This document shows, piece after piece, positions 1 through 64,000 of a stretch of DNA of 64,000 nt. How positions within the stretch are numbered: position 1 is the stretch's first letter; every line of letters begins with the position of its first letter. Location: positions 1-64,000 of IMG/VR virus record IMGVR_UViG_3300035696_000020. One strand, given 5' to 3'. The position numbers were made by a program, and so were the translations under genes. Source of the stretch: a virus. Below the pieces are notes generated by a model. That model had not been told where the DNA came from and searched no databases. It worked only from the letters and a program-made list of their open reading frames with translations.

Positions 1-2
1 GA

Positions 3-719
3 ACGTTATCCGCTGCGGTAACAATCACATTGCCGTTGCCTGGGTTCTACATTGTTGAGAATCTGTGTACGGTAGGGGCATATTACGTTGCTCTGTCTAC
101 TCCATCTCCTGGAAATGTGATTGGTGCGCCACCTGGCGAGGCAGTTCATATCTACAGCGATGGGACCAGCGTGAAGTATGTAGACCTCGAAAGGGTAGGA
201 ACATACGTTGATTTTGCAGTCTCGTCTGTCCCAGCTTGGATTACGGCATGTACGGTTCCGCCGTATTTGAATTGCAATGGTAGTACATTCAGCGGGACAA
301 CCTATCCTGTTCTTGCGGCATATCTCGGTGGCACTACACTGCCTGACCTTCAAGGGCGAGTTCGTGCTGGTCTTAATCAAGGAACAGGACGTATTACGAC
401 GGCGGGCAGCGGCGTAAACGGTGACGTACTACTATCTGGCGGCGGCGCACAGAACCAACCGATCCTACAAGCAAATCTTCCCAACATTAGTCTCCCTGTA
501 ACTGACCCAGGTCATACACATAATCCGGGAACAGGTTCTTTGTTTGTGGTTAATAATGGTGGTAACAATATCACTACCGCAGGGAGCGCCCTAGGATCGT
601 CTGCTACTACTTCAAAATCAAACACTGGAATTACGGTTGGAACTGGCGGTAGTGGAACTGCGCTAACAACAATGCCTCCCGTTGCTATTGCGGGAATTAC
701 GCTAATCCGGGCTGGATAA
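3..719 (+). CDS. Tail fibre protein with phage tail collar domain (5'-partial)
   Basis: Frame open from the window edge; collar motif YLNCNGSTFSGTTYPVLAAYLGGTTLPDLQGRV and HTH metal motif (PGHTHN). Confidence 0.85.
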   Translation, partial: TLSAAVTITLPLPGFYIVENLCTVGAYYVALSTPSPGNVIGAPPGEAVHIYSDGTSVKYVDLERVGTYVDFAVSSVPAWITACTVPPYLNCNGSTFSGTTYPVLAAYLGGTTLPDLQGRVRAGLNQGTGRITTAGSGVNGDVLLSGGGAQNQPILQANLPNISLPVTDPGHTHNPGTGSLFVVNNGGNNITTAGSALGSSATTSKSNTGITVGTGGSGTALTTMPPVAIAGITLIRAG

Positions 720-2773
720 TGCCATTTGGTAGCGTAACACTAGTCGCAGGGGTAAATACAGAAAGAACTCCTACAACCCTTCGGGCAGGCTATTCTCAGA
801 GTAGCCTAATACGTTTTCGAGATGGATTAGCTCAAAAGTACGGTGGTTGGAAAAAGTTCTATCCCTTTGCGTTAAGTGGTGTTCCTCGTGACCTTCATGC
901 ATGGGAGGACCTTAATACAAATACCCACTTGGGAATTGGGACGACAACAGCACTAGATGTTATTACGTCTGGCACATTAACTGACATCACGCCACAGACA
1001 CTTATAACGAATCCTGCGCCTAATGCGCCGACATTTTCAACCACAATGAACAGCACTACTGTTGGGGTAATAGACCCTAATATATCTAACGTCACTGGTT
1101 TTGATACAGTATTTTTCAATGTTCCAGTATCGATCGGTGGACTGATACTTGATGGTCTTTACCCGATATTGGAGTCAACGGGTACACACTCATACGCAAT
1201 AACAGTGCCAACGGCCGCAACAGCGACTTCCACTACTGCAAGTATCCCAATATTCACAACCGCAAATGGAAGTGCAGTTGTCAACGTAAATCTAACCGCA
1301 CACGGACAATCAGTAGGGAATACCGTTGTATTTGCAATTCCAACCACAGGAAACGGGGTCACGATTACTGGAGCTTATGAAGTCGTTACCGTAACAGATG
1401 CAAACGATTTTTCCATCAATGTAACCTCACAGGCAACCAGTTCTGGTTCGTTCACAATGAACGGCGGCAATGCTCAGATTGTCTATTATATCGCATTGGG
1501 ACCACCACCATTAGGTGAAGGCTATGGATTAGGTGGGTACGGCACAGGTGGGTACGGCACTGGAACATCGAACACGGTGCAAACTGGCAACAAGATCACC
1601 GCAACCGATTGGACAAGTGACAACTGGGGCGAAATCCTCGTAGCCTGCCCTAAGAACGGTGGAATCTACTACTGGGACCCGACAGGTGGGTTTCAAAACG
1701 CGCAAATCATACAGACAGGCCCAGTCTTCAATAGCGGGATGTTCGTATCGATCTCCGAACAGATCATGATTGCGTTCGGTAGTAGCATTCATCAAGGCAT
1801 CGGGAACCAGCAACAGCCGCTTCTAGTGCAATGGTCGGATGCGGGTAATTTCTTCCAATGGACGCCGGCTGCATCGAATCAGGCTGGTAACTTCACGCTG
1901 TCCCCTGGCTCTGCGATCATTGCGGGGCTCGCTGGGTCGAATCAGAATCTTCTATGGACTGATTTGGACCTATGGGCAATGAACTACATCGGGCCTCCGT
2001 TCGTGTTTGGATTCAACAAGATTGGCAGCGGCATGGGGGCGGTATCGTCGCATTCAATCCAACAACTTCGCGGTAGTGTGTTCTGGATGGGGCGCTCGAA
2101 CTTCTATTCGTACACTGGGAACGGTGCCAACGTCGTCCCATGCCCGATCTGGGATCAAGTCTTTCAGAACATCAACACGAACTATCTACAGAACATTCGT
2201 GCAATGCCGAACACTCCGTTCAATGAGGTTGGATTCCTTTACCCAAGCGCCGCAAGTACATCTGGCGAGTGCGATAGCTATGTGAAGGTCAACATTTCGG
2301 AGGCCGGGACACCTTGGGATTACGGTCCTGCGAATGCCTTGCCACGATCTGCCTGGATAGATCAGACCGTGCTTGGCAATCCGATTTCAGCTTCGCCGAC
2401 TGGTCTAATTTATCAGCAAGAGATGACAAACGATGCTGACGGACAGCCATTGGTGGCATCGTTTACCACGGGATTTTTCTTTCTCGGAGAGTCTGAGGAT
2501 TTTGTCTTTGTGGACCAAATCTATCCTGACTTCAAGTACGAAACTGTCACCGGAACATCCTCTGCGCAGATTCAGTTGACGTTTAACGTAACGAATTACC
2601 CATGGGACACACCTATAAGTTATGGTCCTTTTACCGTGACGCAGGCAACCGAATTTGTAAGTGTGCGCTTCCGTGGACGCATGATGAGCATCACCGTAGA
2701 GTCGGCCGATACAGGAACATGGTGGAGAATCGGAACGGTACGCTACCGTTATTCCCCATCTGGGCGTCGGTAA
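719..2773 (+). CDS. Tail tube / P22 gp10-like packaged-DNA stabilisation protein
   Basis: 684 aa beta-rich protein, WSD..N motif, C-terminal R.RGR....ES....WRIG..R; position after fibre and before ejection proteins. Confidence 0.7.
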   Translation: MPFGSVTLVAGVNTERTPTTLRAGYSQSSLIRFRDGLAQKYGGWKKFYPFALSGVPRDLHAWEDLNTNTHLGIGTTTALDVITSGTLTDITPQTLITNPAPNAPTFSTTMNSTTVGVIDPNISNVTGFDTVFFNVPVSIGGLILDGLYPILESTGTHSYAITVPTAATATSTTASIPIFTTANGSAVVNVNLTAHGQSVGNTVVFAIPTTGNGVTITGAYEVVTVTDANDFSINVTSQATSSGSFTMNGGNAQIVYYIALGPPPLGEGYGLGGYGTGGYGTGTSNTVQTGNKITATDWTSDNWGEILVACPKNGGIYYWDPTGGFQNAQIIQTGPVFNSGMFVSISEQIMIAFGSSIHQGIGNQQQPLLVQWSDAGNFFQWTPAASNQAGNFTLSPGSAIIAGLAGSNQNLLWTDLDLWAMNYIGPPFVFGFNKIGSGMGAVSSHSIQQLRGSVFWMGRSNFYSYTGNGANVVPCPIWDQVFQNINTNYLQNIRAMPNTPFNEVGFLYPSAASTSGECDSYVKVNISEAGTPWDYGPANALPRSAWIDQTVLGNPISASPTGLIYQQEMTNDADGQPLVASFTTGFFFLGESEDFVFVDQIYPDFKYETVTGTSSAQIQLTFNVTNYPWDTPISYGPFTVTQATEFVSVRFRGRMMSITVESADTGTWWRIGTVRYRYSPSGRR

Positions 2774-3270
2774 AATGAAAATTCACCGTATTTTTCAATT
2801 TCACGCTTTAATCTGACTTCAATGGCTTCTTCTTTTGTCGCAAAGCTTCCTAAATATTCATCTGCAATCCGCGCCATCCATGGTTTTGGTTCTCTTTTAG
2901 GATGGAATGTTACACCCGGAGTTCCGTGAGTATTGGTTGATCGGATTTTGCTGTTTCTTCGGTTTTGAGGAATGGTTGCCTCTCTAAGATTTATGAACCG
3001 ATTGTCATCTTTCTTGCCGTTGATATGGTCTACTTCATGTGGCGGCCATCTGCCATTTGATAATGCCATCACTAGACGATGAACCAAGATCATGCAGCCC
3101 TTGTATCTTATTGAAAGATATCCATCTGGGCGACGGCATCCTATTGGCCTGCCAATAATGACTTTTTTAGCTACCTTCTTTGACCAAGATAGAATGCCAG
3201 TCTCTTTATTGTAATTCAAAACAGATCGAAGTTCTTCAATTGGGATAGATTCTGACTTTGTTGACTTCAT
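2749..3270 (-). CDS. HNH homing endonuclease with AP2-like DNA-binding domain
   Basis: VHRL..EVDHINGKKDDNRFINLRE HNH motif, GV.F...W.A.I...YLGSF.T.EEA AP2; start moved to ATG 3270 behind GGGGG RBS. Confidence 0.9.
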   Translation of the reverse strand: MKSTKSESIPIEELRSVLNYNKETGILSWSKKVAKKVIIGRPIGCRRPDGYLSIRYKGCMILVHRLVMALSNGRWPPHEVDHINGKKDDNRFINLREATIPQNRRNSKIRSTNTHGTPGVTFHPKREPKPWMARIADEYLGSFATKEEAIEVRLKREIEKYGEFSFYRRPDGE

Positions 3271-3345
3271 AGAGGCCCCCTTACGTGCGCTCAGAAAAAG
3301 ATAGGGGACCACAACATTAAATTCAAGAGGGGATGAGCAAATTTT

Positions 3346-3720
3346 ATGACATATCAACCACCTGTCAACCCACCGACTACTGCCCAAGGTACTGGCTCCC
3401 TTGCAGACGTAGTCACAGCCCTTCAAGGCATCATACGCCACCTGTCCGCATGGGTGCAGGCATTCCAAGGCCGGGTGACTACGGGATCATTTACCATGCC
3501 AGCGGCGGCAACTGCGACGATTGCCCAGCCAGCAGTGCTTGCGACCTCGGAAATCTCATTGCAGGCAGTCAATGCCTCAGCGGCGACACTAACCGGAAGT
3601 AGCAAATCACTTTACATCCTATCGAAGTCACCTGGAGTGTCGTTTACGGTCAAGACTGGGGACGCAACCAATGCGGCGGGCACCGAATCCTTCACCTACC
3701 TCATCAACTCGCCAACGTAA
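3346..3720 (+). CDS. Putative virion protein
   Basis: GAGGGG RBS; Thr/Ala-rich beta-type sequence within structural module. Confidence 0.55.
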   Translation: MTYQPPVNPPTTAQGTGSLADVVTALQGIIRHLSAWVQAFQGRVTTGSFTMPAAATATIAQPAVLATSEISLQAVNASAATLTGSSKSLYILSKSPGVSFTVKTGDATNAAGTESFTYLINSPT

Positions 3721-3793
3721 CCACTACCTTCTCAACCGGCTTCTAATCGAGGCCCAACACGTCAATCTACTAGGGATAATGGGTAACACAATC

Positions 3794-4099
3794 ATGGCAA
3801 GAGACTACCTTAACCTACCTGCTACACTTGATGCACTAGAAGACGAAATGGACCGCGAGGCGTCCGCTGTCATTGAGGCTGCGCGTAAGGTACAGGAACG
3901 CGGCCTTGCGGAAATGAAACGCGCTCACGGTGCGATCAAGGTCAAAAACACCGCGATCGACCGTATGCAAGCCTTCGCCGACAACATGGAAGCCCGCAAC
4001 ACCTCGAATGGTGCACCCCCTTTGGCTGGTGGGGCCTCGTCTACGAACTCCACCGAAACGAAGCCCGGTGAGACTGCGCATCTTGGAGCCAAGTCATGA
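3794..4099 (+). CDS. Hypothetical coiled-coil protein
   Basis: ATG 3794 within ORF 3671..4099; helical heptad character. Confidence 0.5.
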   Translation: MARDYLNLPATLDALEDEMDREASAVIEAARKVQERGLAEMKRAHGAIKVKNTAIDRMQAFADNMEARNTSNGAPPLAGGASSTNSTETKPGETAHLGAKS

Positions 4100-4269
4100 C
4101 GATCGGGTTTGACGAACACCGCCAGATCGCACGGGATCGGTTCTTCGACGTGATGAAGATGCACATCGAAAACAATGACTGGCAACTAACCGACGATGAG
4201 TTGGTCAGGACTGCGTTTCGTCGGTACGAGAAGTTGCGTGGTGCGCCGCTGATTGATCCGAATGAGTAG
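4096..4269 (+). CDS. Hypothetical 57 aa protein
   Basis: ATGA overlap with upstream stop, GGAG RBS; MTIGFDEHRQIARDRFF... Confidence 0.5.
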   Translation: MTIGFDEHRQIARDRFFDVMKMHIENNDWQLTDDELVRTAFRRYEKLRGAPLIDPNE

Positions 4270-4546
4270 TTCTGATTTTTCGATAGGCCGCCAACCACTC
4301 ACGTCGAAATTGTTTGCGATCTTTAATTCTTGATGAAATCTGACCCGCGTCATTAATTTCGATTGCAGCCATGATCTGATTGTAGATGCAGTTACGAACT
4401 GAAGTTTTGAAGGTTGACGATGTTGCCTCAATTGCTTCTGGATACATGACTTCAATATAGGCAACAACTTCCTTTCCAATATCCATTGCAATTTCTTTGA
4501 CTAGTTCACGGCTCCAAGATTCTGGTTCGGCGGGTACTGGCAGCAT
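4205..4546 (-). CDS. Hypothetical protein
   Basis: AGGAG RBS on minus strand; 113 aa helical ORF. Confidence 0.6.
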   Translation of the reverse strand: MLPVPAEPESWSRELVKEIAMDIGKEVVAYIEVMYPEAIEATSSTFKTSVRNCIYNQIMAAIEINDAGQISSRIKDRKQFRREWLAAYRKIRTTHSDQSAAHHATSRTDETQS

Positions 4547-4568
4547 CTTTTTCTCCTAGGAGGGTTAA

Positions 4569-6086
4569 ATTCCTTTAGAACATAGCAGTTCCAACGCAAG
4601 TTTCAAGCAAAATGTGTCCACTTTGATGAAAGAAGTGGGTAAAAGCAAGCACGTCAATAGCCCGCAGCAGGCCCTTGCGATCAGTTATGCCATACAACGT
4701 CGTGGCAAGGCAACCGGAGGCGTCGTCGGCTATGACGATGGTGGGGCGGTTCCTCAGTCACATATCAATGAAGCAGATGACGCACTTACATTGAATCCGC
4801 AAGAAAAGTCATTATATCAGAGGCACTTACGCAATCTATACGGCTCTGGCGGTGTTGATAATCCTGACGGCACTCGATCGACGCTTTTCCAATCAGTCCA
4901 AGAACACAATGGTAAATTCTATAACATACCGACTGTTTGGGATGGTAAGATTGAAACTCAGCCTTGGACAAACCCTAATACGGGCGAAACGATGCCCATG
5001 CCGAACGATACGGCCTTAAAGAACGTCGAAAAGGCTGGCTGGGATTCCTTTCCTTCATACGACACTCCCGAGGAAGCAGATGCCAGATACAATCAAATGC
5101 ATGATTTCATGCAAAAAGACACAATTGACTATCAGAATCATGCCAGAGGCGGCGTCGTGAGACGTTCTGGCGGCGTAGTTCCGCATTTTGATGATGGTGG
5201 GGCGGTCCAGTCAGTAATCCAAGCCCTATCCCAAGGCAGTCAGGGTGTCGCCGCTCCAGCCCCTCCTAGTTCAACTACCGTACCTTCCGCAACGTCATCT
5301 GGCCCGGTTACTCCCTCGCCTCCAAGCAGTGCCACCGTACAGCCTATGAGCGCGTCAGGGACACCGAATACCGGAGTTGCCGCCGCTCCTACCATGGGCG
5401 CACCGGGCACACCACAAACGCAGCCTATGGCCTCTGGAGTGGCACAAAACACGATGCCACAGGTCCCAGTACCGCAAGTCCAGGCAGCGAACAGCCCAAT
5501 GGCTAAAACGCTCATGAAGCGCGGTGGCCGACTGCATCGTGCCGTAGGTGGCTTCGATATGGCAAAAGGCCCCCACCTACAACCGTCACCACTCGCGAGA
5601 CGTATGGACAACCGCATGACTAGCGGAATGATGAGCGGGATGATGCACGGTCCGATCCTTTCCGCCGTGCCAGGACGTACGGATAGACACAATGTGAACG
5701 TTCCTTCAGCTTCCTATGTGATTCCCGCTGATGTCGTTTCCGCCCATGGCCAAGGCAATACTTTGGCGGGCATGAACGTATTGAGCAAACTTTTTAAGCT
5801 TGGACCACATGGTTCTTCCATGAAAATGGGGCGAGGACCAGGAGCACCGCAACCACCAAGGGCGATGGCCCATTCAGGCGGCGGGAAGGGCGGCGGATCG
5901 TCAATAGGTAGCCCTACACCTGTAGTAGTCGCAGGCGGTGAGATGATAATACCTCCTGAGAACTTGATGGCCGTTGTTCACCCGAACATCAATCATGCCC
6001 ACGAAATCATGGACAAGTGGGTGCTTAACGAGCGCGCCAAACACATAAAGACACTTAAGGGCTTGCCAGGACCAGCAAAGGACTGA
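4569..6086 (+). CDS. Internal virion protein with xxGGxV repeats (probable ATT start)
   Basis: AGGAGG 4558-4563 then in-frame ATT giving MPLEHSSSNASFKQNV..QALAISY; 8 GG motifs; C-terminal GRTD....VP..SYVIPADVVS domain. Confidence 0.7.
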   Translation: MPLEHSSSNASFKQNVSTLMKEVGKSKHVNSPQQALAISYAIQRRGKATGGVVGYDDGGAVPQSHINEADDALTLNPQEKSLYQRHLRNLYGSGGVDNPDGTRSTLFQSVQEHNGKFYNIPTVWDGKIETQPWTNPNTGETMPMPNDTALKNVEKAGWDSFPSYDTPEEADARYNQMHDFMQKDTIDYQNHARGGVVRRSGGVVPHFDDGGAVQSVIQALSQGSQGVAAPAPPSSTTVPSATSSGPVTPSPPSSATVQPMSASGTPNTGVAAAPTMGAPGTPQTQPMASGVAQNTMPQVPVPQVQAANSPMAKTLMKRGGRLHRAVGGFDMAKGPHLQPSPLARRMDNRMTSGMMSGMMHGPILSAVPGRTDRHNVNVPSASYVIPADVVSAHGQGNTLAGMNVLSKLFKLGPHGSSMKMGRGPGAPQPPRAMAHSGGGKGGGSSIGSPTPVVVAGGEMIIPPENLMAVVHPNINHAHEIMDKWVLNERAKHIKTLKGLPGPAKD

Positions 6087-6158
6087 TAGGATAGCGGAAT
6101 CGGGCGACGTGTGGTGCGCCGTCCGATTCCTAACCAACCGAACCATAAGGGGGTTCAA

Positions 6159-6872
6159 GTGGCTGATGAACAGGATAAACACGTTTCACGCCAAGAAGCA
6201 ATAGCACTCGGTCTTAAATATTATTTTGGACATCCCTGTAAGCATGGCCATGATGGCAGCAGATACACTAAAAGCAATGTTTGTGTTGAATGTCTGCGGG
6301 CGCGGCATAAACGGTATAACAAAGAAAGGCGTACTCGGGCGGGATATAAAGAATATCACAAAAAGACCGCTGAACGCCGCCGCGAATTGGAACGCGCTAG
6401 GTATGCTGCTGACCCTGAAAGATTCAGAGCAAGCGCTAGGGCAAAATATGTCAAGAATAGAGAAAAATTAAAGCAAAAAAGCCGAGAGTATTACCGTAAG
6501 TCTTATCTCTATGATCCTGAGTATAGGAAAAGAGCACAAGAACGGACTAGGCAATGGGCGTTGGATAACCCAGAGCGTGCAAAATATAATACCAAAGTAT
6601 CCAAGCATAGGCGTCGCGCATTAGAAGCCAAGGCCGAAGGAACATTCACTGCACAGGACGTAACTGATCTCGTAAAATTACAAAAAGGTAAGTGCGCCTA
6701 TTGTACTAAGAAACTTAAACTTAAGGATAGGCACGTTGACCATATAATCGCCTTATCTAAGGGTGGTCCAAATTCTCGACAAAATCTACAACTAACCTGC
6801 CAAAAATGCAATCTAGAAAAAGGTGCCAAGGACCCAATAGACTTCGCTCGTTCATTAGGTAAGTTGTTATGA
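6159..6872 (+). CDS. HNH homing endonuclease
   Basis: N-terminal G.PCKHGH..R....CVEC, C-terminal CAYC..HVDHIIALSKGG.N...NLQLTC..CN. Confidence 0.9.
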   Translation: MADEQDKHVSRQEAIALGLKYYFGHPCKHGHDGSRYTKSNVCVECLRARHKRYNKERRTRAGYKEYHKKTAERRRELERARYAADPERFRASARAKYVKNREKLKQKSREYYRKSYLYDPEYRKRAQERTRQWALDNPERAKYNTKVSKHRRRALEAKAEGTFTAQDVTDLVKLQKGKCAYCTKKLKLKDRHVDHIIALSKGGPNSRQNLQLTCQKCNLEKGAKDPIDFARSLGKLL

Positions 6873-7156
6873 AAAAGCGTTTCCTCTGTTGGCATGGTAC
6901 TTCCGAAGAGAACGCACACTCCATAATGGAGACGGGTTTCGACAAGTGGACCTATTTCGCAGCACATCTTGAAGACGCGCTTGCCTTCGGTGGGCCATTC
7001 GTATTTGCCGTGTGGTTTCCAGATGAGCCTACGCATTGGCAATTCCGCATTAGGAGGCGCATCTCACCAAAGCGAATAAAATCACTGACGGTTTTCATGT
7101 CAATGACATTGTATGGAGAACCGCAGTACAAAAGTGAGGCAGATGAGGGAACATGA
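6869..7156 (+). CDS. Small ADP-ribosyltransferase-fold protein (putative)
   Basis: WHGTS....SI...GF...TYFA.....A..F resembles the H-Y core of PARP/DT-type ARTs. Confidence 0.5.
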   Translation: MKKRFLCWHGTSEENAHSIMETGFDKWTYFAAHLEDALAFGGPFVFAVWFPDEPTHWQFRIRRRISPKRIKSLTVFMSMTLYGEPQYKSEADEGT

Positions 7157-7440
7157 AATCAGTAGACAACGTAGGCGTTACCTTTGCCAATCTTCTCTTG
7201 GCTAGAGGTATCTTCAACGGCATCGTGAACGTTACATTAGGATGCTTGCTTTTCGAGCCATCGGATGACGGCAATAAAGTAGAGCCTGCGCCGACGATAA
7301 CCTCTAGGCTCCGTATGGACGTAGCTTGTGCACGTCAGTTGCGCGATGCTCTTACTTCAATCATTGCATCTGTAGACGCCGAGACGGCACCGCCGCCTGA
7401 CACTTCCGAAATGGCACGTGAGCGCGACACATTGAACTAA
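7153..7440 (+). CDS. Hypothetical protein
   Basis: GAGGG RBS, coupled to neighbours. Confidence 0.6.
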   Translation: MKSVDNVGVTFANLLLARGIFNGIVNVTLGCLLFEPSDDGNKVEPAPTITSRLRMDVACARQLRDALTSIIASVDAETAPPPDTSEMARERDTLN

Positions 7441-7949
7441 TGGAAACCGTTCGGATTGCGACGCGGGCGGACGAGCCTGAAATCATCCGTCTGCTAAAAA
7501 TCATGCATGCCGAGGGCGGTATGCTTCCATTGTCGATACCTCGTGCGCGTGAAATGTTTAATCGCGCATTCGACAAGACCGGAGGTATTATTGGTGTCAT
7601 TGGTCCTAAGAATGACATCAAAGCGATGATATTCTTAAACATCTCGCATTATTGGTACACAGACGAATGCCACGTCGAAGAGATATATAATTTTGTCCGG
7701 CAGGATCATCGTAAGTCTGAATACGCTAAAGACTTGATAAATTTTGCCAAAGATTGCGCTGACAAGCTTAAAATGCCGCTTGTTATTGGCGTTCTTACTA
7801 ATCAACGCATGGAAAGCAAAGTTAGGCTGTATCGTCGCATCCTAGGGACACCAGTAGGAGCGTTTTTTGTTTACGGTGCAAATTGGGTCAATCTAGAACT
7901 TTCAAATGACGATTTTTGGAAAAGTCTATTTAAGAAAAAGAGTGATTAA
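7440..7949 (+). CDS. GNAT-fold acetyltransferase-like virion morphogenesis protein
   Basis: VRIAT..D, FVRQDHRKS acetyl-CoA loop, LY motif; typical position just before ejection genes. Confidence 0.75.
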   Translation: METVRIATRADEPEIIRLLKIMHAEGGMLPLSIPRAREMFNRAFDKTGGIIGVIGPKNDIKAMIFLNISHYWYTDECHVEEIYNFVRQDHRKSEYAKDLINFAKDCADKLKMPLVIGVLTNQRMESKVRLYRRILGTPVGAFFVYGANWVNLELSNDDFWKSLFKKKSD

Positions 7950-7960
7950 GGGAGGCTAAT

Positions 7961-10900
7961 ATCGGCCAAAAAGGAAGTCAAACTACGACCTCTACAACGC
8001 AACCAAACTCGGTTGCAATGGGAAACTATTACAATCTGCTTTCGCAAGCAGGAAATGTTGCGGCGCAACCATATGTGCCGTATTCAGGAGAACTTGTAGC
8101 TCCTGTTAATGCCCAGCAGCAGACTGGTATCGGAAATATAAACCAATATTCAGAAGCTGCACAACCTGCGTTGCAAACTTCCGAGGGCATGGCATATAAT
8201 GCTGCCCAGCCGATTACGCAATCACAAATTCAAGGGTATATGTCACCATATACTCAGGACGTTGTTAATGCCACGGAACAGCAGTTCCAGAATCAGAACG
8301 CGATACAACAAAGCGGCGTTACCGGAAATGCGATTGCGCAAGGCGCGCTTGGTGGTAACCGCTCCGCAGTAGCACAGGGTATTGTAGCAGGGCAGCAACA
8401 AGCGGCAGAGGCACCTGTAATCGCTGGCTTGGAAAACCAGGGATATACCACCGGCTTAAATACTGCGCTTACTGAACAGCAGGCAATGGGCCAAGGCGCA
8501 CTAAGTCTCGGCAACCTCGCAACGGCAGCGCAGAATGCAGGACTCACCGGAGCAAATGCACAGGTCGGTGCTGGTACATTAGAGCAACAGACACAGCAGG
8601 CAGCAGATACGGCACAACAGAACGCATTCTATCAGCAAGAATTTGCACCGGAAGCAATGCTATCTTGGGAATCTGGCATTGATACTGGCGTAGGTTCGCA
8701 AATGGGTGGAACGTCAACCACCACAGCGCCGGCTCCGAGTGTTTTATCTCAAATGCTTGGACTTGGGACTGGAGCACTTGGTATCTTAGGAGGCACAGGA
8801 GCATTTGGTTCTCAAGGTTATCTGAACTATAATAACCCAAATTCAATTTTTGGGTCTGGCTCTGATCGCCGCATCAAGGAAAATATCAAACGTATCGGTA
8901 AGTTGAACGACGGACAGCCAATCTATCGGTTCAACTATAAAGGCGATCCTGCAACACATATTGGCTTGATTGCCCAGAATGTTGAGAAAAAACATCCTGA
9001 CGCGGTACGTGAATTTAACGGTATTAAGCACGTCAATTACGATGAGGCCACCCGAGACGCAGTACGTCGCAACAGCGGTGGTCTAGTCCCACACTTCGAC
9101 GGTGGCGGGAATGTGAACGCCGCGTCGCTAGAGCCTGAATTGCAGCAAGCCCTTCTTGGACTAGAACAGCAACAGCAAGATGTAATTGGAAGTGCAAGAG
9201 GCGGCGTAGTTCCACACTTCGACGCTGGCGGCATTACGCCGTACTTTAGCAATAGGTACATTCCAACTCAACCGATTACACGTGGGTCTGGTCCTCCACG
9301 GCCGCCTAATTCACCACAACAACCCAACGCCCAACAGATGACGAATCAGATCGGTTCGCTAACCAAGGCGCTGACGGGCGGTGGGCAGTCTCAGGGCGTC
9401 AATCCTACCAATGTTCCAGGCGCAACCAATCAATATGGCGTAACTGCTCAAAACGGGCAACCAACTACATCTCCATCATTTGGTCCTGTTGGCATGGTTC
9501 CTGATGTTGTTCCGCTTGGTGGTGGTGCTGGGAATGTGACAGGGATTTATCGACGCGGCGGCGTAGTCCCAGGATATGCGGACGGTGGCGGCGACGATAG
9601 TTTTAACGATCGGTTCGCAGGTTGGCAAGACTTGCCTTCTCCCACGGAAGGTCTAGGACTCGCGCCAAACCTCCGTTCTGATTGGCAGTCAGGCGATGCG
9701 TATCCTCTCCGTGATGTCAATCCGAAGACAGACTTCACGCCAGACCGAGGTGGGATATTCGACCCAACGACAGGCACGAGCACGTCATACGAGAACCCGT
9801 ACCGTGTAGACGAAACGCCATTGCCACGATCACGTCCACAAGTTGAAGATACGGATACGATTAATACTCCCGAGGGCGATGTCTCTGTTGCCCAGGTAGG
9901 CCGTGGGCTGAATGGACCTCTGCCCGATGATCTTATGTCATTTGCGGACACAGGACAAGCACCATCTGCTGGCGTAGCACCGAGTGGCATTGATTTGTCG
10001 GGAAGTTCAAAACTCTGGCCTGCGCTTATGTCCGCTGGGTTCGGCATGATGGCATCTCGCTCGCCGTTCCCAGGAGTTGCGATTGGTGAAGGTGGCGAGC
10101 GTGGTGTAGGCACGTACACACAATTGGCAGAGAAGGAAGCAGAACATAAGTTAAGTCAGGAACAAATCAATAATGCAGCCAAGAAGTTGTCTGACGAGGC
10201 AGAATACCACAATAAAATGTTGGCTCAAAAAACTGCACCTCATGTTATTGCCGAAGAAGAAAGGGAAACTTTAACTGGTACACAAAAGAAAAAGATATAT
10301 GGAGATTGGGACCCGGTTCTAAAGAGATATGTCCCGGTTGAATATACTCCTGCTAACGCTTCTAAAAAATCTCCGTTGGCGCCATTAACGCCACAGGAAG
10401 CGCCGCAGCCTAATGCACCGCAACAACCTCAACAGGTAACTCCTCCACCACCTCAACATTATGACGAAAGTCTTGCACCCGGTGGTATTCATGATGCAGA
10501 AACAGCAAGAATGGGTAGTGCAGAACCAGGAATTTCTCCACAAGAAAAGCAATGGCGTCAAGGCGTAGAACAGAATTGGACTAGATCAGTAGCACCTCCG
10601 GGCGCCCAAACAGGTCAAATTGAATTACATCCAGAGGTACTACAAAAATATTCTCCGTCCGAACAAAGTCTTATAAAAGGCATTGCGGAATACAAACAAA
10701 AGCCTCCTCCATTGGGTAGAGACGCCGCAATAAGGCTGGCTGCTGCTGTGCGTGAATACAGTCCGACATACGACGAAGCAAGATATCCGACTCGTGCTGC
10801 TGCGATGAAAGCGTTTGTTGGTAATGGTCCAGAGGCTAGGAATCTACAATCTATTGATATGGCAATCCAACACGTAGCTGGTGCAATGCACAACATTGAC

Positions 10901-11479
10901 CAACTTGATAATTATTCAATGCTACCAGACTATATAAATCCCATTCGTAATTATGTAAGAGGGCAAACAGATAAAGAATTTCAAGCAGTTAAAGGTCGGT
11001 TTGGTACTGATGTTTCCGCAGTTGGCACCGAACTTGCGAAAACATTCCGTGGCGTTGGCGCAATGAGTGAAAGAGAAGCAGCCGACTGGCAACATAAATT
11101 TGGTATGAATATGTCTCCGGTTGAAATGCGCGCCGCTCTCCAAGAAGCAGGCGAAAAGTTAGTTAACGCACGCTTGGAAGCTTCCACAAATAGGTATAAT
11201 GATGCCGTTGGCCCTGGCTATGAAAGATCGCCTGTTTCATGGCTTAGCAGGGAAGGTCAAGCATCATTGAAATACATAATGTCAGTTGATCCTCAGACTG
11301 GAAAGCCCTTGACTGTCGATGTCTCAAAGCGGCCAGAAGATGTCCAACGAGGTGCTACCACTGTACCGCAGACATTGCCACCCGAGGCGCAACGCAACCT
11401 CAAAGAAGGAGAGCCGACACATTTCCGCAACGGACAGACTTGGACGCTTAGGAACGGCCAGCCCGTGAGAGTGCAATAA
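7961..11479 (+). CDS. DNA ejection protein with internal peptidase S74 domain (probable ATC start)
   Basis: GGAGG 7951-7955 then in-frame ATC GGC CAA AAA GGA (MGQKGSQTTTSTT); Gln/Ala/Gly-rich; SDRRIKENI...GLIAQNVE...VNY at ~8861-9050. Confidence 0.75.
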   Translation: MGQKGSQTTTSTTQPNSVAMGNYYNLLSQAGNVAAQPYVPYSGELVAPVNAQQQTGIGNINQYSEAAQPALQTSEGMAYNAAQPITQSQIQGYMSPYTQDVVNATEQQFQNQNAIQQSGVTGNAIAQGALGGNRSAVAQGIVAGQQQAAEAPVIAGLENQGYTTGLNTALTEQQAMGQGALSLGNLATAAQNAGLTGANAQVGAGTLEQQTQQAADTAQQNAFYQQEFAPEAMLSWESGIDTGVGSQMGGTSTTTAPAPSVLSQMLGLGTGALGILGGTGAFGSQGYLNYNNPNSIFGSGSDRRIKENIKRIGKLNDGQPIYRFNYKGDPATHIGLIAQNVEKKHPDAVREFNGIKHVNYDEATRDAVRRNSGGLVPHFDGGGNVNAASLEPELQQALLGLEQQQQDVIGSARGGVVPHFDAGGITPYFSNRYIPTQPITRGSGPPRPPNSPQQPNAQQMTNQIGSLTKALTGGGQSQGVNPTNVPGATNQYGVTAQNGQPTTSPSFGPVGMVPDVVPLGGGAGNVTGIYRRGGVVPGYADGGGDDSFNDRFAGWQDLPSPTEGLGLAPNLRSDWQSGDAYPLRDVNPKTDFTPDRGGIFDPTTGTSTSYENPYRVDETPLPRSRPQVEDTDTINTPEGDVSVAQVGRGLNGPLPDDLMSFADTGQAPSAGVAPSGIDLSGSSKLWPALMSAGFGMMASRSPFPGVAIGEGGERGVGTYTQLAEKEAEHKLSQEQINNAAKKLSDEAEYHNKMLAQKTAPHVIAEEERETLTGTQKKKIYGDWDPVLKRYVPVEYTPANASKKSPLAPLTPQEAPQPNAPQQPQQVTPPPPQHYDESLAPGGIHDAETARMGSAEPGISPQEKQWRQGVEQNWTRSVAPPGAQTGQIELHPEVLQKYSPSEQSLIKGIAEYKQKPPPLGRDAAIRLAAAVREYSPTYDEARYPTRAAAMKAFVGNGPEARNLQSIDMAIQHVAGAMHNIDQLDNYSMLPDYINPIRNYVRGQTDKEFQAVKGRFGTDVSAVGTELAKTFRGVGAMSEREAADWQHKFGMNMSPVEMRAALQEAGEKLVNARLEASTNRYNDAVGPGYERSPVSWLSREGQASLKYIMSVDPQTGKPLTVDVSKRPEDVQRGATTVPQTLPPEAQRNLKEGEPTHFRNGQTWTLRNGQPVRVQ

Positions 11480-11563
11480 TTTCGTGGATAGCCGTGCGCG
11501 GTGGGTTGCGTCAGTGCGTAGAGACATGCGATCTTAAGGGATGGTCGCTCGGAGATAGCCGTT

Positions 11564-11749
11564 ATGTCTAAGTGTTGTTCGCATCCTATCCACGAAATCA
11601 GAGTCGTGGCGCTGATAATTCTAGGCGTCACCACCATGGGCGTCGGCGTCGTTGGGATTGGCCAAGGATACACTTGGCTAGGCTTTCTCTTGGCTGCAAT
11701 GGGGTGCGGTGGCATAGGGTTGGCTTGGCACACTGAAGGGGATGAGTGA
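11564..11749 (+). CDS. Small two-TM membrane protein
   Basis: GGAG RBS; two hydrophobic segments. Confidence 0.55.
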   Translation: MSKCCSHPIHEIRVVALIILGVTTMGVGVVGIGQGYTWLGFLLAAMGCGGIGLAWHTEGDE

Positions 11750-12063
11750 TGAGAATGATCGGTACTGTGTCATCATTCGATGACCTCGTTAATAAATCAT
11801 CAAATTTGGATAATCAAACGGACGGTTCCGTTGGTGGAGTGTCCAAAGATGGTGATCCTTACGTTACGTTTCATCTAGGATGCGCTCTTGGGCATCCAGA
11901 TGACGCCAATGCTGAGGCCAAGGTATCACAGACTATCGCCAACCACATTGATGGTTATTTGGCCGGAAGAGATGGCACTATCTATTGGAGAGATAGGCCA
12001 GCTTTGGAAAAGTCAATAGAGCAACTGACTATACGCTGTAGACTTGCGGCATCAAGTCGATGA
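11746..12063 (+). CDS. Hypothetical protein (paralog of 13186..13779)
   Basis: GRDGTIYWRD motif shared with GRNGKLYWRD. Confidence 0.6.
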   Translation: MMRMIGTVSSFDDLVNKSSNLDNQTDGSVGGVSKDGDPYVTFHLGCALGHPDDANAEAKVSQTIANHIDGYLAGRDGTIYWRDRPALEKSIEQLTIRCRLAASSR

Positions 12064-12689
12064 ATCCGTATGACATCCCTTGGTCAGACTTTTATGTAGA
12101 ACTAGCAAAGCCAGGGAATTGGGCGAAAGTATGGAGAGAGGGGGAAAAAATGACTTCCGTAAGATTAACAAAAGTTAACAATTGTCTCAAGGCATACACG
12201 CCAATTGTTCAGAAAATTTCTGAACAATTTGATGCCGATATTGTTCTCAACGTTGATTACACAACGGATGATTTTGTCATCTCTGTGCGTCGGCCAAAAA
12301 GAGAAGGTCGGTTTGGCATTTATGAACAAGCGAGACTTCCGTATTGGTCGCTCGGCGATCCGATGCTATTCGAAATGCTGGTTCGCAAGTTTGTGAAATA
12401 CAAACCGTATGCTGAGAAGAGCGACGGCAAATCTATCTCAGGTGAAGACCTCAAAAAAGCAAGAGAGCAAATATTGCCAGCATTGGTTGGTTATAACAAA
12501 GATGTCGAGTTCGATATCAGGATAGACTTCTTTAGTGGTGAACTTGTTGTTCTTGGGCTTAACCAAGGTAATCGTAAGATCGCAATGTATAAAATATGGC
12601 CAGAAAACATTCATGATGCCCATAACGAAATCAAGAAGGGTGTAGCGCAAATTCTTCCGCAATTAGTTGAGCAAGCGACGATACGATGA
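12060..12689 (+). CDS. Hypothetical protein with two internal repeats (paralog of 14392..14682)
   Basis: DADIVLNVDYTTDDFVISV / DVEFDIRIDFFSGELVVLG. Confidence 0.6.
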   Translation: MNPYDIPWSDFYVELAKPGNWAKVWREGEKMTSVRLTKVNNCLKAYTPIVQKISEQFDADIVLNVDYTTDDFVISVRRPKREGRFGIYEQARLPYWSLGDPMLFEMLVRKFVKYKPYAEKSDGKSISGEDLKKAREQILPALVGYNKDVEFDIRIDFFSGELVVLGLNQGNRKIAMYKIWPENIHDAHNEIKKGVAQILPQLVEQATIR

Positions 12690-12946
12690 AGACCATCTCC
12701 TTGAAAGAGGCGCATATGCTTAGCCTGAAAGGTGAAGCTGAAAAGAGAGTTGATGCCTATTGCACCCTGTTGAATAAGTTCATAAAGAATACGATATCTT
12801 CGTTGTCCGAAGAACAGGTCGAGGCGGCTGAAATCTGTAAAATGCCGTTGGATCAATACGCCATATACATGATGATTGATAGGATGAAAGACGAGAAGGA
12901 GGAGGGAGAACATGGTCGAGATTCTAAAGTGTCGTCCGAACGATAA
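12686..12946 (+). CDS. Hypothetical protein
   Basis: ATGA-coupled ORF. Confidence 0.5.
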   Translation: MKTISLKEAHMLSLKGEAEKRVDAYCTLLNKFIKNTISSLSEEQVEAAEICKMPLDQYAIYMMIDRMKDEKEEGEHGRDSKVSSER

Positions 12947-13184
12947 ATCTACCTACACCACCGAAAATTTCATGCACGACCTTCGATATACGATGGAGAA
13001 GCGCGTTAATCCTTTGCTAAGTGATCTAGCAAGAATTAATGCAGACACAAATGAAGGGACGTTTGCAAAATGTGAAATATTTGCCTTTCTAGTGTGTCTT
13101 CAACATAACTTGGATACGTTGGGAAAGTGCGAGGGAGAAGCCCGCAACAACCGCATTTGGGATGCAGTTCGCAGAGGGGGATAA
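12912..13184 (+). CDS. Hypothetical protein
   Basis: GGAGGGAG RBS. Confidence 0.55.
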   Translation: MVEILKCRPNDKSTYTTENFMHDLRYTMEKRVNPLLSDLARINADTNEGTFAKCEIFAFLVCLQHNLDTLGKCEGEARNNRIWDAVRRGG

Positions 13185-13185
13185 G

Positions 13186-13779
13186 ATGGATCGTCGTACC
13201 GTATCGCTTGGCATTCTGTCCGCAGCCGCTTGTATTAGTCTCCCAACCATAGTCCGCGCATCACCAAAAACAATTGAAGATTACATATCATACATAGAGG
13301 ACTGGTTCCCATTAGGAACTAGGACCGGCTATCGACGCGACTACAAGAACGAACTATTCACCATTGAGATGTTGGATGGCTCGATAAGAAAATACAAGGG
13401 TCAATGGCGCCGTGTTCCTGGCATGAGAGGTTCTTTCATAGATGTCTCCGTGACAGGAGAGCGATTTGAAAATATCTGGGGATCAGATGGACCTGATCCA
13501 ATAACTTATCCAAGTCAAAAGGTGGCAGTTGAAGCCTCGTTGGACGCGTTTAATGATTGGGCGAGAGGACGTAATGGTAAATTATACTGGCGCGATTGGC
13601 GTAAGACATGGTTTGCTTTCCGTGACTACACTAAAAAATATTCAGCATGGATAGGAGGCGGTAGTTATGGTAAAGGCTCTATCCCTGAAAGCGCGACGGA
13701 ATTTCATATAACACCATCTTTATTAGTTAGCGAAAAGCCAATCTTGCCCGTAGGGGTTGACCCAACTTACAGTCACTAA
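13186..13779 (+). CDS. Hypothetical exported protein, twin-arginine-like leader
   Basis: MDRRTVSLGILSAAACISLPTIVRA; GAGGGG RBS. Confidence 0.6.
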   Translation: MDRRTVSLGILSAAACISLPTIVRASPKTIEDYISYIEDWFPLGTRTGYRRDYKNELFTIEMLDGSIRKYKGQWRRVPGMRGSFIDVSVTGERFENIWGSDGPDPITYPSQKVAVEASLDAFNDWARGRNGKLYWRDWRKTWFAFRDYTKKYSAWIGGGSYGKGSIPESATEFHITPSLLVSEKPILPVGVDPTYSH

Positions 13780-13846
13780 AAGAAACGGGGATTAACAAAT
13801 ACCGTGGAGTGATAAGAAATCGTTCTTTTCTTGTGAGGATGGTGTT

Positions 13847-14146
13847 ATGGATAAGGGTAATGCGCCGAAGCCAATCTCGTTGGTGGTTGAAGAGGTTAAG
13901 TACAAACTTGGAGCTTTGCCGAGCGGTGTTGTTGTAGAAGCAGGCGATGATTGTGTTTTGGTCGGGAGCAAAGGCTTAGACCTTGGATTCTGCATCACCA
14001 GAAATTGCATAGACAATGAAGACTATCTTGGGTCGCATCTAAGAGCGTCATGGCGTGGATTCCTAATGGCATCAGCTAAGAAATGTAGAACTATGGCGGA
14101 TGAATTTGATTCGTGGTTGACTAAAGTTCATGGGCCGGAAGAATGA
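13847..14146 (+). CDS. Hypothetical protein
   Basis: GAGG RBS, 99 aa. Confidence 0.5.
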   Translation: MDKGNAPKPISLVVEEVKYKLGALPSGVVVEAGDDCVLVGSKGLDLGFCITRNCIDNEDYLGSHLRASWRGFLMASAKKCRTMADEFDSWLTKVHGPEE

Positions 14147-14379
14147 AACAGGCTGAACGGGACACACCATTTTACTGCCGCATTGTTGATTTGCTCGGTA
14201 AGGCCGGTCTTATCGCTGAGGGTGAGATTATAGAATCAACGTTAATGGATGATGGAACAATCGTTTTGCGTTATTCAGGTGACCAGTCTGATTTCGAAAT
14301 GCCTAATTGGCCCTATTACAGTGGTGGGACCAAGCATATCACCACTGGGGGTGGCTGTCCTGGCGCTCAAACACATTAA
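14143..14379 (+). CDS. Hypothetical protein
   Basis: ATGA-coupled ORF. Confidence 0.5.
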   Translation: MKQAERDTPFYCRIVDLLGKAGLIAEGEIIESTLMDDGTIVLRYSGDQSDFEMPNWPYYSGGTKHITTGGGCPGAQTH

Positions 14380-14391
14380 GGGGACATTGCG

Positions 14392-14682
14392 ATGAGAGTT
14401 AGTAATTTGAATTTTTTACGGCCTTATGTAGAGAAAGATTATAAGGCTCTGATTGACAAAAGAAATCTGTTGCTTCCTGGAGTAGTACAGTTTGACAAGC
14501 GAGTAGAAGCTAACATTTTGGTTGACTTTTGTGAAGAAAAGTTAGTTCTTCTAGTTAAGAAAAATGACGGTGATGACGGTGGAGTTATAGTATTTCAAAC
14601 TATCAGTGCTTCGATGGGTTGGCCAGAAGTTAGACAAGTCTTAAGTAAAATGTGCAATACGTTGGGGGTGCCAATTGTTTGA
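14392..14682 (+). CDS. Hypothetical protein (paralog of 12060..12689)
   Basis: KRNLLLPGVVQFDKRVEANILVDFCEEKLVLLV aligns with AREQILPALVGYNKDVEFDIRIDFFSGELVVLG. Confidence 0.6.
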   Translation: MRVSNLNFLRPYVEKDYKALIDKRNLLLPGVVQFDKRVEANILVDFCEEKLVLLVKKNDGDDGGVIVFQTISASMGWPEVRQVLSKMCNTLGVPIV

Positions 14683-14911
14683 TTTTTCACAGATCAATGG
14701 ATGGGAAAAGTTCAATCTCCCAGAGAGATTTAAGCCTACATTTGATAGAGAGAACGGAATAATCAAGATTGCTGGCTTTACTTACAAAGTCACAAAATCT
14801 GGTACGTTAGAAATAATTGGGGTTATAGAACCATATCCTTTGACAAACTCATGGGTTGCAATGGCATTAAGTCCATGGAATTGGTCAACTATAAACGGCG
14901 GCGCAGCATGA
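14675..14911 (+). CDS. Hypothetical protein
   Basis: GGGGG RBS, TTG start. Confidence 0.45.
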   Translation: MFDFSQINGWEKFNLPERFKPTFDRENGIIKIAGFTYKVTKSGTLEIIGVIEPYPLTNSWVAMALSPWNWSTINGGAA

Positions 14912-14963
14912 TTTCATTGACAACGCCGATAATTTTCTCACGAAGTCTAAGGGATAGTGAAGA

Positions 14964-15242
14964 ATGACTATCAAGATTAGTCACTACGAAGGTCGGATTG
15001 AGATTACCAGAGTCCCGATAGATCAACTCACAGCCCAAACGATCTCACTGAGCATATATGAGGTTGTAGAATTAGTTAATTATCTAAAAGTGATCCTGCC
15101 GGTGGCAGAACAGTGGCATTCAGAGTATCTAAAAAGCAGATTGTTTGAAGCACAATACGATGTGAGGTTGGCAGAAAATCGCGTTAAGCAATACGAACAA
15201 AAGATTGAAGATGATAAGAGGCAAATAATTGGCAGAAAATGA
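14964..15242 (+). CDS. Hypothetical protein with C-terminal coiled coil
   Basis: 92 aa ORF, AAGGGA RBS. Confidence 0.5.
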   Translation: MTIKISHYEGRIEITRVPIDQLTAQTISLSIYEVVELVNYLKVILPVAEQWHSEYLKSRLFEAQYDVRLAENRVKQYEQKIEDDKRQIIGRK

Positions 15243-18200
15243 TTGGGATGTAGTCAGTCAACCATCTACCAATAATGACTGGGACGTAGTTCCCAAGGCT
15301 CAGGAAAGTAATGAGCCTAGTATAGCTGGCGATGTTGCCAAATCTCTCGGAACTGGTGTTACAAAGGGGGTTATTGGTCTTCCTGGCTTGGCTGGAGATA
15401 TTGCAGAACTTGGTGGTGCAGGCATCGACTGGGCAGCCAAGAAATTTATGTCACCTGAGCAATTCGCTCGATATCAAGAGGCGAATGCAGGTCGAGAGAA
15501 TCCACTTCCTACTTCTGCGGACATTGTTCATGGCGTAGAGAAAGTTACGGGACAGTTTCATGAGCCCGAGACTACCGCCGGCAGATATGCTCAGACAGTT
15601 GGAGAATTTCTACCTGCGGTCGTCGGCGGCCCTGAGTCTATTGGGACAAGACTTGCAACTCGTGTTGCGGTTCCGGCAATTGCAAGCGAGACTGCGGGAG
15701 AATTAGCGCACGGGACAAGTCTTGAACCTGCGGCACGAATTGCGGGTGCACTCGTTGGACGTAGTGGTGCGTCAATGGCTGAACGAGCATTGGCGCCGGG
15801 TCCTAACATTCCAACTCTTGAAGAATTGCATGATGCGGCAAGTGCGAACTACCGCAATGCGCGCAATTATGGAGTTGAAATAAGACGCCCTCCTGTAGCA
15901 CGTCTTGCCGATGATATTTATTCTGACCTATCCAATGATGGGTTTCGTGGCTTGAACGTTCCTAAGACATGGGGGGCGATAGACGAATTAAAGAATCCAG
16001 CGGGAAAGTATGTCACCATTGATGACATCGAATCGGTACGGAAGGCATTGTTACGTGCTGGTGCTAATCCGTTGGAAGGTGCAGAAAGAGAGGCTTCAAG
16101 GCGTGCAATTTCTGCAATCGATAACTATATGTCGAATCTACAGCCAGGGCATGTCGCGATTAATCCACACTATGCAATGGATGTAGCCGACGAAATAAAG
16201 GAAGCGCGGGGCAATTGGGGTGCCTATAAACGCGGTGAATTGATTGAGAGCAAGGGGGAGTCTGCGCTTGACCAAACAGGCGCGACTGGTTCGGGGGCCA
16301 ATATCAACAATGTCATTCGCCAAAAAGTCAAGTCTGTACTCAATAATCCAAAACAACTACGCGGATTCACAGATGACGAAATCGCACAGATGCGGAAAGT
16401 CGTTCGTGGAACGTCAACGGGAAACGTGGGACGTGCAGTCGGGAAACTCGCGCCCACAGGCATCGTCTCGGGCGCATTGGGCGTCGATCTTGGTATGGCC
16501 TTGGCTGGGGCTACTCCGTTCGCTCTCGGTGTGCCTTTGCTTGGGAAGATTGCGAAGACAATCGGAGACGCTTCAACCAAACGACAATTTGAACGGTTGG
16601 CGAGGATGGTTCGGGCTAGATCACCGCTCGGACAATCATTGCCGCAACCGACCGCGCCCACTCCTGTTTCAGCAAGTGACTATGGGCGAACTGGATTACT
16701 TGCAGGACAGGCCGCAGAAATGGGACGAGCATCTGGCGGCGCAGTCTGCGAGGACACCATTCCAGAGCAACGCGCATCCATGGAAGACTGGAACCCAAAA
16801 GAAATGGAACGTGCAGAAGGCGGACGCATAACCGAAAAGCCACCGCTCAAAACACGCAAGAAATCTGGCTACTCAGCAACACGCGGGAAGCCAGACCATC
16901 ACTGCGGGCCGGATAAGTCATGGCCTACGGGATATTGCAAGCACTTCATTGCACCGCATAAATGTGCAATTGTGGCGGGTCACATTGCAAAGCGCGGTTC
17001 ATGTGCATGGTGGGCTGCTGCCCATCCTGAACGTGCGGCTGGCGGCAGACTAGGATTTGATGACGGTGGTGACGTGCCCGTTGTTATGAGTGATGAAAGT
17101 GATCCGGTTCTAGTTGGCGAACGCTATGCTGCGAATCTACCTAGAGGCAACGCACCTACTGTACTTCCAGAGGGAGGTGGTCGAGGGCGTACTGGCGGGT
17201 ATAGCGGAGGCCCAACCGTAGAAGCACCGAATTACGGCGATCTAGGTGATTTACGTGGTGAGATGAATAAACTTATCGCTGAATCAAAAACCGCACCTCC
17301 ACGTGTCGTTGAACCTGAAATCATTCCACCATCTTCGCCAAAGGTACAACAGGCCATTGACCGCCTAAAGGCATGGCTACCGATCAATGAGCGCAATGGT
17401 CCTAACCCTGCGATACGCAAAAACATTGAGATCATGGAACGCGGTGGTAAGATGGCCGAAGGGATGGCCGACCATACATTGAAAACTTGGAGCGAACCAC
17501 CGCAACGAGGCATCCCAAGCAATGTGATCGAAGGTGATTTGGCGCCGCTTCAACTCCCACCTAAAGCAGACGGAGGCCGCATTCATCCCGAGACAATGCA
17601 GGCGCCTGACGGACATCATTATCTACCTGACCCTAAGCGTGCAAGCGGTGGGCGTGTAGAGCCTGCAAACATCAATCACAATCCAACCGAAGCACAAGCC
17701 AAAGCTGGGAATTATGCCAAGGACAGATTGAGCTTTTTTGGCCTCGAACTCTCAATTGAGAATGCGAAAGGCTCAATTCGAAAAGGCAAAGACAAGGACG
17801 GCCGTGAATGGGCCGTTCGTTTGCCTTACAATTACGGTCATCTCCGACGCCAACCAGAAGCCGCAGACGGAGACGCCGTTGATATTATCCTTGGCCCGCA
17901 CACGAAGTCTCGTAAGGTCTTTGTAGTAGACCAACACGACGCCGAGACAGGCGAATATGACGAGATAAAGGCACTCTTGGGCTATGCCACACGGACTCAG
18001 GCCGAAAAGGCATACAAGGTAGGCTTCTCAGACGGCAAGGGCCACAAGCGCCTAGGTCATCTTGCGGAGATGGACGTTAGCCATTTTCGTGACTGGCTAG
18101 AGAACGGAGACACCAAGGCACCTATCAAGGGCACACATTACGCACCCAAGATCGATCTCAGCCACGATGTCAAAGTAATGAGTGAATTGTCCCGTGACGG

Positions 18201-18582
18201 CTCAATCTTCTACGGAGATAGGTCTTTGCCGCGTAAGATCATGAATAACGGCAAACAATTGGACCCTATTGAACCATTGATTCAGCATGAAAAGGCAGAA
18301 TACATCGCTATGCGTGAAGCTGTTGCAGCCTTTAAGACAAAGAATGGCCGCGATCCAACGCATGCTGAGCGTGTAATCATCTATAAAAAATCGCATCGTG
18401 ACCATGGCAACGTTGCCGAAAAACACTGGATCGACAGCAATGGTTATTCGTGGGGCGAATGGGAAGCATGGTGTAGAGGTGAATTGGACCGACTTGAACA
18501 CAAAAAGGTCATAAATCCGCCTAAAAATCCTGATGTAAAGCCTGCCCCTCACGATAGGAGGGAGTTGGAATCAACGGTTTGA
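15229..18582 (+). CDS. Polyvalent DNA ejection protein (HiPIP-like, inorganic pyrophosphatase and HExxE domains)
   Basis: NDWDVV N-terminal repeats; InPase motifs GNY.K..IEN.KGS.R.G.D..G..W, YG....DGD.VD, DQ....YDE.K; 4-Cys module; QHEKAE. Confidence 0.75.
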   Translation: MAENDWDVVSQPSTNNDWDVVPKAQESNEPSIAGDVAKSLGTGVTKGVIGLPGLAGDIAELGGAGIDWAAKKFMSPEQFARYQEANAGRENPLPTSADIVHGVEKVTGQFHEPETTAGRYAQTVGEFLPAVVGGPESIGTRLATRVAVPAIASETAGELAHGTSLEPAARIAGALVGRSGASMAERALAPGPNIPTLEELHDAASANYRNARNYGVEIRRPPVARLADDIYSDLSNDGFRGLNVPKTWGAIDELKNPAGKYVTIDDIESVRKALLRAGANPLEGAEREASRRAISAIDNYMSNLQPGHVAINPHYAMDVADEIKEARGNWGAYKRGELIESKGESALDQTGATGSGANINNVIRQKVKSVLNNPKQLRGFTDDEIAQMRKVVRGTSTGNVGRAVGKLAPTGIVSGALGVDLGMALAGATPFALGVPLLGKIAKTIGDASTKRQFERLARMVRARSPLGQSLPQPTAPTPVSASDYGRTGLLAGQAAEMGRASGGAVCEDTIPEQRASMEDWNPKEMERAEGGRITEKPPLKTRKKSGYSATRGKPDHHCGPDKSWPTGYCKHFIAPHKCAIVAGHIAKRGSCAWWAAAHPERAAGGRLGFDDGGDVPVVMSDESDPVLVGERYAANLPRGNAPTVLPEGGGRGRTGGYSGGPTVEAPNYGDLGDLRGEMNKLIAESKTAPPRVVEPEIIPPSSPKVQQAIDRLKAWLPINERNGPNPAIRKNIEIMERGGKMAEGMADHTLKTWSEPPQRGIPSNVIEGDLAPLQLPPKADGGRIHPETMQAPDGHHYLPDPKRASGGRVEPANINHNPTEAQAKAGNYAKDRLSFFGLELSIENAKGSIRKGKDKDGREWAVRLPYNYGHLRRQPEAADGDAVDIILGPHTKSRKVFVVDQHDAETGEYDEIKALLGYATRTQAEKAYKVGFSDGKGHKRLGHLAEMDVSHFRDWLENGDTKAPIKGTHYAPKIDLSHDVKVMSELSRDGSIFYGDRSLPRKIMNNGKQLDPIEPLIQHEKAEYIAMREAVAAFKTKNGRDPTHAERVIIYKKSHRDHGNVAEKHWIDSNGYSWGEWEAWCRGELDRLEHKKVINPPKNPDVKPAPHDRRELESTV

Positions 18583-18761
18583 CCCCTATGAAACGTCCGT
18601 ATAAATTTTTAACAGATGACATTAAGAGAGATGTGGCTGATTTATATAGTCGCGGTGTAACGTATAGAGAAATTTCAGAAAAACATGGTGGACTGAAAGA
18701 AAAGATAGAAGAAGACAGCAAAACAGAGAAGGCGCAAAAAAGAAAAGAGCCTCTTTGGTAG
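18579..18761 (+). CDS. Short HTH-like protein, possibly truncated
   Basis: VADLYSRGVTYREISEKHG. Confidence 0.45.
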   Translation: MTPMKRPYKFLTDDIKRDVADLYSRGVTYREISEKHGGLKEKIEEDSKTEKAQKRKEPLW

Positions 18762-18994
18762 AGGCTAACAAGAAAAAACGACTTGAACGTGCTGCCCTCG
18801 TCGCTGATTTGTATCAAACAACAAAGATGACGTATAGGGAACTTGCTCAAAAATTTAATGTATCAGACACGACTATTGAGTACTGGCTAGATATGGTAGG
18901 GACAAAGCGCACAAGAAAGCATAAAAAGACAAATACTAATCCTGCTCCCAATGCACACGAGCGCGGTGACCTCCAGACCACCATCAAAACCTAA
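18755..18994 (+). CDS. HTH DNA-binding protein
   Basis: MTYRELAQKFNVSDTTIEYWL. Confidence 0.7.
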   Translation: MVEANKKKRLERAALVADLYQTTKMTYRELAQKFNVSDTTIEYWLDMVGTKRTRKHKKTNTNPAPNAHERGDLQTTIKT

Positions 18995-19095
18995 GCCAGA
19001 AGACCCTTTAAGTACGGCTGCGTCCTGGCGTGCTTCCAAACGAAAGAAGCGCCTAGTTCGTCGCCGTAAGAGGAAGGCTGAACGTTTCGGCAAGC

Positions 19096-19302
19096 CTAAA
19101 CCTTATTCCACCTCTTGACTTCCTCTGGCGTGAACCCGTGCCGCAACATCAAATGAAGCACCATCGCCACGGATTCCGGGATGTCATGCACGCCTTGGAG
19201 CCAGCGCCGGCATGTCCGGTCGTTCACCTTAAAGAACACGGCGGCGCTATGGTGGTCGAGGTCCAGTTGTTGGAGCATGTAGTCTAGTTCTGCGGAAGTC
19301 AT
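19096..19302 (-). CDS. XRE/Cro-like HTH regulator
   Basis: MT..EL...L..L......AA.FF.V..RT.RRW..G...IP. Confidence 0.8.
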   Translation of the reverse strand: MTSAELDYMLQQLDLDHHSAAVFFKVNDRTCRRWLQGVHDIPESVAMVLHLMLRHGFTPEEVKRWNKV

Positions 19303-19700
19303 GGCATGGCCTTCTTGGGCAACGCTGCTTCGATCTGATCGAGCATTGCGTCAGTTGCCTCAGCCGGTGCCATGTTATGCAGCCGTCGTTTAATTTCCTC
19401 AAATCGCTGCCGACGCTTTGTAGCCGCCATTTTCTCTTTTATTTCAGCATCGGTACTCTCGTCCCATAGTTTGAGATGTCGTCTTGACCATCCACCGCCA
19501 GTCTCGACAGCAGACCATGAGACTTCATCATCATATGCAGTGCGCCACGGCCGCCACTGTTGAGGTGAACCTTTGAGTGTGAAATTTCCGGATTTGTGGA
19601 CCTTATCCACGAAGGCTTCCGTATAGTCATCAACGTAGCGGGATTTTATTGCGACCCGTGCGCCTGGGATAAACGGGCTGTCTGCTGGTGGCTGTCTCAT
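19299..19700 (-). CDS. Hypothetical protein
   Basis: GGAGGG RBS; SH3-like N-terminus. Confidence 0.6.
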   Translation of the reverse strand: MRQPPADSPFIPGARVAIKSRYVDDYTEAFVDKVHKSGNFTLKGSPQQWRPWRTAYDDEVSWSAVETGGGWSRRHLKLWDESTDAEIKEKMAATKRRQRFEEIKRRLHNMAPAEATDAMLDQIEAALPKKAMP

Positions 19701-19709
19701 GGGTCCCTC

Positions 19710-19919
19710 CTAATCTGAACTATCAATAGTCCAAGTGTACCCGCAGTCAGTGCATGTGTATTCGTTGTAGCACCGACCGAGATTGCGGGTAGTGCAGTTC
19801 GCGTGAGTACATTCGCGAGGTAGCACAGCATAACTGTATGGCCGCGTCTTCCGTGGATCGCAGATGTCCTCGGTGGTGCAGATGATTGGGCCGATTGCAG
19901 CCAAGAACCATTCGGTCAT
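19710..19919 (-). CDS. Small zinc-ribbon protein
   Basis: CTH..C, CTDC motifs. Confidence 0.55.
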   Translation of the reverse strand: MTEWFLAAIGPIICTTEDICDPRKTRPYSYAVLPRECTHANCTTRNLGRCYNEYTCTDCGYTWTIDSSD

Positions 19920-20533
19920 TTTGGCGTCTCCCGCAATGCCGCGTTAATGGCCTCGATTGCCGCGATTCCTCTATCCATGGCACGGTGGTAATCGCACCAA
20001 CAGATGCCTACGGTATGGTCGCAGGGCTCTGAAAGTTCTCGCATTCTGTCGCCCATTTCCCTTAAAGCTTCACGTGCCTGTTGTGCGATTTCGGCGCGGA
20101 CTATGTGTGGCATTTGACAGTCTGGCCTTTCTGGCTTGGCGGTCATCAGAGAGGGCCGTAACCCTCTCCTATGATCGTCACTCCACCGCGAGAAGGTGGT
20201 CAATCGCCATGTGAGCCCGGAAGGCCACCGTTTCCACAAGGCGCTTTTCGAGTTTGGCCCGCTCGCACTGGACAAGGCCAGCGTAGTTGTCAGCCTCGTG
20301 AGTGATTGCCTGGAGGCGCTCCATGAAGGTGGCGCCCGTGACTTTGACGACTGCTTTGCTGGTCATTCTACGTTCTCCTTTTCCTCTTCCAAGTATCGCT
20401 TCCAAGCCTGCCAGTTTGGCATTTGCTCCCGAGCCTCGCTGACCAGGGTTTCCCAATCCAGAGGCGACTTAGGGTCTGACATCGCGATTTTAGCGACCCA
20501 TCGTGCCAGTCTCAGTTCTCGGTTGGTTGCCAT
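19916..20533 (-). CDS. Three short leftward early genes (19916-20113, 20178-20366, 20363-20533)
   Basis: Closely spaced ATG-initiated ORFs with GGAG-type RBSs downstream of the repeated promoter element. Confidence 0.5.
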
Positions 20534-20571
20534 GTCATTCTCCCTCTTGCATCCTCTACATAGTGCATCCC

Positions 20572-20600
20572 TGACGAAACGTCCAATCACGAATTGTTAC
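20572..20600 (-). promoter_or_regulatory. Repeated early-promoter/operator element, copy 1
   Basis: TGACGAAACGTCC + AATCACGAATTGTTAC. Confidence 0.65.
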
Positions 20601-20827
20601 CGAACGATTTTAACCGGGTGCTCGGTAACAAGAACAAGTCTGGCTCCGCAACTGACAATCGGTTTGTCCGGGCTGTAGATAAGTTTGCTAGGCCCTTCAA
20701 TCTCAATCTCGTGGGCATATTGGGGCTGCTTATCGCTTTTAGTCCGGGCGATTCTGATGGGCGGTTTATCCGTGCCTAATACTGCATTGGCGCGGATAGT
20801 GTGACCGTTGATGCTGATGTAGGTCAT
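20597..20827 (-). CDS. Conserved-type phage hypothetical protein
   Basis: IN.H.IRAN...I.GPS.L.YSPDKP..SCGARL motif. Confidence 0.7.
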   Translation of the reverse strand: MTYISINGHTIRANAVLGTDKPPIRIARTKSDKQPQYAHEIEIEGPSKLIYSPDKPIVSCGARLVLVTEHPVKIVR

Positions 20828-20991
20828 TTGCTTATCAGTTTTTGGGCAGAGAAGGCCGCTACCTCCCAGTCAAACTCGACTTCGTGATCTGAGACTGCAT
20901 CCCACACGAACCACTCGCCAGTTTTCTTGTGGTAGCGAGCGCTGTAATTCCGATCTCGGGCGGCTAACCGTTCGGCTTGTTCCTTAGTCAT
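20824..20991 (-). CDS. Hypothetical 55 aa protein
   Basis: GAGG RBS, MTKEQAERLAARDRNYSARYHKKTGEWFVWD. Confidence 0.55.
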   Translation of the reverse strand: MTKEQAERLAARDRNYSARYHKKTGEWFVWDAVSDHEVEFDWEVAAFSAQKLISK

Positions 20992-21020
20992 ATTTCCTCG
21001 CTTTCTGCACCCTTAATTTA

Positions 21021-21057
21021 GGACGAATTGTCCAAAATGCAAATCACGAAATGTTTC
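21021..21057 (-). promoter_or_regulatory. Repeated early-promoter/operator element, copy 2
   Basis: GGACGAATTGTCC palindrome + AATCACGAAATGTTTC. Confidence 0.65.
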
Positions 21058-21215
21058 AATGGTGAAATAATGAGAAAATATTCCCATAGCAGCCTTAGAG
21101 ATGCCGCACTTGCAGCCCTGTGGACAGCGATCATAGGCGGGGTCCTGTGGATTGCGTTGCTCATCGTATGGGTGGTAGTTCTTGATTCGGCGGGCATTTC
21201 TCCCTGGGGGGTCAA

Positions 21216-21623
21216 ATGATGCGGCTGATCTTGGCGGCGATCTGCATGCTTTTTGCGGGCTATGCACTCGCGCGTAACTCCGGGCAATGGGCGACGGATG
21301 ATGAGATTTCCCATTGGATAGGCCGCCTAATGCAGCCAGACCGGCCGCCTGAATGGCCGCAATCATGTTGCGGAGAGGCCGATATGTACTATGCGGACAG
21401 CTTTAGAAGCAGTCCTGACGGGTATATCGCAATTATAACCGACGAACGAGACGATCTGCCGCTTCGTCGCCCGCATGTGGACGTTGGAACAGAAGTTAAG
21501 GTCCCGAATGCCAAAATAAAATGGGACGAAGGCAATCCTACAGGACATGCGTTGATCTTTTTGGGATTTGAGGACGGCCATCCTACAAAGGTATTCTGTT
21601 ATGTGCCCGGAGGCGGTGGCTGA
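21216..21623 (+). CDS. Secreted hypothetical protein
   Basis: Sec signal (..AGYALA); SCCGEAD, GNPTGHA, FCYVPG motifs. Confidence 0.7.
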   Translation: MMRLILAAICMLFAGYALARNSGQWATDDEISHWIGRLMQPDRPPEWPQSCCGEADMYYADSFRSSPDGYIAIITDERDDLPLRRPHVDVGTEVKVPNAKIKWDEGNPTGHALIFLGFEDGHPTKVFCYVPGGGG

Positions 21624-22013
21624 GTGGGTCGCATCAAGCCAGAAATAGTTGAAGTTGCAAGAGAGATGCTACGAAAAGGAACCGGAATATCGGACATCTC
21701 TCGCGAACTAGACGTGTCTTCGGACGGCATTCGTCGGCATCTTAACCCTGAGTACCGGGAAAGCCGCAATCAATCCTCGATCGATTCGTACCATCGCAAC
21801 CCTAAGAAAAAGCGGAAGTGGAGGCCCAAACCGAAACATCCTCCGATTGGCATGCACACTGCTGGATTGAAGACAGAGGCAGTTGTAGTCCCGGATGAAG
21901 TGTTGGCAGAGCGCGACTATGCAATGCGGTATTATCAGGACGTGACATCGGAAGTTTTTGGTGACCCTTTACCTGGGCGCTCGGCCTTAAGTAAGAAACT
22001 CCGGGGGGAGTGA
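21624..22013 (+). CDS. HTH protein
   Basis: ISDISRELDVSSDGIRRHL; C-terminal FGDPLPGRSAL. Confidence 0.65.
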   Translation: MGRIKPEIVEVAREMLRKGTGISDISRELDVSSDGIRRHLNPEYRESRNQSSIDSYHRNPKKKRKWRPKPKHPPIGMHTAGLKTEAVVVPDEVLAERDYAMRYYQDVTSEVFGDPLPGRSALSKKLRGE

Positions 22014-23479
22014 TGAGGAAATGGACTATTGACGATGCGCGCCGGGAGTGTGGCGCGGTCGAAGAGTGGCTAAAGAAAGGATTTGATCCTTCTCCGTCCG
22101 GTCCCAAAAAGGGTGCCGTTCGTCTAGCCGCTGAACAACTAAAGGAACCGCGATCGTCATTTGAGGCTCGCGTTGGTGTACCAAACACGCCAGGAATGTA
22201 CCATAGGCAATTTGGTATTTCACCCGACTGGTCATTTTATAAAGGCAAAGACTTCGAAGAGTTGGTTCGGGAATCAATCGAAGCCTATCACGATGCTGAT
22301 GGAAATTTTGCTCAAGCAGCTAAAAATCTTGGGGTAAGTCCTAGCACAGTTCGAAATAGAATCAAAAACGCGGCAAGAACGGGGCTTATCTCTCGTAAAC
22401 CCGTCATGCCAGGATTTGAAATCCGCCAGACCTCGACACAACTTGATGGTAACGGGAACGTTGAACGGGAGTGGGTGAAGCAGGTTCCTGAGAGCGCGGA
22501 GCCTTTCGAGGTTCCTGCCGGCCACGTTATCAAGGGAATTTCCGCACTTACCGATGAGACTGGCAGAGTTCGTGCGCAGTGGATTAAGACACGGGATGAC
22601 CCTGAGAACGTCATTGCGCAGATCAATGCGGTGGTCGATGAGCTAAAGAAATCTATCCCGCGTGAGAAGCCAGTAAGCGCACCAAAATACACCGATGAAA
22701 AGTTGCTCAATCAGTTCACGGTGACCGATCTGCATTTTGGCATGCTGGCTTGGGCGGAAGAGACCGGAGACGCGGACTACGATTTGAAGATCGCGGAAAA
22801 GCTCCTGATCGACTGGTTCAACACCGCGATTGCAATGTCTCCGCGCGCCGAAGTTGGAGTTCTTGCGCAGCTTGGCGATTTGATGCACCACGACTCCATG
22901 GAAAGCGTCACGCCTACGAATCGCAATGTCTTGGACGCAGATAGTCGATTGCAGAAGATTATCCGTGTAGTGATCCGGGTAGTTCGCCAGATTATCTCGA
23001 TGCTCCTACAGCATCATTCCCACGTGCATGTCATCATGGCGACGGCAAACCATGATCCAGCGTCATCGGCTTGGCTGCGCGAACTACTTCATTCATTTTA
23101 CGAGAACGAACCGAGAATAACCGTCGATAACAGTCCGGACACATATTACGCCTACAAGTGGGGTGATACTGGGTTGTTCTATCACCACGGGCACAAGCGC
23201 AAAATCTCGGACGTAGATCGGACGTTCGCCGGCAAGTTCAAGGAAATCTATGGTTCATGCACTAAGAGCTACGGGCACCTCGGGCACCTCCACAACGATG
23301 AAACGGTGGAAAGCCCACTAATGAAGGTCGAGCGTCACCGGACACTTGCGCCTAGAGACGCTTATGCAAGTAGTCATGGCTGGCTTTCCGATAGCGATGC
23401 GAAAGTTATCACCTATCACAAAGAGTTTGGCGAGGTGTTCCGGTCTACACTCTCTCCGCAGATGCTGGCGAAGGCATGA
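22010..23479 (+). CDS. HTH + calcineurin-like metallophosphoesterase
   Basis: DLHFG, LGDLMH, NHD, HHGH, GHLH motifs; Fis-like HTH AAKNLGVSPSTV. Confidence 0.85.
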   Translation: MMRKWTIDDARRECGAVEEWLKKGFDPSPSGPKKGAVRLAAEQLKEPRSSFEARVGVPNTPGMYHRQFGISPDWSFYKGKDFEELVRESIEAYHDADGNFAQAAKNLGVSPSTVRNRIKNAARTGLISRKPVMPGFEIRQTSTQLDGNGNVEREWVKQVPESAEPFEVPAGHVIKGISALTDETGRVRAQWIKTRDDPENVIAQINAVVDELKKSIPREKPVSAPKYTDEKLLNQFTVTDLHFGMLAWAEETGDADYDLKIAEKLLIDWFNTAIAMSPRAEVGVLAQLGDLMHHDSMESVTPTNRNVLDADSRLQKIIRVVIRVVRQIISMLLQHHSHVHVIMATANHDPASSAWLRELLHSFYENEPRITVDNSPDTYYAYKWGDTGLFYHHGHKRKISDVDRTFAGKFKEIYGSCTKSYGHLGHLHNDETVESPLMKVERHRTLAPRDAYASSHGWLSDSDAKVITYHKEFGEVFRSTLSPQMLAKA

Positions 23480-23823
23480 AGCTAACGCCGGGGGTACTCC
23501 AACATTGCTATGCGTTCCTGGCAGAAACAGAGCCGTTCAATAAGTGGAACCTACCTGATGCAGAGGATATAAAGTTCATCTTACTAGGGGATAACGGGGA
23601 TGCACACGGAACGGTCGAGAAATGGAAGGATACCTACAAGATTGGTGCCGCTCCAGGCAGTCACCAACACACGGCAAGTTTGATTGTGACCATGGCACAT
23701 GAAATGATCCATCTGCACATGATGCAATCGAAAATACGCAATCCAGAAGGGCACGGTCGTATCTTCAAGGCGTTTGCTGCGGAGGTATGCGCGGAACACG
23801 GGTTTGACTTAGGGCAGTTCTGA
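23476..23823 (+). CDS. SprT-like zinc metalloprotease
   Basis: TMAHEMIHL...HG..F. Confidence 0.8.
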   Translation: MKLTPGVLQHCYAFLAETEPFNKWNLPDAEDIKFILLGDNGDAHGTVEKWKDTYKIGAAPGSHQHTASLIVTMAHEMIHLHMMQSKIRNPEGHGRIFKAFAAEVCAEHGFDLGQF

Positions 23824-23833
23824 GGGGAACAAA

Positions 23834-24196
23834 ATGAAACTCTATCTAGCGGCAATGTTCAGTCGTCAAGAGGAAATGCAAGAGATCGGGGAGCACCTAA
23901 AGTCGAAAGGCTTTGAGATAATGTCACGATGGGTGTACGGCGGCGAGGCAACCGCAGGCTCGCCAGAGAATTGTGCAATCCTTGACCTTGAAGACGTTGA
24001 CGCGGCTGACGCGATCGTGTGCTTCACTCACCAAAAGGGCCGGATCACATCTGGGGGCGGCCGTCATGTCGAGTTTGGCTATGCGCTCGCTAATGGTAAG
24101 CGGTGCTTTGTAATAGGCCCGGAAGAGAACATCTTTTACCATCTGGCCGAACAGTATGATTCAATCGAAGAGTTCATTGAAGCCAACAAGCCATGA
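23834..24196 (+). CDS. Nucleoside 2-deoxyribosyltransferase-like protein
   Basis: KLYLAA, DLEDVDAAD, GG.HVEFGYALA.GK. Confidence 0.85.
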   Translation: MKLYLAAMFSRQEEMQEIGEHLKSKGFEIMSRWVYGGEATAGSPENCAILDLEDVDAADAIVCFTHQKGRITSGGGRHVEFGYALANGKRCFVIGPEENIFYHLAEQYDSIEEFIEANKP

Positions 24197-24375
24197 GGCT
24201 AGTCCCTCGATCAATGACATTCGCAAACGACGGCGAAATTGGGACGCTATCGCTAGCGTTCGATCACTCTAAGCCTATGTCCATTGAAATCACAGTAGAA
24301 CAAGCCGCGCTAATCCTTGAAGATTTGGCGCGGTACGTTTGCAAACAAGTAAGGAAAAACCATGCTGATATTTGA
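24193..24375 (+). CDS. Hypothetical protein
   Basis: ATGA-coupled ORF. Confidence 0.5.
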   Translation: MRLVPRSMTFANDGEIGTLSLAFDHSKPMSIEITVEQAALILEDLARYVCKQVRKNHADI

Positions 24376-25216
24376 CACGCCGACGAACACGACTTCTGCG
24401 CTACCTGCGTTGATGGCGCGTAGCCCTGACGGTGTTGTGGCACTAAGGTACGTGGCCCCCGGATCGGCAAATCTATGGAAAACCATCAAGGTCTCCGAGG
24501 CGCGGGCGATAGCTGCTACCGCTGGCAAGGTCCGACTTGGCCTGATCTATGAGACGAACGGGCGCCCTCGGGGAACCTCGACCGGCCTCGCAGATGGCGA
24601 CTACGCACTATCTCAATTGAAGCTATTTGGAGCACCACGTGGTGCTTTCATGTCCTACACCTCGGACGAGGATACCCCGGAAGGCAGTCAACTAACCGCG
24701 CTAGGGGATGCCTTTGCGGCATTCTTTGACAAACTGACGGATAGCAAGGGCAGTCTTGTGAACCGAGTGTGCTATAGTGCGGGTCGTACCTATGATTATC
24801 TTAATCGTCGTGGCCTGATTGATGTGGAGTGGCCGACGCAATCCATGGGATTCACGGATACTCGGAAGGACATCAACGCGGGAGACTGGGACCTACGGCA
24901 ACTACTGTCCAGCAAGATTTGTGGCCTCGATACCGACCAGGACCTCATGCGGACGGACAAGCCGCTAGGGTTCTTTACTCCGAACCTTGCTGCACCGAGC
25001 CTTCCCGACGAAGTTCTCCCTCATACCGCGTCAACCGAGGATGTAGAGGCCCTACAGAACGCACTGAACGCGAAGGCAGCGGCAGGGCTTACGGTGGATG
25101 GCGTCTATGGCAAGGGCACTGCTGGCGCTGTAATGGCGTTCCAGAAGGCGCATGGGCTTACGGTTGATGGGGTAGCGCGACCGGCAACGGTGGCAGAATT
25201 GAAGGGACTTGCTTAA
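24362..25216 (+). CDS. Endolysin: DUF1906/GH25-like TIM barrel + peptidoglycan-binding domain
   Basis: FDT, LRY, IYE, G..DG, D.D, LDTD; C-terminal DV..LQ..LN...L.VDG.YG..T..AV..FQ..HGL.VDG. Confidence 0.85.
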   Translation: MLIFDTPTNTTSALPALMARSPDGVVALRYVAPGSANLWKTIKVSEARAIAATAGKVRLGLIYETNGRPRGTSTGLADGDYALSQLKLFGAPRGAFMSYTSDEDTPEGSQLTALGDAFAAFFDKLTDSKGSLVNRVCYSAGRTYDYLNRRGLIDVEWPTQSMGFTDTRKDINAGDWDLRQLLSSKICGLDTDQDLMRTDKPLGFFTPNLAAPSLPDEVLPHTASTEDVEALQNALNAKAAAGLTVDGVYGKGTAGAVMAFQKAHGLTVDGVARPATVAELKGLA

Positions 25217-25596
25217 AATCCCTTGCGCCATTCTTTAGCTTTCAAAATTAGATAATCCGCTTCTCGCTTTCGACGCGCCGCTAATTCATCAAGGTTACAA
25301 ATGCTTAATCCTGGCTGGCGGGACGTGTTGTCGTAACAATTATTCCCGGTATGGAACTCGTATTCGACATTCATTGAAGTATCATAAGTAGGGTCACGGT
25401 CGCCCCAATAGCGGTAGTGTTTAGAGATGACGCCAAGCCTTCGTCCAGTGTTGGCGTCGTAAATTTCCTCGCCAATTTGATAGCGGGCGAAGTCTGCCAT
25501 GTGCGCGTCCATCCACGCCTTTCTCTTGGCGAGAATGGCTTTAACTTCATCGTTAAGTGTCTTTAGTTCGGCAGTCAGTGCGGTTTTGTCTGTCAC
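25213..25596 (-). CDS. Hypothetical protein
   Basis: GGAG RBS, coupled ORF. Confidence 0.55.
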   Translation of the reverse strand: MTDKTALTAELKTLNDEVKAILAKRKAWMDAHMADFARYQIGEEIYDANTGRRLGVISKHYRYWGDRDPTYDTSMNVEYEFHTGNNCYDNTSRQPGLSICNLDELAARRKREADYLILKAKEWRKGF

Positions 25597-25976
25597 GGTT
25601 CAATCTCCATAACCTCAATCCCTGCTGCTTTGGCACGGCGCACCATATCTGCCGTGCCACGGGAACCTGGAAACGCCACCACAATATCTGGCTTGCCTTC
25701 ATCTATCATCGCCTGATTGCGTATAGGCCCAGCGGCTTTGCCGTGTTTCTCCCAATCAGCCTTGAACTCGACGTAGCCAGTCCAATTGACCATAGCCCAA
25801 GATGCACCTAGGTCGTCCGCTCCCGTTGCACCGCCCGTGATTATAACGAAGTCACTTGGTAGCCAATTCTCGTCTGGCTTGTAAAACTTGGAATGCTTGA
25901 CGGCAAGTTTTTCAAGCGTGTTCCTGACCTTTTCCCAATCATTGTAATTTCTGCCGCCGCAAACTAAGATTCTCAT
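25593..25976 (-). CDS. SLOG-family (DUF2493/YspA-like) protein
   Basis: RILVCGGR, GGATGAD, ADWEKHGKAAGPIRN..M, AFPG..GT.DM. Confidence 0.9.
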   Translation of the reverse strand: MRILVCGGRNYNDWEKVRNTLEKLAVKHSKFYKPDENWLPSDFVIITGGATGADDLGASWAMVNWTGYVEFKADWEKHGKAAGPIRNQAMIDEGKPDIVVAFPGSRGTADMVRRAKAAGIEVMEIEP

Positions 25977-26245
25977 GACATCAACCTATTATAAAGACGT
26001 TTCGAGAAATCACGTAATCCTCCTTGATTGGCAGGGCAATCGTAGAAATCTCTGCTGGTCAATTTTCGGCCAAGTCTTGACTCAAGGCACCCAATACAGA
26101 GCATCCCGTCGCCGCTCTCAAATGGGTGCTTCATCCCAGCCTTTCGCCACGTCTTTGTGGTGACAACGTAATATTCTTTTATCTCAAAAGTGTTTACGTG
26201 GCAATCAACGCAATCACCTCGGCTCATCTCTAAAGGATTGCACAT
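25973..26245 (-). CDS. Zinc-binding hypothetical protein
   Basis: CVDC, LCIGCLE.RLGRKL...DF. Confidence 0.7.
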   Translation of the reverse strand: MCNPLEMSRGDCVDCHVNTFEIKEYYVVTTKTWRKAGMKHPFESGDGMLCIGCLESRLGRKLTSRDFYDCPANQGGLRDFSKRLYNRLMS

Positions 26246-26248
26246 TTC

Positions 26249-26701
26249 TCAGTACCGTTCCGCAGTGCCGCGTTTGATGCCATCCCAATTTTCATCAGGT
26301 TCCATGCGGCCATAATCATCACAGTTATGTGGTGGTGGTCTACAGCCATCGCAGGCAATAAGTGGTTGGATCGGTGCTTCCGCGTCCAATGCTTCCCAAA
26401 TATCACCTTGCTGCCGGCTATCGACAACACAGTTCTCGATCTTATACCGCCAAACTTTGAAGTCTGCTGCCTTTAGCGCCAATAGGAGTGCCTTTGTCCG
26501 GTCGGCTAGGTCATCGATATTCTTACTATGCCCAGTCATGAACGTATCGCGCTCTGACGGCTTGTCCGGTCCTTTAGACTTCAACATGACCAGATGGGCT
26601 AGTTTGAACCCAAAAGTCTTTGCAATCTCTCCCGCTTCGTCACGTCTTTGATCGAATACCGGAGAAATCGTCACGTGCGATTCCAAATATAAATCACTCA
26701 T
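26249..26701 (-). CDS. Hypothetical protein
   Basis: E.HVTI...R.KIE..V.D pattern; GGAGG RBS before MSDLYL. Confidence 0.6.
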   Translation of the reverse strand: MSDLYLESHVTISPVFDQRRDEAGEIAKTFGFKLAHLVMLKSKGPDKPSERDTFMTGHSKNIDDLADRTKALLLALKAADFKVWRYKIENCVVDSRQQGDIWEALDAEAPIQPLIACDGCRPPPHNCDDYGRMEPDENWDGIKRGTAERY

Positions 26702-26713
26702 AGGAGCCTCCAT

Positions 26714-27439
26714 TTGACCGACTATACACCACAAATCCTCAATCTTGTCAACGCTTCACCCGTCATACACTACGAATGGGAGAACCGTGGAATCGCCCCC
26801 CGTGGCTACATCAACGGTATGGTTTTGACGTTTGCAAGTGTTTACTTATCGTCAAAACAGGGGGATAAGTATGTTGCCGAGATGTCGAAAGCAAATACGC
26901 ACGATGCGAGCAAAGACGCGCTTGCCTATTATGCTGGCATCTTCGACATAATGAAGATGAACAACGATGTAGCGGGGGCGGATACACTTAGACATTTATG
27001 GACATTGCTTATCGGGTTGGGAATGCGCGAGTCGTCCGGGCAATACTGCTGCGGACGTGACCGGAGCGCAGACAACGTAACAAGCGATACGGCGGAAGCT
27101 GGGGCGTTTCAGGCATCTTGGAATGCCCATGTGGCAAATCCGTTGATGTTGGACCTGTTTACCAATTGGAAACTGTCTGGTCTGGCGAATTACTTCCATG
27201 AAGGCGTCCATTGCTCTACGCTCGATCTGGCGAATTACGGTAGCGGAAATGGTTATAAATTTCAAGCACTTTGTAAGTCCGATCCGTCATTTGCGGCATG
27301 GTTTGCGGCGATTGGGCTCAGGAATTTGAAATCACACTGGGGTCCGATTATCCGACGCGAGGCCGAAGTGCGGCACGATGTCGATGTCCTATTGCAGGGT
27401 GTGCAGAAGATTGTTGATTCGGGAGAATTAGTAGCATGA
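26714..27439 (+). CDS. Putative lysozyme-fold cell-wall hydrolase
   Basis: LGMRESSG (helix-E-S) and AEAGAFQ motifs; lysis-module context. Confidence 0.5.
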   Translation: MTDYTPQILNLVNASPVIHYEWENRGIAPRGYINGMVLTFASVYLSSKQGDKYVAEMSKANTHDASKDALAYYAGIFDIMKMNNDVAGADTLRHLWTLLIGLGMRESSGQYCCGRDRSADNVTSDTAEAGAFQASWNAHVANPLMLDLFTNWKLSGLANYFHEGVHCSTLDLANYGSGNGYKFQALCKSDPSFAAWFAAIGLRNLKSHWGPIIRREAEVRHDVDVLLQGVQKIVDSGELVA

Positions 27440-28200
27440 TGAAGTATAAAACCGGACTATCGTTCAATTTCAGCCACCAAATGCCGTGGTTCGCGGATTT
27501 CTTTAGCGCGACGATGCTCCCTACTCCACCGGAGATGTTCGACAACATCAATCTAGCTCCAATTGATTTAATGTTGGAAAACGACGTTCTAGGAGACTGT
27601 TGGGAAGCTGGCACGATTAAACAGGCAATCCTAAACAAGGTCCTAGCCGGCGCACCTCCACCACGATTCACGAACGCCGACGCTACCCGATTCTACAGCC
27701 AAGTCACAGGGTACAATCCTCTAAAGAAGGGCTCCGACCAAGGAACGGATATGATCCAAGGCGGAAACTACTGGCTTAAAAACGGAGTTATCGACGCCAA
27801 CGGGATAGCACATAAGATCGACGCCATGGTGGCAATCCAACCGGGTAATGTTACCGAGTTCAAACTTGCAACGTGGCTCTGCGGCTCCTGCGGCATGGGG
27901 ATCATGGTCGGGAATCGTCAGGAAGAGCAATTCGAGGCCAAAGAGGTCTGGAATTTTGACGCCAACGATAAGCCTGATGGTGGGCATTACGTTCCTGGCA
28001 TGGGCTTCCCGGCGCCGAATCAAATATCATTCCCAACTTGGGGTGGAAAGGCCCTGATGTCGTACAAGTTCTATGAGCGCCGCTGTATGCAGGCAGTAGC
28101 CTATCTCAGCTTCGAAATGCTCGATGCTAAGGGTCTCTCACGCCAGCAATTCAATAAAGACCAATTGCTAGAATATCTTAACGCAATGCCGAAGGGGTAA
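27436..28200 (+). CDS. Papain-fold cysteine protease
   Basis: ND.LGDC..A, GGHYV, TWG motifs. Confidence 0.7.
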   Translation: MMKYKTGLSFNFSHQMPWFADFFSATMLPTPPEMFDNINLAPIDLMLENDVLGDCWEAGTIKQAILNKVLAGAPPPRFTNADATRFYSQVTGYNPLKKGSDQGTDMIQGGNYWLKNGVIDANGIAHKIDAMVAIQPGNVTEFKLATWLCGSCGMGIMVGNRQEEQFEAKEVWNFDANDKPDGGHYVPGMGFPAPNQISFPTWGGKALMSYKFYERRCMQAVAYLSFEMLDAKGLSRQQFNKDQLLEYLNAMPKG

Positions 28201-28202
28201 CG

Positions 28203-28790
28203 ATGAATACTCGGGTGCTATTCTTTGGCGGATTTCTCTCTACGCTCCACGACATGCGTGCGTGGCTAGCGAGCGCCGAGGATCAACGCCCGGATATTGA
28301 CTTCTATGCGTATCCTTACCCCCACGGCGCTGGGGCTGGACTTCAAGAGGCACTAAACGGCTTTGGAAATGATCGCTTCGACCAGATCATTGCCATGATC
28401 CGAGGTGCCCCGGACCACCAACATATCATCGTCGGACACTCCAGCGGGTGTGCGATTGCGAACGCAGTAGTCTCGGGGATGGGCGATGCGCCTACGGGAG
28501 CACAGAACTATCGGTTGGTCGCGCTGGATGGGTTTAGACCTGATGACATGATCTTCGCGAATCACTCCGACACAACATGCTGGCATGCCTACTGCGGCAA
28601 TGCGAAATCCCGAAACTGGGATATTGAAAACGAAGGCAAGCCATGGTTTAAGAAATACGAAGCCACAGACTGCTACACCGAATGGGCACTCCATTTCTCG
28701 CTTTGCAATACTGCTGCGTCTGATCGCACCGTCCATCAAATCACGGACGGCTACAACAATGTCCACGCTAACCTGTGTTTTTTGACATGA
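28203..28790 (+). CDS. Alpha/beta hydrolase
   Basis: VGHSSGC nucleophile elbow, LVALDG, C-terminal His. Confidence 0.75.
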   Translation: MNTRVLFFGGFLSTLHDMRAWLASAEDQRPDIDFYAYPYPHGAGAGLQEALNGFGNDRFDQIIAMIRGAPDHQHIIVGHSSGCAIANAVVSGMGDAPTGAQNYRLVALDGFRPDDMIFANHSDTTCWHAYCGNAKSRNWDIENEGKPWFKKYEATDCYTEWALHFSLCNTAASDRTVHQITDGYNNVHANLCFLT

Positions 28791-29248
28791 AAGTAAGATT
28801 TTGCACTGGCAGTGATTTCCTATCCAAAGCGATATCATTCGGGGAACGGGATGGATGGCCTACGCACTGCGAGGCTGTATTGCCAGATGGTTCAATGCTT
28901 GGGGCGCATCTTGATGGTGGTGTTGAAATTAGACCAGCGGGATATGACAAAGCAACACTAGTCCGGGAATTGATTGTGGACCTCCCAACAATGTCGGGAA
29001 TGGATGTCCTTTGGCTTTCGTTCCTGCATAATCAAGTTGGCAAGCCATATGATATAACTGCTATCGCTGGCTTGGCGCTAGATCGTGATTGGCGGGAAGA
29101 CGATTCTTGGTTCTGCTCTGAGTTGGTTGCAGCGGCTTTGGAATATTCTGGCTATATGCCTACACTTTCATCTGCAAACAATCACATTTCACCGCGAGAC
29201 TTGCTGCTAGTTCTCAGTGGTAAAATAAACATACCAAACGCAGCATAA
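28787..29248 (+). CDS. Permuted papain-like NlpC/P60 (YiiX/YaeF) amidase
   Basis: THCE, GKPYD, WFCSELVA, ISP.DL. Confidence 0.85.
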   Translation: MKVRFCTGSDFLSKAISFGERDGWPTHCEAVLPDGSMLGAHLDGGVEIRPAGYDKATLVRELIVDLPTMSGMDVLWLSFLHNQVGKPYDITAIAGLALDRDWREDDSWFCSELVAAALEYSGYMPTLSSANNHISPRDLLLVLSGKINIPNAA

Positions 29249-29258
29249 GGAGGAAAAC

Positions 29259-29465
29259 GTGTTAACAGACAAGCAACTTTGGGTAGTCCACATCGTCATG
29301 GTAACAATCTCGGCAGCTTTGGGAACTATCACGTTCTCAGACTACTTTGATCCCACAACGTCCAAATTGATTCTGCAAAGCCTACTTGCATCATACATGG
29401 TCTTGGGGTTCGTTTCCAACGGCGTCATGCCGCCCGGACCTCCGCAGATTCCTCCAGCCAAGTAA
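29259..29465 (+). CDS. Holin-like two-TM protein
   Basis: AGGAGG RBS; two TM helices; after the hydrolases. Confidence 0.55.
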   Translation: MLTDKQLWVVHIVMVTISAALGTITFSDYFDPTTSKLILQSLLASYMVLGFVSNGVMPPGPPQIPPAK

Positions 29466-29470
29466 GTCAC

Positions 29471-29794
29471 ATGACCGGAATTGACGAAATCAGCCGGTCC
29501 ATAGGTGGGCTGGAGGCCAATTATAAGACACTTCAGCGCACCTTTGACCAGCATTGCCAATCCAACGAAGCCCAACACCGCGAAATCTGCCAGAAGGTAG
29601 ACCATATTACCGAGGTCCTGGCCCCGCTATCTGAGGCCGTCAAAGTCATGAAGCCGATCGTTGACAGTTACCAAACCACCCGGTTAAAGTTCGCGGGAGC
29701 ACTCGGTATCGTGCTTCTGCTGCTAGGCTTTGTCGGGTGGTTCACAGGGCAGGTAATCATCGGTGCAATCAAGTGGATGTTTGGGGTGCATTGA
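29471..29794 (+). CDS. Coiled-coil protein with C-terminal TM (lysis-associated)
   Basis: IG.LEA coiled coil then hydrophobic tail. Confidence 0.55.
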   Translation: MTGIDEISRSIGGLEANYKTLQRTFDQHCQSNEAQHREICQKVDHITEVLAPLSEAVKVMKPIVDSYQTTRLKFAGALGIVLLLLGFVGWFTGQVIIGAIKWMFGVH

Positions 29795-30143
29795 TAATCA
29801 CAAGTGGTCGTCTTCCCATTCTGGATTATATTCGCACATTTCCTCGAACAAACAATCCTCACATAGGAACTCGCCGTCATCATTAAACGCTACGCCCGGT
29901 TCGTTACATCGTTCGCATTTCTCGGGAAGTAGGTTCACAGGAGCCCTCAATTGTCAGTTACAACTGGCGCCGGGAATAACGCTACAAGTTCGCTCAACGT
30001 CATCTTTTCTTGGCTAGAATCCAGATCGTGCCTGTCTGCAATCCTGCCAAGCATCCCTGCCATAGGTTTCCCATTATCAGGAACATCAGAAGGCCAGAAC
30101 TGTGGTTCCGGCCTCCCGTTGACGATAAGCCAGACTAACTGGC

Positions 30144-30452
30144 TCACGATGCGATCCGAAAGGATTCGAGCGATTTGCCCTTGTCGAGTTCCGCAGTAAG
30201 CCAACGAGGCTTCAGTCCTCGACCTGCCCACGTCTCGCCAGTCTTGGGGTGTTGGAACTTTGGCGCAACCTTCTGACCAGCCAAGATGTGTCGGCTCGGG
30301 GTGAACACGACGGTCTTGCCTCCGATTGCAGGCAGCGCGTTCAACTTGGCCTGCAACCGCTGCCGTTCCTCCGAGACTTTTTCCGACAGAACGCTTGCGA
30401 TCTGGCCACGAAGTTCGACCAGAGTATCAACTGACATTGCGTTGAGGTTCAC
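30144..30452 (-). CDS. hns: H-NS family nucleoid protein
   Basis: NLNAMSVD.L..L, VAPKFQHP..GETWAGRGLKPRWL; GTG start 30452 after GGAG. Confidence 0.85.
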   Translation of the reverse strand: MNLNAMSVDTLVELRGQIASVLSEKVSEERQRLQAKLNALPAIGGKTVVFTPSRHILAGQKVAPKFQHPKTGETWAGRGLKPRWLTAELDKGKSLESFRIAS

Positions 30453-30883
30453 GATGGTTCTCCAATAATGCGGGATGCTAGGAATAGCGCGACGATAGCC
30501 CGCATGGTATCTATCGACGGGCTGACCGCATACAGTTTTGCTGCGGCCAAATGGGGGTCGAGGTCTATAGCCTCGTAGAACGACTCTTCTCCTTCGGCAT
30601 GCTGTTGGCGATGGCATCCCGAACAAAGTGGAAGTGTAAATTCATCGCTAGGTTTCAACCCAGTGCCACCGCCAGTGCCTTTGCCTCTTGACATACGAAT
30701 ATGGGCAGCCTCACAGCCTTGGTCAAGTCCGCAACTAATGCACTGTAGAACTCGTATGGCAGAAAGATGTTCCTCGTCCCGTTCCCGTGGGTTCCTGCCG
30801 AGTTTCAACCTGCGCTTCTTGACAGGTGCACTGCCCTTTAGAAGCAGTCCAGGAGTGGCAGGAGGGGAGATACGGGAAGCCAA
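30449..30883 (-). CDS. DUF968-like HNH-fold protein
   Basis: HL..IR.L.C..CG...EAAH, G.KPSD.F.LPLC..CH..QH. Confidence 0.85.
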   Translation of the reverse strand: MASRISPPATPGLLLKGSAPVKKRRLKLGRNPRERDEEHLSAIRVLQCISCGLDQGCEAAHIRMSRGKGTGGGTGLKPSDEFTLPLCSGCHRQQHAEGEESFYEAIDLDPHLAAAKLYAVSPSIDTMRAIVALFLASRIIGEPS

Positions 30884-30885
30884 TG

Positions 30886-31092
30886 TTAATTCCCCTTTAA
30901 CGCTTCGATCTTGCTGGGCGGCTCAGGTAGTGGTTGCCAGTGGGTAGGCCAAAATTTGATGTCACCTAGTTGGACATTGCCGCCGTCCACTAGGCCCGCG
31001 CCATCGTGACCAACTGATCCGAGATGAACGACGCGATCAAACAGAAGGATTCTTGTGTAGAGTGGTGCAGTATTGATAGGCCGCCAATCCAT
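30886..31092 (-). CDS. DUF551-like protein
   Basis: W.PI.TAP ... PTHWQPLPEPP. Confidence 0.75.
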   Translation of the reverse strand: MDWRPINTAPLYTRILLFDRVVHLGSVGHDGAGLVDGGNVQLGDIKFWPTHWQPLPEPPSKIEALKGN

Positions 31093-31393
31093 TGCCGATC
31101 CTCTTACTGGTTTAATCCCCACGGACGTGCCGAAACAGATATGACTTTGCGATCTCGACACATCCTCTGCAAACGGTGTCGCCCATCAACGCCGCTTCGA
31201 GTCGGTTATCGGCCATCAAGACCGCTTCCTCTAGCTCGGCAATACGTTTGCGCTGTCGGTCGTAAACCTCGCGGTCGGACATCGATTGTTAATCCCCTTT
31301 TAACGCTTCGATCTCAACCGTCGGCGGCGCAACGCTTCACAAATTACGCCAGCCCGTATGAGAGCATCCTGTAATTCGGTTTGATAGTTTGGG

Positions 31394-31828
31394 TCATCTG
31401 TTGAGAGAAGCGCCTCTGCGTTCGACGGAATATGTGCCGTCGATATGCTCCATGAGGAAAAAGCCGTTATCCTCAAGAGCGTTGATCGCCGCTACGGCAC
31501 GTTGCGCAAAATCTCGATTGCTCACGACTGAGATATGCGCCGTGTCGCGATCAAGAATGATCGTCTCACCGGGATCAAAGTTTGGATTGTCCAATGGCTT
31601 TACCGAGAGCGGGCAGAAAAGCCCCACTAACAATTTTCCAGTTCCGTCGCATACATAGCATTTAATAGGATTATCAGCGGCGGCTTGATCCAACTTGCGA
31701 CGCTCTTTAGGAGGCAGCGCGATTGCTGCGGTCGCCATCGGTACAAAGCCCGTGCCCAGGCACGTCTTGCATACCTTGCGCAAATCCTCTCCAATTCGTC
31801 TGGATTTCAGTACCGGCATTGCCCACAT
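31394..31828 (-). CDS. DnaJ-type zinc-finger protein
   Basis: CKTCLGTG and CYVCDGTG. Confidence 0.6.
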   Translation of the reverse strand: MWAMPVLKSRRIGEDLRKVCKTCLGTGFVPMATAAIALPPKERRKLDQAAADNPIKCYVCDGTGKLLVGLFCPLSVKPLDNPNFDPGETIILDRDTAHISVVSNRDFAQRAVAAINALEDNGFFLMEHIDGTYSVERRGASLNR

Positions 31829-32020
31829 CCTATTGTTAATCTGTCATTAACCTATGTATCATTTGCCGCCTCAACTGTCAAGGCCAATTCACGTAGTAGC
31901 GGACCAAGTTTGGTATCTCCACCGTCAACCGTTATCCCTGTTGGCAGATGGATAGCCCGTAGCCATACCGTCAGTTTTCCGGTATCATCATACTCGATAC
32001 GGGTACGGATGAGGTCCACG

Positions 32021-32542
32021 TCAAGCTGCCTCGCCTGTGTTCGCAAGTAGCGCCTCCGGGGTGACTCCGATCATGCCAGCCACGATCTCAAGCACCTTCT
32101 GCTTGGATTCCTGGAATTCCTTAGACTTCATTGCCGATCTGGCTTGGCTCTTAGCCGTCCGAATCAGGACGTACTGGTCCCTCACAAAAATCAACGCCAA
32201 CTCATCGCGAAGCTTAATCCCTTCTGCGACGCGGAGGGCTGCGTCGTTTGTGCCGGCATCTATGATCTGTTCGTCGTACCAGCCAGCCAGGATTAACGCT
32301 CGTTTCCGCAGTTTCAGCGGAGTAGGGTATTCCTCGGCGAGGTCCTCGGGGAGGTGCTTCCAAGCCTCGGCAAGCCAAGCGAACTGTTGATTGTGCGATG
32401 CCTCTGACCGCTCGTGTTCCTCGTCCAGCCAATAGACCTGTTTATCAAAGAACCGATCGTCGCAACGCTTGGCCCATGTCTTATTGACCGGCCTCATGGC
32501 GCAGTTCTTCTTGTCCCACCAGAATGCGAGGCGTCCGGTCAT
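32021..32542 (-). CDS. Recombination-module protein (NinB-like position)
   Basis: RS..SH...FA...EAW..LPE, KSQ...M...EF..SK; follows exonuclease. Confidence 0.65.
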   Translation of the reverse strand: MTGRLAFWWDKKNCAMRPVNKTWAKRCDDRFFDKQVYWLDEEHERSEASHNQQFAWLAEAWKHLPEDLAEEYPTPLKLRKRALILAGWYDEQIIDAGTNDAALRVAEGIKLRDELALIFVRDQYVLIRTAKSQARSAMKSKEFQESKQKVLEIVAGMIGVTPEALLANTGEAA

Positions 32543-33138
32543 GCCGTCTCGTACTTCCTGATCCGTTCAACCATCTTGGCTAGTTCTTCGTTGAACCGAT
32601 CGACTTCGCTAGCTAGATTTTGGATGTAGTCCTCGTCCCGTGCTGCTCGCTTTATGAGCGGCGGCATCTTGGGCCAATACACGATAATATCGATGTATTC
32701 CCGCTTTGCAACCCACAAATTGCCCTGACACTGAGCCTTATGAGCGGGTGGGAAGTTATCCTTCTCCAACAGGTCAATAAGGAGATGAGGCAAGGTTGTC
32801 TTGATCTCAAGCATCCCAGTTTCGCCAATCAGCGAATCAGGGCTGCATCCTTTCTTGCCGTCCCGAATGAATCCTACCCGCTGCGGTTCAACGCCGTGCA
32901 TGAACGAGTAGTATTTGCGGGCCTCGTCCTCCATGGCCTGCCCGCGCTCCATGTGGCCGTTCTTGAACGATTCCATGGGCTCGCCAGTCACGACCTCGCC
33001 TGCCAATTTTCTCATATACTCTGAGCGTGTTTTACTTTCACCCTTCGCGAGAACGGTGCTGAACATGCTAGCTGTGGGGATGCCTAATCTGGCTGCGAAC
33101 CATTCCGGCGTGCCCTGCTCGCAATCAACGATCTCCAT
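32539..33138 (-). CDS. YqaJ / lambda exonuclease
   Basis: QGTPEW..ARLG.PTAS, G...E..A, GCSPD, EIK, Q.Q..LW. Confidence 0.92.
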   Translation of the reverse strand: MEIVDCEQGTPEWFAARLGIPTASMFSTVLAKGESKTRSEYMRKLAGEVVTGEPMESFKNGHMERGQAMEDEARKYYSFMHGVEPQRVGFIRDGKKGCSPDSLIGETGMLEIKTTLPHLLIDLLEKDNFPPAHKAQCQGNLWVAKREYIDIIVYWPKMPPLIKRAARDEDYIQNLASEVDRFNEELAKMVERIRKYETA

Positions 33139-33886
33139 TTGCCCCCCGCTTCTTCTTTGCCAGCATTTTCCTGGCTTGCTCTAACTTTGCAGCCGGCAAT
33201 TCCGCAAGAGATTCTACCTTGAAAAAGCCCAAGAACCCCTTCTCGTCCGACTTGGTTGCCGCGATTTCGTCCGCGAGTTCCTTCACCTGTTCGTCGGTGA
33301 TGACGGTGATAGGATCAGAGCCGTCCTTATCACGGTCCATTGGCGCGCGGGACGTGATATTGAGCAAAGCGCAGCCAAGATACCGTTTCAGGTAGCTCAT
33401 AGTGCTACCAGCGCCTTGGATGTTGTTCTTGGAGCCGGTGGTGTCGTAGGCTGCGCTGAACTCTGCGGTACGGCTGAATCCTTCACGATGGTCGAGGATT
33501 GCCATCATTGTGATTCGTCCGTCCGCTGCGTTGGACGGGACGAAACTTAGCGCAAAGCCGTGGTTACCTAGAATCGGCTTGATAGTGTCGTTGATGTCGG
33601 CCCAGTCTGCGAATGCGGTACTCTGCTGAACCGCCCCGGTTCGCTCGCCTTTGGCGTCCTTTGCCCGGACTTCGATACGACCGTTCTTGTCGATTGTTGG
33701 GAGTTCAGGCTGCATCTGGGCGAGAGCGCGCTTGAACGCCATCTCCGCGTACTCGGCCTTGAGTTGCTTCCGTAGGTCAAAGGCCCGTTCGATTCGCTCC
33801 ATTGGCAGGCTGACATCGGCCAACACCCGCTCAATGACACCCATCGCACTCATTTCTGGCGACGGCTGTGGTATCATGCTATTCAT
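33125..33886 (-). CDS. erf: ERF family single-strand annealing protein
   Basis: Q.AGSTMSY.KRY...ALLNI....D.DG. Confidence 0.9.
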   Translation of the reverse strand: MNSMIPQPSPEMSAMGVIERVLADVSLPMERIERAFDLRKQLKAEYAEMAFKRALAQMQPELPTIDKNGRIEVRAKDAKGERTGAVQQSTAFADWADINDTIKPILGNHGFALSFVPSNAADGRITMMAILDHREGFSRTAEFSAAYDTTGSKNNIQGAGSTMSYLKRYLGCALLNITSRAPMDRDKDGSDPITVITDEQVKELADEIAATKSDEKGFLGFFKVESLAELPAAKLEQARKMLAKKKRGANGDR

Positions 33887-34185
33887 GCTTTCTCCTGCTT
33901 GGGCTCGTGAACGTCAGCCCACATAAAGCCATTCCACGACACGGCACGGCGCCGGTCACCTGACCTAGCCACGAGATACAGTGGAAACTTTGGCTCTTCC
34001 ACTAACACCTTCCAATGGTCCTCGATTGCAGCCTGCGGTGTCTCACCGTTGCCCCAGGCGCCGACTAAACAATGGTCATCCTTTATGGCAACGTCTTGAT
34101 TGACAAACCAATCTCCCGGCTTGCGGAATCTGATTTCGATTTCCGCCAGTGCGTCGAGTGCCGCTGCTTTCTCCTGCCAGTCCAT
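33883..34185 (-). CDS. Hypothetical protein
   Basis: MDWQEK start with AGGGA RBS. Confidence 0.55.
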   Translation of the reverse strand: MDWQEKAAALDALAEIEIRFRKPGDWFVNQDVAIKDDHCLVGAWGNGETPQAAIEDHWKVLVEEPKFPLYLVARSGDRRRAVSWNGFMWADVHEPKQEKA

Positions 34186-34189
34186 GTCC

Positions 34190-34468
34190 CTACCCCGCTT
34201 TCCGAACTTGCTCACACAGGAACGCCGGCATGTGCTGATCGTCCACGATAATGTTGCGATGCTTCATCAAATCAACTTGCCACCGCCTCCAATTGTCTAA
34301 CACAGTTGGCCCATATTCGCAAGTCGCACGACCAGTTCCTACGCTGATCTCCACGAGATTTTTACTGAATTTCGCGATTGGCCCGGTGAAATCCCGGACC
34401 CATACCGCGCGGCCATCGGACATGATTTCAATCTGGCAGGCCAAAGGTTCGATAAGCACAGATGCCAT
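34190..34468 (-). CDS. Hypothetical protein
   Basis: GAGGA RBS. Confidence 0.55.
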   Translation of the reverse strand: MASVLIEPLACQIEIMSDGRAVWVRDFTGPIAKFSKNLVEISVGTGRATCEYGPTVLDNWRRWQVDLMKHRNIIVDDQHMPAFLCEQVRKAG

Positions 34469-34634
34469 GTCATCCTCACTTATATTGCCAGTACCAACCG
34501 CACCAGCACCCTAGATGATCGACGACCCATCGCCAATGCTCTCGGCGATACGATCCGCGATGACGGATATACCAAGGCACTCTTTGCCATGGGCCGATCT
34601 CATGGTCTGGAAAGTCAATCCTCATGGCTTGCTC

Positions 34635-34838
34635 CTATACGATTGTCATCAACAGTTCTTCGCACCCGTAGACCTGATGGGCGCCACAAGCCTCACAGGA
34701 ATACCTACGGGCATCCGGTTCGATCCCTTCCGCATCGGCTCCGCAAGCCAAGCATATCCCCTCGTTGTCGGTTGACTGCATCCGGCGCTCGCACATTGCA
34801 ATGATTCGCTCGTCGGTAATTGATGGATGCGGTTTCAT
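34635..34838 (-). CDS. Small zinc-finger protein
   Basis: G.C.ACG....IEPDA..Y.CEACG...VYG.EE. Confidence 0.75.
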   Translation of the reverse strand: MKPHPSITDERIIAMCERRMQSTDNEGICLACGADAEGIEPDARRYSCEACGAHQVYGCEELLMTIV

Positions 34839-35080
34839 CTTGCGAAATACTCCGTTGCCACATCGGCGAACACTGCCACCATGGTCAGATACGAAAGCAC
34901 CGCAGCAATCGCGGCGAGTTCGTAGAGGTAGTCACGGATTGTCATTTTTCCCTCCTGGCTAGATGGCGGTCCCGGCAACAATCCTAATGATACCGGGACC
35001 GCCTGTATCCCACCAAACAATTCCGAAGATTTCGACCCTAGGCATTCCACAGGGTAGTGGTCGGGCCGGTTCGGTGGAAT

Positions 35081-35331
35081 TTATGTTCCGATCTTTCCAA
35101 CGGCTGCAATAGCTTCCGGGCCAGCGCATTTCAGACAGTATCGGTCACGCTGCCAAGGGTTGTCAGTGTCGGTGTGTTCGCCCTCTGCATACCAATCACC
35201 AATCTTTAATGGTTTCCGACAATGGCCGCCGTTTACGGTGCCTCGCCAATAGTGACAGCGCCCTGGTTTGCGAACCTGACGGACAAAGTTCCCAGCAAGC
35301 CAACCATCAGTAATTTGTGCAGGCATGTACA
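35081..35331 (-). CDS. Hypothetical Cys-containing protein
   Basis: GAGGGG RBS downstream of TTGACA promoter; start uncertain. Confidence 0.5.
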
Positions 35332-35354
35332 TTCCCCTCTGTCTTTCTATCGTG

Positions 35355-35450
35355 ATACTAGTATCTCCTGACAATTTGTCAACTAGAAACCCTGCGTCAC
35401 TTCGCCACAGCGCACACTGTTGACACAGTTCCTCAACTGTGCAATCTATG
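35355..35450. promoter_or_regulatory. Divergent sigma70-type promoter pair with palindromic operators
   Basis: Leftward TTGACA-N16-TAGTAT overlapping TGACAATTTGTCA; rightward TTGACA 35420 with CACAGTT-N4-AACTGTG; gene polarity switches here. Confidence 0.7.
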
Positions 35451-35531
35451 GCGGACTGATTCCTCCCGAGGCGGAGCTTAGATGATTGACTCCGTCTCCA
35501 CTTGACGGTACTCTAGTGCCGTCCTTTTATT
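35449..35531 (+). ncRNA. Candidate anti-SD small RNA / leader with terminator
   Basis: TTCCTCCC, hairpin GAGGCGGAG/CTCCGTCTC, hairpin GACGGTAC/GTGCCGTC + CTTTTATT. Confidence 0.45.
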
Positions 35532-35557
35532 CCATAGCGCGGCTGGGGAGCTTGTGC

Positions 35558-35899
35558 ATGCTATACAATCCGAAGTGGGAAACGAAACCTGACGTGTTCT
35601 CGTTGCAGGGGCTTATCGCGTGGCTTGAAAAACAGCCAGCAGATAAGGAATACTGCTATACCAGCAACGGCCATTGTCTGATCGCACAATATCTTACCCA
35701 TCATGGCTACCAGAACGTGTACGTCCGTGGTTGTGGCATTTGGTACGCAAATGGAGCCTCGGGCCACCTTCCTGATATGGCCCGGATTGCTAACCCGATA
35801 GCTATGGTTCATCCCAATGAATCATCGACTTTTGGAGGCGCCCTAGAACGCGCCTATGCTCTTGAAACTGGGTTGGTCCTTGTCGCGTCTGTAGCGTAG
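35558..35899 (+). CDS. Hypothetical protein
   Basis: GGGGAG RBS before MLYNPKW; LIAWLE.QP...Y.Y....C..AQY, TFG.AL.RA. Confidence 0.65.
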   Translation: MLYNPKWETKPDVFSLQGLIAWLEKQPADKEYCYTSNGHCLIAQYLTHHGYQNVYVRGCGIWYANGASGHLPDMARIANPIAMVHPNESSTFGGALERAYALETGLVLVASVA

Positions 35900-35984
35900 G
35901 GGTGGGTGAGGCGTCCCCCCTACGTGCTCCAGTTGAGGCGTAGGGGGACGGCCCGGTTGACTGATTTCCTCGGGGGAGGGCTAA

Positions 35985-36626
35985 TTGGGACTCAATTACT
36001 ACCGCGAATACCTATGCGCGGATGCTGCCGATGTCCGCACCCGCATTCTAGCACATCAGGAACGCCGCCGCAAATGGTTCCCACCGCCTGCCAGTACGGT
36101 AGTGCCGGTCGAACGAATCTATCCGCCGCCGCCGGAACCAATCGCGCCGCCACCACCAGAACCGCCGATCGTTAAAGTTCTTCCGCCGTCCGCGAAGATC
36201 AATGGTGGGTGCATCACGCCTAAAGCCATTGTCCGCGAGGCTGCACGGACATTCGGTGTTGAACCGGGGTTCATAATGTCCAGAGAAAGGTTCTCAAGGC
36301 ATTGTAATCCCAGATGGATTGCCATCGTAATCTGCCATACGTTTGTGCGCCACATTAGCTATGCGGCGCTCGGCCGATTCTTTTGCATGGACCACACTAC
36401 GGTTAGAAATGCGGTATTGAAATGCCGCCCAGCAATGGAGAGAATAAACCTGGGGACAGACGCAACAGTTCGAGATTGGGTGCTGGCGCTAAGCAGAGAA
36501 ATGGGGCTTAATAATGGGAACGATCTTCAATTGGGACCAGCCGGGGGCGATCGACAGGCTGAAAACCTTGTGGGCGGAAGGGGTCTCGGCGTCCATGATT
36601 ATGTCAATGATGAGCAAAGAGTTTGA
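35985..36626 (+). CDS. DnaA C-terminal (domain IV) HTH protein
   Basis: R.IA.......SY..LGR.F..DHTTV.NA. Confidence 0.8.
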   Translation: MGLNYYREYLCADAADVRTRILAHQERRRKWFPPPASTVVPVERIYPPPPEPIAPPPPEPPIVKVLPPSAKINGGCITPKAIVREAARTFGVEPGFIMSRERFSRHCNPRWIAIVICHTFVRHISYAALGRFFCMDHTTVRNAVLKCRPAMERINLGTDATVRDWVLALSREMGLNNGNDLQLGPAGGDRQAENLVGGRGLGVHDYVNDEQRV

Positions 36627-36987
36627 GGGCGAGGTCACAAGAAATTCAATCATTGGCAAGAAACATCGCCTCGGGCTGGAGTCTCGCGCCCCGACACTTG
36701 TAGGGCGTCCGAATGATGGGTCACTGACCAAGAACATACGCCAGAAAAAGACACCGCCTGCGGAGGTCAAGCGCAATATCGAGCGCATAGAAAAAAAGAT
36801 GGTGGCGAAAGACAGTGATATTCCGGTTGAACAACGGAAAACGATCTGGGAATTGCAGAATTGCCATTGTCGCTTTCCGGTCGGGGATGTGGGCACTGAG
36901 GGCTTCTTTTTCTGCGGGCATCCGTCAGCGTCGTTGAACGAGAACCGGCCGTACTGTGAGGCGCATGCGTTGCGGGTTACAACGTGA
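36514..36987 (+). CDS. gcrA: GcrA cell-cycle regulator homolog
   Basis: LK.LW.EG.SAS.I...VTRNSIIGK.HRLGL; L...CRFP.GD....F.FCG.....PYC..H. Confidence 0.92.
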   Translation: MGTIFNWDQPGAIDRLKTLWAEGVSASMIMSMMSKEFEGEVTRNSIIGKKHRLGLESRAPTLVGRPNDGSLTKNIRQKKTPPAEVKRNIERIEKKMVAKDSDIPVEQRKTIWELQNCHCRFPVGDVGTEGFFFCGHPSASLNENRPYCEAHALRVTT

Positions 36988-37259
36988 TCGACCCGCAGAT
37001 GGTTCAGAGCCTACGGGAGCGTGGGCTTACGTGGGGGCAGATCGGGATAAAACTGAGGGTTGACCGAAGCACTCCACGAAAAGCAGTGTGCCGGCAATCC
37101 AAGGGTGCCAAGGAAAAGAATTGGCAGGTTGCGATGACGATAGTCGAGCTTCGCAATCTTGGCTGGAGTTGGTCAGCAATAGGTCGCCACGTTGGTAGAG
37201 ACTTTCGTAGCGTAAAACGAACGTATAATCGGAGAACACGTCACAATCCCGTGGCGTGA
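36984..37259 (+). CDS. Double HTH protein
   Basis: LRERGLTWGQIG and LRNLGWSWSAIG repeats. Confidence 0.7.
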   Translation: MIDPQMVQSLRERGLTWGQIGIKLRVDRSTPRKAVCRQSKGAKEKNWQVAMTIVELRNLGWSWSAIGRHVGRDFRSVKRTYNRRTRHNPVA

Positions 37260-37276
37260 AGTAGGAGAGTAGTGGG

Positions 37277-38056
37277 ATGGGGAATAAACTCTTGATAGGT
37301 GCACTGCTGGCGTGCGTCGCGTTGCCAGCGTGGGCAGCGGATATGCCGGTTTACAAGGCAGCGGCGCCTGCGCCACTGCCTACGCTGTCTGGTTCCGGGC
37401 TCTATCTCGGCATCAACGGTGGGGCGGCATTCACTGGCCAGGAATATGACTTCGTGACGCTTCCTGGTGTTGCGTCTGACCCGACTGGTACTGGCAAGGT
37501 CTATCCTGCTGGCATCATGGCGGGTGGCACTATCGGCTTCGGCGGTTCTATCGGCGGGGCTTATGCTGCGGTGGAGTCCGATTTCGATTACGACTTCACG
37601 CGGTTTGAAACGTCATGCGTTGCGGGGCGTTGCGGTTCAAAGAACTCTTGGTTCTTTGCGCAAAAACTCGTCCTTGGGGCTCCTCTTCCGACATTGACGG
37701 GACTGGTCCCAAAGGCGACCAATCTCACGCCACCGTCTCAATGGCCGATCCCGATCAATCTGCCTACCAACTTCTCGGTGGCAAATCTGATGCCAGCAGT
37801 CGTAGCAGGTATTGCAGAGCACAATATCAGTGCTTGCATCACTGGCATGGCGTGTGGTGACCAGTGGGTCGCCGGGGCGTTGGTTGGTGGTCAACTCCGT
37901 GCGGCAATCGCACAGAACTGGACCGCCAAGTTGGAATATGATTACGTGTTCTTCAACAAAGCGTTCACCCCATCAAACTCGGTGGGGCTCTTCAATCCGC
38001 AGTTCAAGCAGTTCAATGAACAACGCTTGATGGGCGGCATCGACTATCACCTTTAG
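37277..38056 (+). CDS. Outer-membrane beta-barrel protein (Omp25/RopB-like)
   Basis: Signal peptide AWA-ADMPVYKA, GLYLGINGG, NWTAKLEYDY, terminal GIDYHL. Confidence 0.85.
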   Translation: MGNKLLIGALLACVALPAWAADMPVYKAAAPAPLPTLSGSGLYLGINGGAAFTGQEYDFVTLPGVASDPTGTGKVYPAGIMAGGTIGFGGSIGGAYAAVESDFDYDFTRFETSCVAGRCGSKNSWFFAQKLVLGAPLPTLTGLVPKATNLTPPSQWPIPINLPTNFSVANLMPAVVAGIAEHNISACITGMACGDQWVAGALVGGQLRAAIAQNWTAKLEYDYVFFNKAFTPSNSVGLFNPQFKQFNEQRLMGGIDYHL

Positions 38057-38136
38057 GACTGCGGTCCTAAAGCGGCGCGCAACACCTTCATTGGGATTTG
38101 GCAGGTGTTGCGCGCCAATTTGTTCGGGGGGGACAA

Positions 38137-38667
38137 ATCGCGAACTCTGGGCTACTTATCTCGTTAGATTTGGCTACCTCGTGCGGGATGTGCATCGGTC
38201 ACGTCAATGCTGGCGTCCCGGAAAGCAAATCGGTGCGCCTCAAAGTCCACGGCGAGAATGACGACGTAGCTCTAGCCCACCTGTGGAGGTTACTGCACGC
38301 GGAGTTTAAGAAGGAACTGCCGGTTCTGGTGGTGAAGGAACGTGTCCTCCCGCTAGTCGCCAGTGTCAAGGTGCTCCGCAACCGGGCCTCCACGATCGTC
38401 CTACAGACGAAACTTCATGCCGTGGTCGAGGTCCTGTGCAAGCTCTATAACGTGCCTTATTTGGACGTAATGCCCGCCACCGTCCGTAAGCACTTCATCG
38501 GCAAAGCCAACATGGGGGACCGCGCCGAGACCAAACGCGCTGTGGTGGCAAGGTGTCAAGTCTTGGGTTATATGCCCGACTCGTGCTATGACAACGATCG
38601 TGCCGACGCAGCAGCAACCTGGGACTGGGCAGCGGCGACACACTTGCGACGGGGAATGGGGGGATAG
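38137..38667 (+). CDS. RuvC-like Holliday junction resolvase (probable ATC start)
   Basis: SLDLAT, VVKE, P.TVRKHFIG, D.ADA; G-rich RBS then in-frame ATC. Confidence 0.75.
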   Translation: MANSGLLISLDLATSCGMCIGHVNAGVPESKSVRLKVHGENDDVALAHLWRLLHAEFKKELPVLVVKERVLPLVASVKVLRNRASTIVLQTKLHAVVEVLCKLYNVPYLDVMPATVRKHFIGKANMGDRAETKRAVVARCQVLGYMPDSCYDNDRADAAATWDWAAATHLRRGMGG

Positions 38668-39396
38668 GTGGATCGTCCATGGATGAAGTTTTACCCTGCC
38701 GATTGGCGGGCCGATCCCCGATTGCGCATGTGTTCCTTGGCTGCGCGTGGCCTGTGGATCGACTTGATCTGCTATATGCACGAAGGAACACCTTACGGCC
38801 ATCTCGATATAGACGGTCTACAGCCCAACAATGACGATATTGCGGCATTGGTAGCTCGTCCCGCCGCCGAGGTCAGAAAGGCTCTGGCTGAATTAGAAGA
38901 GAGACAGGTATTCGGCCGCACTGAGAGTAATGTAATTTTTTCTCGACGCATGGTGAAAGATCGCGAAAAAATAGAGTTTGCATCTGATCGAGGACAGCGT
39001 GGTGGTAATCCAAATGTAGGACGTGGGATAGTACCAAAAAGTCAACGAGTTAGACCGTTCAAAAGAACTGATGCCCCCGGTAAAACTAAACGTATTTTCG
39101 ATAAATCAAATGGAAAATGCCATTGGTGTGGCGTCAAGTTGATTTGGAAAGGTACGGGAGTAGAACCGAACCAATTTCATGTTGACCACGTGATTGGCGT
39201 TAAAGACGGTGGGACAAATGATGAAAGCAATCTGGTTGCCGCTGGAGTAATGTGCAATCGTAAGCGTGCCGGTCTTGGGACAATGACCTGCCTAGAGGCC
39301 ATGCAGTTTGTTTGCGATGAGGTTGGTGTCGGGGTTGGTGTCGGATGCGAACAAGAGGATGGTGTCGGAACTCCATTTGACAACAAATCCGACTAG
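38668..39396 (+). CDS. Replication initiator N-terminal domain fused to HNH domain
   Basis: PW.KFYPADW..D..LR.CS.AARGLW.D..C; CHWCG..HVDHVI....GG.N...NL. Confidence 0.8.
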   Translation: MDRPWMKFYPADWRADPRLRMCSLAARGLWIDLICYMHEGTPYGHLDIDGLQPNNDDIAALVARPAAEVRKALAELEERQVFGRTESNVIFSRRMVKDREKIEFASDRGQRGGNPNVGRGIVPKSQRVRPFKRTDAPGKTKRIFDKSNGKCHWCGVKLIWKGTGVEPNQFHVDHVIGVKDGGTNDESNLVAAGVMCNRKRAGLGTMTCLEAMQFVCDEVGVGVGVGCEQEDGVGTPFDNKSD

Positions 39397-39441
39397 AACC
39401 TTAGAAGCTAGAGACTAGAAAGAACCTAGCCAAGATAGAAA
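39321..39441 (+). repeat. Candidate replication origin iterons
   Basis: GGTTGGTGTCGG x2, GATGGTGTCGG, inverted TCCGAC, then about six TAG(A)-centred purine-rich units. Confidence 0.5.
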
Positions 39442-39502
39442 AGACTCTCATAGGACAGTCTCTCAATTGGAAAAGAATGGATAGGAGTAATAGGAGGGGT
39501 AC

Positions 39503-41011
39503 ATGAACCGCGAGTTGTGGGACCACCAACAGAACGCATTGGTTGCATTGCGCCAGTCTATCGGGCATGGCGTGAAACGGATTGTTTTGCAGGCGCCGAC
39601 CGGGGCTGGGAAAACCCTGTTATCTGCGGCAATCGTTGAGGGAGCGCAGAAAAAGGGCAACCGAATGGCGTTTGTGGTTTCGAGTATTTCGCTGATAGAT
39701 CAAACTGTTGAGGCGTTTTACTCTGAGGGAATACGCGACATTGGCGTGATCCAGGCGAATCATGAACTGACCTCGTGGGATAAGCCGGTTCAGGTGTGTT
39801 CTGTGCAGACTTTGCGGCGACGGGGGGCGTATCCCGAGGCGCAGATTGTCGTGATCGATGAATGTCATGTGCTGCATGATTTTCACAAGAAATGGCTACT
39901 CGAACCTGGCTGGAAAGACGTGCCGTTCATCGGTTTGAGTGCGACTCCGTGGACGAAAGGGCTGGGCAAGTATTTCGATTCCCTGCTGATTGCGGCGACG
40001 ACTCGGGAGTTGATCGACAAGGGTTTGCTTTCGAAATTTCGGGTATTTGCGACCGGCCATCCCGATTTGCGCGACGTGAAGATCGTTGCTGGCGACTACC
40101 ACGAGGGCGAACTTTCGGACGCGATGCAGGCCGGTACGTTGACGGCGGACATCGTTCGGACGTGGCAGGAAAAATGGGGCAAGGACAAGACGCTGGTGTT
40201 CGGGGTGGACTGCGCGCACGCCAAGGCATTGCAGGAAAGGTTTATCTCTGCTGGCGTGAAAGCAGCCTACCAGGACGCACGGACGCCGGATGATGAACGG
40301 CGCGCGATCCGCAAGGGCTTCCATGATGGGGCCTATCAGGTTGTCTGCAACGTCGGGACGCTGACGACGGGAGTGGACTGGGATGTTAGATGCTTAGTCC
40401 TGGCTCGGCCCACGAGGTCAGAAATGCTGTTCGTGCAGATCATCGGGCGCGCGTTGCGGACGGCACCGGGGAAGGAACACGCGCTGATCCTCGACCATTC
40501 CGACACGACAATGCGCATGGGATTCGTGACGGATATTCACCACGATGGCTTGGACGACGGACTACCGAAGGCGAAGGCTGAGAGGCGCGTTCGGCTACCA
40601 AAGGAATGCCCGTCATGCCAAGCCTTGCGACCAAAGGGACATGCGGCGTGCCCACATTGCGGGTTCAAACCAGAGGTTGTTTCGGGGACGATCGAGCGCG
40701 ACGGCGAACTTATGGAAATCAATCCAGATGCGCCGGTTTACCAAAAGAAGGGGGCAAGCAGGAATTATACGATGGCCGAGAAGACACGCTTCCTTGCGCA
40801 ACTGAAAGCCTATGGATTGCTGCACGGTAGGAAGCCTGGGTGGTCGGCGTGGAGCTACAAGGAAAAGTTTGGGGTCTGGCCTGATCCGTCAATCAAAAAC
40901 ACTCCACCGGCCAGCATGGTCGATGTCGAGGTGAAGGCGTGGATTAAATCGCGACAAATTGCTTTTGCGAAAAGTCGTAAAAATCCAGCGAACGCAGGAG
41001 CGCGGGCGTGA
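39503..41011 (+). CDS. SF2 DEAD/DEAH helicase with zinc ribbon (RadD/YejH-like)
   Basis: APTGAGKT, DECH, SATP, TGVD, QIIGRALR, CPSC..CPHCG. Confidence 0.93.
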   Translation: MNRELWDHQQNALVALRQSIGHGVKRIVLQAPTGAGKTLLSAAIVEGAQKKGNRMAFVVSSISLIDQTVEAFYSEGIRDIGVIQANHELTSWDKPVQVCSVQTLRRRGAYPEAQIVVIDECHVLHDFHKKWLLEPGWKDVPFIGLSATPWTKGLGKYFDSLLIAATTRELIDKGLLSKFRVFATGHPDLRDVKIVAGDYHEGELSDAMQAGTLTADIVRTWQEKWGKDKTLVFGVDCAHAKALQERFISAGVKAAYQDARTPDDERRAIRKGFHDGAYQVVCNVGTLTTGVDWDVRCLVLARPTRSEMLFVQIIGRALRTAPGKEHALILDHSDTTMRMGFVTDIHHDGLDDGLPKAKAERRVRLPKECPSCQALRPKGHAACPHCGFKPEVVSGTIERDGELMEINPDAPVYQKKGASRNYTMAEKTRFLAQLKAYGLLHGRKPGWSAWSYKEKFGVWPDPSIKNTPPASMVDVEVKAWIKSRQIAFAKSRKNPANAGARA

Positions 41012-41158
41012 TTTGCGGGACGTGCCATGGCGACCGAGTTCTGATTATCGACCCTCGGCCTGAGAAGTTTACGACGGTGCCTTGTCCGACGTGTGAGGGC
41101 TGGGGCATTGTGCATTGCTGTGAAGGCGAGTGCGCCCAGCCCGAGAAGGAAACACCCG

Positions 41159-42076
41159 ATGAGTGAGGCTTTCGTTTACCAAGTCGGCAACCGCTGGCAT
41201 GAAATCCTCCCCGCGCTCGGCGTTCCGTCCAAGTTTCTAACCGGGAAGCATCAACCGTGCCCGCTGTGTGGTGGCAAAGATCGCGCACGGTTCGACAACA
41301 AGCAGGGCCGTGGTACGTGGTTCTGCACACACTGCGGAGCCGGGGATGGTGTTACCCTAGTCATGAAAATGAAGCGGTGTTCGTTCAATGACGCCGCAAA
41401 CTTAATCAAGCCGCTAATCGGCCAAGCACGCCCGAGGAAAGTCATGGAGCAATCACCCGACGCCGCCAAGGAAATGTACCGGGGGCTGTGGAAGGCGTCC
41501 GCCCTGATCACGCTGAACGATGCGGCGGGGAAGTGGCTGAATCGGCGCTGCGGGCTTACGAAATTCCCGAAGGACCTCCGCTACGTTGAAACGATGAAGT
41601 ACGCCGACGATCCGCCCCAATATTTCTCTGGCATGATTGCACTGGTCCGGGATGCGAGCGGAAAGCCTATCAACATTCACCGGACGTTTCTGACCCCGGA
41701 AGGCGAGAAGGCCCCGGTAGAGACCCCCCGCAAGATGATGCCGGGGAGCATTCCGAAGGGTGGCGCTGTACGTCTTGGCGAGCCCAAGGATGCGTTGGGC
41801 GTAGCCGAGGGTATCGAGACTGCGATTTCTGCTGCAACGCTCTCAGGCGTCCCCGTATGGGCTGCAATCAACGATCTGGGACTAAGCCAATGGGAGCCTC
41901 CACCGGGGGTGGAGAAAATCCTGATCTATGCGGACAACGATAAGAACTTCGTAGGGCAGACTGCGGCGCACGTTCTGGCTAAAAGACTGGTAACTAAATA
42001 CCAAGTAGAGTTGAAAATTCCACTTCACGACGGGGACGACTGGAACGACGTGGAATACCGTCTGAGGCGTGGATAA
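41159..42076 (+). CDS. DNA primase (zinc-binding + Toprim)
   Basis: H.PCP.CGGKDR.RF, FC..CGAGDG, AEGIETA, ADND, DWND. Confidence 0.92.
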   Translation: MSEAFVYQVGNRWHEILPALGVPSKFLTGKHQPCPLCGGKDRARFDNKQGRGTWFCTHCGAGDGVTLVMKMKRCSFNDAANLIKPLIGQARPRKVMEQSPDAAKEMYRGLWKASALITLNDAAGKWLNRRCGLTKFPKDLRYVETMKYADDPPQYFSGMIALVRDASGKPINIHRTFLTPEGEKAPVETPRKMMPGSIPKGGAVRLGEPKDALGVAEGIETAISAATLSGVPVWAAINDLGLSQWEPPPGVEKILIYADNDKNFVGQTAAHVLAKRLVTKYQVELKIPLHDGDDWNDVEYRLRRG

Positions 42077-42154
42077 CCGCGATGGGGTTCTACTGGGGGC
42101 TTGTGCTCACACGAATTATGGTGGACATTTGGGGAACGTGGTGGTGGATGCCGT

Positions 42155-43243
42155 ATGAAACAACACTTGACGATCAAACTTCGCCTTCGCGATAAGCACG
42201 CCGCAGAACTTAATCGGCAGGCTCGCGCAGTCAATGCGGTATGGAACTACTGCAATGAGGCCCAACGGCACATGCTGCGGTGGGATCGATGGTTGTCGGC
42301 GTTTGATTTGATGAATTTAACTTCACATTCTTATTTGGAGTTGAATTTACATAGTAGCACCATTCAGCGCGTTTGTGCTCGTTATGTAAAATGCAGATTT
42401 GCAGTCAAAATGCCGTATTTGCGGTGGCGGGGGAAGAAATCGTTAGGTTGGGTTCCATTTAATACGTCTAGAGTGTCGTTTGATGGTAAAACGTTTAAAT
42501 TTCGTGGCGTTTGCTATGAGCCTATGCATTTGCGTGATTTGCTTATACCTGGGATAAAAATTGGAGCTGGCAGTTTTAATGCAGATAACCGAGGCCATTG
42601 GTACATCAACGTCCCAATTGAGATCGACTGCGTAAATGTTGCGTCTAATTCGAAAGTAGGCATTGATCTTGGTCTAAAGAATTTGGCTGTTTTGTCTGAT
42701 GGCGATGTTGTTGAGGCACCGCAGTTTTATCGCAAGAACGAAGCTGCCATTGCGACCGCACAACGAGCCAAGAAAGGCAAGAGAGCGCGAGCGACCCATA
42801 GCAAGATCGCAAATCGGCGCAAGGATTTTCTGCATAAGGCGAGTACGAGGATTGCCAAAGAATACGGACTGATAGTAGTAGGTAACATCGGTCCGTCGAA
42901 ACTTGCCAAGACCCATCTAGCGAAGTCAATTCACGACGCCGGCTGGGCGGATTTCAAACGTATGCTGTCGTACAAGTCCATTAGGAATGGCGGCAGCACG
43001 CTTGAAGTCTCTGAGGCATTTAGTTCCCAAGTCTGTTCGGAGTGTGGCAGTTTGCCTACTTCGCGGCCGAGAGGTATCGCAGACCTTGGAATAAGAGAGT
43101 GGACGTGCAGTGATTGCGGAACGGTTCATGACCGCGACGTTAATGCTGCCCGGAACATTCTCCATCGCGGGCTAGCGATGCTTGCAGAAGGTGCCTCTAA
43201 GTCGGGGAGTGGCCAAAGTTGCCGGGTTGAGGCGGGTTTGTGA
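42155..43243 (+). mobile_element. tnpB: TnpB RNA-guided nuclease (IS200/IS605 family), no tnpA
   Basis: VWN, GIDLGLK, RRKDFLHK, SQ.CS.CG, W.C..CG..HDRDVNAA. Confidence 0.92.
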
Positions 43244-43278
43244 TAATAACCAGCCGAAATGCACTGCGGAGGGCGAGA

Positions 43279-43534
43279 GATGTCTGAAAAGCCTATCGTT
43301 GCCATGAACAGAGAGGACAGAGACGACATCAATAGCCCTGTAATCGGCTATATGTGCCTGATCGAGTATGAATACGAAGTCGGGGCGGCTAGTGGTGGCA
43401 GTATGGTCTATCCTAGCGTTGACGATCTTAAGAAAAATCATCTGTGCGTTGATTCTTGCGGGGTCGTTGAGGTTGAGGTTCGGGCACGACGTATCGTTCA
43501 GGAACCCAAAGAAGAGGAATGGGTAGCCGAATGA
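43279..43534 (+). CDS. Hypothetical protein
   Basis: GYMC......E.G.A..G..VYPS..DLK...C...CG.VEV; start approximate. Confidence 0.65.
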
Positions 43535-43615
43535 CCACCCTCGCCAAGCGCGCGACTCCAGCGCAGGCCAAGATTAAGCTGCGGGCGATCGACAAGTTGC
43601 AGCGGGAGTTAGGCA

Positions 43616-43828
43616 ATGAGCGACCTTAACGACGCTGACCTTGCGCCATGTCCATTTTGCGGCAGTCCCGCAGAGTTTGAACGGAAGGGCACGCACGCTC
43701 GTTCCTGTATCGTGGCTTGTACTATGTGTGGCTGTAGCCTTGAAACCGGAGAAACTTGGAACTCAGGGAAGGCTTGGAATACGCGATGGTCGATTGAAAG
43801 AGCCGTCGCGGAAAATGGGGGAAACTAA
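43616..43828 (+). CDS. Lar-family zinc-ribbon protein
   Basis: L.PCPFCG, C..CG, AWN.R. Confidence 0.8.
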   Translation: MSDLNDADLAPCPFCGSPAEFERKGTHARSCIVACTMCGCSLETGETWNSGKAWNTRWSIERAVAENGGN

Positions 43829-44344
43829 GTGGAGCAATGGTATTGTGCTTTCTGCACGCCGCAGGGGGAGGCTCGTGCAAAGTTGGGAATTGAAGCCGCA
43901 GGGTTCGAAGCGTTCCTACCCGTAGAAAGGATACGCGGGCCACTGAGCGTAAAGCGCCGGCAACATGCTGTCATGGCCAGACCGCTGTTCCCACGCTACC
44001 TATTCGCGTACTTCGACGCAGGGACGGACCACCATAAGATCATCGCAATCGACGGGATCGAGCACCTACTACAGAACGCCGGGAAGTTGGTAAAGGTCCC
44101 GCAATCCACAATCGATGTGTTCCGCAATCTCCAGCGTGCGGGGGTGTTCGATAGGGTCGATCCGATGTCTGGCTTGAAGTCGGGGGACGCGGTAAAGATC
44201 ACGGAGGGGCCATTTGCGGGGCTGATAGCTCGGGTGAAGTCGGCGCGGTCGAGGGACAGGATTAAGGTGTTGTTGGAGTTCTTGGGGCAGGCGACGGAAG
44301 CGGATTTGTCGGTGGAAATGATGGGAAAGGTGGGGCATGTTTGA
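43829..44344 (+). CDS. NusG/RfaH-like antiterminator
   Basis: WY, F.P, PLFPRYLF, KOW GD.V.I.EGPFAG, LLEFLG. Confidence 0.9.
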   Translation: MEQWYCAFCTPQGEARAKLGIEAAGFEAFLPVERIRGPLSVKRRQHAVMARPLFPRYLFAYFDAGTDHHKIIAIDGIEHLLQNAGKLVKVPQSTIDVFRNLQRAGVFDRVDPMSGLKSGDAVKITEGPFAGLIARVKSARSRDRIKVLLEFLGQATEADLSVEMMGKVGHV

Positions 44345-45578
44345 CAACGCAATCACTTGGGCGACATCTAATCCTATCTTGGTCGGTGGCGTAGGGACGC
44401 TTCTGTTTGGCTCTCTTCTGTATCTAGCGAAGGCTATTCCGTCAACGATCTACAATTCAATTCGTCGTATGTTGACGATTGATTTTACAATGACTTCCGA
44501 AGCCTATCTTTATGAAGAGGTAATAGAGATTCTGAGCAAGTCAAGGGTTCCACTGTTCTGCCGTAGTTACGCGATTAGTCAAAAGACTGGCAGGACGCTA
44601 GGTGCGGGGTTTGGCTCATCGATAGGGTTCTATCGTGGACGATTGGTATTTTTCCACCGTCAGTTAATGGATGGTAAATTGTATTTGTTCGAACAAGTAC
44701 ATGCGACCTTGTTTTCTCGTAATACAAAATTGTTGGAGAAAATATTAGAGGAAGCGGCGGCGCCTAAGAATGATGATGATATTACTGTCTATCTTTCGGT
44801 GGCAGCATCATGGAATTATTCAACAAAGAAACGCAAGCGACCTCTTGATACGGTATTCTGCAACAATGGAACGAAGCAGGATATCATCAATGAAATCGAT
44901 TGGTTCTTTGCAAATGAGGATTGGTATCGTCGTCGGGGGATGCCGTATAAGAAGGTGTTTTTGCTTTCAGGTCCTCCGGGGTGTGGCAAGTCAAGCCTGA
45001 TTTATGCGATTTCATCGCACTTCAATCGTAACGTAGCTAGTATGACGAACGTTCTTAATGTTGGGCAACTTTTGTCTAATATTCCAGAGAATGCCTTTGT
45101 CGCGATTGAAGACATTGATATGCTTGCGATATCTCGGGATGAGAGTCCGCAAGATATGCCGGCGCCGCCAACACTGACTGGTAAATTGGAAATCAAGTCC
45201 ATTTCTGCAAAAACAGCGTTGCACCATCTAATCAATACACTTGATGGACTTGCGACGCCAGAAGGAATGGTTGTCTTCATCACCACGAACTACAAGGATC
45301 GTCTCGATCCAGCCCTTATCCGTCCTGGCCGGATCGACCATGACATTGAAATCGGCCCTCTCAATGCACAGGCAACCGAGGAAATGTTCGTATCGTTCTA
45401 CGGGGATGAGTATCGCTATTTGATTCGTGGCTACACGACCTCCCGTCATTTCATCCCGCAGACCGGCGCCGAGTGCCAACGTGTCTTCATGGCGTGTAAA
45501 AGCGCAAATGAGGCGGTGCACGAACTGCATCGGCGGGAGGGTGAGGTAGTGCATCGGTTGGGAACGGTATCGGGATAA
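44337..45578 (+). CDS. BCS1-like AAA+ ATPase with N-terminal TM
   Basis: WY..RG.PY, GPPGCGKSS, IEDID, LINTLDG, TTN..DRLDPALIRPGRID. Confidence 0.9.
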   Translation: MFDNAITWATSNPILVGGVGTLLFGSLLYLAKAIPSTIYNSIRRMLTIDFTMTSEAYLYEEVIEILSKSRVPLFCRSYAISQKTGRTLGAGFGSSIGFYRGRLVFFHRQLMDGKLYLFEQVHATLFSRNTKLLEKILEEAAAPKNDDDITVYLSVAASWNYSTKKRKRPLDTVFCNNGTKQDIINEIDWFFANEDWYRRRGMPYKKVFLLSGPPGCGKSSLIYAISSHFNRNVASMTNVLNVGQLLSNIPENAFVAIEDIDMLAISRDESPQDMPAPPTLTGKLEIKSISAKTALHHLINTLDGLATPEGMVVFITTNYKDRLDPALIRPGRIDHDIEIGPLNAQATEEMFVSFYGDEYRYLIRGYTTSRHFIPQTGAECQRVFMACKSANEAVHELHRREGEVVHRLGTVSG

Positions 45579-45742
45579 AGTACGAATTGTGTGCGTAATG
45601 CGGCGAGTATGGTTGACAAAACGACGATAAAATGCAAGGGATGTGCGATGTTTGAACACGTATTCGGCGCGCTTATCATGTTCGGGGTGTTTGCGATCCT
45701 GGTCATTCTGTTGTGGCGCGGCGCTGGGAATGCCTAACTGAA

Positions 45743-46042
45743 ATGATACGCCTATTCCGAACTTGCTACGCTTGTCCTGAGCAATACGATGCCTATGATG
45801 GCGACAAACAGGTAGGGTATCTTAGGCTGCGGCACGGTTGCTTTACTGTAGAATGCCCAGATGTGGCTGGGACAATGGTTTATTCGGCTGGTCCAAGAGG
45901 GGATGGAATCTTTGAGGATGACGAGCGGGATTACTATCTGAGGTTCGCGGTGGACGCAATTCAACGGTGGCAGGCCGGTAGTAAGACTGACCCTCCCGAT
46001 GTGCAATATGAGATTGTAGAGGAAAAAGATGTGGAAGCCTGA
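45743..46042 (+). CDS. Hypothetical protein
   Basis: TC.ACPEQYD....QVGYLRLRHG, GDGIFE. Confidence 0.7.
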   Translation: MIRLFRTCYACPEQYDAYDGDKQVGYLRLRHGCFTVECPDVAGTMVYSAGPRGDGIFEDDERDYYLRFAVDAIQRWQAGSKTDPPDVQYEIVEEKDVEA

Positions 46043-46895
46043 CGTTTGCTTTTACCACAAGGATTGCCCAGACGGTTTTGCGGCTGCCTGGGTAGTCAAG
46101 CGTAAGTGGCCGGATGTAGTCTGCGAGCCGGTTAACTATGGCTTGGAACTGCCGGATGTAGACCTGACTAGCAAGAATCTGCTGGTGGTGGACTTCTCGT
46201 TCAAGCCAGATGTGTGCCGGAAACTGGCGGAACGGGCGAAATCAATTGTGATAGCCGATCATCACAAAACGGCAAAGGCTGATTTGCAAGAGTTTATCGT
46301 CCCTGAAAATCTGACGTATGTGACGGCAGATATGTATCCGTCCTCTCAATCAATTCTTGCAAACTTCGATATGGACCGTTCCGGCGCGCGTATGGCATGG
46401 GATTTCTGCTTCCCTGGCGAGGAATGCCCTATGCTCGTGCAGTTTGTCGAGGACCGGGACCTGTGGCGGTTCAAGTTGGAAGGGTCGCGGGCGTTTGGGT
46501 TGTATCTGCGAAGCGTGCCGTACAGTTTTGAGTCTTGGGACGGCGTTTACGAGTTTATGAAGGCAAACCCAAGCGTTCTCATGCAACAGGCGTACTGCAT
46601 CGAGCAATTCTTCGACCAACAGATTGAGGATATGGTCAAAACCGCAATCTTCAAGAAGATCGGCAAGTGGGAAGTCCCAGTAGCCTATGCGCCGTATGCG
46701 TTCACAAGCGATCTGGCGCACCAATTGCTGAAAAAGTACCCTGACGCTCCGTTTGCGGCGGTAATCGTGGATGCCTACGGTGAGCAGACCTATTCACTTC
46801 GATCAGAGGATGGTCGTGAGGACGTTAGCGAGGTGGCGAAGCAATACGGTGGGGGCGGGCATCGTAATGCAAGTGGTTTCCGCGTCCCGAGTTGA
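46029..46895 (+). CDS. DHH/DHHA1 phosphoesterase
   Basis: YH.DC.DG, VDFS, DHH, DRDLW, SLRS, GGGGH.NASGF. Confidence 0.9.
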   Translation: MWKPDVCFYHKDCPDGFAAAWVVKRKWPDVVCEPVNYGLELPDVDLTSKNLLVVDFSFKPDVCRKLAERAKSIVIADHHKTAKADLQEFIVPENLTYVTADMYPSSQSILANFDMDRSGARMAWDFCFPGEECPMLVQFVEDRDLWRFKLEGSRAFGLYLRSVPYSFESWDGVYEFMKANPSVLMQQAYCIEQFFDQQIEDMVKTAIFKKIGKWEVPVAYAPYAFTSDLAHQLLKKYPDAPFAAVIVDAYGEQTYSLRSEDGREDVSEVAKQYGGGGHRNASGFRVPS

Positions 46896-46954
46896 GGTTA
46901 CTTGACTTTTGCTGAAATCTATGGCAGCAATTGGAAATGAGAGAGGGGAATGTC

Positions 46955-47692
46955 ATGGCAAAGTTGAATCAGATTATCGCGATCGAAAAGGGTATCAAAT
47001 CAAGGGTCTACAGTGAATTGACCGACTTGAACAAGGCTATCCAGAAGCCTGAATTGTTCAACGGCTTTTCTAAGACATATCAAAAGAAGGATGAGGACGG
47101 CGAGGATTTGCCGGCTGAAAAGAAGCGCGTCCAGTTCATCGGTGATGAGGTGTTGCGCGCGGTCGAGCGGTCAATGACTGAATTGATGGAGGTCACTGCC
47201 CGTAAGGATTGGACGAACTGCGTCGCTACTGCGAATGTGGTGGTAGATGACCAAGTTCTGATCTCTGGGGCGCCAGTCAGTTTTCTGCTATTTTTGGAAA
47301 AGCAGTTGACCGATCTTCGTACTTTGGTCGCCAATATGCCGGTTCTTGATGAGGCCGAGACTTGGAGCAAGGATTCCAACTCTGGCCTGTATAAGACTGA
47401 GGCCACCTCGACGCATCGGACCAAGAAGGTTTCGAAGCCAATCGTTCTTTATCCAGCTACACCGGAGCATCCGGCGCAGACTCAGATGACAACCGAGGAT
47501 GTGATCGCCGGGTTTTGGCATCAGGTCAAACATAGCGGCGCACTTCCAAAGCCGGAAAAGCAAGACATTGCCAGCCGGGTTGAAAAGTTGCTCAAGGCTG
47601 TGAAAGAGGCTCGCGAGGCAGCGAACATTCACGATGAGGTCACATCGCCGGCTGTCGGTGGTGCGGTTTTTGGGTATCTGTTGGGAGATTAA
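46955..47692 (+). CDS. Uncharacterised helical/beta-hairpin protein linked to the permuted-tRNA RNA
   Basis: MAKLNQIIAIEKG..., LLFLEKQL, RTKK...VLY.AT.EHPAQ, KEARE.AN; upstream TTGACT and GAGGGG RBS. Confidence 0.85.
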   Translation: MAKLNQIIAIEKGIKSRVYSELTDLNKAIQKPELFNGFSKTYQKKDEDGEDLPAEKKRVQFIGDEVLRAVERSMTELMEVTARKDWTNCVATANVVVDDQVLISGAPVSFLLFLEKQLTDLRTLVANMPVLDEAETWSKDSNSGLYKTEATSTHRTKKVSKPIVLYPATPEHPAQTQMTTEDVIAGFWHQVKHSGALPKPEKQDIASRVEKLLKAVKEAREAANIHDEVTSPAVGGAVFGYLLGD

Positions 47693-48056
47693 CGAACAAG
47701 CTCAAGCTTGTTGTGAAACTGAAAGACGAACGTGAAGGTTCGAGTCCTTCCCCCCGCACCAAAACCTGAGCGGGGGTGCCGGAACGCAGACGGGCGGTCT
47801 AAAGCCGTGTTCGTTCAATCTCAGATTATTCACCCCAAGTTGAGCATTGTCGCGCTGATCCTATCAAGGTGCATGGTGAAAAGCTCGAAAGACACTGGTT
47901 CAAATCCAGTCGGCCGCTCCAAAACCTGTGCGGCCGTAGTTCAGTGGAAGAACGTTCGTCCTGAATCTTATACCGTGTATTAAACGCCGAGGATTGGGTG
48001 AAGTCGCGATTAAGCGGTCCCGTGGCATCGGATACATGCCACGGGACACCATTTTC
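47693..48056 (+). ncRNA. Structured RNA with two circularly permuted tRNA-like domains
   Basis: Twice: T arm, 7 nt acceptor strand, NCCA, AAACCTG linker, complementary 7 nt, D arm; each on a long bulged stem; closing 12 bp hairpin. Confidence 0.8.
48017..48056 (+). terminator. Hairpin terminator / 3' stem
   Basis: GTCCCGTGGCAT/ATGCCACGGGAC followed by ACCATTTT. Confidence 0.6.
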
Positions 48057-48080
48057 GAGGTTTGGTCGCAAAAAAAGTGC

Positions 48081-48109
48081 TTGACTTGCCGTCAAAAGTG
48101 TGGTTCAAT
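48081..48109 (+). promoter_or_regulatory. Promoter of the tRNA region
   Basis: A-tract, TTGACT-N17-TTCAAT. Confidence 0.65.
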
Positions 48110-48396
48110 ACAAGGATGAAGTTTGCGACACGTAAATCCGCCACGAACTGTTGGCATCGGGAACGCCCGGTGTCGTTGTGTGGCATGAATCCCGAGGTCG
48201 GGATTTAATACGGTAGGGGAAACTCTGCCGAATCACAGGCAGAGATCACGGTTCCACTTCAAATCATGATCGAAGCCTGACTAGGCCCTCCACGGATGTA
48301 CTGGAGGGTCTGACGCCTTATTTTTCTGTGGATAAAGCCACTTAGGATAGGGCGTGCTGTTTGACATTGTGGATGTGAACGTTCACTGTTTGTTCC

Positions 48397-49143
48397 ATGA
48401 ACAGTGAAGCAAACAGTACTGTGGCTGGTATTCGGGTGTGCACTAAATGTGGCATTCCGAAGCCAGCTACAGTAGAATTTTTCGTGCCGCATTGGCGTGG
48501 TGACCTATTGCGAGGTCATTGCAGGGAATGTGAACGAGCGTATCAGGCTGCTTATCGTAAGCGTGACCCAGAAAAGTGGCGTGTTTACCATAAGAAGCGT
48601 TATCGGAAATATATCGAAAAGCCAGAGCAAAAAGAAAAAAGACTAGAAGCAGCAAGGGCTTACCATCACAAGAACAAAGAAAAGGCAAATGCGGCAAGTC
48701 GAGAATACTATAGGAAAAGGAAGGCCGCTGGGACTCTTTGGCAGACGAACGGATGGCCAAAAAGAAAAAGAAAACAATATCTTGAGACAAGGCGACTTGC
48801 GTATCAGAGGCGTAAACAGTCTCCTAGTTTTAGATTGCGCGATGCGATTAGTAGCGCGATGCATATTTGTCTTAAGGGGAAAAAAGAAGGGCAGAAATGG
48901 GAATCATTGGTTGGCTATTCTCTTGCAGAGTTAATTGTCCATCTAGAGCGCCAATTTACCGGAAAGATGAATTGGCAGAACTACGGGAAGTGGCACGTAG
49001 ACCATATCGTCCCGCTTTGCTCTTTTTCGTTTGAAACGCCGTCTGATCCAGATTTCAAGGCTGCGTGGGCGCTAACGAACCTGCGCCCGCTTTGGCGGAT
49101 ACCGAATATAAAGAAAGGTGGCAAAAGACTCCATCTTCTATGA
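48397..49143 (+). CDS. HNH-type homing endonuclease
   Basis: CTKC..CREC; HLE.QF...MNW.NYG.WHVDHI.P, NL.PLW...N..KG. Confidence 0.88.
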   Translation: MNSEANSTVAGIRVCTKCGIPKPATVEFFVPHWRGDLLRGHCRECERAYQAAYRKRDPEKWRVYHKKRYRKYIEKPEQKEKRLEAARAYHHKNKEKANAASREYYRKRKAAGTLWQTNGWPKRKRKQYLETRRLAYQRRKQSPSFRLRDAISSAMHICLKGKKEGQKWESLVGYSLAELIVHLERQFTGKMNWQNYGKWHVDHIVPLCSFSFETPSDPDFKAAWALTNLRPLWRIPNIKKGGKRLHLL

Positions 49144-49250
49144 ATCAAGTGGGTGTCGCCCGAGCCCGCTTCCTTATCTGCCGTATCGGGGATTTAGGCA
49201 TGCGAGTCCGACGCAGAGCAGGCGATTATCGGGCGGCGGCAGAAATTCAG

Positions 49251-49328
49251 GCCGGCTTAGTTTCCAGATAGGCAAAACAGCGAGTTCGTACCTCGCAGTG
49301 GGTTGTTCAAGTCAACCAGTCGGCTCCA
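49251..49328 (+). tRNA. tRNA-Thr(CGT)
   Basis: GCGAG-TTCGTAC-CTCGC; CCA end. Confidence 0.8.
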
Positions 49329-49429
49329 AGATTTCTCACGGCCCCTGTTTGAGAGACTAAGGCCCCGTCTACGGACGGACGAGCCTAAAGGGGAAGGGAG
49401 GTAGATCGCCTCGCCGTTAGCGCAATTTC

Positions 49430-50290
49430 CTAGGTGCCTAAAAAAGGCGGTAGCGCCCGCCCCGTGAGAAAGCCAATTCCCTTGACTGGGAAGGATGACG
49501 CTGAACCTTTGGATAGAGGATCGTTAGACCTCGGGGCAGTACCGAGCTAGTCCACCACGAATACCATGGCAGTAAGCCGTTTTTATAGGACGGGGGATGC
49601 TCTTGGTTATCGCGCCATTGCGAAGTCGGAACAATGGAGTCGCAGTAACGTGGTATTCCTGATGGGCTAGAAATAGGATCGATAGCGATACGAAACCCAA
49701 AGCTGTGTCCGGTAGGCACCGATATTTGCCAGACGTTACGAGGATAGACAAGAATGGCTTTAACACCTTCACAAAGGGTAAGTTTGTGGCGTAAAAACAA
49801 CCTAGAGAAAGCTCGCGAAATAGATAGAAGGTACAGAGCGAAGTACAAAGAGAAATATGGGTTTCTCCCTTCTACTAAGTCCGTGCGAAAAGCGAGACAA
49901 CTTAATCCTGCCAAATTGCTTCTTAAGTCTGCCAAAAATAGGGCTAAGCAAAAAGGTATTCCGTTTAATATTACGGAAGAGGATATTCCTATACCTGAAT
50001 TTTGCCCAATCTTGAAGGTAAAGATCGAACTTGAACCGTTTCGACACAGACATGGGCCTTCAATAGATAGAAAGATTCCATCCTTAGGGTATGTAAAGGG
50101 GAATGTGGCAGTCATATCCATGCGAGCTAATCTCATGAAAAGAAATTACACTCTAGATTTTTTTGAAGCCGTTGTTGCCTATCTTCGTAGCGAATAACAT
50201 ACGCCAACGACAACGTTGACATGGATGCGGTTCGCCTCGCGGCGTAACCAATCCGGGGGACGGGGCACCTAGCAACAGAACGCCCCAACC
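49430..50290 (+). ncRNA. ssrA: Two-piece (circularly permuted) tmRNA, coding piece interrupted by an ORF
   Basis: Acceptor end CTCGGGGCAGTACCGAG-CTAGTCC-ACCA (to 49557); 5' end GGGCTAGAAATAGGATCGA (49664), G3.U70; tag ANDNVDMDAVRLAA* 50203-50247; GGCACCTAG pairs with CTAGGTGCC. 5' boundary uncertain. Confidence 0.9.
49754..50197 (+). CDS. HNH-like homing endonuclease inside tmRNA
   Basis: AK.RAK.KG.PF.I, CPIL, PSIDR..P..GYV.GNV.VIS..AN.MK. Confidence 0.85.
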   Translation: MALTPSQRVSLWRKNNLEKAREIDRRYRAKYKEKYGFLPSTKSVRKARQLNPAKLLLKSAKNRAKQKGIPFNITEEDIPIPEFCPILKVKIELEPFRHRHGPSIDRKIPSLGYVKGNVAVISMRANLMKRNYTLDFFEAVVAYLRSE

Positions 50291-50368
50291 TATCCGACGC
50301 GACACCTGCCGGGGCTGTGATGGCCGCAAGGAGTGGTGTGACAGCCTAGAGAGCGAGGTCTAAGATTG

Positions 50369-50443
50369 GCCCGGTTAGTTCAGTGATAGAACGTCTGTTT
50401 TGTACTCAGAATGTCGGGGGTTTGATTCCTCCACCGGGCTCCA
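50369..50443 (+). tRNA. tRNA-Thr(TGT)
   Basis: Cloverleaf, loop TTTGTAC, CCA. Confidence 0.85.
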
Positions 50444-50491
50444 CTGCCGTTGGTCTCCCAACCGATCTGACACGGAGACATCTGGCCCAGC

Positions 50492-50548
50492 ATTCTTGCG
50501 GCTGACGAAGCATCGGAAGATGCAGAAACCGTTCAGGTTCCGCGGAGT
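50492..50548 (+). ncRNA. Candidate type I hammerhead ribozyme
   Basis: GCGG-CTGACGA-a-GCATC/GATGC-a-GAAA-CC/GG-T-T-CCGC. Confidence 0.55.
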
Positions 50549-50589
50549 CCTCCCCGCTGGGGAATAAATGAGGACCTAGGATCGGTATT

Positions 50590-50663
50590 GCTCCCGTAGT
50601 ATAGTGGCATTACATCACTCTGGTACAGTGGTAACGGCTGTCCGATTCAGCCCAGGAGCACCA
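50590..50663 (+). tRNA. tRNA-Thr(GGT)
   Basis: Loop CTGGTAC, ACCA. Confidence 0.8.
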
Positions 50664-50669
50664 TTTCTA

Positions 50670-50752
50670 GGGCCAGTGGTGAAATTGGCGATACACGTCG
50701 GATTTAGATTCCGATGACGCAAGTCGTGGGGGTTCGAGTCCCTCCTGGCCTA
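50670..50752 (+). tRNA. tRNA-Leu(TAG)
   Basis: TCGGA-TTTAGAT-TCCGA, long variable arm, no encoded CCA. Confidence 0.85.
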
Positions 50753-50759
50753 GAAGTTA

Positions 50760-50844
50760 GTCCCGATGATGGAATTGGCAGACATGCGGGCTTCAAATAC
50801 CCGTGCCGAAAGGCGTGCAAGATCGTGGCTTGCTCGGGACACCA
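50760..50844 (+). tRNA. tRNA-Leu(CAA)
   Basis: Loop TTCAAAT, long variable arm, ACCA. Confidence 0.8.
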
Positions 50845-50914
50845 CACCACTTGTAATAGAACCACCGGAACATTACATGAACGGTGTAACGTTTAGAGTC
50901 GGGGGCTTCTGTGA

Positions 50915-51532
50915 ATGTCTACTAGACCAAGGGGGTTGGCTAAGGAAATTCGTGGTCTTCTATTAAGCGGAATGTCATCAGCAGATGTTAGAAGAAAACT
51001 TGGGGTCGGAAAGTCAACCGTTAGTTTCCACGCTCAGAAACTAGGACTTGGCGGGCGCCGTCATAAGAGAGATTGGAGCGATGTCCAGAAATTGCTTGAT
51101 GAGGGGCACACGGCCAGAAAAGTCATGGAACTTAGCGGGGTTAAATCGACTCCGTTTTATCTTGCTGTCAAAAGAGGTAAAATCACAGTCCCAACGAGGG
51201 AACACGCCCATTCTTGGCTAGGTCCAGAAGAACTCTCACAGAGATTGATGGGGAAGTCAGGTCGCGGTCCTCGTTACCGAATGAAGAAAAGGTTGCTAGA
51301 ATGTGGCGTGCTAGAGTACGAATGTAAAATTTGTGGTATTTCAGAGTGGAGGGGCGCACGCATTGATCTGAGGTTGGATCACATTGACGGTGACGGTACT
51401 AATTTTGCCATCGACAATCTTAGATTGTTATGCCCGAATTGTGATAGCCAGCAAGACACTTATTGTCACAAGCACCCAAAATCTAAAAGTAGTATGCGGG
51501 AGTGGTGGAATAGCAAGACACAGCCGCCTTAA
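50915..51532 (+). CDS. HTH + HNH homing endonuclease
   Basis: C..CGI.EW....L.LDHIDG...N....NLRLLCPNC.SQ. Confidence 0.88.
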   Translation: MSTRPRGLAKEIRGLLLSGMSSADVRRKLGVGKSTVSFHAQKLGLGGRRHKRDWSDVQKLLDEGHTARKVMELSGVKSTPFYLAVKRGKITVPTREHAHSWLGPEELSQRLMGKSGRGPRYRMKKRLLECGVLEYECKICGISEWRGARIDLRLDHIDGDGTNFAIDNLRLLCPNCDSQQDTYCHKHPKSKSSMREWWNSKTQPP

Positions 51533-51580
51533 GATCGGCCGACGAAAGTTATGCGGGTTGAAGTCCCGCTTCCCGCACCA
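51496..51580 (+). tRNA. tRNA-Leu(TAA)
   Basis: Loop CTTAAGA, long variable arm, ACCA. Confidence 0.8.
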
Positions 51581-51581
51581 T

Positions 51582-51655
51582 GGGAGATTAGCTTAATAGC
51601 AAAGCGCCTGCTTTACACGCAGGATTCGGCGGGGCAGTACCGTCATCTCCTACCA
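51582..51655 (+). tRNA. tRNA-Val(TAC)
   Basis: CCTGC-TTTACAC-GCAGG, ACCA. Confidence 0.88.
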
Positions 51656-51660
51656 TTTAC

Positions 51661-51733
51661 GCGGTGATAGGTTAGTGGCAAACCATCGCTTCGACATAGC
51701 GAGATCAAGGGTTCGATTCCCTTAACCGCACCA
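51661..51733 (+). tRNA. tRNA-Val(GAC)
   Basis: TCGCT-TCGACAT-AGCGA, ACCA. Confidence 0.85.
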
Positions 51734-51835
51734 CCTTAGCTTTGCTGGCAAAACCGCGTCACTAGGCGCGTACCTAGCTGTAGGGTCATACCAGCCCGCA
51801 CGGGCAAAGATACAGTCAAGGCTATCCATTTTCAC

Positions 51836-51909
51836 GGTCTCGTAGCTCAGTGGCAGAGCCGGCGCTTGATAGGCGTCTGACGCAAGTTCGATTCTTGACG
51901 GGACTACCA
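51836..51909 (+). tRNA. tRNA-Ile(GAT)
   Basis: GGCGC-TTGATAG-GCGTC, ACCA. Confidence 0.85.
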
Positions 51910-52028
51910 ATCACCGTGGCCGCTCGCATGACCGTTCCGAGAGGTAAAAGCAAAGGTCGTTAATCATTGCTGCCACAACTTGAAGGACACCAACGTATGA
52001 GTGACTATCTCAAACGCAGGGGCATTAC

Positions 52029-52111
52029 GGACCCCGAGCGTAGTCAGCCTGGATCGGCCGGGCAATGGGCCTTTAACCCATCCGCATGAAGTTCGAGCCT
52101 TCCGGGGTTCA
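52029..52111 (+). tRNA. Atypical tRNA-Lys(TTT)
   Basis: ATGGG-CCTTTAA-CCCAT; 8 bp acceptor, 4 bp T stem, enlarged D region. Confidence 0.55.
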
Positions 52112-52112
52112 C

Positions 52113-52189
52113 GGGTAACTAGCTTAAATTGGCAGAGCGACGGTCCCTTAAACCGTTAGGTCCCAGATCATGGCTGGGGTTACCCTCCA
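52113..52189 (+). tRNA. tRNA-Lys(CTT)
   Basis: ACGGT-CCCTTAA-ACCGT, CCA. Confidence 0.85.
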
Positions 52190-52224
52190 ACTATCGCGTA
52201 CCTCAAGTACGTCAAAGTTAGAAT

Positions 52225-52299
52225 GCTCCGTTACGCATCTGGTGAGGCGGCACGTCTGTCTAACGTGTGAGAGGGGGTCAGAACCCCTACGGAGCGCCA
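52225..52299 (+). tRNA. tRNA-Asp(GTC)
   Basis: CACGT-CTGTCTA-ACGTG, GCCA. Confidence 0.85.
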
Positions 52300-52390
52300 A
52301 TTATGAAAACCGAGTTCGAATATGTGGCATGGTGGCTGAATGCGCTGATGAAGCCTGCGCCACCTAAGCCTGGGGTGTTTGAGGTGCTAC

Positions 52391-52468
52391 GGTCGTCTAG
52401 CTTAATCGGTAAAAAGCCCGCGCCTCATAAGCGCAGTGATTCAGGTTCGAGCCCTGAGACGACTACCA
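52391..52468 (+). tRNA. tRNA-CAT (Met or Ile2)
   Basis: Loop CTCATAA, ACCA. Confidence 0.85.
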
Positions 52469-52485
52469 CTCTATGAGTTATAGCC

Positions 52486-52836
52486 ATGAAGATCATAGCT
52501 CACCTATTCGAACAGCCTGGGTCGCCATTGATCCGCCTATTTATCCACGATGCACCGCACAGACGGATGCACCGCAAAGTCTTGCAGCAATACCGAGAGT
52601 ACCTGCATAAGGCGATTGCCAAAACAGGGCTAAGGATGCCCTATCTAGGCCCGATTGAGTTATCGATCGTGTATGTCAATCCAACATCGCCGGATATAGG
52701 CAATTTATACAGTTGCACGGAGAGGTGTTTCGATGGCAAAGCCCTTGACCCACCTTATATCTTGGCAGATGATAGCCAGATACAGGTGCTTCACCATGTT
52801 TCGAAGATGTATACAGGTGGGGTGACAGAGAAATAA
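52486..52836 (+). CDS. RusA-like resolvase
   Basis: PD.GNL.....FD.......L.DDSQI. Confidence 0.7.
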   Translation: MKIIAHLFEQPGSPLIRLFIHDAPHRRMHRKVLQQYREYLHKAIAKTGLRMPYLGPIELSIVYVNPTSPDIGNLYSCTERCFDGKALDPPYILADDSQIQVLHHVSKMYTGGVTEK

Positions 52837-52913
52837 CGTAACATAGCTCAACTGAATAGAGCGCAGCCCTCCGAAGGCTGGAGATGCGGGTTTGAGTCCT
52901 GCTGTTACGACCA
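52837..52913 (+). tRNA. tRNA-Arg(CCG)
   Basis: CAGCC-CTCCGAA-GGCTG, ACCA. Confidence 0.88.
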
Positions 52914-52925
52914 ACTTAGGAGGGG

Positions 52926-53708
52926 ATGATGACGGCACGCGAGGTTGCACTAGACAATGAAATCCTGCGCGGGGTTGTCGGTTCGACGGCCCATGGTACG
53001 GCAATCGAAGGCCAAGACGATCGCGACGAAATGGGAGTGTTTATCGAGCCTCCCGAGTACGTGTGTGGTCTGACGCCCTGCGATCATTACATCTATCGGG
53101 ATGCAGCCGAAGGAGAGCGTAGCAAGCCAGGAGATTTAGACTTGACGCTCTACAGCCTGCGCAAGTTCTGCCGGCTAGCGACGCAGGGTAACCCAAGTGT
53201 GATAATTCTTCTATGGCTGCCACAGCATCTCATAGAGAAAACGTTAGGGCTTTCGCTAAAGTTGATGCGGTCTGCCTTCATCAGTAGAGAATCCGGCAAG
53301 CGGTTCCTAGGCTACCTCGTCGCCCAGAAGATGAAGTTGAAAGGCGAGCGCGCCCATACGGTCAATCGGCCTGAATTGGTCGAAAAGTACGGTTACGACA
53401 CAAAGTTTGCGATGCATGCTCTCCGATTGGGGTTCGAAGGCATCCAACTGTTGACGGAACGCCGTCTGTCATTACCAGTCGAAGAGCCTAACCTGACGAC
53501 GCTTCGAGCGGTGCGGAGTGGACAGGTCAAGTTTGCCGAGGCGTTGCAGTTGATCGAGGACGCGGAGATCAAACTTCGTGGCTTGCTCGATAACTTCAAC
53601 GTTGAAGCAGATCGGGATGCAATCAACAGGTTCATGGTCGAGGCTCATCAAGAGCATTGGCAAAAGAATAAGGAAGGGTGGCCGAGTGGCTTAAGGCAGC
53701 AATCTTGA
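52926..53708 (+). CDS. Pol-beta superfamily nucleotidyltransferase (YcgL/RlaP-like)
   Basis: GS.AHG......D.DE.GVF, KF..LA..GNP, GYDTKFAMH..RL. Confidence 0.88.
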   Translation: MMTAREVALDNEILRGVVGSTAHGTAIEGQDDRDEMGVFIEPPEYVCGLTPCDHYIYRDAAEGERSKPGDLDLTLYSLRKFCRLATQGNPSVIILLWLPQHLIEKTLGLSLKLMRSAFISRESGKRFLGYLVAQKMKLKGERAHTVNRPELVEKYGYDTKFAMHALRLGFEGIQLLTERRLSLPVEEPNLTTLRAVRSGQVKFAEALQLIEDAEIKLRGLLDNFNVEADRDAINRFMVEAHQEHWQKNKEGWPSGLRQQS

Positions 53709-53759
53709 AAATTGAAGGCCCGAAAGGGTCCGTGGGTTCAAATCCTACCCCTTCCGCCA
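53672..53759 (+). tRNA. tRNA-Ser(TGA)
   Basis: Loop CTTGAAA, long variable arm, GCCA. Confidence 0.9.
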
Positions 53760-53925
53760 AAATTTATGAGCTTGTGTCCGTGCTTGCCCTTTACGATCCT
53801 GGTTGCAAACAGGGGAGAGGTAGACGGAGTGGTTAGGAGCGATCGTCAGGCATAGTTCCTAGCTCTGTATCTGAGACAGACAAAGAGTGGAGTGATGGCC
53901 CTATACTCAGAACCATCAACTATTA

Positions 53926-54002
53926 TGCGCCGGTGGAGCAGAAGCTAGCTCGTTTGCCTCATAAGCAAAAGGTCGGAGGTGCAAGTCCTTCCCGCGCAAC
54001 CA
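53926..54002 (+). tRNA. tRNA-Met(CAT), fMet-like D arm
   Basis: TTTGC-CTCATAA-GCAAA; GTGGAGCAG..TAGCTC; ACCA. Confidence 0.8.
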
Positions 54003-54005
54003 ATT

Positions 54006-54076
54006 GGGTGAGCCTCTGGGAGGGGCCGGCTCTGTAAAAGCACGCCAGCGGTGTTCGATTCACCGATCACCCACCA
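54006..54076 (+). tRNA. tRNA-Tyr(GTA), short variable arm
   Basis: Loop CTGTAAA, CGGTG-TTCGATT-CACCG, ACCA. Confidence 0.65.
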
Positions 54077-54097
54077 TATGTAAAAAGGACAAAATCA

Positions 54098-54574
54098 TTG
54101 TTTGGAAGAGCCAAAAATACGAAACAAAAAGGTAATGTTGGAATTGGGGTTGCGATATCACATTATCTTTCTGAGATGTGTACCGTATCGATACCAATAA
54201 ATGATAGCCAAGATTACGATTTGGTTGTGGAAAAGGGTGGAATGCTTTTTAAGGTGCAAGTAAAGACAGCGGAAAGTAAAAGCAAAAGCGGTAAAATGTT
54301 TAGGGTTTGGCTATCTGTTCAGGGTGGTAACCGCAAGAAAAACTATATAAGTAAGTTGGGATCAGACTTGATATATGACATTCTATTCGTGGTTACTTCC
54401 GATGGTGAAAGATACGAGATTCCTCGTAGTGCCATCAGCCATATAAATCGCGTTATAGAAGTACCAGGAAAGTACATACAATACCGATGCGGGCGTAGCT
54501 TGACGGTCGAGCATATCAGCGCCACTGATAAGGCCCGGTTTCAATTACCGGCGCCCGCACCAAAAGAAGCCTGA
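54098..54574 (+). CDS. PD-(D/E)XK homing endonuclease (I-Ssp6803I-like)
   Basis: K.KG..G, VSIP..D...YDLVV.......VQVKT. Confidence 0.85.
   Translation: MFGRAKNTKQKGNVGIGVAISHYLSEMCTVSIPINDSQDYDLVVEKGGMLFKVQVKTAESKSKSGKMFRVWLSVQGGNRKKNYISKLGSDLIYDILFVVTSDGERYEIPRSAISHINRVIEVPGKYIQYRCGRSLTVEHISATDKARFQLPAPAPKEA
54489..54562 (+). tRNA. tRNA-Gly(GCC)
   Basis: GCGGGCG acceptor, TATCA-GCGCCAC-TGATA, ACCA. Confidence 0.75.
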
Positions 54575-54644
54575 GAAGATAACTTAGTAGAATCGCCAGA
54601 CTGAAAATCTGGAGGACGCCGGGCGGAACGGCGCTCAGGCACCA
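54569..54644 (+). tRNA. tRNA-Phe(GAA)
   Basis: CCAGA-CTGAAAA-TCTGG, ACCA. Confidence 0.85.
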
Positions 54645-54650
54645 AATTAC

Positions 54651-54725
54651 GGGGGTATAGCTCAATGGCAGAGCCCTCGCCTTGCAAGCGATAGACGGCG
54701 GTTCGACTTCCGCCTGCCTCCACCA
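54651..54725 (+). tRNA. tRNA-Ala(TGC)
   Basis: G3.U70, loop CTTGCAA, ACCA. Confidence 0.9.
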
Positions 54726-54730
54726 AGTTT

Positions 54731-54805
54731 TCCAGGGTCGACTAACGGAAAGTCCCGATGCTGTTAACATCGCCAATGGGTGTTCGAATCACTCCCCTGG
54801 AGCCA
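54731..54805 (+). tRNA. tRNA-Asn(GTT)
   Basis: CGATG-CTGTTAA-CATCG, GCCA. Confidence 0.88.
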
Positions 54806-54809
54806 ATAC

Positions 54810-54883
54810 GCGGCCATCTTCTAACGGTAGGAACCTCGGCTCTCATCCGAGAAACGGGAGATCGTCACTCCCTGGCCGCGCCA
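54810..54883 (+). tRNA. tRNA-Glu(CTC)
   Basis: CTCGG-CTCTCAT-CCGAG, GCCA. Confidence 0.85.
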
Positions 54884-54889
54884 AGTATC

Positions 54890-54966
54890 CCTCCCGTAGC
54901 TCAATGGACAGAGCACCACTCTACGAAAGTGGGTTTGTGCGTGTTCGACTCACGCCGGGAGGTCCA
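54890..54966 (+). tRNA. tRNA-Arg(ACG)
   Basis: CCACT-CTACGAA-AGTGG, CCA. Confidence 0.9.
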
Positions 54967-55053
54967 TTATTTGTGCAATATGTGGGGTTGCGCGGATTGC
55001 TGCGGTGCGGTATAATGCGGATTCGCAATCTCGCGAAGGAAAAAGGACTTGAA

Positions 55054-55167
55054 ATGAGACTGATTTTTGCTATTGTAATGAGCCTTGTTGTTGCGGTGCC
55101 GGCATTTGCGGGGACCAAGCATCAGGTCGATGTGGATGCGCGCGATCGGCACGACAGCCACTTCTAA
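55054..55167 (+). CDS. Small secreted peptide within tRNA array
   Basis: TTGCGC-N17-TATAAT promoter, AAGGA RBS, signal peptide ..PAFA-GTKHQVDVDARDRHDSHF. Confidence 0.55.
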   Translation: MRLIFAIVMSLVVAVPAFAGTKHQVDVDARDRHDSHF

Positions 55168-55175
55168 ACGAATAA

Positions 55176-55254
55176 CTGCCATTAGGGGAGTCTGGCCGTC
55201 CCCGCAACCCTTGGAAGGTTGAAATCCGAGGTTCAAATCCTCGATGGCAGACCA
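55176..55254 (+). tRNA. tRNA-Pro(TGG)
   Basis: CAACC-CTTGGAA-GGTTG, ACCA. Confidence 0.88.
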
Positions 55255-55258
55255 CTAT

Positions 55259-55334
55259 AGGGAATTAGCTCAGTTGGAAGAGCGCCGCTCTCTGAAAGCG
55301 GAGGTGCTTGGATCGAAGCCAAGATTCCCTGCCA
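55259..55334 (+). tRNA. tRNA-Gln(CTG)
   Basis: CCGCT-CTCTGAA-AGCGG, GCCA. Confidence 0.88.
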
Positions 55335-55339
55335 ACAAT

Positions 55340-55413
55340 GACGGCATGGCCGAGCGTCCAGGCTGGTGGCTGCAACCCACCCTAGGCAAGTTAAACTCTT
55401 GCTGCCGTCTCCA
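55340..55413 (+). tRNA. tRNA-Cys(GCA)
   Basis: GGTGG-CTGCAAC-CCACC, TCCA. Confidence 0.88.
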
Positions 55414-55417
55414 ATAT

Positions 55418-55492
55418 GCTCCGGTGGTCCAAAGGATGGTCGCCACTCTTCTAAAGTGGTTTTTTATGCTGGTTCGAGTCCAGCCCGGAGTG
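55418..55492 (+). tRNA. tRNA-Arg(TCT)
   Basis: CCACT-CTTCTAA-AGTGG, no encoded CCA. Confidence 0.85.
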
Positions 55493-55493
55493 C

Positions 55494-55567
55494 GGTCGCG
55501 TAGCCTAGCGGACGAGGCACCCTTCTCCTAAAAGGGATTTACGGATGTTCGACTCATCCCGCGACCT
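55494..55567 (+). tRNA. tRNA-Arg(CCT)
   Basis: CCCTT-CTCCTAA-AAGGG, no encoded CCA. Confidence 0.85.
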
Positions 55568-55576
55568 CTAAATTAC

Positions 55577-55661
55577 GGAAAGTTAAGCCGGCAGGGCCGG
55601 TCCTGCTTTGCTAAAGCAAGGGTGGGCGCAAGTCCATGGGAATCGTGTTCTCAGCTTTCCG
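55577..55661 (+). tRNA. tRNA-Ser(GCT)
   Basis: Loop TTGCTAA, long variable arm, G73. Confidence 0.8.
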
Positions 55662-55662
55662 C

Positions 55663-55736
55663 GCGGGCGTGGCGTAACAGCAACGTACTAGTCTTCCAAA
55701 CTAGGGTCCTCGGGGCAGCACCGAGCGTCCGCACCA
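55663..55736 (+). tRNA. tRNA-Gly(TCC)
   Basis: CTAGT-CTTCCAA-ACTAG, ACCA. Confidence 0.85.
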
Positions 55737-55858
55737 AATTTACCGTTCGGGTTCCCGCTCGGTAAGATCGGCCAAAAGATCGGCCATTGTTCCCGTTCGG
55801 GAATAGCGGTGTCAGAAAGTGATAGGACTAGTCTCCTAAAAGTGCATGAATTTTCAAT

Positions 55859-55935
55859 GGACCCTTCGTCTAGTCGGCCGAGGATACCTGATTTTCACTC
55901 AGGAGACGCGAGATCGTGCCTCGCAGGGTCTACCA
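55859..55935 (+). tRNA. tRNA-Glu(TTC)
   Basis: CCTGA-TTTTCAC-TCAGG, ACCA. Confidence 0.88.
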
Positions 55936-55937
55936 AT

Positions 55938-56010
55938 AGGCAAGTAGCTCAACTGGCAGAGCATTCCGCTTTGAACGGAAAGGTTGGGGTTTCGATCACC
56001 TCCTTGCCTG
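55938..56010 (+). tRNA. tRNA-Gln(TTG)
   Basis: TTCCG-CTTTGAA-CGGAA, no encoded CCA. Confidence 0.85.
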
Positions 56011-56011
56011 C

Positions 56012-56086
56012 GGCGGCAGTTCGGTAGGCGAACAGGTGTTGCTCATAACGACACATAGGCGAGTTCGACCCTCGCAGCCGCTACCA
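56012..56086 (+). tRNA. tRNA-CAT (Met or Ile2), atypical D arm
   Basis: TGTTG-CTCATAA-CGACA, GCGAG-TTCGACC-CTCGC, ACCA. Confidence 0.7.
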
Positions 56087-56091
56087 GTTAC

Positions 56092-56165
56092 GCCATTGTA
56101 GTTTAACGGTAAAACGCCTCGCTGTGGACGAGGAAACCGTGGTTCGACACCACGCCTTGGTGCCA
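56092..56165 (+). tRNA. tRNA-His(GTG)
   Basis: CCTCG-CTGTGGA-CGAGG, GCCA, no G-1. Confidence 0.85.
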
Positions 56166-56171
56166 AAATAT

Positions 56172-56249
56172 AGGGGTGTAGCTTAGCCTGTTCCAAAGCA
56201 CTCGTCTCCAAAACGAGGATCGTGGGTTAAAATCCTACCACCCTTGCCA
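56172..56249 (+). tRNA. tRNA-Trp(CCA)
   Basis: CTCGT-CTCCAAA-ACGAG, GCCA. Confidence 0.88.
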
Positions 56250-56472
56250 AATCTGGGCGTTCACTTTCCATGTGGATTCATCGTCAAAGGGCTTGACAAA
56301 ACAAGGAAAATCTGCCTATAAAGGGAGACTGACTTGGTGGCCTTTCGCCCTCGGGGATTGGCAGGTTGGGGCCTCGCGCAGCGGGGCGGTCCCTGGTCTC
56401 ACCACGGACTGGGTTAATGTACCCAAAGTTGTCTATCGCGTTTCCTGAATAAAATCAACTAGTTGAGGTGCA

Positions 56473-56784
56473 ATGAGCACAAAGAAAAAGCTCACGGTTG
56501 CATTTAGGAATCTGCGTAAGGCCGGCTACTTCGCGGAAGCGCGTTTCGGCTGTTGTCAGGGCTGTGGCTGGGCTGCGGTCCCTGATGAAATGTGTGATAA
56601 CGCAGTCTTTTACCACGAACAGGATGCCGAAGAGCTGAAATATGTCGGCCACGTCCATCTGGCATGGTCAGGCAACGGCGCGGAGATCATGCGGCACCTA
56701 CGGGATGCGGGGCTTTATGTGGATTGGGATGGGGACCCTGCCAAGAGGATATGCGTTGGCGAGGTGCCGTTTACACGCCAATGA
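56473..56784 (+). CDS. Conserved-type hypothetical protein
   Basis: AF..L.K.G..A...F.CCQ.CG, VFYH.QD, GL.V.W.G....I; GAGG RBS. Confidence 0.75.
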   Translation: MSTKKKLTVAFRNLRKAGYFAEARFGCCQGCGWAAVPDEMCDNAVFYHEQDAEELKYVGHVHLAWSGNGAEIMRHLRDAGLYVDWDGDPAKRICVGEVPFTRQ

Positions 56785-56952
56785 CAGGTTACCTGGTCAG
56801 ACAATAGGCGTTCTCGAATTGCCCAAAAGAGGCAATTTTGTAATCCTTCACCAACTCGGGAAAGCGTTCGGTGTAAATCTCTCGCTCATAGGATGACGGC
56901 CAGACCATGTATTTCTTGCCGTCAATTCCAGTGCGATATTCGTAGCTGAACA

Positions 56953-57177
56953 TTAGGCTTCCTCCCAACTCGACAACAAGCCCAACACTTCCTCGTCTGA
57001 TAAGACGTGCTTCTCGTGCAACATCTCCACAAGTTTGCCCAAGAACTCAGCGGTATTAGAGGCCGTGTATTGTGCAGCCTCTAGGGCTCCACGTTCATAA
57101 TCGTGGCCGTCGCATTCACGTTCGACTGCCGTAGATAAATCCACCGGCCGACTGCATTTGTAAGACTTGAGTTTCAT
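56953..57177 (-). CDS. Hypothetical protein
   Basis: AGGAG RBS. Confidence 0.6.
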   Translation of the reverse strand: MKLKSYKCSRPVDLSTAVERECDGHDYERGALEAAQYTASNTAEFLGKLVEMLHEKHVLSDEEVLGLLSSWEEA

Positions 57178-57397
57178 TTCATTCTCCTGGCTTGCTCTAC
57201 CCCCACCACCCTACCGGAAAGAACAGGATGTCGTATTAGGTTCCGTTCGCTCTAAAGGCTTGCCACGCGGCAAGGGAAAATCCGCAGGCTATCACTAACC
57301 ACAGCCAAAAGAGTGATGTACTATAGGTTAATAAGCCAGCGGCAAGTATTAGAACTGTGCTGACACCAAAGAGAACGATCGTTGGGGATAGCATGGT

Positions 57398-57616
57398 TCA
57401 ATCGCCCGTTTTGATGCGGCTTTCGCTCAGAACACGTTCCTGTTCATCCCAAAAGGCTTGGTTCCAGCCTGCCACGAACCACTCACGTTCAAGCATGATG
57501 CTGTAATTCTTGATTGCGAAACGTTCAGCAGCCGCGTAGCTTGGAATTTCTCCGCTGTGGTAGGCGTGTTTGCCAGCCTTTTCCGCGTTCGCTAGGGTTT
57601 GGTTGGTCATCTTCAT
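57398..57616 (-). CDS. Hypothetical early protein
   Basis: GGAG RBS downstream of repeated promoter element. Confidence 0.6.
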   Translation of the reverse strand: MKMTNQTLANAEKAGKHAYHSGEIPSYAAAERFAIKNYSIMLEREWFVAGWNQAFWDEQERVLSESRIKTGD

Positions 57617-57651
57617 CTCCGTTCCCATCTACGAGTAACATAGAGACTGCT

Positions 57652-57680
57652 GGACGATTTGTCCAATCACGAAATGTTAC
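57652..57680 (-). promoter_or_regulatory. Repeated early-promoter/operator element, copy 3
   Basis: GGACGATTTGTCC + AATCACGAAATGTTAC. Confidence 0.65.
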
Positions 57681-57877
57681 AAACCGAATGATTTGGCGAT
57701 ACGTTCTGCCATCTCAATACCGCCTTGGTTGACACAAGCGACTGCTATCCGTACTTCGGTGTTGAAACGTCGCGATGATAGGTGGTCCAACGTCCCATGC
57801 TCCGAACGCATGTACCCTTCAATATGGCGAGGGTCGTAGGTAGGCGCGATTTGTTGGATTTGTTGGCGGTAGTTCAT
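57677..57877 (-). CDS. Hypothetical early protein
   Basis: GGAGGG RBS; DPRHIEGYMR.EHGTLDHLS...F..E. Confidence 0.65.
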   Translation of the reverse strand: MNYRQQIQQIAPTYDPRHIEGYMRSEHGTLDHLSSRRFNTEVRIAVACVNQGGIEMAERIAKSFGL

Positions 57878-57910
57878 GTTTAGCCCTCCGTTCCATCTAC
57901 ACAGAACATA

Positions 57911-57948
57911 AGACAAAACGTCCAAGACTACAAATCACGAAATGTTAC
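57911..57948 (-). promoter_or_regulatory. Repeated early-promoter/operator element, copy 4
   Basis: AGACAAAACGTCC + AATCACGAAATGTTAC. Confidence 0.65.
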
Positions 57949-58019
57949 AATAAAGTGCGGCCGCTATTACAACCTAATATTTTTTTCAACCCTTGCGTGC
58001 ATATAGATAAGAATAGACC

Positions 58020-58406
58020 ATGGCTAAAGGCTTCAAAACAGGTGGGCGTCAGAAGGGAAGTCCCAATAAGATCAAGGCTGTCTCGTCTGGCATGGATGAG
58101 GCAATCAACGAGGCATTTGAGGTCGCGAGTGCTAGTGACGAAACCCCATTGCAGTATATGCTAAGGATCATGCGGGACTCACGGGCTGCGGTCGGTCGCC
58201 GGGACAATATGGCAAAGGCGGCTGCGCAATACCTGCATCCCAAGCTCGTATCGACCGAAACCAAAGACATCACCGAGAAACCGCAGACCGTTGAAGACGC
58301 TTGGTCCCGTGTCTTTGCCCAGATCAACAAAATGGGTCTTCGGCCCGAGGACGTATTCCAGCGGCAGGGCGTAGTTGTGGACGAGGAACGGGGGACTGCG
58401 CACTAA
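58020..58406 (+). CDS. terS: Terminase small subunit (putative)
   Basis: KTGGRQKG.PNK, TPL.YML..MRD, R...AKAAAQY.HPKL; upstream of TerL. Confidence 0.7.
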   Translation: MAKGFKTGGRQKGSPNKIKAVSSGMDEAINEAFEVASASDETPLQYMLRIMRDSRAAVGRRDNMAKAAAQYLHPKLVSTETKDITEKPQTVEDAWSRVFAQINKMGLRPEDVFQRQGVVVDEERGTAH

Positions 58407-58638
58407 GGTTGACAACGCGGCGGGAATGTGGTCGAAGGAACTATGGAACCTGACGACCTCGCGCCTTCCCGTGGCATAGTGAACGGGCTCCTGATCTCGT
58501 CTGCACTCTGGCTGCTATTGGGCTGGGCGTTCTATGCGCTTTAACATCAACGTGGATTGCCCGGAACTGAGGCTTGGCTAGTCAGTCTTTTGGTAGTAGC
58601 GTTTGTCTTCTATGTCGTGACTCGATAGGGGATGGGAA

Positions 58639-58935
58639 GTGTCACGGTCGCACCGGAATGCGGGACTTAATCAGCTAGGACCGAAGCGCTGGGTTGAGGA
58701 CGGGCTAAAGCTCAAGCGCACCGGCATGAAGCAGCACCATGCCTTGGTTTCGCTCACTGGCGAGGATAAGGCTGCGATCGATGCATGGCGTAAGAGACAC
58801 GGGATAGTCTCGGTTGATTATGAGATCGCGAGACGGGAACTTATCACGCTGAAAAACGCATGGCACGCTGGGCGTCGCAAGGTCACTCCAAGCCTGCCTA
58901 AGTTGAATCTGCCACCGCTGTTGGATGAGCAGTGA
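58639..58935 (+). CDS. Hypothetical protein
   Basis: GGGA RBS, basic 98 aa. Confidence 0.5.
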   Translation: MSRSHRNAGLNQLGPKRWVEDGLKLKRTGMKQHHALVSLTGEDKAAIDAWRKRHGIVSVDYEIARRELITLKNAWHAGRRKVTPSLPKLNLPPLLDEQ

Positions 58936-59147
58936 GCACGTACACTGAACAAAACGCTAAACTGAGATTGTGCCCATTGCTCACTATTGCCAATCGGATG
59001 GCAGATGTCAATGCTGCATCAACGCCTTGTCTAGCCAGTGGTTGTATGATGTGGCGTTGGGATCGTTTCGCTAATAGGATGAGTTCGAGACGCGGAGAGG
59101 ACCGGATTGGTCGATGTGGCCTTTCTGGAGAAGATGAGGGAGACTAA
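58932..59147 (+). CDS. Cys-rich hypothetical protein
   Basis: CPL, CLAS.CM.WRW, G.CGL.G. Confidence 0.7.
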   Translation: MSTYTEQNAKLRLCPLLTIANRMADVNAASTPCLASGCMMWRWDRFANRMSSRRGEDRIGRCGLSGEDEGD

Positions 59148-59148
59148 C

Positions 59149-59364
59149 ATGAAATTCTCGATAATGGATCATAGCGGTCACAGTACCGAGGCGTTCGACA
59201 AGGCGTCGGCCGAATCCTTGGCTGCCGCCCAAGCTCGGTTCGATGAACTGATTGCCGAGGGTCGGACTGCCGCAGTACGGACTGGCGAAGGCTCTGGCCG
59301 AGTGATTAAGGCGTTCGAGCCGGCCGATGAGGTGCTGTTTATCCCGCGTCTCATGGGTGGCTGA
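59149..59364 (+). CDS. Small protein with ubiquitin/ThiS/MoaD-like C-terminal GG
   Basis: GAGGGAG RBS; 71 aa ending DEVLFIPRLMGG*. Confidence 0.7.
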   Translation: MKFSIMDHSGHSTEAFDKASAESLAAAQARFDELIAEGRTAAVRTGEGSGRVIKAFEPADEVLFIPRLMGG

Positions 59365-60429
59365 TTGCCTCTCAACGCTAGGGATATTGCGCTTCGGAGT
59401 GCGGAAGAGGCGTTCTATTCGGTCATTCGTAGTGCTGGGCAAGATCGTCCGCCGTACCTCGACCGCATTGATTATCATAGGAACCACGACAACGGTTCTC
59501 TAGCGTTTGAAGCGCGGTTCCACTCCTATGTAGGCCAATCTGTTCATTGGATGCTGTTTGAGAGATTGGACTACTCTCGGTTTGATCTTGGCGGGTATGT
59601 TCGTGAATGCCATTCGCTCTATTCCCGCCTATACGAAGATCACATGCTACAATTGGAGTTGCAACCAAGACGGGAGGCACTTGAGCGCCTATACCGGATA
59701 ATGGCGCCGGCCCATATGATCGAGAACGCCCGTGAGGACTATAGGCGATTTGAAGAGCACTTACGGCGGCATCACAGTTACGTGCGTCCTGGCTCAGTGT
59801 GGAATGACCCAAATCCGTACTACATCAACCGGACCATACGCGAGATCGAGCCGTTCCGACATGAAGGACCAAGCCAAGTATTCAGGGACGTAGAGGAAAC
59901 GCTACGTCGGTCTCGCAATGCAGTTGAAGCCCAAATGTTTATGGGCAGCGCGACGACCTCCACGACGGCAACCGAACAGCGGACGTTGACGGCTGACAGT
60001 GTACTCCGAGCGTATGAACGTTTTGCGTCCACTCCTAGCTCTTGGAACAATCTTGTAGCCTCAGACCTAACCGAAGCTAGTCTCCAGCGTCTACGTGACT
60101 ATGTTCTAGGCGACTATGCGCCTCAAAATACAGAGGCCGACAAAAAGGGCATCGAACTACTCAAATCCTGGCTGACACCTGACCAACTAGCCCAATACGA
60201 GAAGTCAAAGGCGTTCGAGGTCACAGGTTCGCACACTGGCAAGCGCTACCGAATCAAGCACGGTCGGCAGATGAACATCGAGGAACTTGACAAGAACGGG
60301 AAACGAGTTCAGGGTTTATGTGCACTGCCGATCGGGACGCTTGTGGCCGGCGATTGTGTTCTTGCCCAAAAGCTCGCGATCGAGACCAACGAGAAGCAAT
60401 TCCTAGAGGTTGCAAATAAGTTCGCATGA
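59365..60429 (+). CDS. Hypothetical protein, partner of the GG protein
   Basis: Abuts GG gene; C-terminal LL..WL...Q..QY.....F.V.GS.TG..YRI, LCALP, GD..LAQK.A.E..E..FL..AN. Confidence 0.7.
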   Translation: MPLNARDIALRSAEEAFYSVIRSAGQDRPPYLDRIDYHRNHDNGSLAFEARFHSYVGQSVHWMLFERLDYSRFDLGGYVRECHSLYSRLYEDHMLQLELQPRREALERLYRIMAPAHMIENAREDYRRFEEHLRRHHSYVRPGSVWNDPNPYYINRTIREIEPFRHEGPSQVFRDVEETLRRSRNAVEAQMFMGSATTSTTATEQRTLTADSVLRAYERFASTPSSWNNLVASDLTEASLQRLRDYVLGDYAPQNTEADKKGIELLKSWLTPDQLAQYEKSKAFEVTGSHTGKRYRIKHGRQMNIEELDKNGKRVQGLCALPIGTLVAGDCVLAQKLAIETNEKQFLEVANKFA

Positions 60430-60689
60430 GCATGTTGCAACGCGAGATAAACGGCCTAGTCTCTGAACTTGACTTCGCATCTAAAGATAAGGCGGAATCA
60501 CCACCAACCCGTGATTTGATGCGACGCGCGAAACAGTGCATTGAAGAGCTATTGGGCCACGAACGTAGGGCTAATGAAGTTGCTGATAGGCTGGCTAAAG
60601 TTTTAAGCCTGCAAGCCGAAGCCATTTGCTCCTGTGGCCAGATGCCAAAGTCTCGTTGCGATGGGGCAACGACGTGCCAATTGGGGTAA
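60426..60689 (+). CDS. Hypothetical protein
   Basis: ATGA-coupled ORF. Confidence 0.5.
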   Translation: MSMLQREINGLVSELDFASKDKAESPPTRDLMRRAKQCIEELLGHERRANEVADRLAKVLSLQAEAICSCGQMPKSRCDGATTCQLG

Positions 60690-60693
60690 TATG

Positions 60694-60915
60694 ATGGGAT
60701 GGGCAAGCGGGAGTCGTCTATTTAGTTCAGTGATCGAGGCCGTCAAGCAGACTCGATTGAACGAAACAGAGCGAGAGCATCTTTACGAAAAGCTAATTGA
60801 CGCCTTTGCGGACGCCGACTGGGACACGATGGATGAGTGTCTTGGCGAAGATAGCGCATACGACAAAGCCTATCGGGCGTGGTCAAAGGCACATGGATTT
60901 GACGAAGACGATTGA
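60694..60915 (+). CDS. Hypothetical protein
   Basis: MGWASGS.L...I....LI..F...DWDT..EC...D. Confidence 0.7.
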   Translation: MGWASGSRLFSSVIEAVKQTRLNETEREHLYEKLIDAFADADWDTMDECLGEDSAYDKAYRAWSKAHGFDEDD

Positions 60916-63900
60916 GCCTAATCCCATTTCTCTCTGGCAAGCATAACCCCTCCGATGTCCTGCTTCTCAATGAATACATTGCAGACGCGGAAACCGTAGA
61001 GAACAGGATAAGGTACGAGAACAGCCTAAGCGAGTTCGTAAAGGACGCTTGGCACGCGGTTGACCCGAGTACCTATCAAGAATCTTGGGTTATCGACGCG
61101 GTTTGCGACCACCTGATGGCAGTTTCCACAGGTGATATTAAGCGCTTGCTGGTGAATGTGCCCCCACGCACTGGCAAAACTACCGTGATTTCAATACTTT
61201 ATCCGATGTGGACATGGATACAGCCTAACGCAGACCCAGATGAAGACTTCCTACGTGGTCCGCATGTCCGGTTCCTGTGTGCGAGCTACGATCACTTCCT
61301 TGCCATGGACAACTCGAACAAATCTCGTCGGTTGGTCTATTCGCCTTGGTTCCAGAAATACTGGCCTGACCGGATACATCTACAGGTAGACCAAAACGCT
61401 AAGGCTAAATGGGACAATACGTTCGGAGGGTCGCGGCAGTCTACATCAGTTGCGGGTGGTCTGCTTGGTCGCGGCGGGGATGTTCTGATCGGGGATGATT
61501 TGAATGACACTCAGGTTGAGGGTGGCGAATCTGACGCAGATCGCAAGTCGGTAGCAACGTTCTGGCGTGAGTTCTCGACAACCCGCCTCAACAACCAGCG
61601 GCGCGGTGCGATAATCAACGTTCAACAGAGGACACATACTGGCGACGTTTCTGGTATCATCATGGGCGGTCAAGAGGATTACGTCCAGCTTGTCGTTCCG
61701 ATGCGCTATGATGCAACAAGGCATTGCGTAACCGTAGTTCTACCTCAGTACGATGACGATGAGCCCTGGCAGGACCCTAGGTCTGTCGAAGGCGAACTTA
61801 TGTGGCCTGAACGCTTCAATGATGAAGAGATCAGGCGCATGGAAATCGGCCTCGGCAAGTACATGGCAGCCGGCCGACTTCAACAGCGTCCGGTGCCTGC
61901 GGGCGGTGGCATCATTCAATGGGAGTGGTGGAAGCCGTGGGACCAGATCGAAGCAAGATCATATGGCTTGGAATGGGGTTCGCCGCCCTGTGAGGTCTGT
62001 AACGGCGAGAAGACATACACGACACCATCTGGCCGGCTAAGGCTCTGCCAGCACTGTCAAGGGACAGGTGAAGAGCCTGGGAAGATTCGCAAGGAGTTCC
62101 CGGATTTCGATCTGAGGTTTGCAAGCCTCGATACCGCGTTCGGAGAGAAGGAAGAGAACGACTACTCCGCGCTCACGGTTTGGGGCGTCTGGCTAGACAA
62201 GAACAAGAATCGACGCCTGATGCTGATGTATGCGTGGAATAAGCGATTACCATTGCACGGGAGACAGTTGTCTTTCGATCCTGGCACGTCCGGGGATAAG
62301 GTCCGCAAGGCCCAAGATCAGGAATGGGGACTCGTGGAGCTAGTCGCGGATACCTGCAAGCGGTACAAGGTCCACCGACTATTGATCGAGGATAAGTCGC
62401 GCGGGACCGACGTTTCGAACGAACTGCACCGATTGTATGCCCGTGAGAACTTCGGGATCATGATGATTAACCCAACACGGGATAAGGTCTCGCGGTGTCA
62501 CTCCGTTGTCCCGATGTTTGCGGACAACATGATTTACTGCCCTGAGACTGCGTGGTCGGACAAAGTTCGCGAGCAGATGTCTGAATTTCCTAAAGCAGAT
62601 CACGATGATCTGGTCGATTCATGCCTGACTGGCAGCACTGGCATTGTAACGACACGTGGTATCGTAAGTATTGCGGAAGTAATCTGTGGTGATCTTGTTC
62701 TAACCCATAAGGGTAGGTGGCGCAAAGTTCTTAGGACAGGCTCTAGGATTTCAGATCACTATTATAGAGTCAAGGCTAAGGGCTTAGATCAGATTGAGAT
62801 TACAGGCGAGCATCCGTTTCTAACGATGAGAGTGCGGTGCCCACAGACCGCTGGCAAAGAGTGTGTAGGGACTGCATGGAAAGCTACCAAAGAACTAGTC
62901 GCTAGGCCGACTTATGCCTTCCGCAGGAATGGCAAATTGGTACAATCTCAGCGGCGCGTTAATCACGACGCGCTTGTTATCCCAAGGCTTGCTGGTCAAG
63001 CCAAGGATAGGATTGATCTAGCGGAGGTCTGGGGTGACACTGTTACCCATGACGATCACAAGATTTATCATAAGCGCGCTCCGTTGGGTCGGTTCTCGTT
63101 TAGAGATGCTGAGAATATAATTCTTCTCGCGCAGCACCGTGAGCAAAAAGAAATTGCCGAAATGTACGGCGTTTCAACGGGTATGATATCCCTAATTGTC
63201 AAGGGTAAGGTCGGCCCTCTAAGAGAAAAGCAGCACCAAGATAGTGTTGGTAGATTTATCAGTCTTGATAGAGAGGCAGGATGGGTATTCGGACTCTATG
63301 CGGCAGAGGGTTGTGTAAGTAAACATTCCCAAGTGAAGTGGTCTTGTGATTACGAAGCGATCTCTAGAATCCAGACGTGGATAAATTCAACCTTCGGTAA
63401 AAGCGTTAAGATCACGAAAGGTAACGGTTGTTATTCAGTAGTTCTATCTTCCCTTCTCGTGACTCCAATTTTCATGGAGTTTGGCTATCTAGCCGAGAAT
63501 AAGATAGTGCCGCAATGGGCTCTAGATGCTCCGTTAGACTTCGTCCAGGGCTTTATTGATGGGTATTCTTACGGCGATGGGTGCGCGGTTGGGAACCGCA
63601 TTGCATTGACTTCTACATCTCAATCGTTGCTCTGGGGTGTTAGACTTATGCTGGCCAGATTAGGAATACCCTCTTGGTATCAGATCGATAAGGAAGAAGG
63701 CCCGCGCAAGGTATTTGGTCGAATGTCGGAGTGTCTAGAGGCATACCGGCTTGATTATGCTATCAAGGCGAAGCATAGCGGTGCCGTTGTGAGCGAAGAC
63801 TACATAGGCACTCATATCGAGAAGATTGAGCGCGTCAATGAGAAAGCGATCGTCTACAATCTATCAGTAGAAGAAGATGAGAGCTACGTTACGGTTGGCG

Positions 63901-64000
63901 GGACTGTGCACAACTGCACGCAAGCTCTCAACTGGTTCCGCGAATCTGGTCTAGTGTATCGTGCAGATGAGGCGACTGCGATGGAGGAAGAAGAGGCGAC
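60912..64000 (+). CDS. terL: Terminase large subunit with intein (3'-partial; absent from ORF track)
   Basis: TTG 60912; KRLLVNVPPRTGKT Walker A, GRGGDVLIGDD, TTRLN, QQR.H..D, SLDTAF..KEENDYSA, IEDK, FP...HDDLVD. Confidence 0.93.
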   Translation, partial: MSLIPFLSGKHNPSDVLLLNEYIADAETVENRIRYENSLSEFVKDAWHAVDPSTYQESWVIDAVCDHLMAVSTGDIKRLLVNVPPRTGKTTVISILYPMWTWIQPNADPDEDFLRGPHVRFLCASYDHFLAMDNSNKSRRLVYSPWFQKYWPDRIHLQVDQNAKAKWDNTFGGSRQSTSVAGGLLGRGGDVLIGDDLNDTQVEGGESDADRKSVATFWREFSTTRLNNQRRGAIINVQQRTHTGDVSGIIMGGQEDYVQLVVPMRYDATRHCVTVVLPQYDDDEPWQDPRSVEGELMWPERFNDEEIRRMEIGLGKYMAAGRLQQRPVPAGGGIIQWEWWKPWDQIEARSYGLEWGSPPCEVCNGEKTYTTPSGRLRLCQHCQGTGEEPGKIRKEFPDFDLRFASLDTAFGEKEENDYSALTVWGVWLDKNKNRRLMLMYAWNKRLPLHGRQLSFDPGTSGDKVRKAQDQEWGLVELVADTCKRYKVHRLLIEDKSRGTDVSNELHRLYARENFGIMMINPTRDKVSRCHSVVPMFADNMIYCPETAWSDKVREQMSEFPKADHDDLVDSCLTGSTGIVTTRGIVSIAEVICGDLVLTHKGRWRKVLRTGSRISDHYYRVKAKGLDQIEITGEHPFLTMRVRCPQTAGKECVGTAWKATKELVARPTYAFRRNGKLVQSQRRVNHDALVIPRLAGQAKDRIDLAEVWGDTVTHDDHKIYHKRAPLGRFSFRDAENIILLAQHREQKEIAEMYGVSTGMISLIVKGKVGPLREKQHQDSVGRFISLDREAGWVFGLYAAEGCVSKHSQVKWSCDYEAISRIQTWINSTFGKSVKITKGNGCYSVVLSSLLVTPIFMEFGYLAENKIVPQWALDAPLDFVQGFIDGYSYGDGCAVGNRIALTSTSQSLLWGVRLMLARLGIPSWYQIDKEEGPRKVFGRMSECLEAYRLDYAIKAKHSGAVVSEDYIGTHIEKIERVNEKAIVYNLSVEEDESYVTVGGTVHNCTQALNWFRESGLVYRADEATAMEEEEA
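62622..63914 (+). mobile_element. Intein with LAGLIDADG homing endonuclease (431 aa) in TerL
   Basis: DS|CLTGST, T.EHPF, VFGLYAAEG, FIDGYSYGDG, VYNLSVEEDESY....TVHN|C. Confidence 0.93.

Follow-up and report, generated by a model that had tools for sequence, protein, structure and literature searches.

A permuted phage tmRNA gene with an HNH-like nuclease cassette, closed by a predicted 26-bp helix, between pk1 and the resume codon

The locus described here lies on a phage contig of 103,891 bp with a GC content of 51.7%, whose first 64 kb form the window that was analysed. About 30 tRNA genes, with nuclease ORFs interspersed, form the array to which it belongs (49251-56249). The structural proteins of the phage point weakly to phages of Alphaproteobacteria, and a blastn search of INPHARED found no close phage relative, the tag region of two Rhodobacter phages being the sole match. 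Positions 49430 to 50290 hold an alpha-type permuted (two-piece) phage tmRNA gene, in which the acceptor piece precedes the coding piece in gene order. The coding piece is interrupted between pk1 and the tag frame by a cassette that consists almost entirely of a nuclease-like ORF (Table 1).

Table 1. Features of the interrupted tmRNA gene, in gene order
Feature	Position	Strand	Content	Basis
Acceptor piece	49430..49557	+	terminal-helix 5' strand 49430-38, two hairpins, P2 strands, T arm 49530-46	RF04321 and RF01849 alignments; pair probabilities 0.71-1.00
Acceptor 3' strand and CCA end	49547-53; 49555-57	+	CTAGTCC (49547-53), then discriminator A and CCA (49555-57)	
Natural intervening segment	49558..49663	+	106 nt	inverted repeat; insertion in Rfam alignments
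Coding-piece 5' module	49664..49733	+	acceptor 5' strand GGGCTAG, AAATAGGATCGA loop, P2 strand, pk1 49710-30, 3-nt linker AGA	Rfam alignments; alignment with Rhodobacter-phage tmRNAs
Inserted cassette	49734..50192	+	459 nt, 40.5% GC	alignments with uninterrupted relatives, which have no counterpart
Closing-helix 5' strand	49734..49761	+	holds GAGGA 49740-44 and AUG 49754-56	duplex energy, folds
Beta-beta-alpha-Me / HNH-like nuclease ORF, presumed homing endonuclease	49754..50197	+	147 aa	PHROG profiles, fold
Closing-helix 3' strand	50165..50192	+	within the last 10 codons of the nuclease ORF	duplex energy, pair probabilities
Linker, single-stranded	50193..50202	+	AAUAACAUAC, 10 nt	unpaired probability 0.90-0.99
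Tag frame	50203..50247	+	ANDNVDMDAVRLAA and stop TAA (50245-47)	ARAGORN on deletion constructs
3' module	50248..50290	+	G-rich hairpin, terminal-helix 3' strand 50264-72, conserved GCAACAGAA motif	RF01849 alignment

The gene had been recognised as a permuted phage tmRNA in a first-pass annotation made from the sequence alone, and this assignment was confirmed by Rfam, whose models match both halves. RF04321 (tmRNA_permuted) matches 49497-49794 with 59.8 bits (cut-off 47), and the 5' half of RF01849 (alpha_tmRNA) matches 49476-49728 with 58.4 bits (cut-off 50), covering model positions 40-216. The 3' half of alpha_tmRNA, recovered with a permissive threshold, matches 50154-50290 with 37.6 bits (E 5e-9) and is aligned up to model position 355. 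ARAGORN calls no tmRNA in the intact DNA. Deletion of the insert makes the gene recognisable: of 646 deletion constructs, 22 receive a permuted tmRNA call, which in 14 cases includes exactly the tag ANDNVDMDAVRLAA followed by its stop, and the positive constructs are those lacking the stretch from about 49723-49755 through 50196-50203. Only some deletion boundaries work, and the construct with the exact stem-loop deletion received no call, which is taken as a limit of the ARAGORN heuristics. A check of the sequence found every element listed in the first-pass annotation in its place, including the unusual position of the nuclease ORF (49754-50197) between pk1 (49710-49730) and the resume codon (50203).

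The elements of the tmRNA look intact on both sides of the insert, with scores above or near the Rfam thresholds. The tRNA-like domain is complete, with a 7-bp acceptor stem, a T arm, and an encoded CCA (pair probabilities 0.75-1.00). In the acceptor stem, GGGCTAG from 49664 pairs with CTAGTCC and includes the G3.U70 pair, formed by G49666 and U49551. The natural spacer between both pieces is closed by this stem and by an 8-bp extension, GAATACCA/TGGTATTC, at 49559-66 and 49651-58 (pair probabilities 0.97-1.00). The terminal helix joins GGCACCTAG (50264-72) to CTAGGTGCC (49430-38) through 9 bp, with a pair probability of 0.71-0.74. The natural spacer also contains, immediately downstream of the acceptor-piece CCA, a terminator-like hairpin followed by a T run (49566-49590), which leads one to ask if both tmRNA pieces are co-transcribed in all cases. 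Promoter-like sites occur at chance level (3 against 2.0 expected), and none of them informs the reading of the locus.

The nearest uninterrupted tmRNAs are those of the Rhodobacter phages RcSimone-Hastad and RcRudolph and of one IMG/VR contig (L001-L003), the latter being the one locus returned by an IMG/VR search with the tag pattern. These tmRNAs carry the tag ANDNVRMDAQALAA and give full-length Rfam matches of 91-109 bits, and the tag-region DNA of the Rhodobacter phages is 79% identical to that of the tag region studied here. The comparison with relatives lacking the insert, suggested in the first-pass annotation, delimits the cassette: it is absent from the Rhodobacter-phage tmRNAs, where pk1 and the resume codon are 13 nt apart. 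The insertion falls within the short, single-stranded stretch that links pk1 to the resume codon. At 40.5%, the GC content of the cassette is below that of the genome (51.7%) and of the tmRNA flanks (53-59%) and falls in the lowest 1.3% of genome windows, a foreign composition that fits a horizontally acquired mobile gene.

No trace of an intron was detected around this gene. An Rfam scan of 49350-50370 at E<=10, with permissive filters, returned only tmRNA matches and none to an intron family, whether group I, group II, or other, in agreement with the earlier observation of no visible group I intron core in the intervening stretch of about 460 nt. A group I intron was rejected on the lack of an RF00028 match at that threshold and on the 20 non-coding nt of the cassette, and a group II intron on the lack of an Rfam match and on the nature of the ORF, which encodes a nuclease-like protein of 147 aa. 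With only 20 of its 459 nt outside the ORF, the cassette has no room for a ribozyme core.

The product of the ORF was described from the sequence as HNH-like, a description that holds for its profiles and fold and is less secure for its active site. Its PHROG matches are phrog_3322 "endonuclease" (1.2e-31), phrog_1035 "endonuclease VII" (3e-13), and phrog_3118 "HNH endonuclease" (6e-7), while no Pfam family matched and a sequence search of the PDB returned no match. The AlphaFold model reaches a pLDDT of 92.4, and its top fold match is the HNH restriction enzyme PacI (Z 6.6, rmsd 4.2, 93 aligned residues), followed by Hpy99I, McrA, Gme HNH, and T4 endonuclease VII. The Z values are middling, yet the matches are consistently beta-beta-alpha-Me nucleases; Foldseek gave weak HNH matches only. 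In an alignment of 64 family members all invariant columns are kept in this protein, but none of them is a histidine. The end of strand 1 reads S-x-D-R, with D105 invariant and R106 nearly invariant at the expected position of the catalytic histidine, so that the usual D-H is here D-R. Nuclease activity is therefore only presumed, and phrog_3322 may be, judging from this alignment, a family of non-canonical or inactive beta-beta-alpha-Me proteins. The conserved core of the family can be written as PEFCP ... PS-x-DR ... GYVxGN ... S-x-x-AN-x-x-K.

Among 5.8 billion proteins searched, the closest homologue of the nuclease is 51% identical. Many unrelated phage contigs carry homologues of 30-54% identity as free-standing ORFs, which, together with the foreign GC content of the cassette, gives indirect support to a putative mobility of the gene. 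The 103,891-bp genome contains no paralogue of either the cassette or the nuclease. Two further nuclease ORFs of the tRNA array (48397-49143 and 50915-51532) have a GC content of 46-47%, below that of the genome, and are endonuclease VII-like in one case and HNH-like in the other according to their PHROG matches.

The two ends of the cassette are complementary and are predicted to form a closing helix of 26 bp, made of segments of 14, 3, and 9 bp separated by two 1x1 mismatches, a feature that had escaped the first-pass annotation. A duplex energy of -38.5 kcal/mol was calculated for it (z -7.5 relative to shuffled sequences), a strength equalled by a single pair among 3000 controls taken from the genome. 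In RNAfold predictions it is part of both the MFE and the centroid structure of the 627-nt coding piece and of the 871-nt precursor. In the latter all 26 pairs have probabilities of 0.92-1.00, and the helix coexists in the predicted fold with the acceptor stem, the T arm, the spacer extension, and the terminal helix. Among the 308 ORFs of the genome, the longest uninterrupted end-to-end helix is the 14-bp segment of the cassette, followed by one of 12 bp. The strongest irregular end-to-end duplex of the genome belongs to an exonuclease ORF (22010-23479; -47.7 kcal/mol) and is GC-rich, with many internal loops.

An end-to-end helix was found in none of 73 homologous IMG/VR nuclease genes, whose z values, calculated for the pairing against the local background, range from -1.0 to +2.7, compared with -4.8 for the cassette on the same measure. 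This excludes the helix as a trait of the nuclease family; likewise, a general feature of array nuclease genes is ruled out by the two other nuclease ORFs of the same tRNA array, which show no end-to-end pairing. The helix thus belongs to the copy inside the RNA gene. Two of the options considered in the first-pass annotation, the processing into a three-piece tmRNA and the tolerance of a giant loop, would both find in this modelled helix a candidate structural basis.

The predicted helix would also restore the geometry of the tmRNA. Along the sequence, the linker from pk1 to the resume codon measures 472 nt, and it is only with the 26-bp helix formed that it shortens to 13 free nt, 3 on the side of pk1 (AGA) and 10 on the side of the tag (AAUAACAUAC), as many as in the Rhodobacter-phage relatives. 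Both flanking segments are unpaired with a probability of at least 0.9. Similarly, the distance from the 5' G to the resume codon is 539 nt and drops to 80 nt after removal of 459 nt, in comparison with 61-130 nt in 42 other alpha-type phage tmRNAs.

The signals that set the reading frame lie downstream of the helix. Within the linker, position -4 is occupied by an A and there is an AUAA tetramer, of which the stop codon of the nuclease, UAA, forms part; the resume codon GCC at 50203 follows 5 nt past the stop. In Escherichia coli tmRNA the frame is determined mainly by the A at -4 (A86), the linker may be altered in sequence and length in its 5' part, and a hairpin suffices in place of pk1 (PMC2481249, PMC4236655). 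In the relatives a UAA or UAG is almost always located at -5 to -3, whereas here it stands 3 nt further upstream of GCC. If the restart were set by AUAA, it would fall at UAC 50200, in the same frame and with the same tag end.

These features suggest a mechanism in which a 459-bp foreign cassette with a free-standing HNH-like gene would have entered the linker between pk1 and the resume codon. The 26-bp helix would push the whole nuclease gene out as a side arm, leaving the normal linker of 13 nt, including A-4 and AUAA, and would at the same time hide the ribosome-binding site and the start codon of the nuclease, whose Shine-Dalgarno sequence GAGGA lies 9 nt before the ATG. With both elements in the helix, the nuclease could be translated only before transcription of the 3' strand or after the helix is cut. 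Either the double-strand-specific RNase III of the host would then remove the cassette without religation, or the extruded arm would stay in place. Removal would produce a three-piece tmRNA (acceptor, pk1, and tag pieces) joined by base pairing alone, in the remaining stub of the helix and in the terminal helix of 9 bp.

By analogy with the intervening sequences of rRNA, the insert is probably a mobile, stem-closed nuclease cassette that would be looped out, or cut out without religation, in a tmRNA that would remain usable. The more specific proposal, that RNase III cleaves at the 26-bp stem to give a working three-piece tmRNA and that the same cut frees or activates the nuclease mRNA, is put forward tentatively and with more doubt than confidence. 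Between the two fates of the arm there is a leaning towards excision, since the passage through the ribosome of a 459-nt arm placed 10 nt before the resume codon seems difficult. Such an arm may be unable to pass the ribosome, a point that also counts against the favoured interpretation. Other observations counting against the rRNA-like interpretation are that the cassette is known from a single example, that AUAA is shifted by 3 nt, that the nuclease family has no invariant histidine, and that relatives without the tmRNA exist.

The main rival of this interpretation is that the insertion inactivated the tmRNA, which would now be a recent pseudogene, and that the helix serves the cassette only, limiting the translation of a possibly toxic nuclease in a strongly transcribed tRNA/tmRNA operon, or stabilising its mRNA. 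The position of the helix over the Shine-Dalgarno sequence and AUG agrees with such a role. The tmRNA, furthermore, appears dispensable in this group of phages, as two distant relatives identified through a DUF7873 gene (L084, L085) have no permuted tmRNA; none was found either in three other contigs of about 100 kb. That the cassette is a single instance points in the same direction; no second copy was found in INPHARED or in the IMG/VR tag-pattern and metagenome scans, which returned no empty site either. So does its position: the roughly 100 or more other genuine alpha-type phage tmRNA genes sampled by two IMG/VR motif scans all lack an insertion in the stretch from pk1 to the resume codon, ORFs occupying only the harmless natural spacer. 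A dead tmRNA is, on the other hand, at odds with the intact elements and their Rfam scores, with a helix base placed exactly where the 13-nt linker is restored, and with the two array HNH genes and 73 homologues that manage without a helix. A dead tmRNA with a helix restraining nuclease translation is accordingly regarded as a possible, though rather unlikely, account of the locus.

Two other explanations leave the tmRNA functional by different routes. The cassette could be an unrecognised intron, spliced by itself or by enzymes, whose removal would religate the coding piece into an ordinary two-piece tmRNA. There is precedent in the group I introns of tmRNA genes, some of which contain homing endonuclease genes, and the study describing them notes that introns at sites other than the T loop could have escaped detection (PMC11915505). 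Nevertheless, the known tmRNA introns are all located in the T loop (PMC11915505), and the lack of any group I or II family match, even with permissive filters, and of space for a ribozyme core makes an intron very improbable here. Alternatively, as the first-pass annotation contemplated, translation could restart within or upstream of the nuclease ORF and add a nuclease-derived extension to rescued proteins. The position of the ORF is the one argument for this idea, which is contradicted by an ORF start buried in the helix, by the presence of a Shine-Dalgarno sequence and AUG of its own, and by A-4 and AUAA directly preceding the conserved ANDN tag frame; it is hardly credible.

The closest described analogue of the cassette, if it acts as favoured here, is the intervening sequence (IVS) in helix 45 of the Coxiella burnetii 23S rRNA, a 428-nt ORF-bearing element that is excised by RNase III without religation, the host rRNA working in pieces (PMC4990558). 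Like the IVSs of bacterial 23S rRNA, the cassette is an insertion into the gene of a structural RNA, probably acquired by horizontal transfer, with a long predicted closing stem, an ORF, and no ribozyme. Contrary to them, its host is a tmRNA, its site is a single-stranded linker rather than the tip of a helix, and the nuclease gene it carries is intact and has a Shine-Dalgarno sequence of its own; excision, demonstrated in Coxiella, is here inferred. The group I introns of the tmRNA T loop also loop a mobile endonuclease gene out of a functional RNA, but they are self-splicing, carry LAGLIDADG genes, and occur in standard-form tmRNA genes (PMC11915505), whereas the cassette has no ribozyme, sits between pk1 and the resume codon, encodes an HNH-like protein, and belongs to a permuted tmRNA.

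The natural segment of permuted tmRNA genes (RF04321, RF01849) offers a further parallel, being closed by a stem and removed without religation, after which the pieces stay base-paired. Its ends, however, are set by tRNA-processing enzymes (RNase P, CCA end), while this second insert has no tRNA-like ends. Finally, the cassette resembles the free-standing homing endonucleases of phages (HNH, GIY-YIG) in its small ORF, its own translation signals, and its foreign composition. Those genes are normally located between genes, in contrast to the cassette, which lies inside an RNA gene and has a helix that its homologues lack.

A 2025 census of 97,179 tmRNA sequences distinguished three gene forms, namely standard, with a T-loop group I intron, and permuted, and noted that interruptions at other sites could have been overlooked (PMC11915505). 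Full-text literature searches returned no paper on tmRNA genes interrupted in the manner described here. Such genes escape the standard finders, as ARAGORN fails outright and the Rfam match is split in two. If the cassette is looped out by its own stem, selfish genes could colonise structured RNA genes without a ribozyme, as the IVSs of rRNA do, and the frame-setting region of tmRNA might accommodate a large side arm or an interruption of the chain. The locus offers a natural setting in which to test to what extent trans-translation depends on the connection between pk1 and the resume codon.

Enlarged tmRNA genes are found elsewhere in the IMG/VR sample, and their extra sequence is always placed in the natural spacer, from the CCA to the 5' G. 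Several of them (L147, L106, L108/L123, and L216) hold small hydrophobic, membrane-like ORFs of 49-108 aa, which stretch the tmRNA genes to 540-630 nt, and ARAGORN misses them. In two related IMG/VR phages the natural spacer is occupied by a classical HNH gene (L114, about 1530-2060; L184, about 4320-4845), which encodes a protein of 153-156 aa with the motif HHIIPRHLGG and whose end overlaps the 5' end of the coding piece. Another IMG/VR contig (L011) carries a permuted tmRNA gene (3602-3898) that is preceded, at a distance of about 200 nt, by a 42%-identical homologue of the nuclease studied here (2968-3396). This tmRNA is of another type, with the tag AKPLAMAAAA, and a promoter-like TTGACA element lies between the two genes. 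Such a neighbourhood hints that the nuclease family may target tmRNA loci.

Follow-up and report, generated by a model that had tools for sequence, protein, structure and literature searches.

Two adjacent genes of a phage recorded in IMG/VR, encoding a 71-residue protein that ends in Gly-Gly and a 354-residue partner, form a conserved cassette that is widespread yet undescribed. We are highly confident that their products, one ubiquitin-like (Ubl-like) and the other carrying a Cys domain, are a cognate pair representing a widespread unnamed family, and, with the same high confidence, that phage versions of the partner are tied to the phage's own capsid protein. What the analysis demonstrates is conservation, gene linkage, invariant Gly-Gly, Cys and Asp residues, a predicted complex and copies of capsid segments; the pair may constitute a minimal protein-tagging system without an activating enzyme of its own.

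The window (the whole 64,000-nucleotide stretch of DNA analysed) covers the initial 64 kb of a virus record of 103,891 bp, IMGVR_UViG_3300035696_000020, which has direct terminal repeats and is estimated to be complete. A first-pass annotation of the window had described a 71-residue protein ending in Gly-Gly with the next gene starting at the following base, which we confirm. The locus is laid out as follows:

59136..59142, + strand: ribosome-binding site GAGGGAG, read from the sequence, 6 nt 5′ of the small-gene ATG.
59149..59364, + strand: small gene for the 71-residue Ubl-like protein, ending FIPRLMGG-stop (ATG at 59149, TGA at 59362-59364).
59365..60429, + strand: partner gene, 354 residues, its TTG start being the base right after the small-gene stop.
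60912-63998 of the window, running beyond the window end: TerL gene with an intein (Terminase_6C, residues 477-571; LAGLIDADG_3, residues 876-935; intein splicing domain, residues 612-1001).

The start of the small gene (MKF...) is conserved and is consistent with homologues of 72 residues, while the 354-residue partner product is identical over its full length to a gene-called public protein (P0001). The earlier placement of the pair between TerS and TerL holds on the 3′ side, where TerL is confirmed and has its Terminase_6C nuclease domain interrupted by the LAGLIDADG intein; on the 5′ side the product of 58020-58406 is only tentatively a TerS, with a match to PHROG 641 (E 3.5e-5) that covers part of the protein. 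Two small ORFs of 87 and 93 residues fill positions 60426-60915 between the pair and TerL. The 87-residue ORF is translationally coupled to the partner, whose stop overlaps the ATG of this next ORF (ATGA, 60426-60429), and the 93-residue ORF matches PHROG 11183 (unknown function; E 4e-6); neither of them accompanies the pair in other loci. A scan for promoters and terminators gave background-level signals only.

The small protein has 19 close relatives, and a profile built from these finds 780 clusters at 50% identity. Among the 132 family representatives (the 50%-identity set with matches extending precisely to the last residue), 126 terminate in GG, five in AG and one in VG, so that a terminal Gly is present in 132/132 and the stop codon always follows it. 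This terminal Gly-Gly is far beyond chance, and the conservation proposed as a check in the first-pass annotation is thus borne out. It is kept in all 13 of the divergent phage copies, down to approximately 30% identity, and a free Gly-Gly lies exactly at the C-terminus in 75 of 78 bacterial copies. The exceptions with extensions look like frameshifts, and the longer or fused forms of the small protein all proved to result from over-called N-termini or from frameshifts; no fusion to an E1 enzyme or to a JAB peptidase was present among the longer forms searched. One metagenomic protein of 228 residues (P0268) joins the small protein by read-through to the partner domain, which leaves the Gly-Gly internal, and has Ser in place of the otherwise invariant Cys; it may be an artefact of assembly or an inactive variant that occurs naturally.

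In its predicted fold the small protein looks like a Ubl of the ThiS/MoaD type with the strand order of a beta-grasp: its AF2 model runs strand-strand-helix-strand-strand-strand, at low confidence (pLDDT 61.7). The family tail, E-E-T-L-F-F-P-R-L-x-G-G, resembles the MoaD tail D-E-I-A-F-F-P-P-x-x-G-G, and an hhalign comparison with ThiS/MoaD sequences of five genomes aligned the last 14 columns only (P 1.7e-4, probability 50%). The fold matches of the model include a MoaD structure (2q5w_D) and the MoaD/ThiS-like Mth1743; Foldseek searches of the PDB returned nothing at E<=0.001 for the small-protein or the partner model. No match to the PF02597 profile was obtained, nor any other Pfam match at E<=10, for the window protein or 115 relatives. 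The likeness to MoaD, ThiS and other Ubls suggested by the first-pass annotation thus stands as regards predicted strand order, terminal Gly and MoaD-like tail, but does not extend to a match with the PF02597 family.

Linkage of the two genes is near-universal, as had been suggested for checking. The cassette is found at 15 IMG/VR loci, which represent 13 distinct contigs of uncultured phages, and in each distinct locus having upstream sequence (13/13) the small gene lies directly 5′ of the gene for the partner's C-terminal domain. A scan of species-representative genomes found at least 472 loci with the cassette; the best 80 of these are nearly all from Bradyrhizobium, Hyphomicrobiaceae or other Alphaproteobacteria. 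For 78 of the 82 bacterial domain matches in those best 80 loci the small gene is directly upstream, and in approximately 58 of the 82 the partner is short, extending scarcely beyond the domain. The bacterial neighbours are ordinary chromosomal genes (encoding a histidine kinase, an SDR, a glycosyltransferase, NAPRTase, DctP and a flagellar rod protein); no third conserved gene occurs in the 80 bacterial neighbourhoods or in the phage loci, and apart from the pair itself no neighbour in the IMG/VR loci is shared with this window. One Bradyrhizobium genome (G003, which holds loci L053 and L065) has approximately four copies of the small gene, one of them frameshifted, and a second genome (G004) has two, one with an internal TAG stop; such multi-copy and partly decayed cassettes point to the turnover that is typical of accessory cassettes. 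A divergent arrangement occurs on a 167-kb viral contig (L003:5992-7104), where a small gene ending in GG is followed by two tandem, overlapping genes for the Cys/Asp domain, both of which retain the Cys and Asp and lack the Asn discussed below.

Neither protein matches a family in Pfam, PHROGs or NCBIfam; sequence profiles of the PDB gave nothing meaningful, and the ESM Atlas returned only unnamed Pseudomonadota clusters of 117-135 residues, with scores of no more than 0.88. We found no paper describing the module.

There are 93 relatives of the partner with a comparable length, and similarity peaks in the last ~100 residues; this region remains 50-65% identical even where the rest of the protein diverges. 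Its AF2 model (mean pLDDT 79.9) has three parts, the middle one being a poorly ordered, low-confidence linker of residues ~142-254. The two predicted folded domains and the invariant positions are:

59365..59784, + strand: N-terminal folded domain, residues 1-140, modelled as a helix, three strands and a long helical hairpin, with a YSRLYEDH motif (pLDDT ~83-98).
60133..60426, + strand: C-terminal domain, residues 257-354, modelled very confidently by AF2 as two helices, a four-strand meander, a Cys loop and two helices; the predicted docking site for the small protein.
60319..60321, + strand: codon of the invariant Cys319, in LCALP at the end of strand 4; found in 97/97 domain copies, among which L002 and L003 diverge most.
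60352..60354, + strand: codon of the invariant Asp330, in GDC; present in 97/97 domain copies.

The N-terminal domain is conserved only in the phage forms and the long bacterial forms, and gave no convincing fold match. The LCALP and GDCVLAQKL motifs noted earlier in the C-terminal domain are both present, and of the two cysteines it is that of LCALP (Cys319) which is conserved; the Cys331 position, in GDC, is occupied by Val, Ile or Cys in other copies. A further residue, Asn304, is near-invariant (95/96) within a Q-M-N-I motif 15 residues N-terminal to Cys319. The first-pass annotation had considered the partner Cys as a thioester or protease nucleophile; we dropped the reading of the partner as a Cys-His-Asp protease, there being no invariant His.

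We regard an E2-like fold of the C-terminal domain as a lead, not a result. The UBC fold comprises an N-terminal helix, a four-strand meander, a Cys loop and a crossover helix. Cys319, at the end of strand 4, would correspond to the invariant catalytic Cys of E2/UBC domains, and weak matches to E2/UEV proteins were among those returned for the partner model, in a search of the whole model in which the helical hairpin of residues 70-147 filled most rows so that the C-terminal domain was barely sampled. No His-Pro-Asn (HPN) motif precedes Cys319, and hhalign of the domain against Prok-E2_A gave no signal (0.3%). The partner and 92 relatives match no family in Pfam or NCBIfam, MoaE included.

Co-folding of the C-terminal domain with the small protein, using separate alignments, supports binding between the two: the predicted complex scored an ipSAE of 0.77 against 0.01 for the best control, and the complex prediction advised in the first-pass annotation thus puts the LCALP Cys at the predicted docking site of the Gly-Gly tail. 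Of 80 solved complexes 58 attained this level, as did two of 110 mismatched pairs, a calibration that is rough since the alignments used here were our own. Co-fold runs share at least 95% of contacts, with a partner pLDDT of at least 87. The score could be inflated by the likeness of the pair to complexes of E2~Ub or MoaD already solved, which the predictor may have memorised. On the small-protein side the predicted interface comprises residues 4, 6-11, 40-52 and 63-71, a face which in the model matches the Leu8 loop, the Ile44 patch and the tail of ubiquitin; on the partner side it comprises residues 319-327, 330 and 333-351. Tail residues 65-69 are predicted to pair with partner residues 320-323, and residues 68-71 lie beside 319-323, which would bring the Gly-Gly end next to Cys319, while Asp330 is predicted to touch residues 6 and 65 of the small protein.

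A further feature of phage partners, missed by the first-pass annotation, is their relation to the capsid. The major capsid protein of this phage is encoded by a 308-residue ORF at genome positions 81245-82171, which matches PHROG 371 and shares 59% identity with an annotated major capsid protein and 38% with the capsid protein of Pelagibacter phage HTVC023P. Two pieces in the middle region of the partner are similar to it:

59761..59814, + strand: capsid-derived piece 1, residues 133-150 (...YVRPGSVWNDPN), similar to residues 212-229 of the phage's own major capsid protein (...ELRPGTAMNDPN).
59914..60084, + strand: capsid-derived piece 2, residues 184-240, in the low-confidence linker, similar to residues 112-175 of the phage's own major capsid protein.

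The three best local alignment scores between partner and capsid protein sum to 124, against 84.1 +/- 7.6 for shuffled sequences (maximum 111 of 300), and the capsid ORF is the sole outlier among the 98 ORFs of the phage (z 6.0; next ORF 2.6). The best single local alignment is not distinctive (51, against 49-50 for other ORFs), and only the summed pieces stand out. Piece 1 is also found in two homologues (P0003 and P0047), of which P0003 has a 22-residue copy of the C-terminal strand of this phage's capsid protein (z ~10). In a second phage (G002) the partner likewise picks out the phage's own capsid ORF (z 5.1), and another homologue (P0019) has two clear copies of the G002 capsid protein (z 20). 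A third phage (G001, locus L009) has no capsid similarity in its partner, being one of three phages tested in full, and the long bacterial forms have none within their 8-kb flanks. The pieces are permuted in the partner relative to the capsid protein, which indicates that they are copied segments; a decayed capsid paralogue is excluded by this permuted order. As bacterial copies are without capsid pieces, the core function is not specific to the capsid.

The absence of E1/ThiF and JAB genes remarked on in the first-pass annotation holds for the whole 103,891-bp phage record, in which neither ThiF (PF00899) nor Prok-JAB (PF14464) had a match, and no E1 or JAB lies near the pair at any of ~90 loci. 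This sets the pair apart from the systems which it most resembles. Like Ubls of the ThiS/MoaD/TtuB/SAMP/Urm1 type (PF02597), the small protein is of approximately 70 residues, has a predicted beta-grasp strand order and would be made mature with a free Gly-Gly; its F-F-P-x-x-x-G-G tail is like that of MoaD, and the partner gene is immediately 3′ of it, as MoaE follows MoaD. However, only the last 14 columns align with those proteins, with no match at the HMM level; the N-terminal motif MD-x-T-G-[HD], conserved in the small protein, is foreign to ThiS/MoaD; and the pair comes without an E1, MoaE, ThiG or TtuA partner. Similarly, a terminal-Gly Ubl beside a small Cys-bearing alpha/beta domain, in a phage-related context, recalls Bil (BilABCD), Bub, CBASS Cap2/Cap3 and the bacterial Ubl operon classes 6a-6e of Iyer et al. 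2006 (PMC1779556), but those systems are defined by an E1 in the operon, usually with a JAB peptidase, and the pair has neither; nor does its Cys domain have their HPN motif or similarity to the Prok-E2_A profile. The capsid-derived pieces invite comparison with the DarA and Hdf proteins of P1, which are proteins of the inner capsid surface (PMC12810830), and with the internal proteins of T4. A capsid-targeting sequence is used in T4, whereas here segments of the capsid protein itself have been copied; and, unlike DarA/Hdf and the T4 proteins, the pair has a conserved core that also occurs in bacterial chromosomes with no capsid link.

We tentatively propose, at somewhat less than even confidence, that the two proteins are a Ubl and its thiol carrier, charged by a host E1, with a thioester on Cys319, and, in phages, addressed to capsids. 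The small protein would be a beta-grasp Ubl of the ThiS/MoaD type, produced mature with its C-terminal Gly-Gly free, and its C-terminus would be adenylated by a MoeB/ThiF-type E1; we infer that the E1 is supplied by the host because both the phage and the bacterial cassettes bring none. Against the proposal, no E1 is encoded close to the pair at any locus, so that activation is an assumption. The Ubl would dock by its ubiquitin-like Leu8/Ile44/tail face on the ~100-residue C-terminal domain of the partner, bringing the Gly-Gly beside Cys319 and Asp330, and the activated end would then pass to Cys319 as a thioester, making this domain a minimal E2-like carrier. From Cys319 the Ubl would be handed to a target, and in the phage case we infer that this is capsid-related. 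Phage partners appear to have gained the N-terminal domain and the flexible stretch with capsid copies, which could act as an address: capsid subunits or procapsids would be what is tagged, or else would provide the way into the virion. The boldest form of this proposal, in which a host MoeB/ThiF E1 charges the phage Ubl and the 100-residue E2-like carrier, steered by its capsid copies, attaches it covalently to capsid subunits of the phage itself or of a rival, we consider distinctly unlikely.

The main rival is that the pair is non-covalent and works in the manner of a toxin-antitoxin or inhibitor-type pair: the Gly-Gly tail of the small protein would plug a Cys/Asp active site in the partner, and unplugging, for example by a capsid protein, would free the enzyme. 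A large predicted interface could alone explain the conserved residues, and in the model the tail does lie over the invariant Cys and Asp; a small upstream gene is tightly coupled to a larger downstream one, the copies in Bradyrhizobium genomes lie dispersed in unrelated surroundings and include decayed ones, and phages carry the same cassette. Antitoxins, however, do not as a rule need an exact Gly stop, such as is kept throughout the family, and the tail resembles that of MoaD carriers; no DNA-binding family or domain was detected in the small protein, and PADLOC gave no match for the partner family. We therefore hold this plug-type reading to be rather unlikely, though it is the foremost competitor of the Ubl and thiol-carrier proposal.

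That MoaD-like tail, on a product which is mature with no protease required, would equally suit a sulphur carrier, for which a host MoeB/ThiF and a sulphurtransferase would thiocarboxylate the small protein and sulphur would be delivered at Cys319, as in the MoaD-MoaE, ThiS-ThiG and TtuB-TtuA pairs. The context without E2, E3 or JAB and the appearance of 2q5w_D and Mth1743 among the fold matches are consistent with this, but the partner domain matches no MoaE, ThiG, PP-loop or rhodanese family, several scattered copies per genome would be unusual for a biosynthetic pair, and capsid pieces would be out of place in a pathway of cofactor synthesis or tRNA thiolation, so that we think it very improbable. 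Capsid pieces could instead be of use to a phage decoy, an idea raised in the first-pass annotation, in which the pair jams Ubl-type immunity (Bil, CBASS Cap2/Cap3): copies of the phage's own capsid could be bait for host systems which sense or tag capsids, and the predicted Ubl-like and E2-like shapes could compete with a host E1 or E2. Nevertheless, most members of the family are short bacterial chromosomal forms without capsid pieces, predominantly of the Bradyrhizobium type, a distribution not readily expected of a decoy specific to phages; the neighbourhoods examined had no link to Bil or CBASS, tblastn of both proteins against 50,697 GenBank phage records gave no match, and we found no paper in support. 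There is little chance, in our judgement, that the decoy reading is right. The observation behind the first-pass annotation is confirmed, and is stronger than the sequence alone could reveal; its interpretation is partly supported.

If the chemistry of the Ubl and thiol-carrier proposal is right, no smaller Ubl transfer unit would be known than these two proteins without an E1, E3 or peptidase of their own; the boldest form of the proposal, if true, would represent both an E1-less Ubl system and a new kind of modification of capsids in bacteria. The pair is common in soil alphaproteobacteria and their phages, and raises the testable question of whether housekeeping sulphur-carrier E1 enzymes feed protein tagging in bacteria. 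From the capsid-derived pieces it would seem that phages could send an enzyme to capsid subunits through copies of parts of the capsid protein. Even if the pairing is non-covalent, it defines a large unnamed family with a testable invariant Gly-Gly/Cys/Asp site.

Two further features of this phage lie near its packaging and capsid genes. Just 5′ of the packaging module, 26 tRNA genes are arrayed along the + strand (window 50369-56249), among them three for tRNA-Met and five for tRNA-Arg. Directly 3′ of the major capsid gene, at genome positions 82319-83410 (L097:18319-19410), is a gene encoding a 363-residue fusion of HNH and endonuclease VII domains, which is probably a homing endonuclease.
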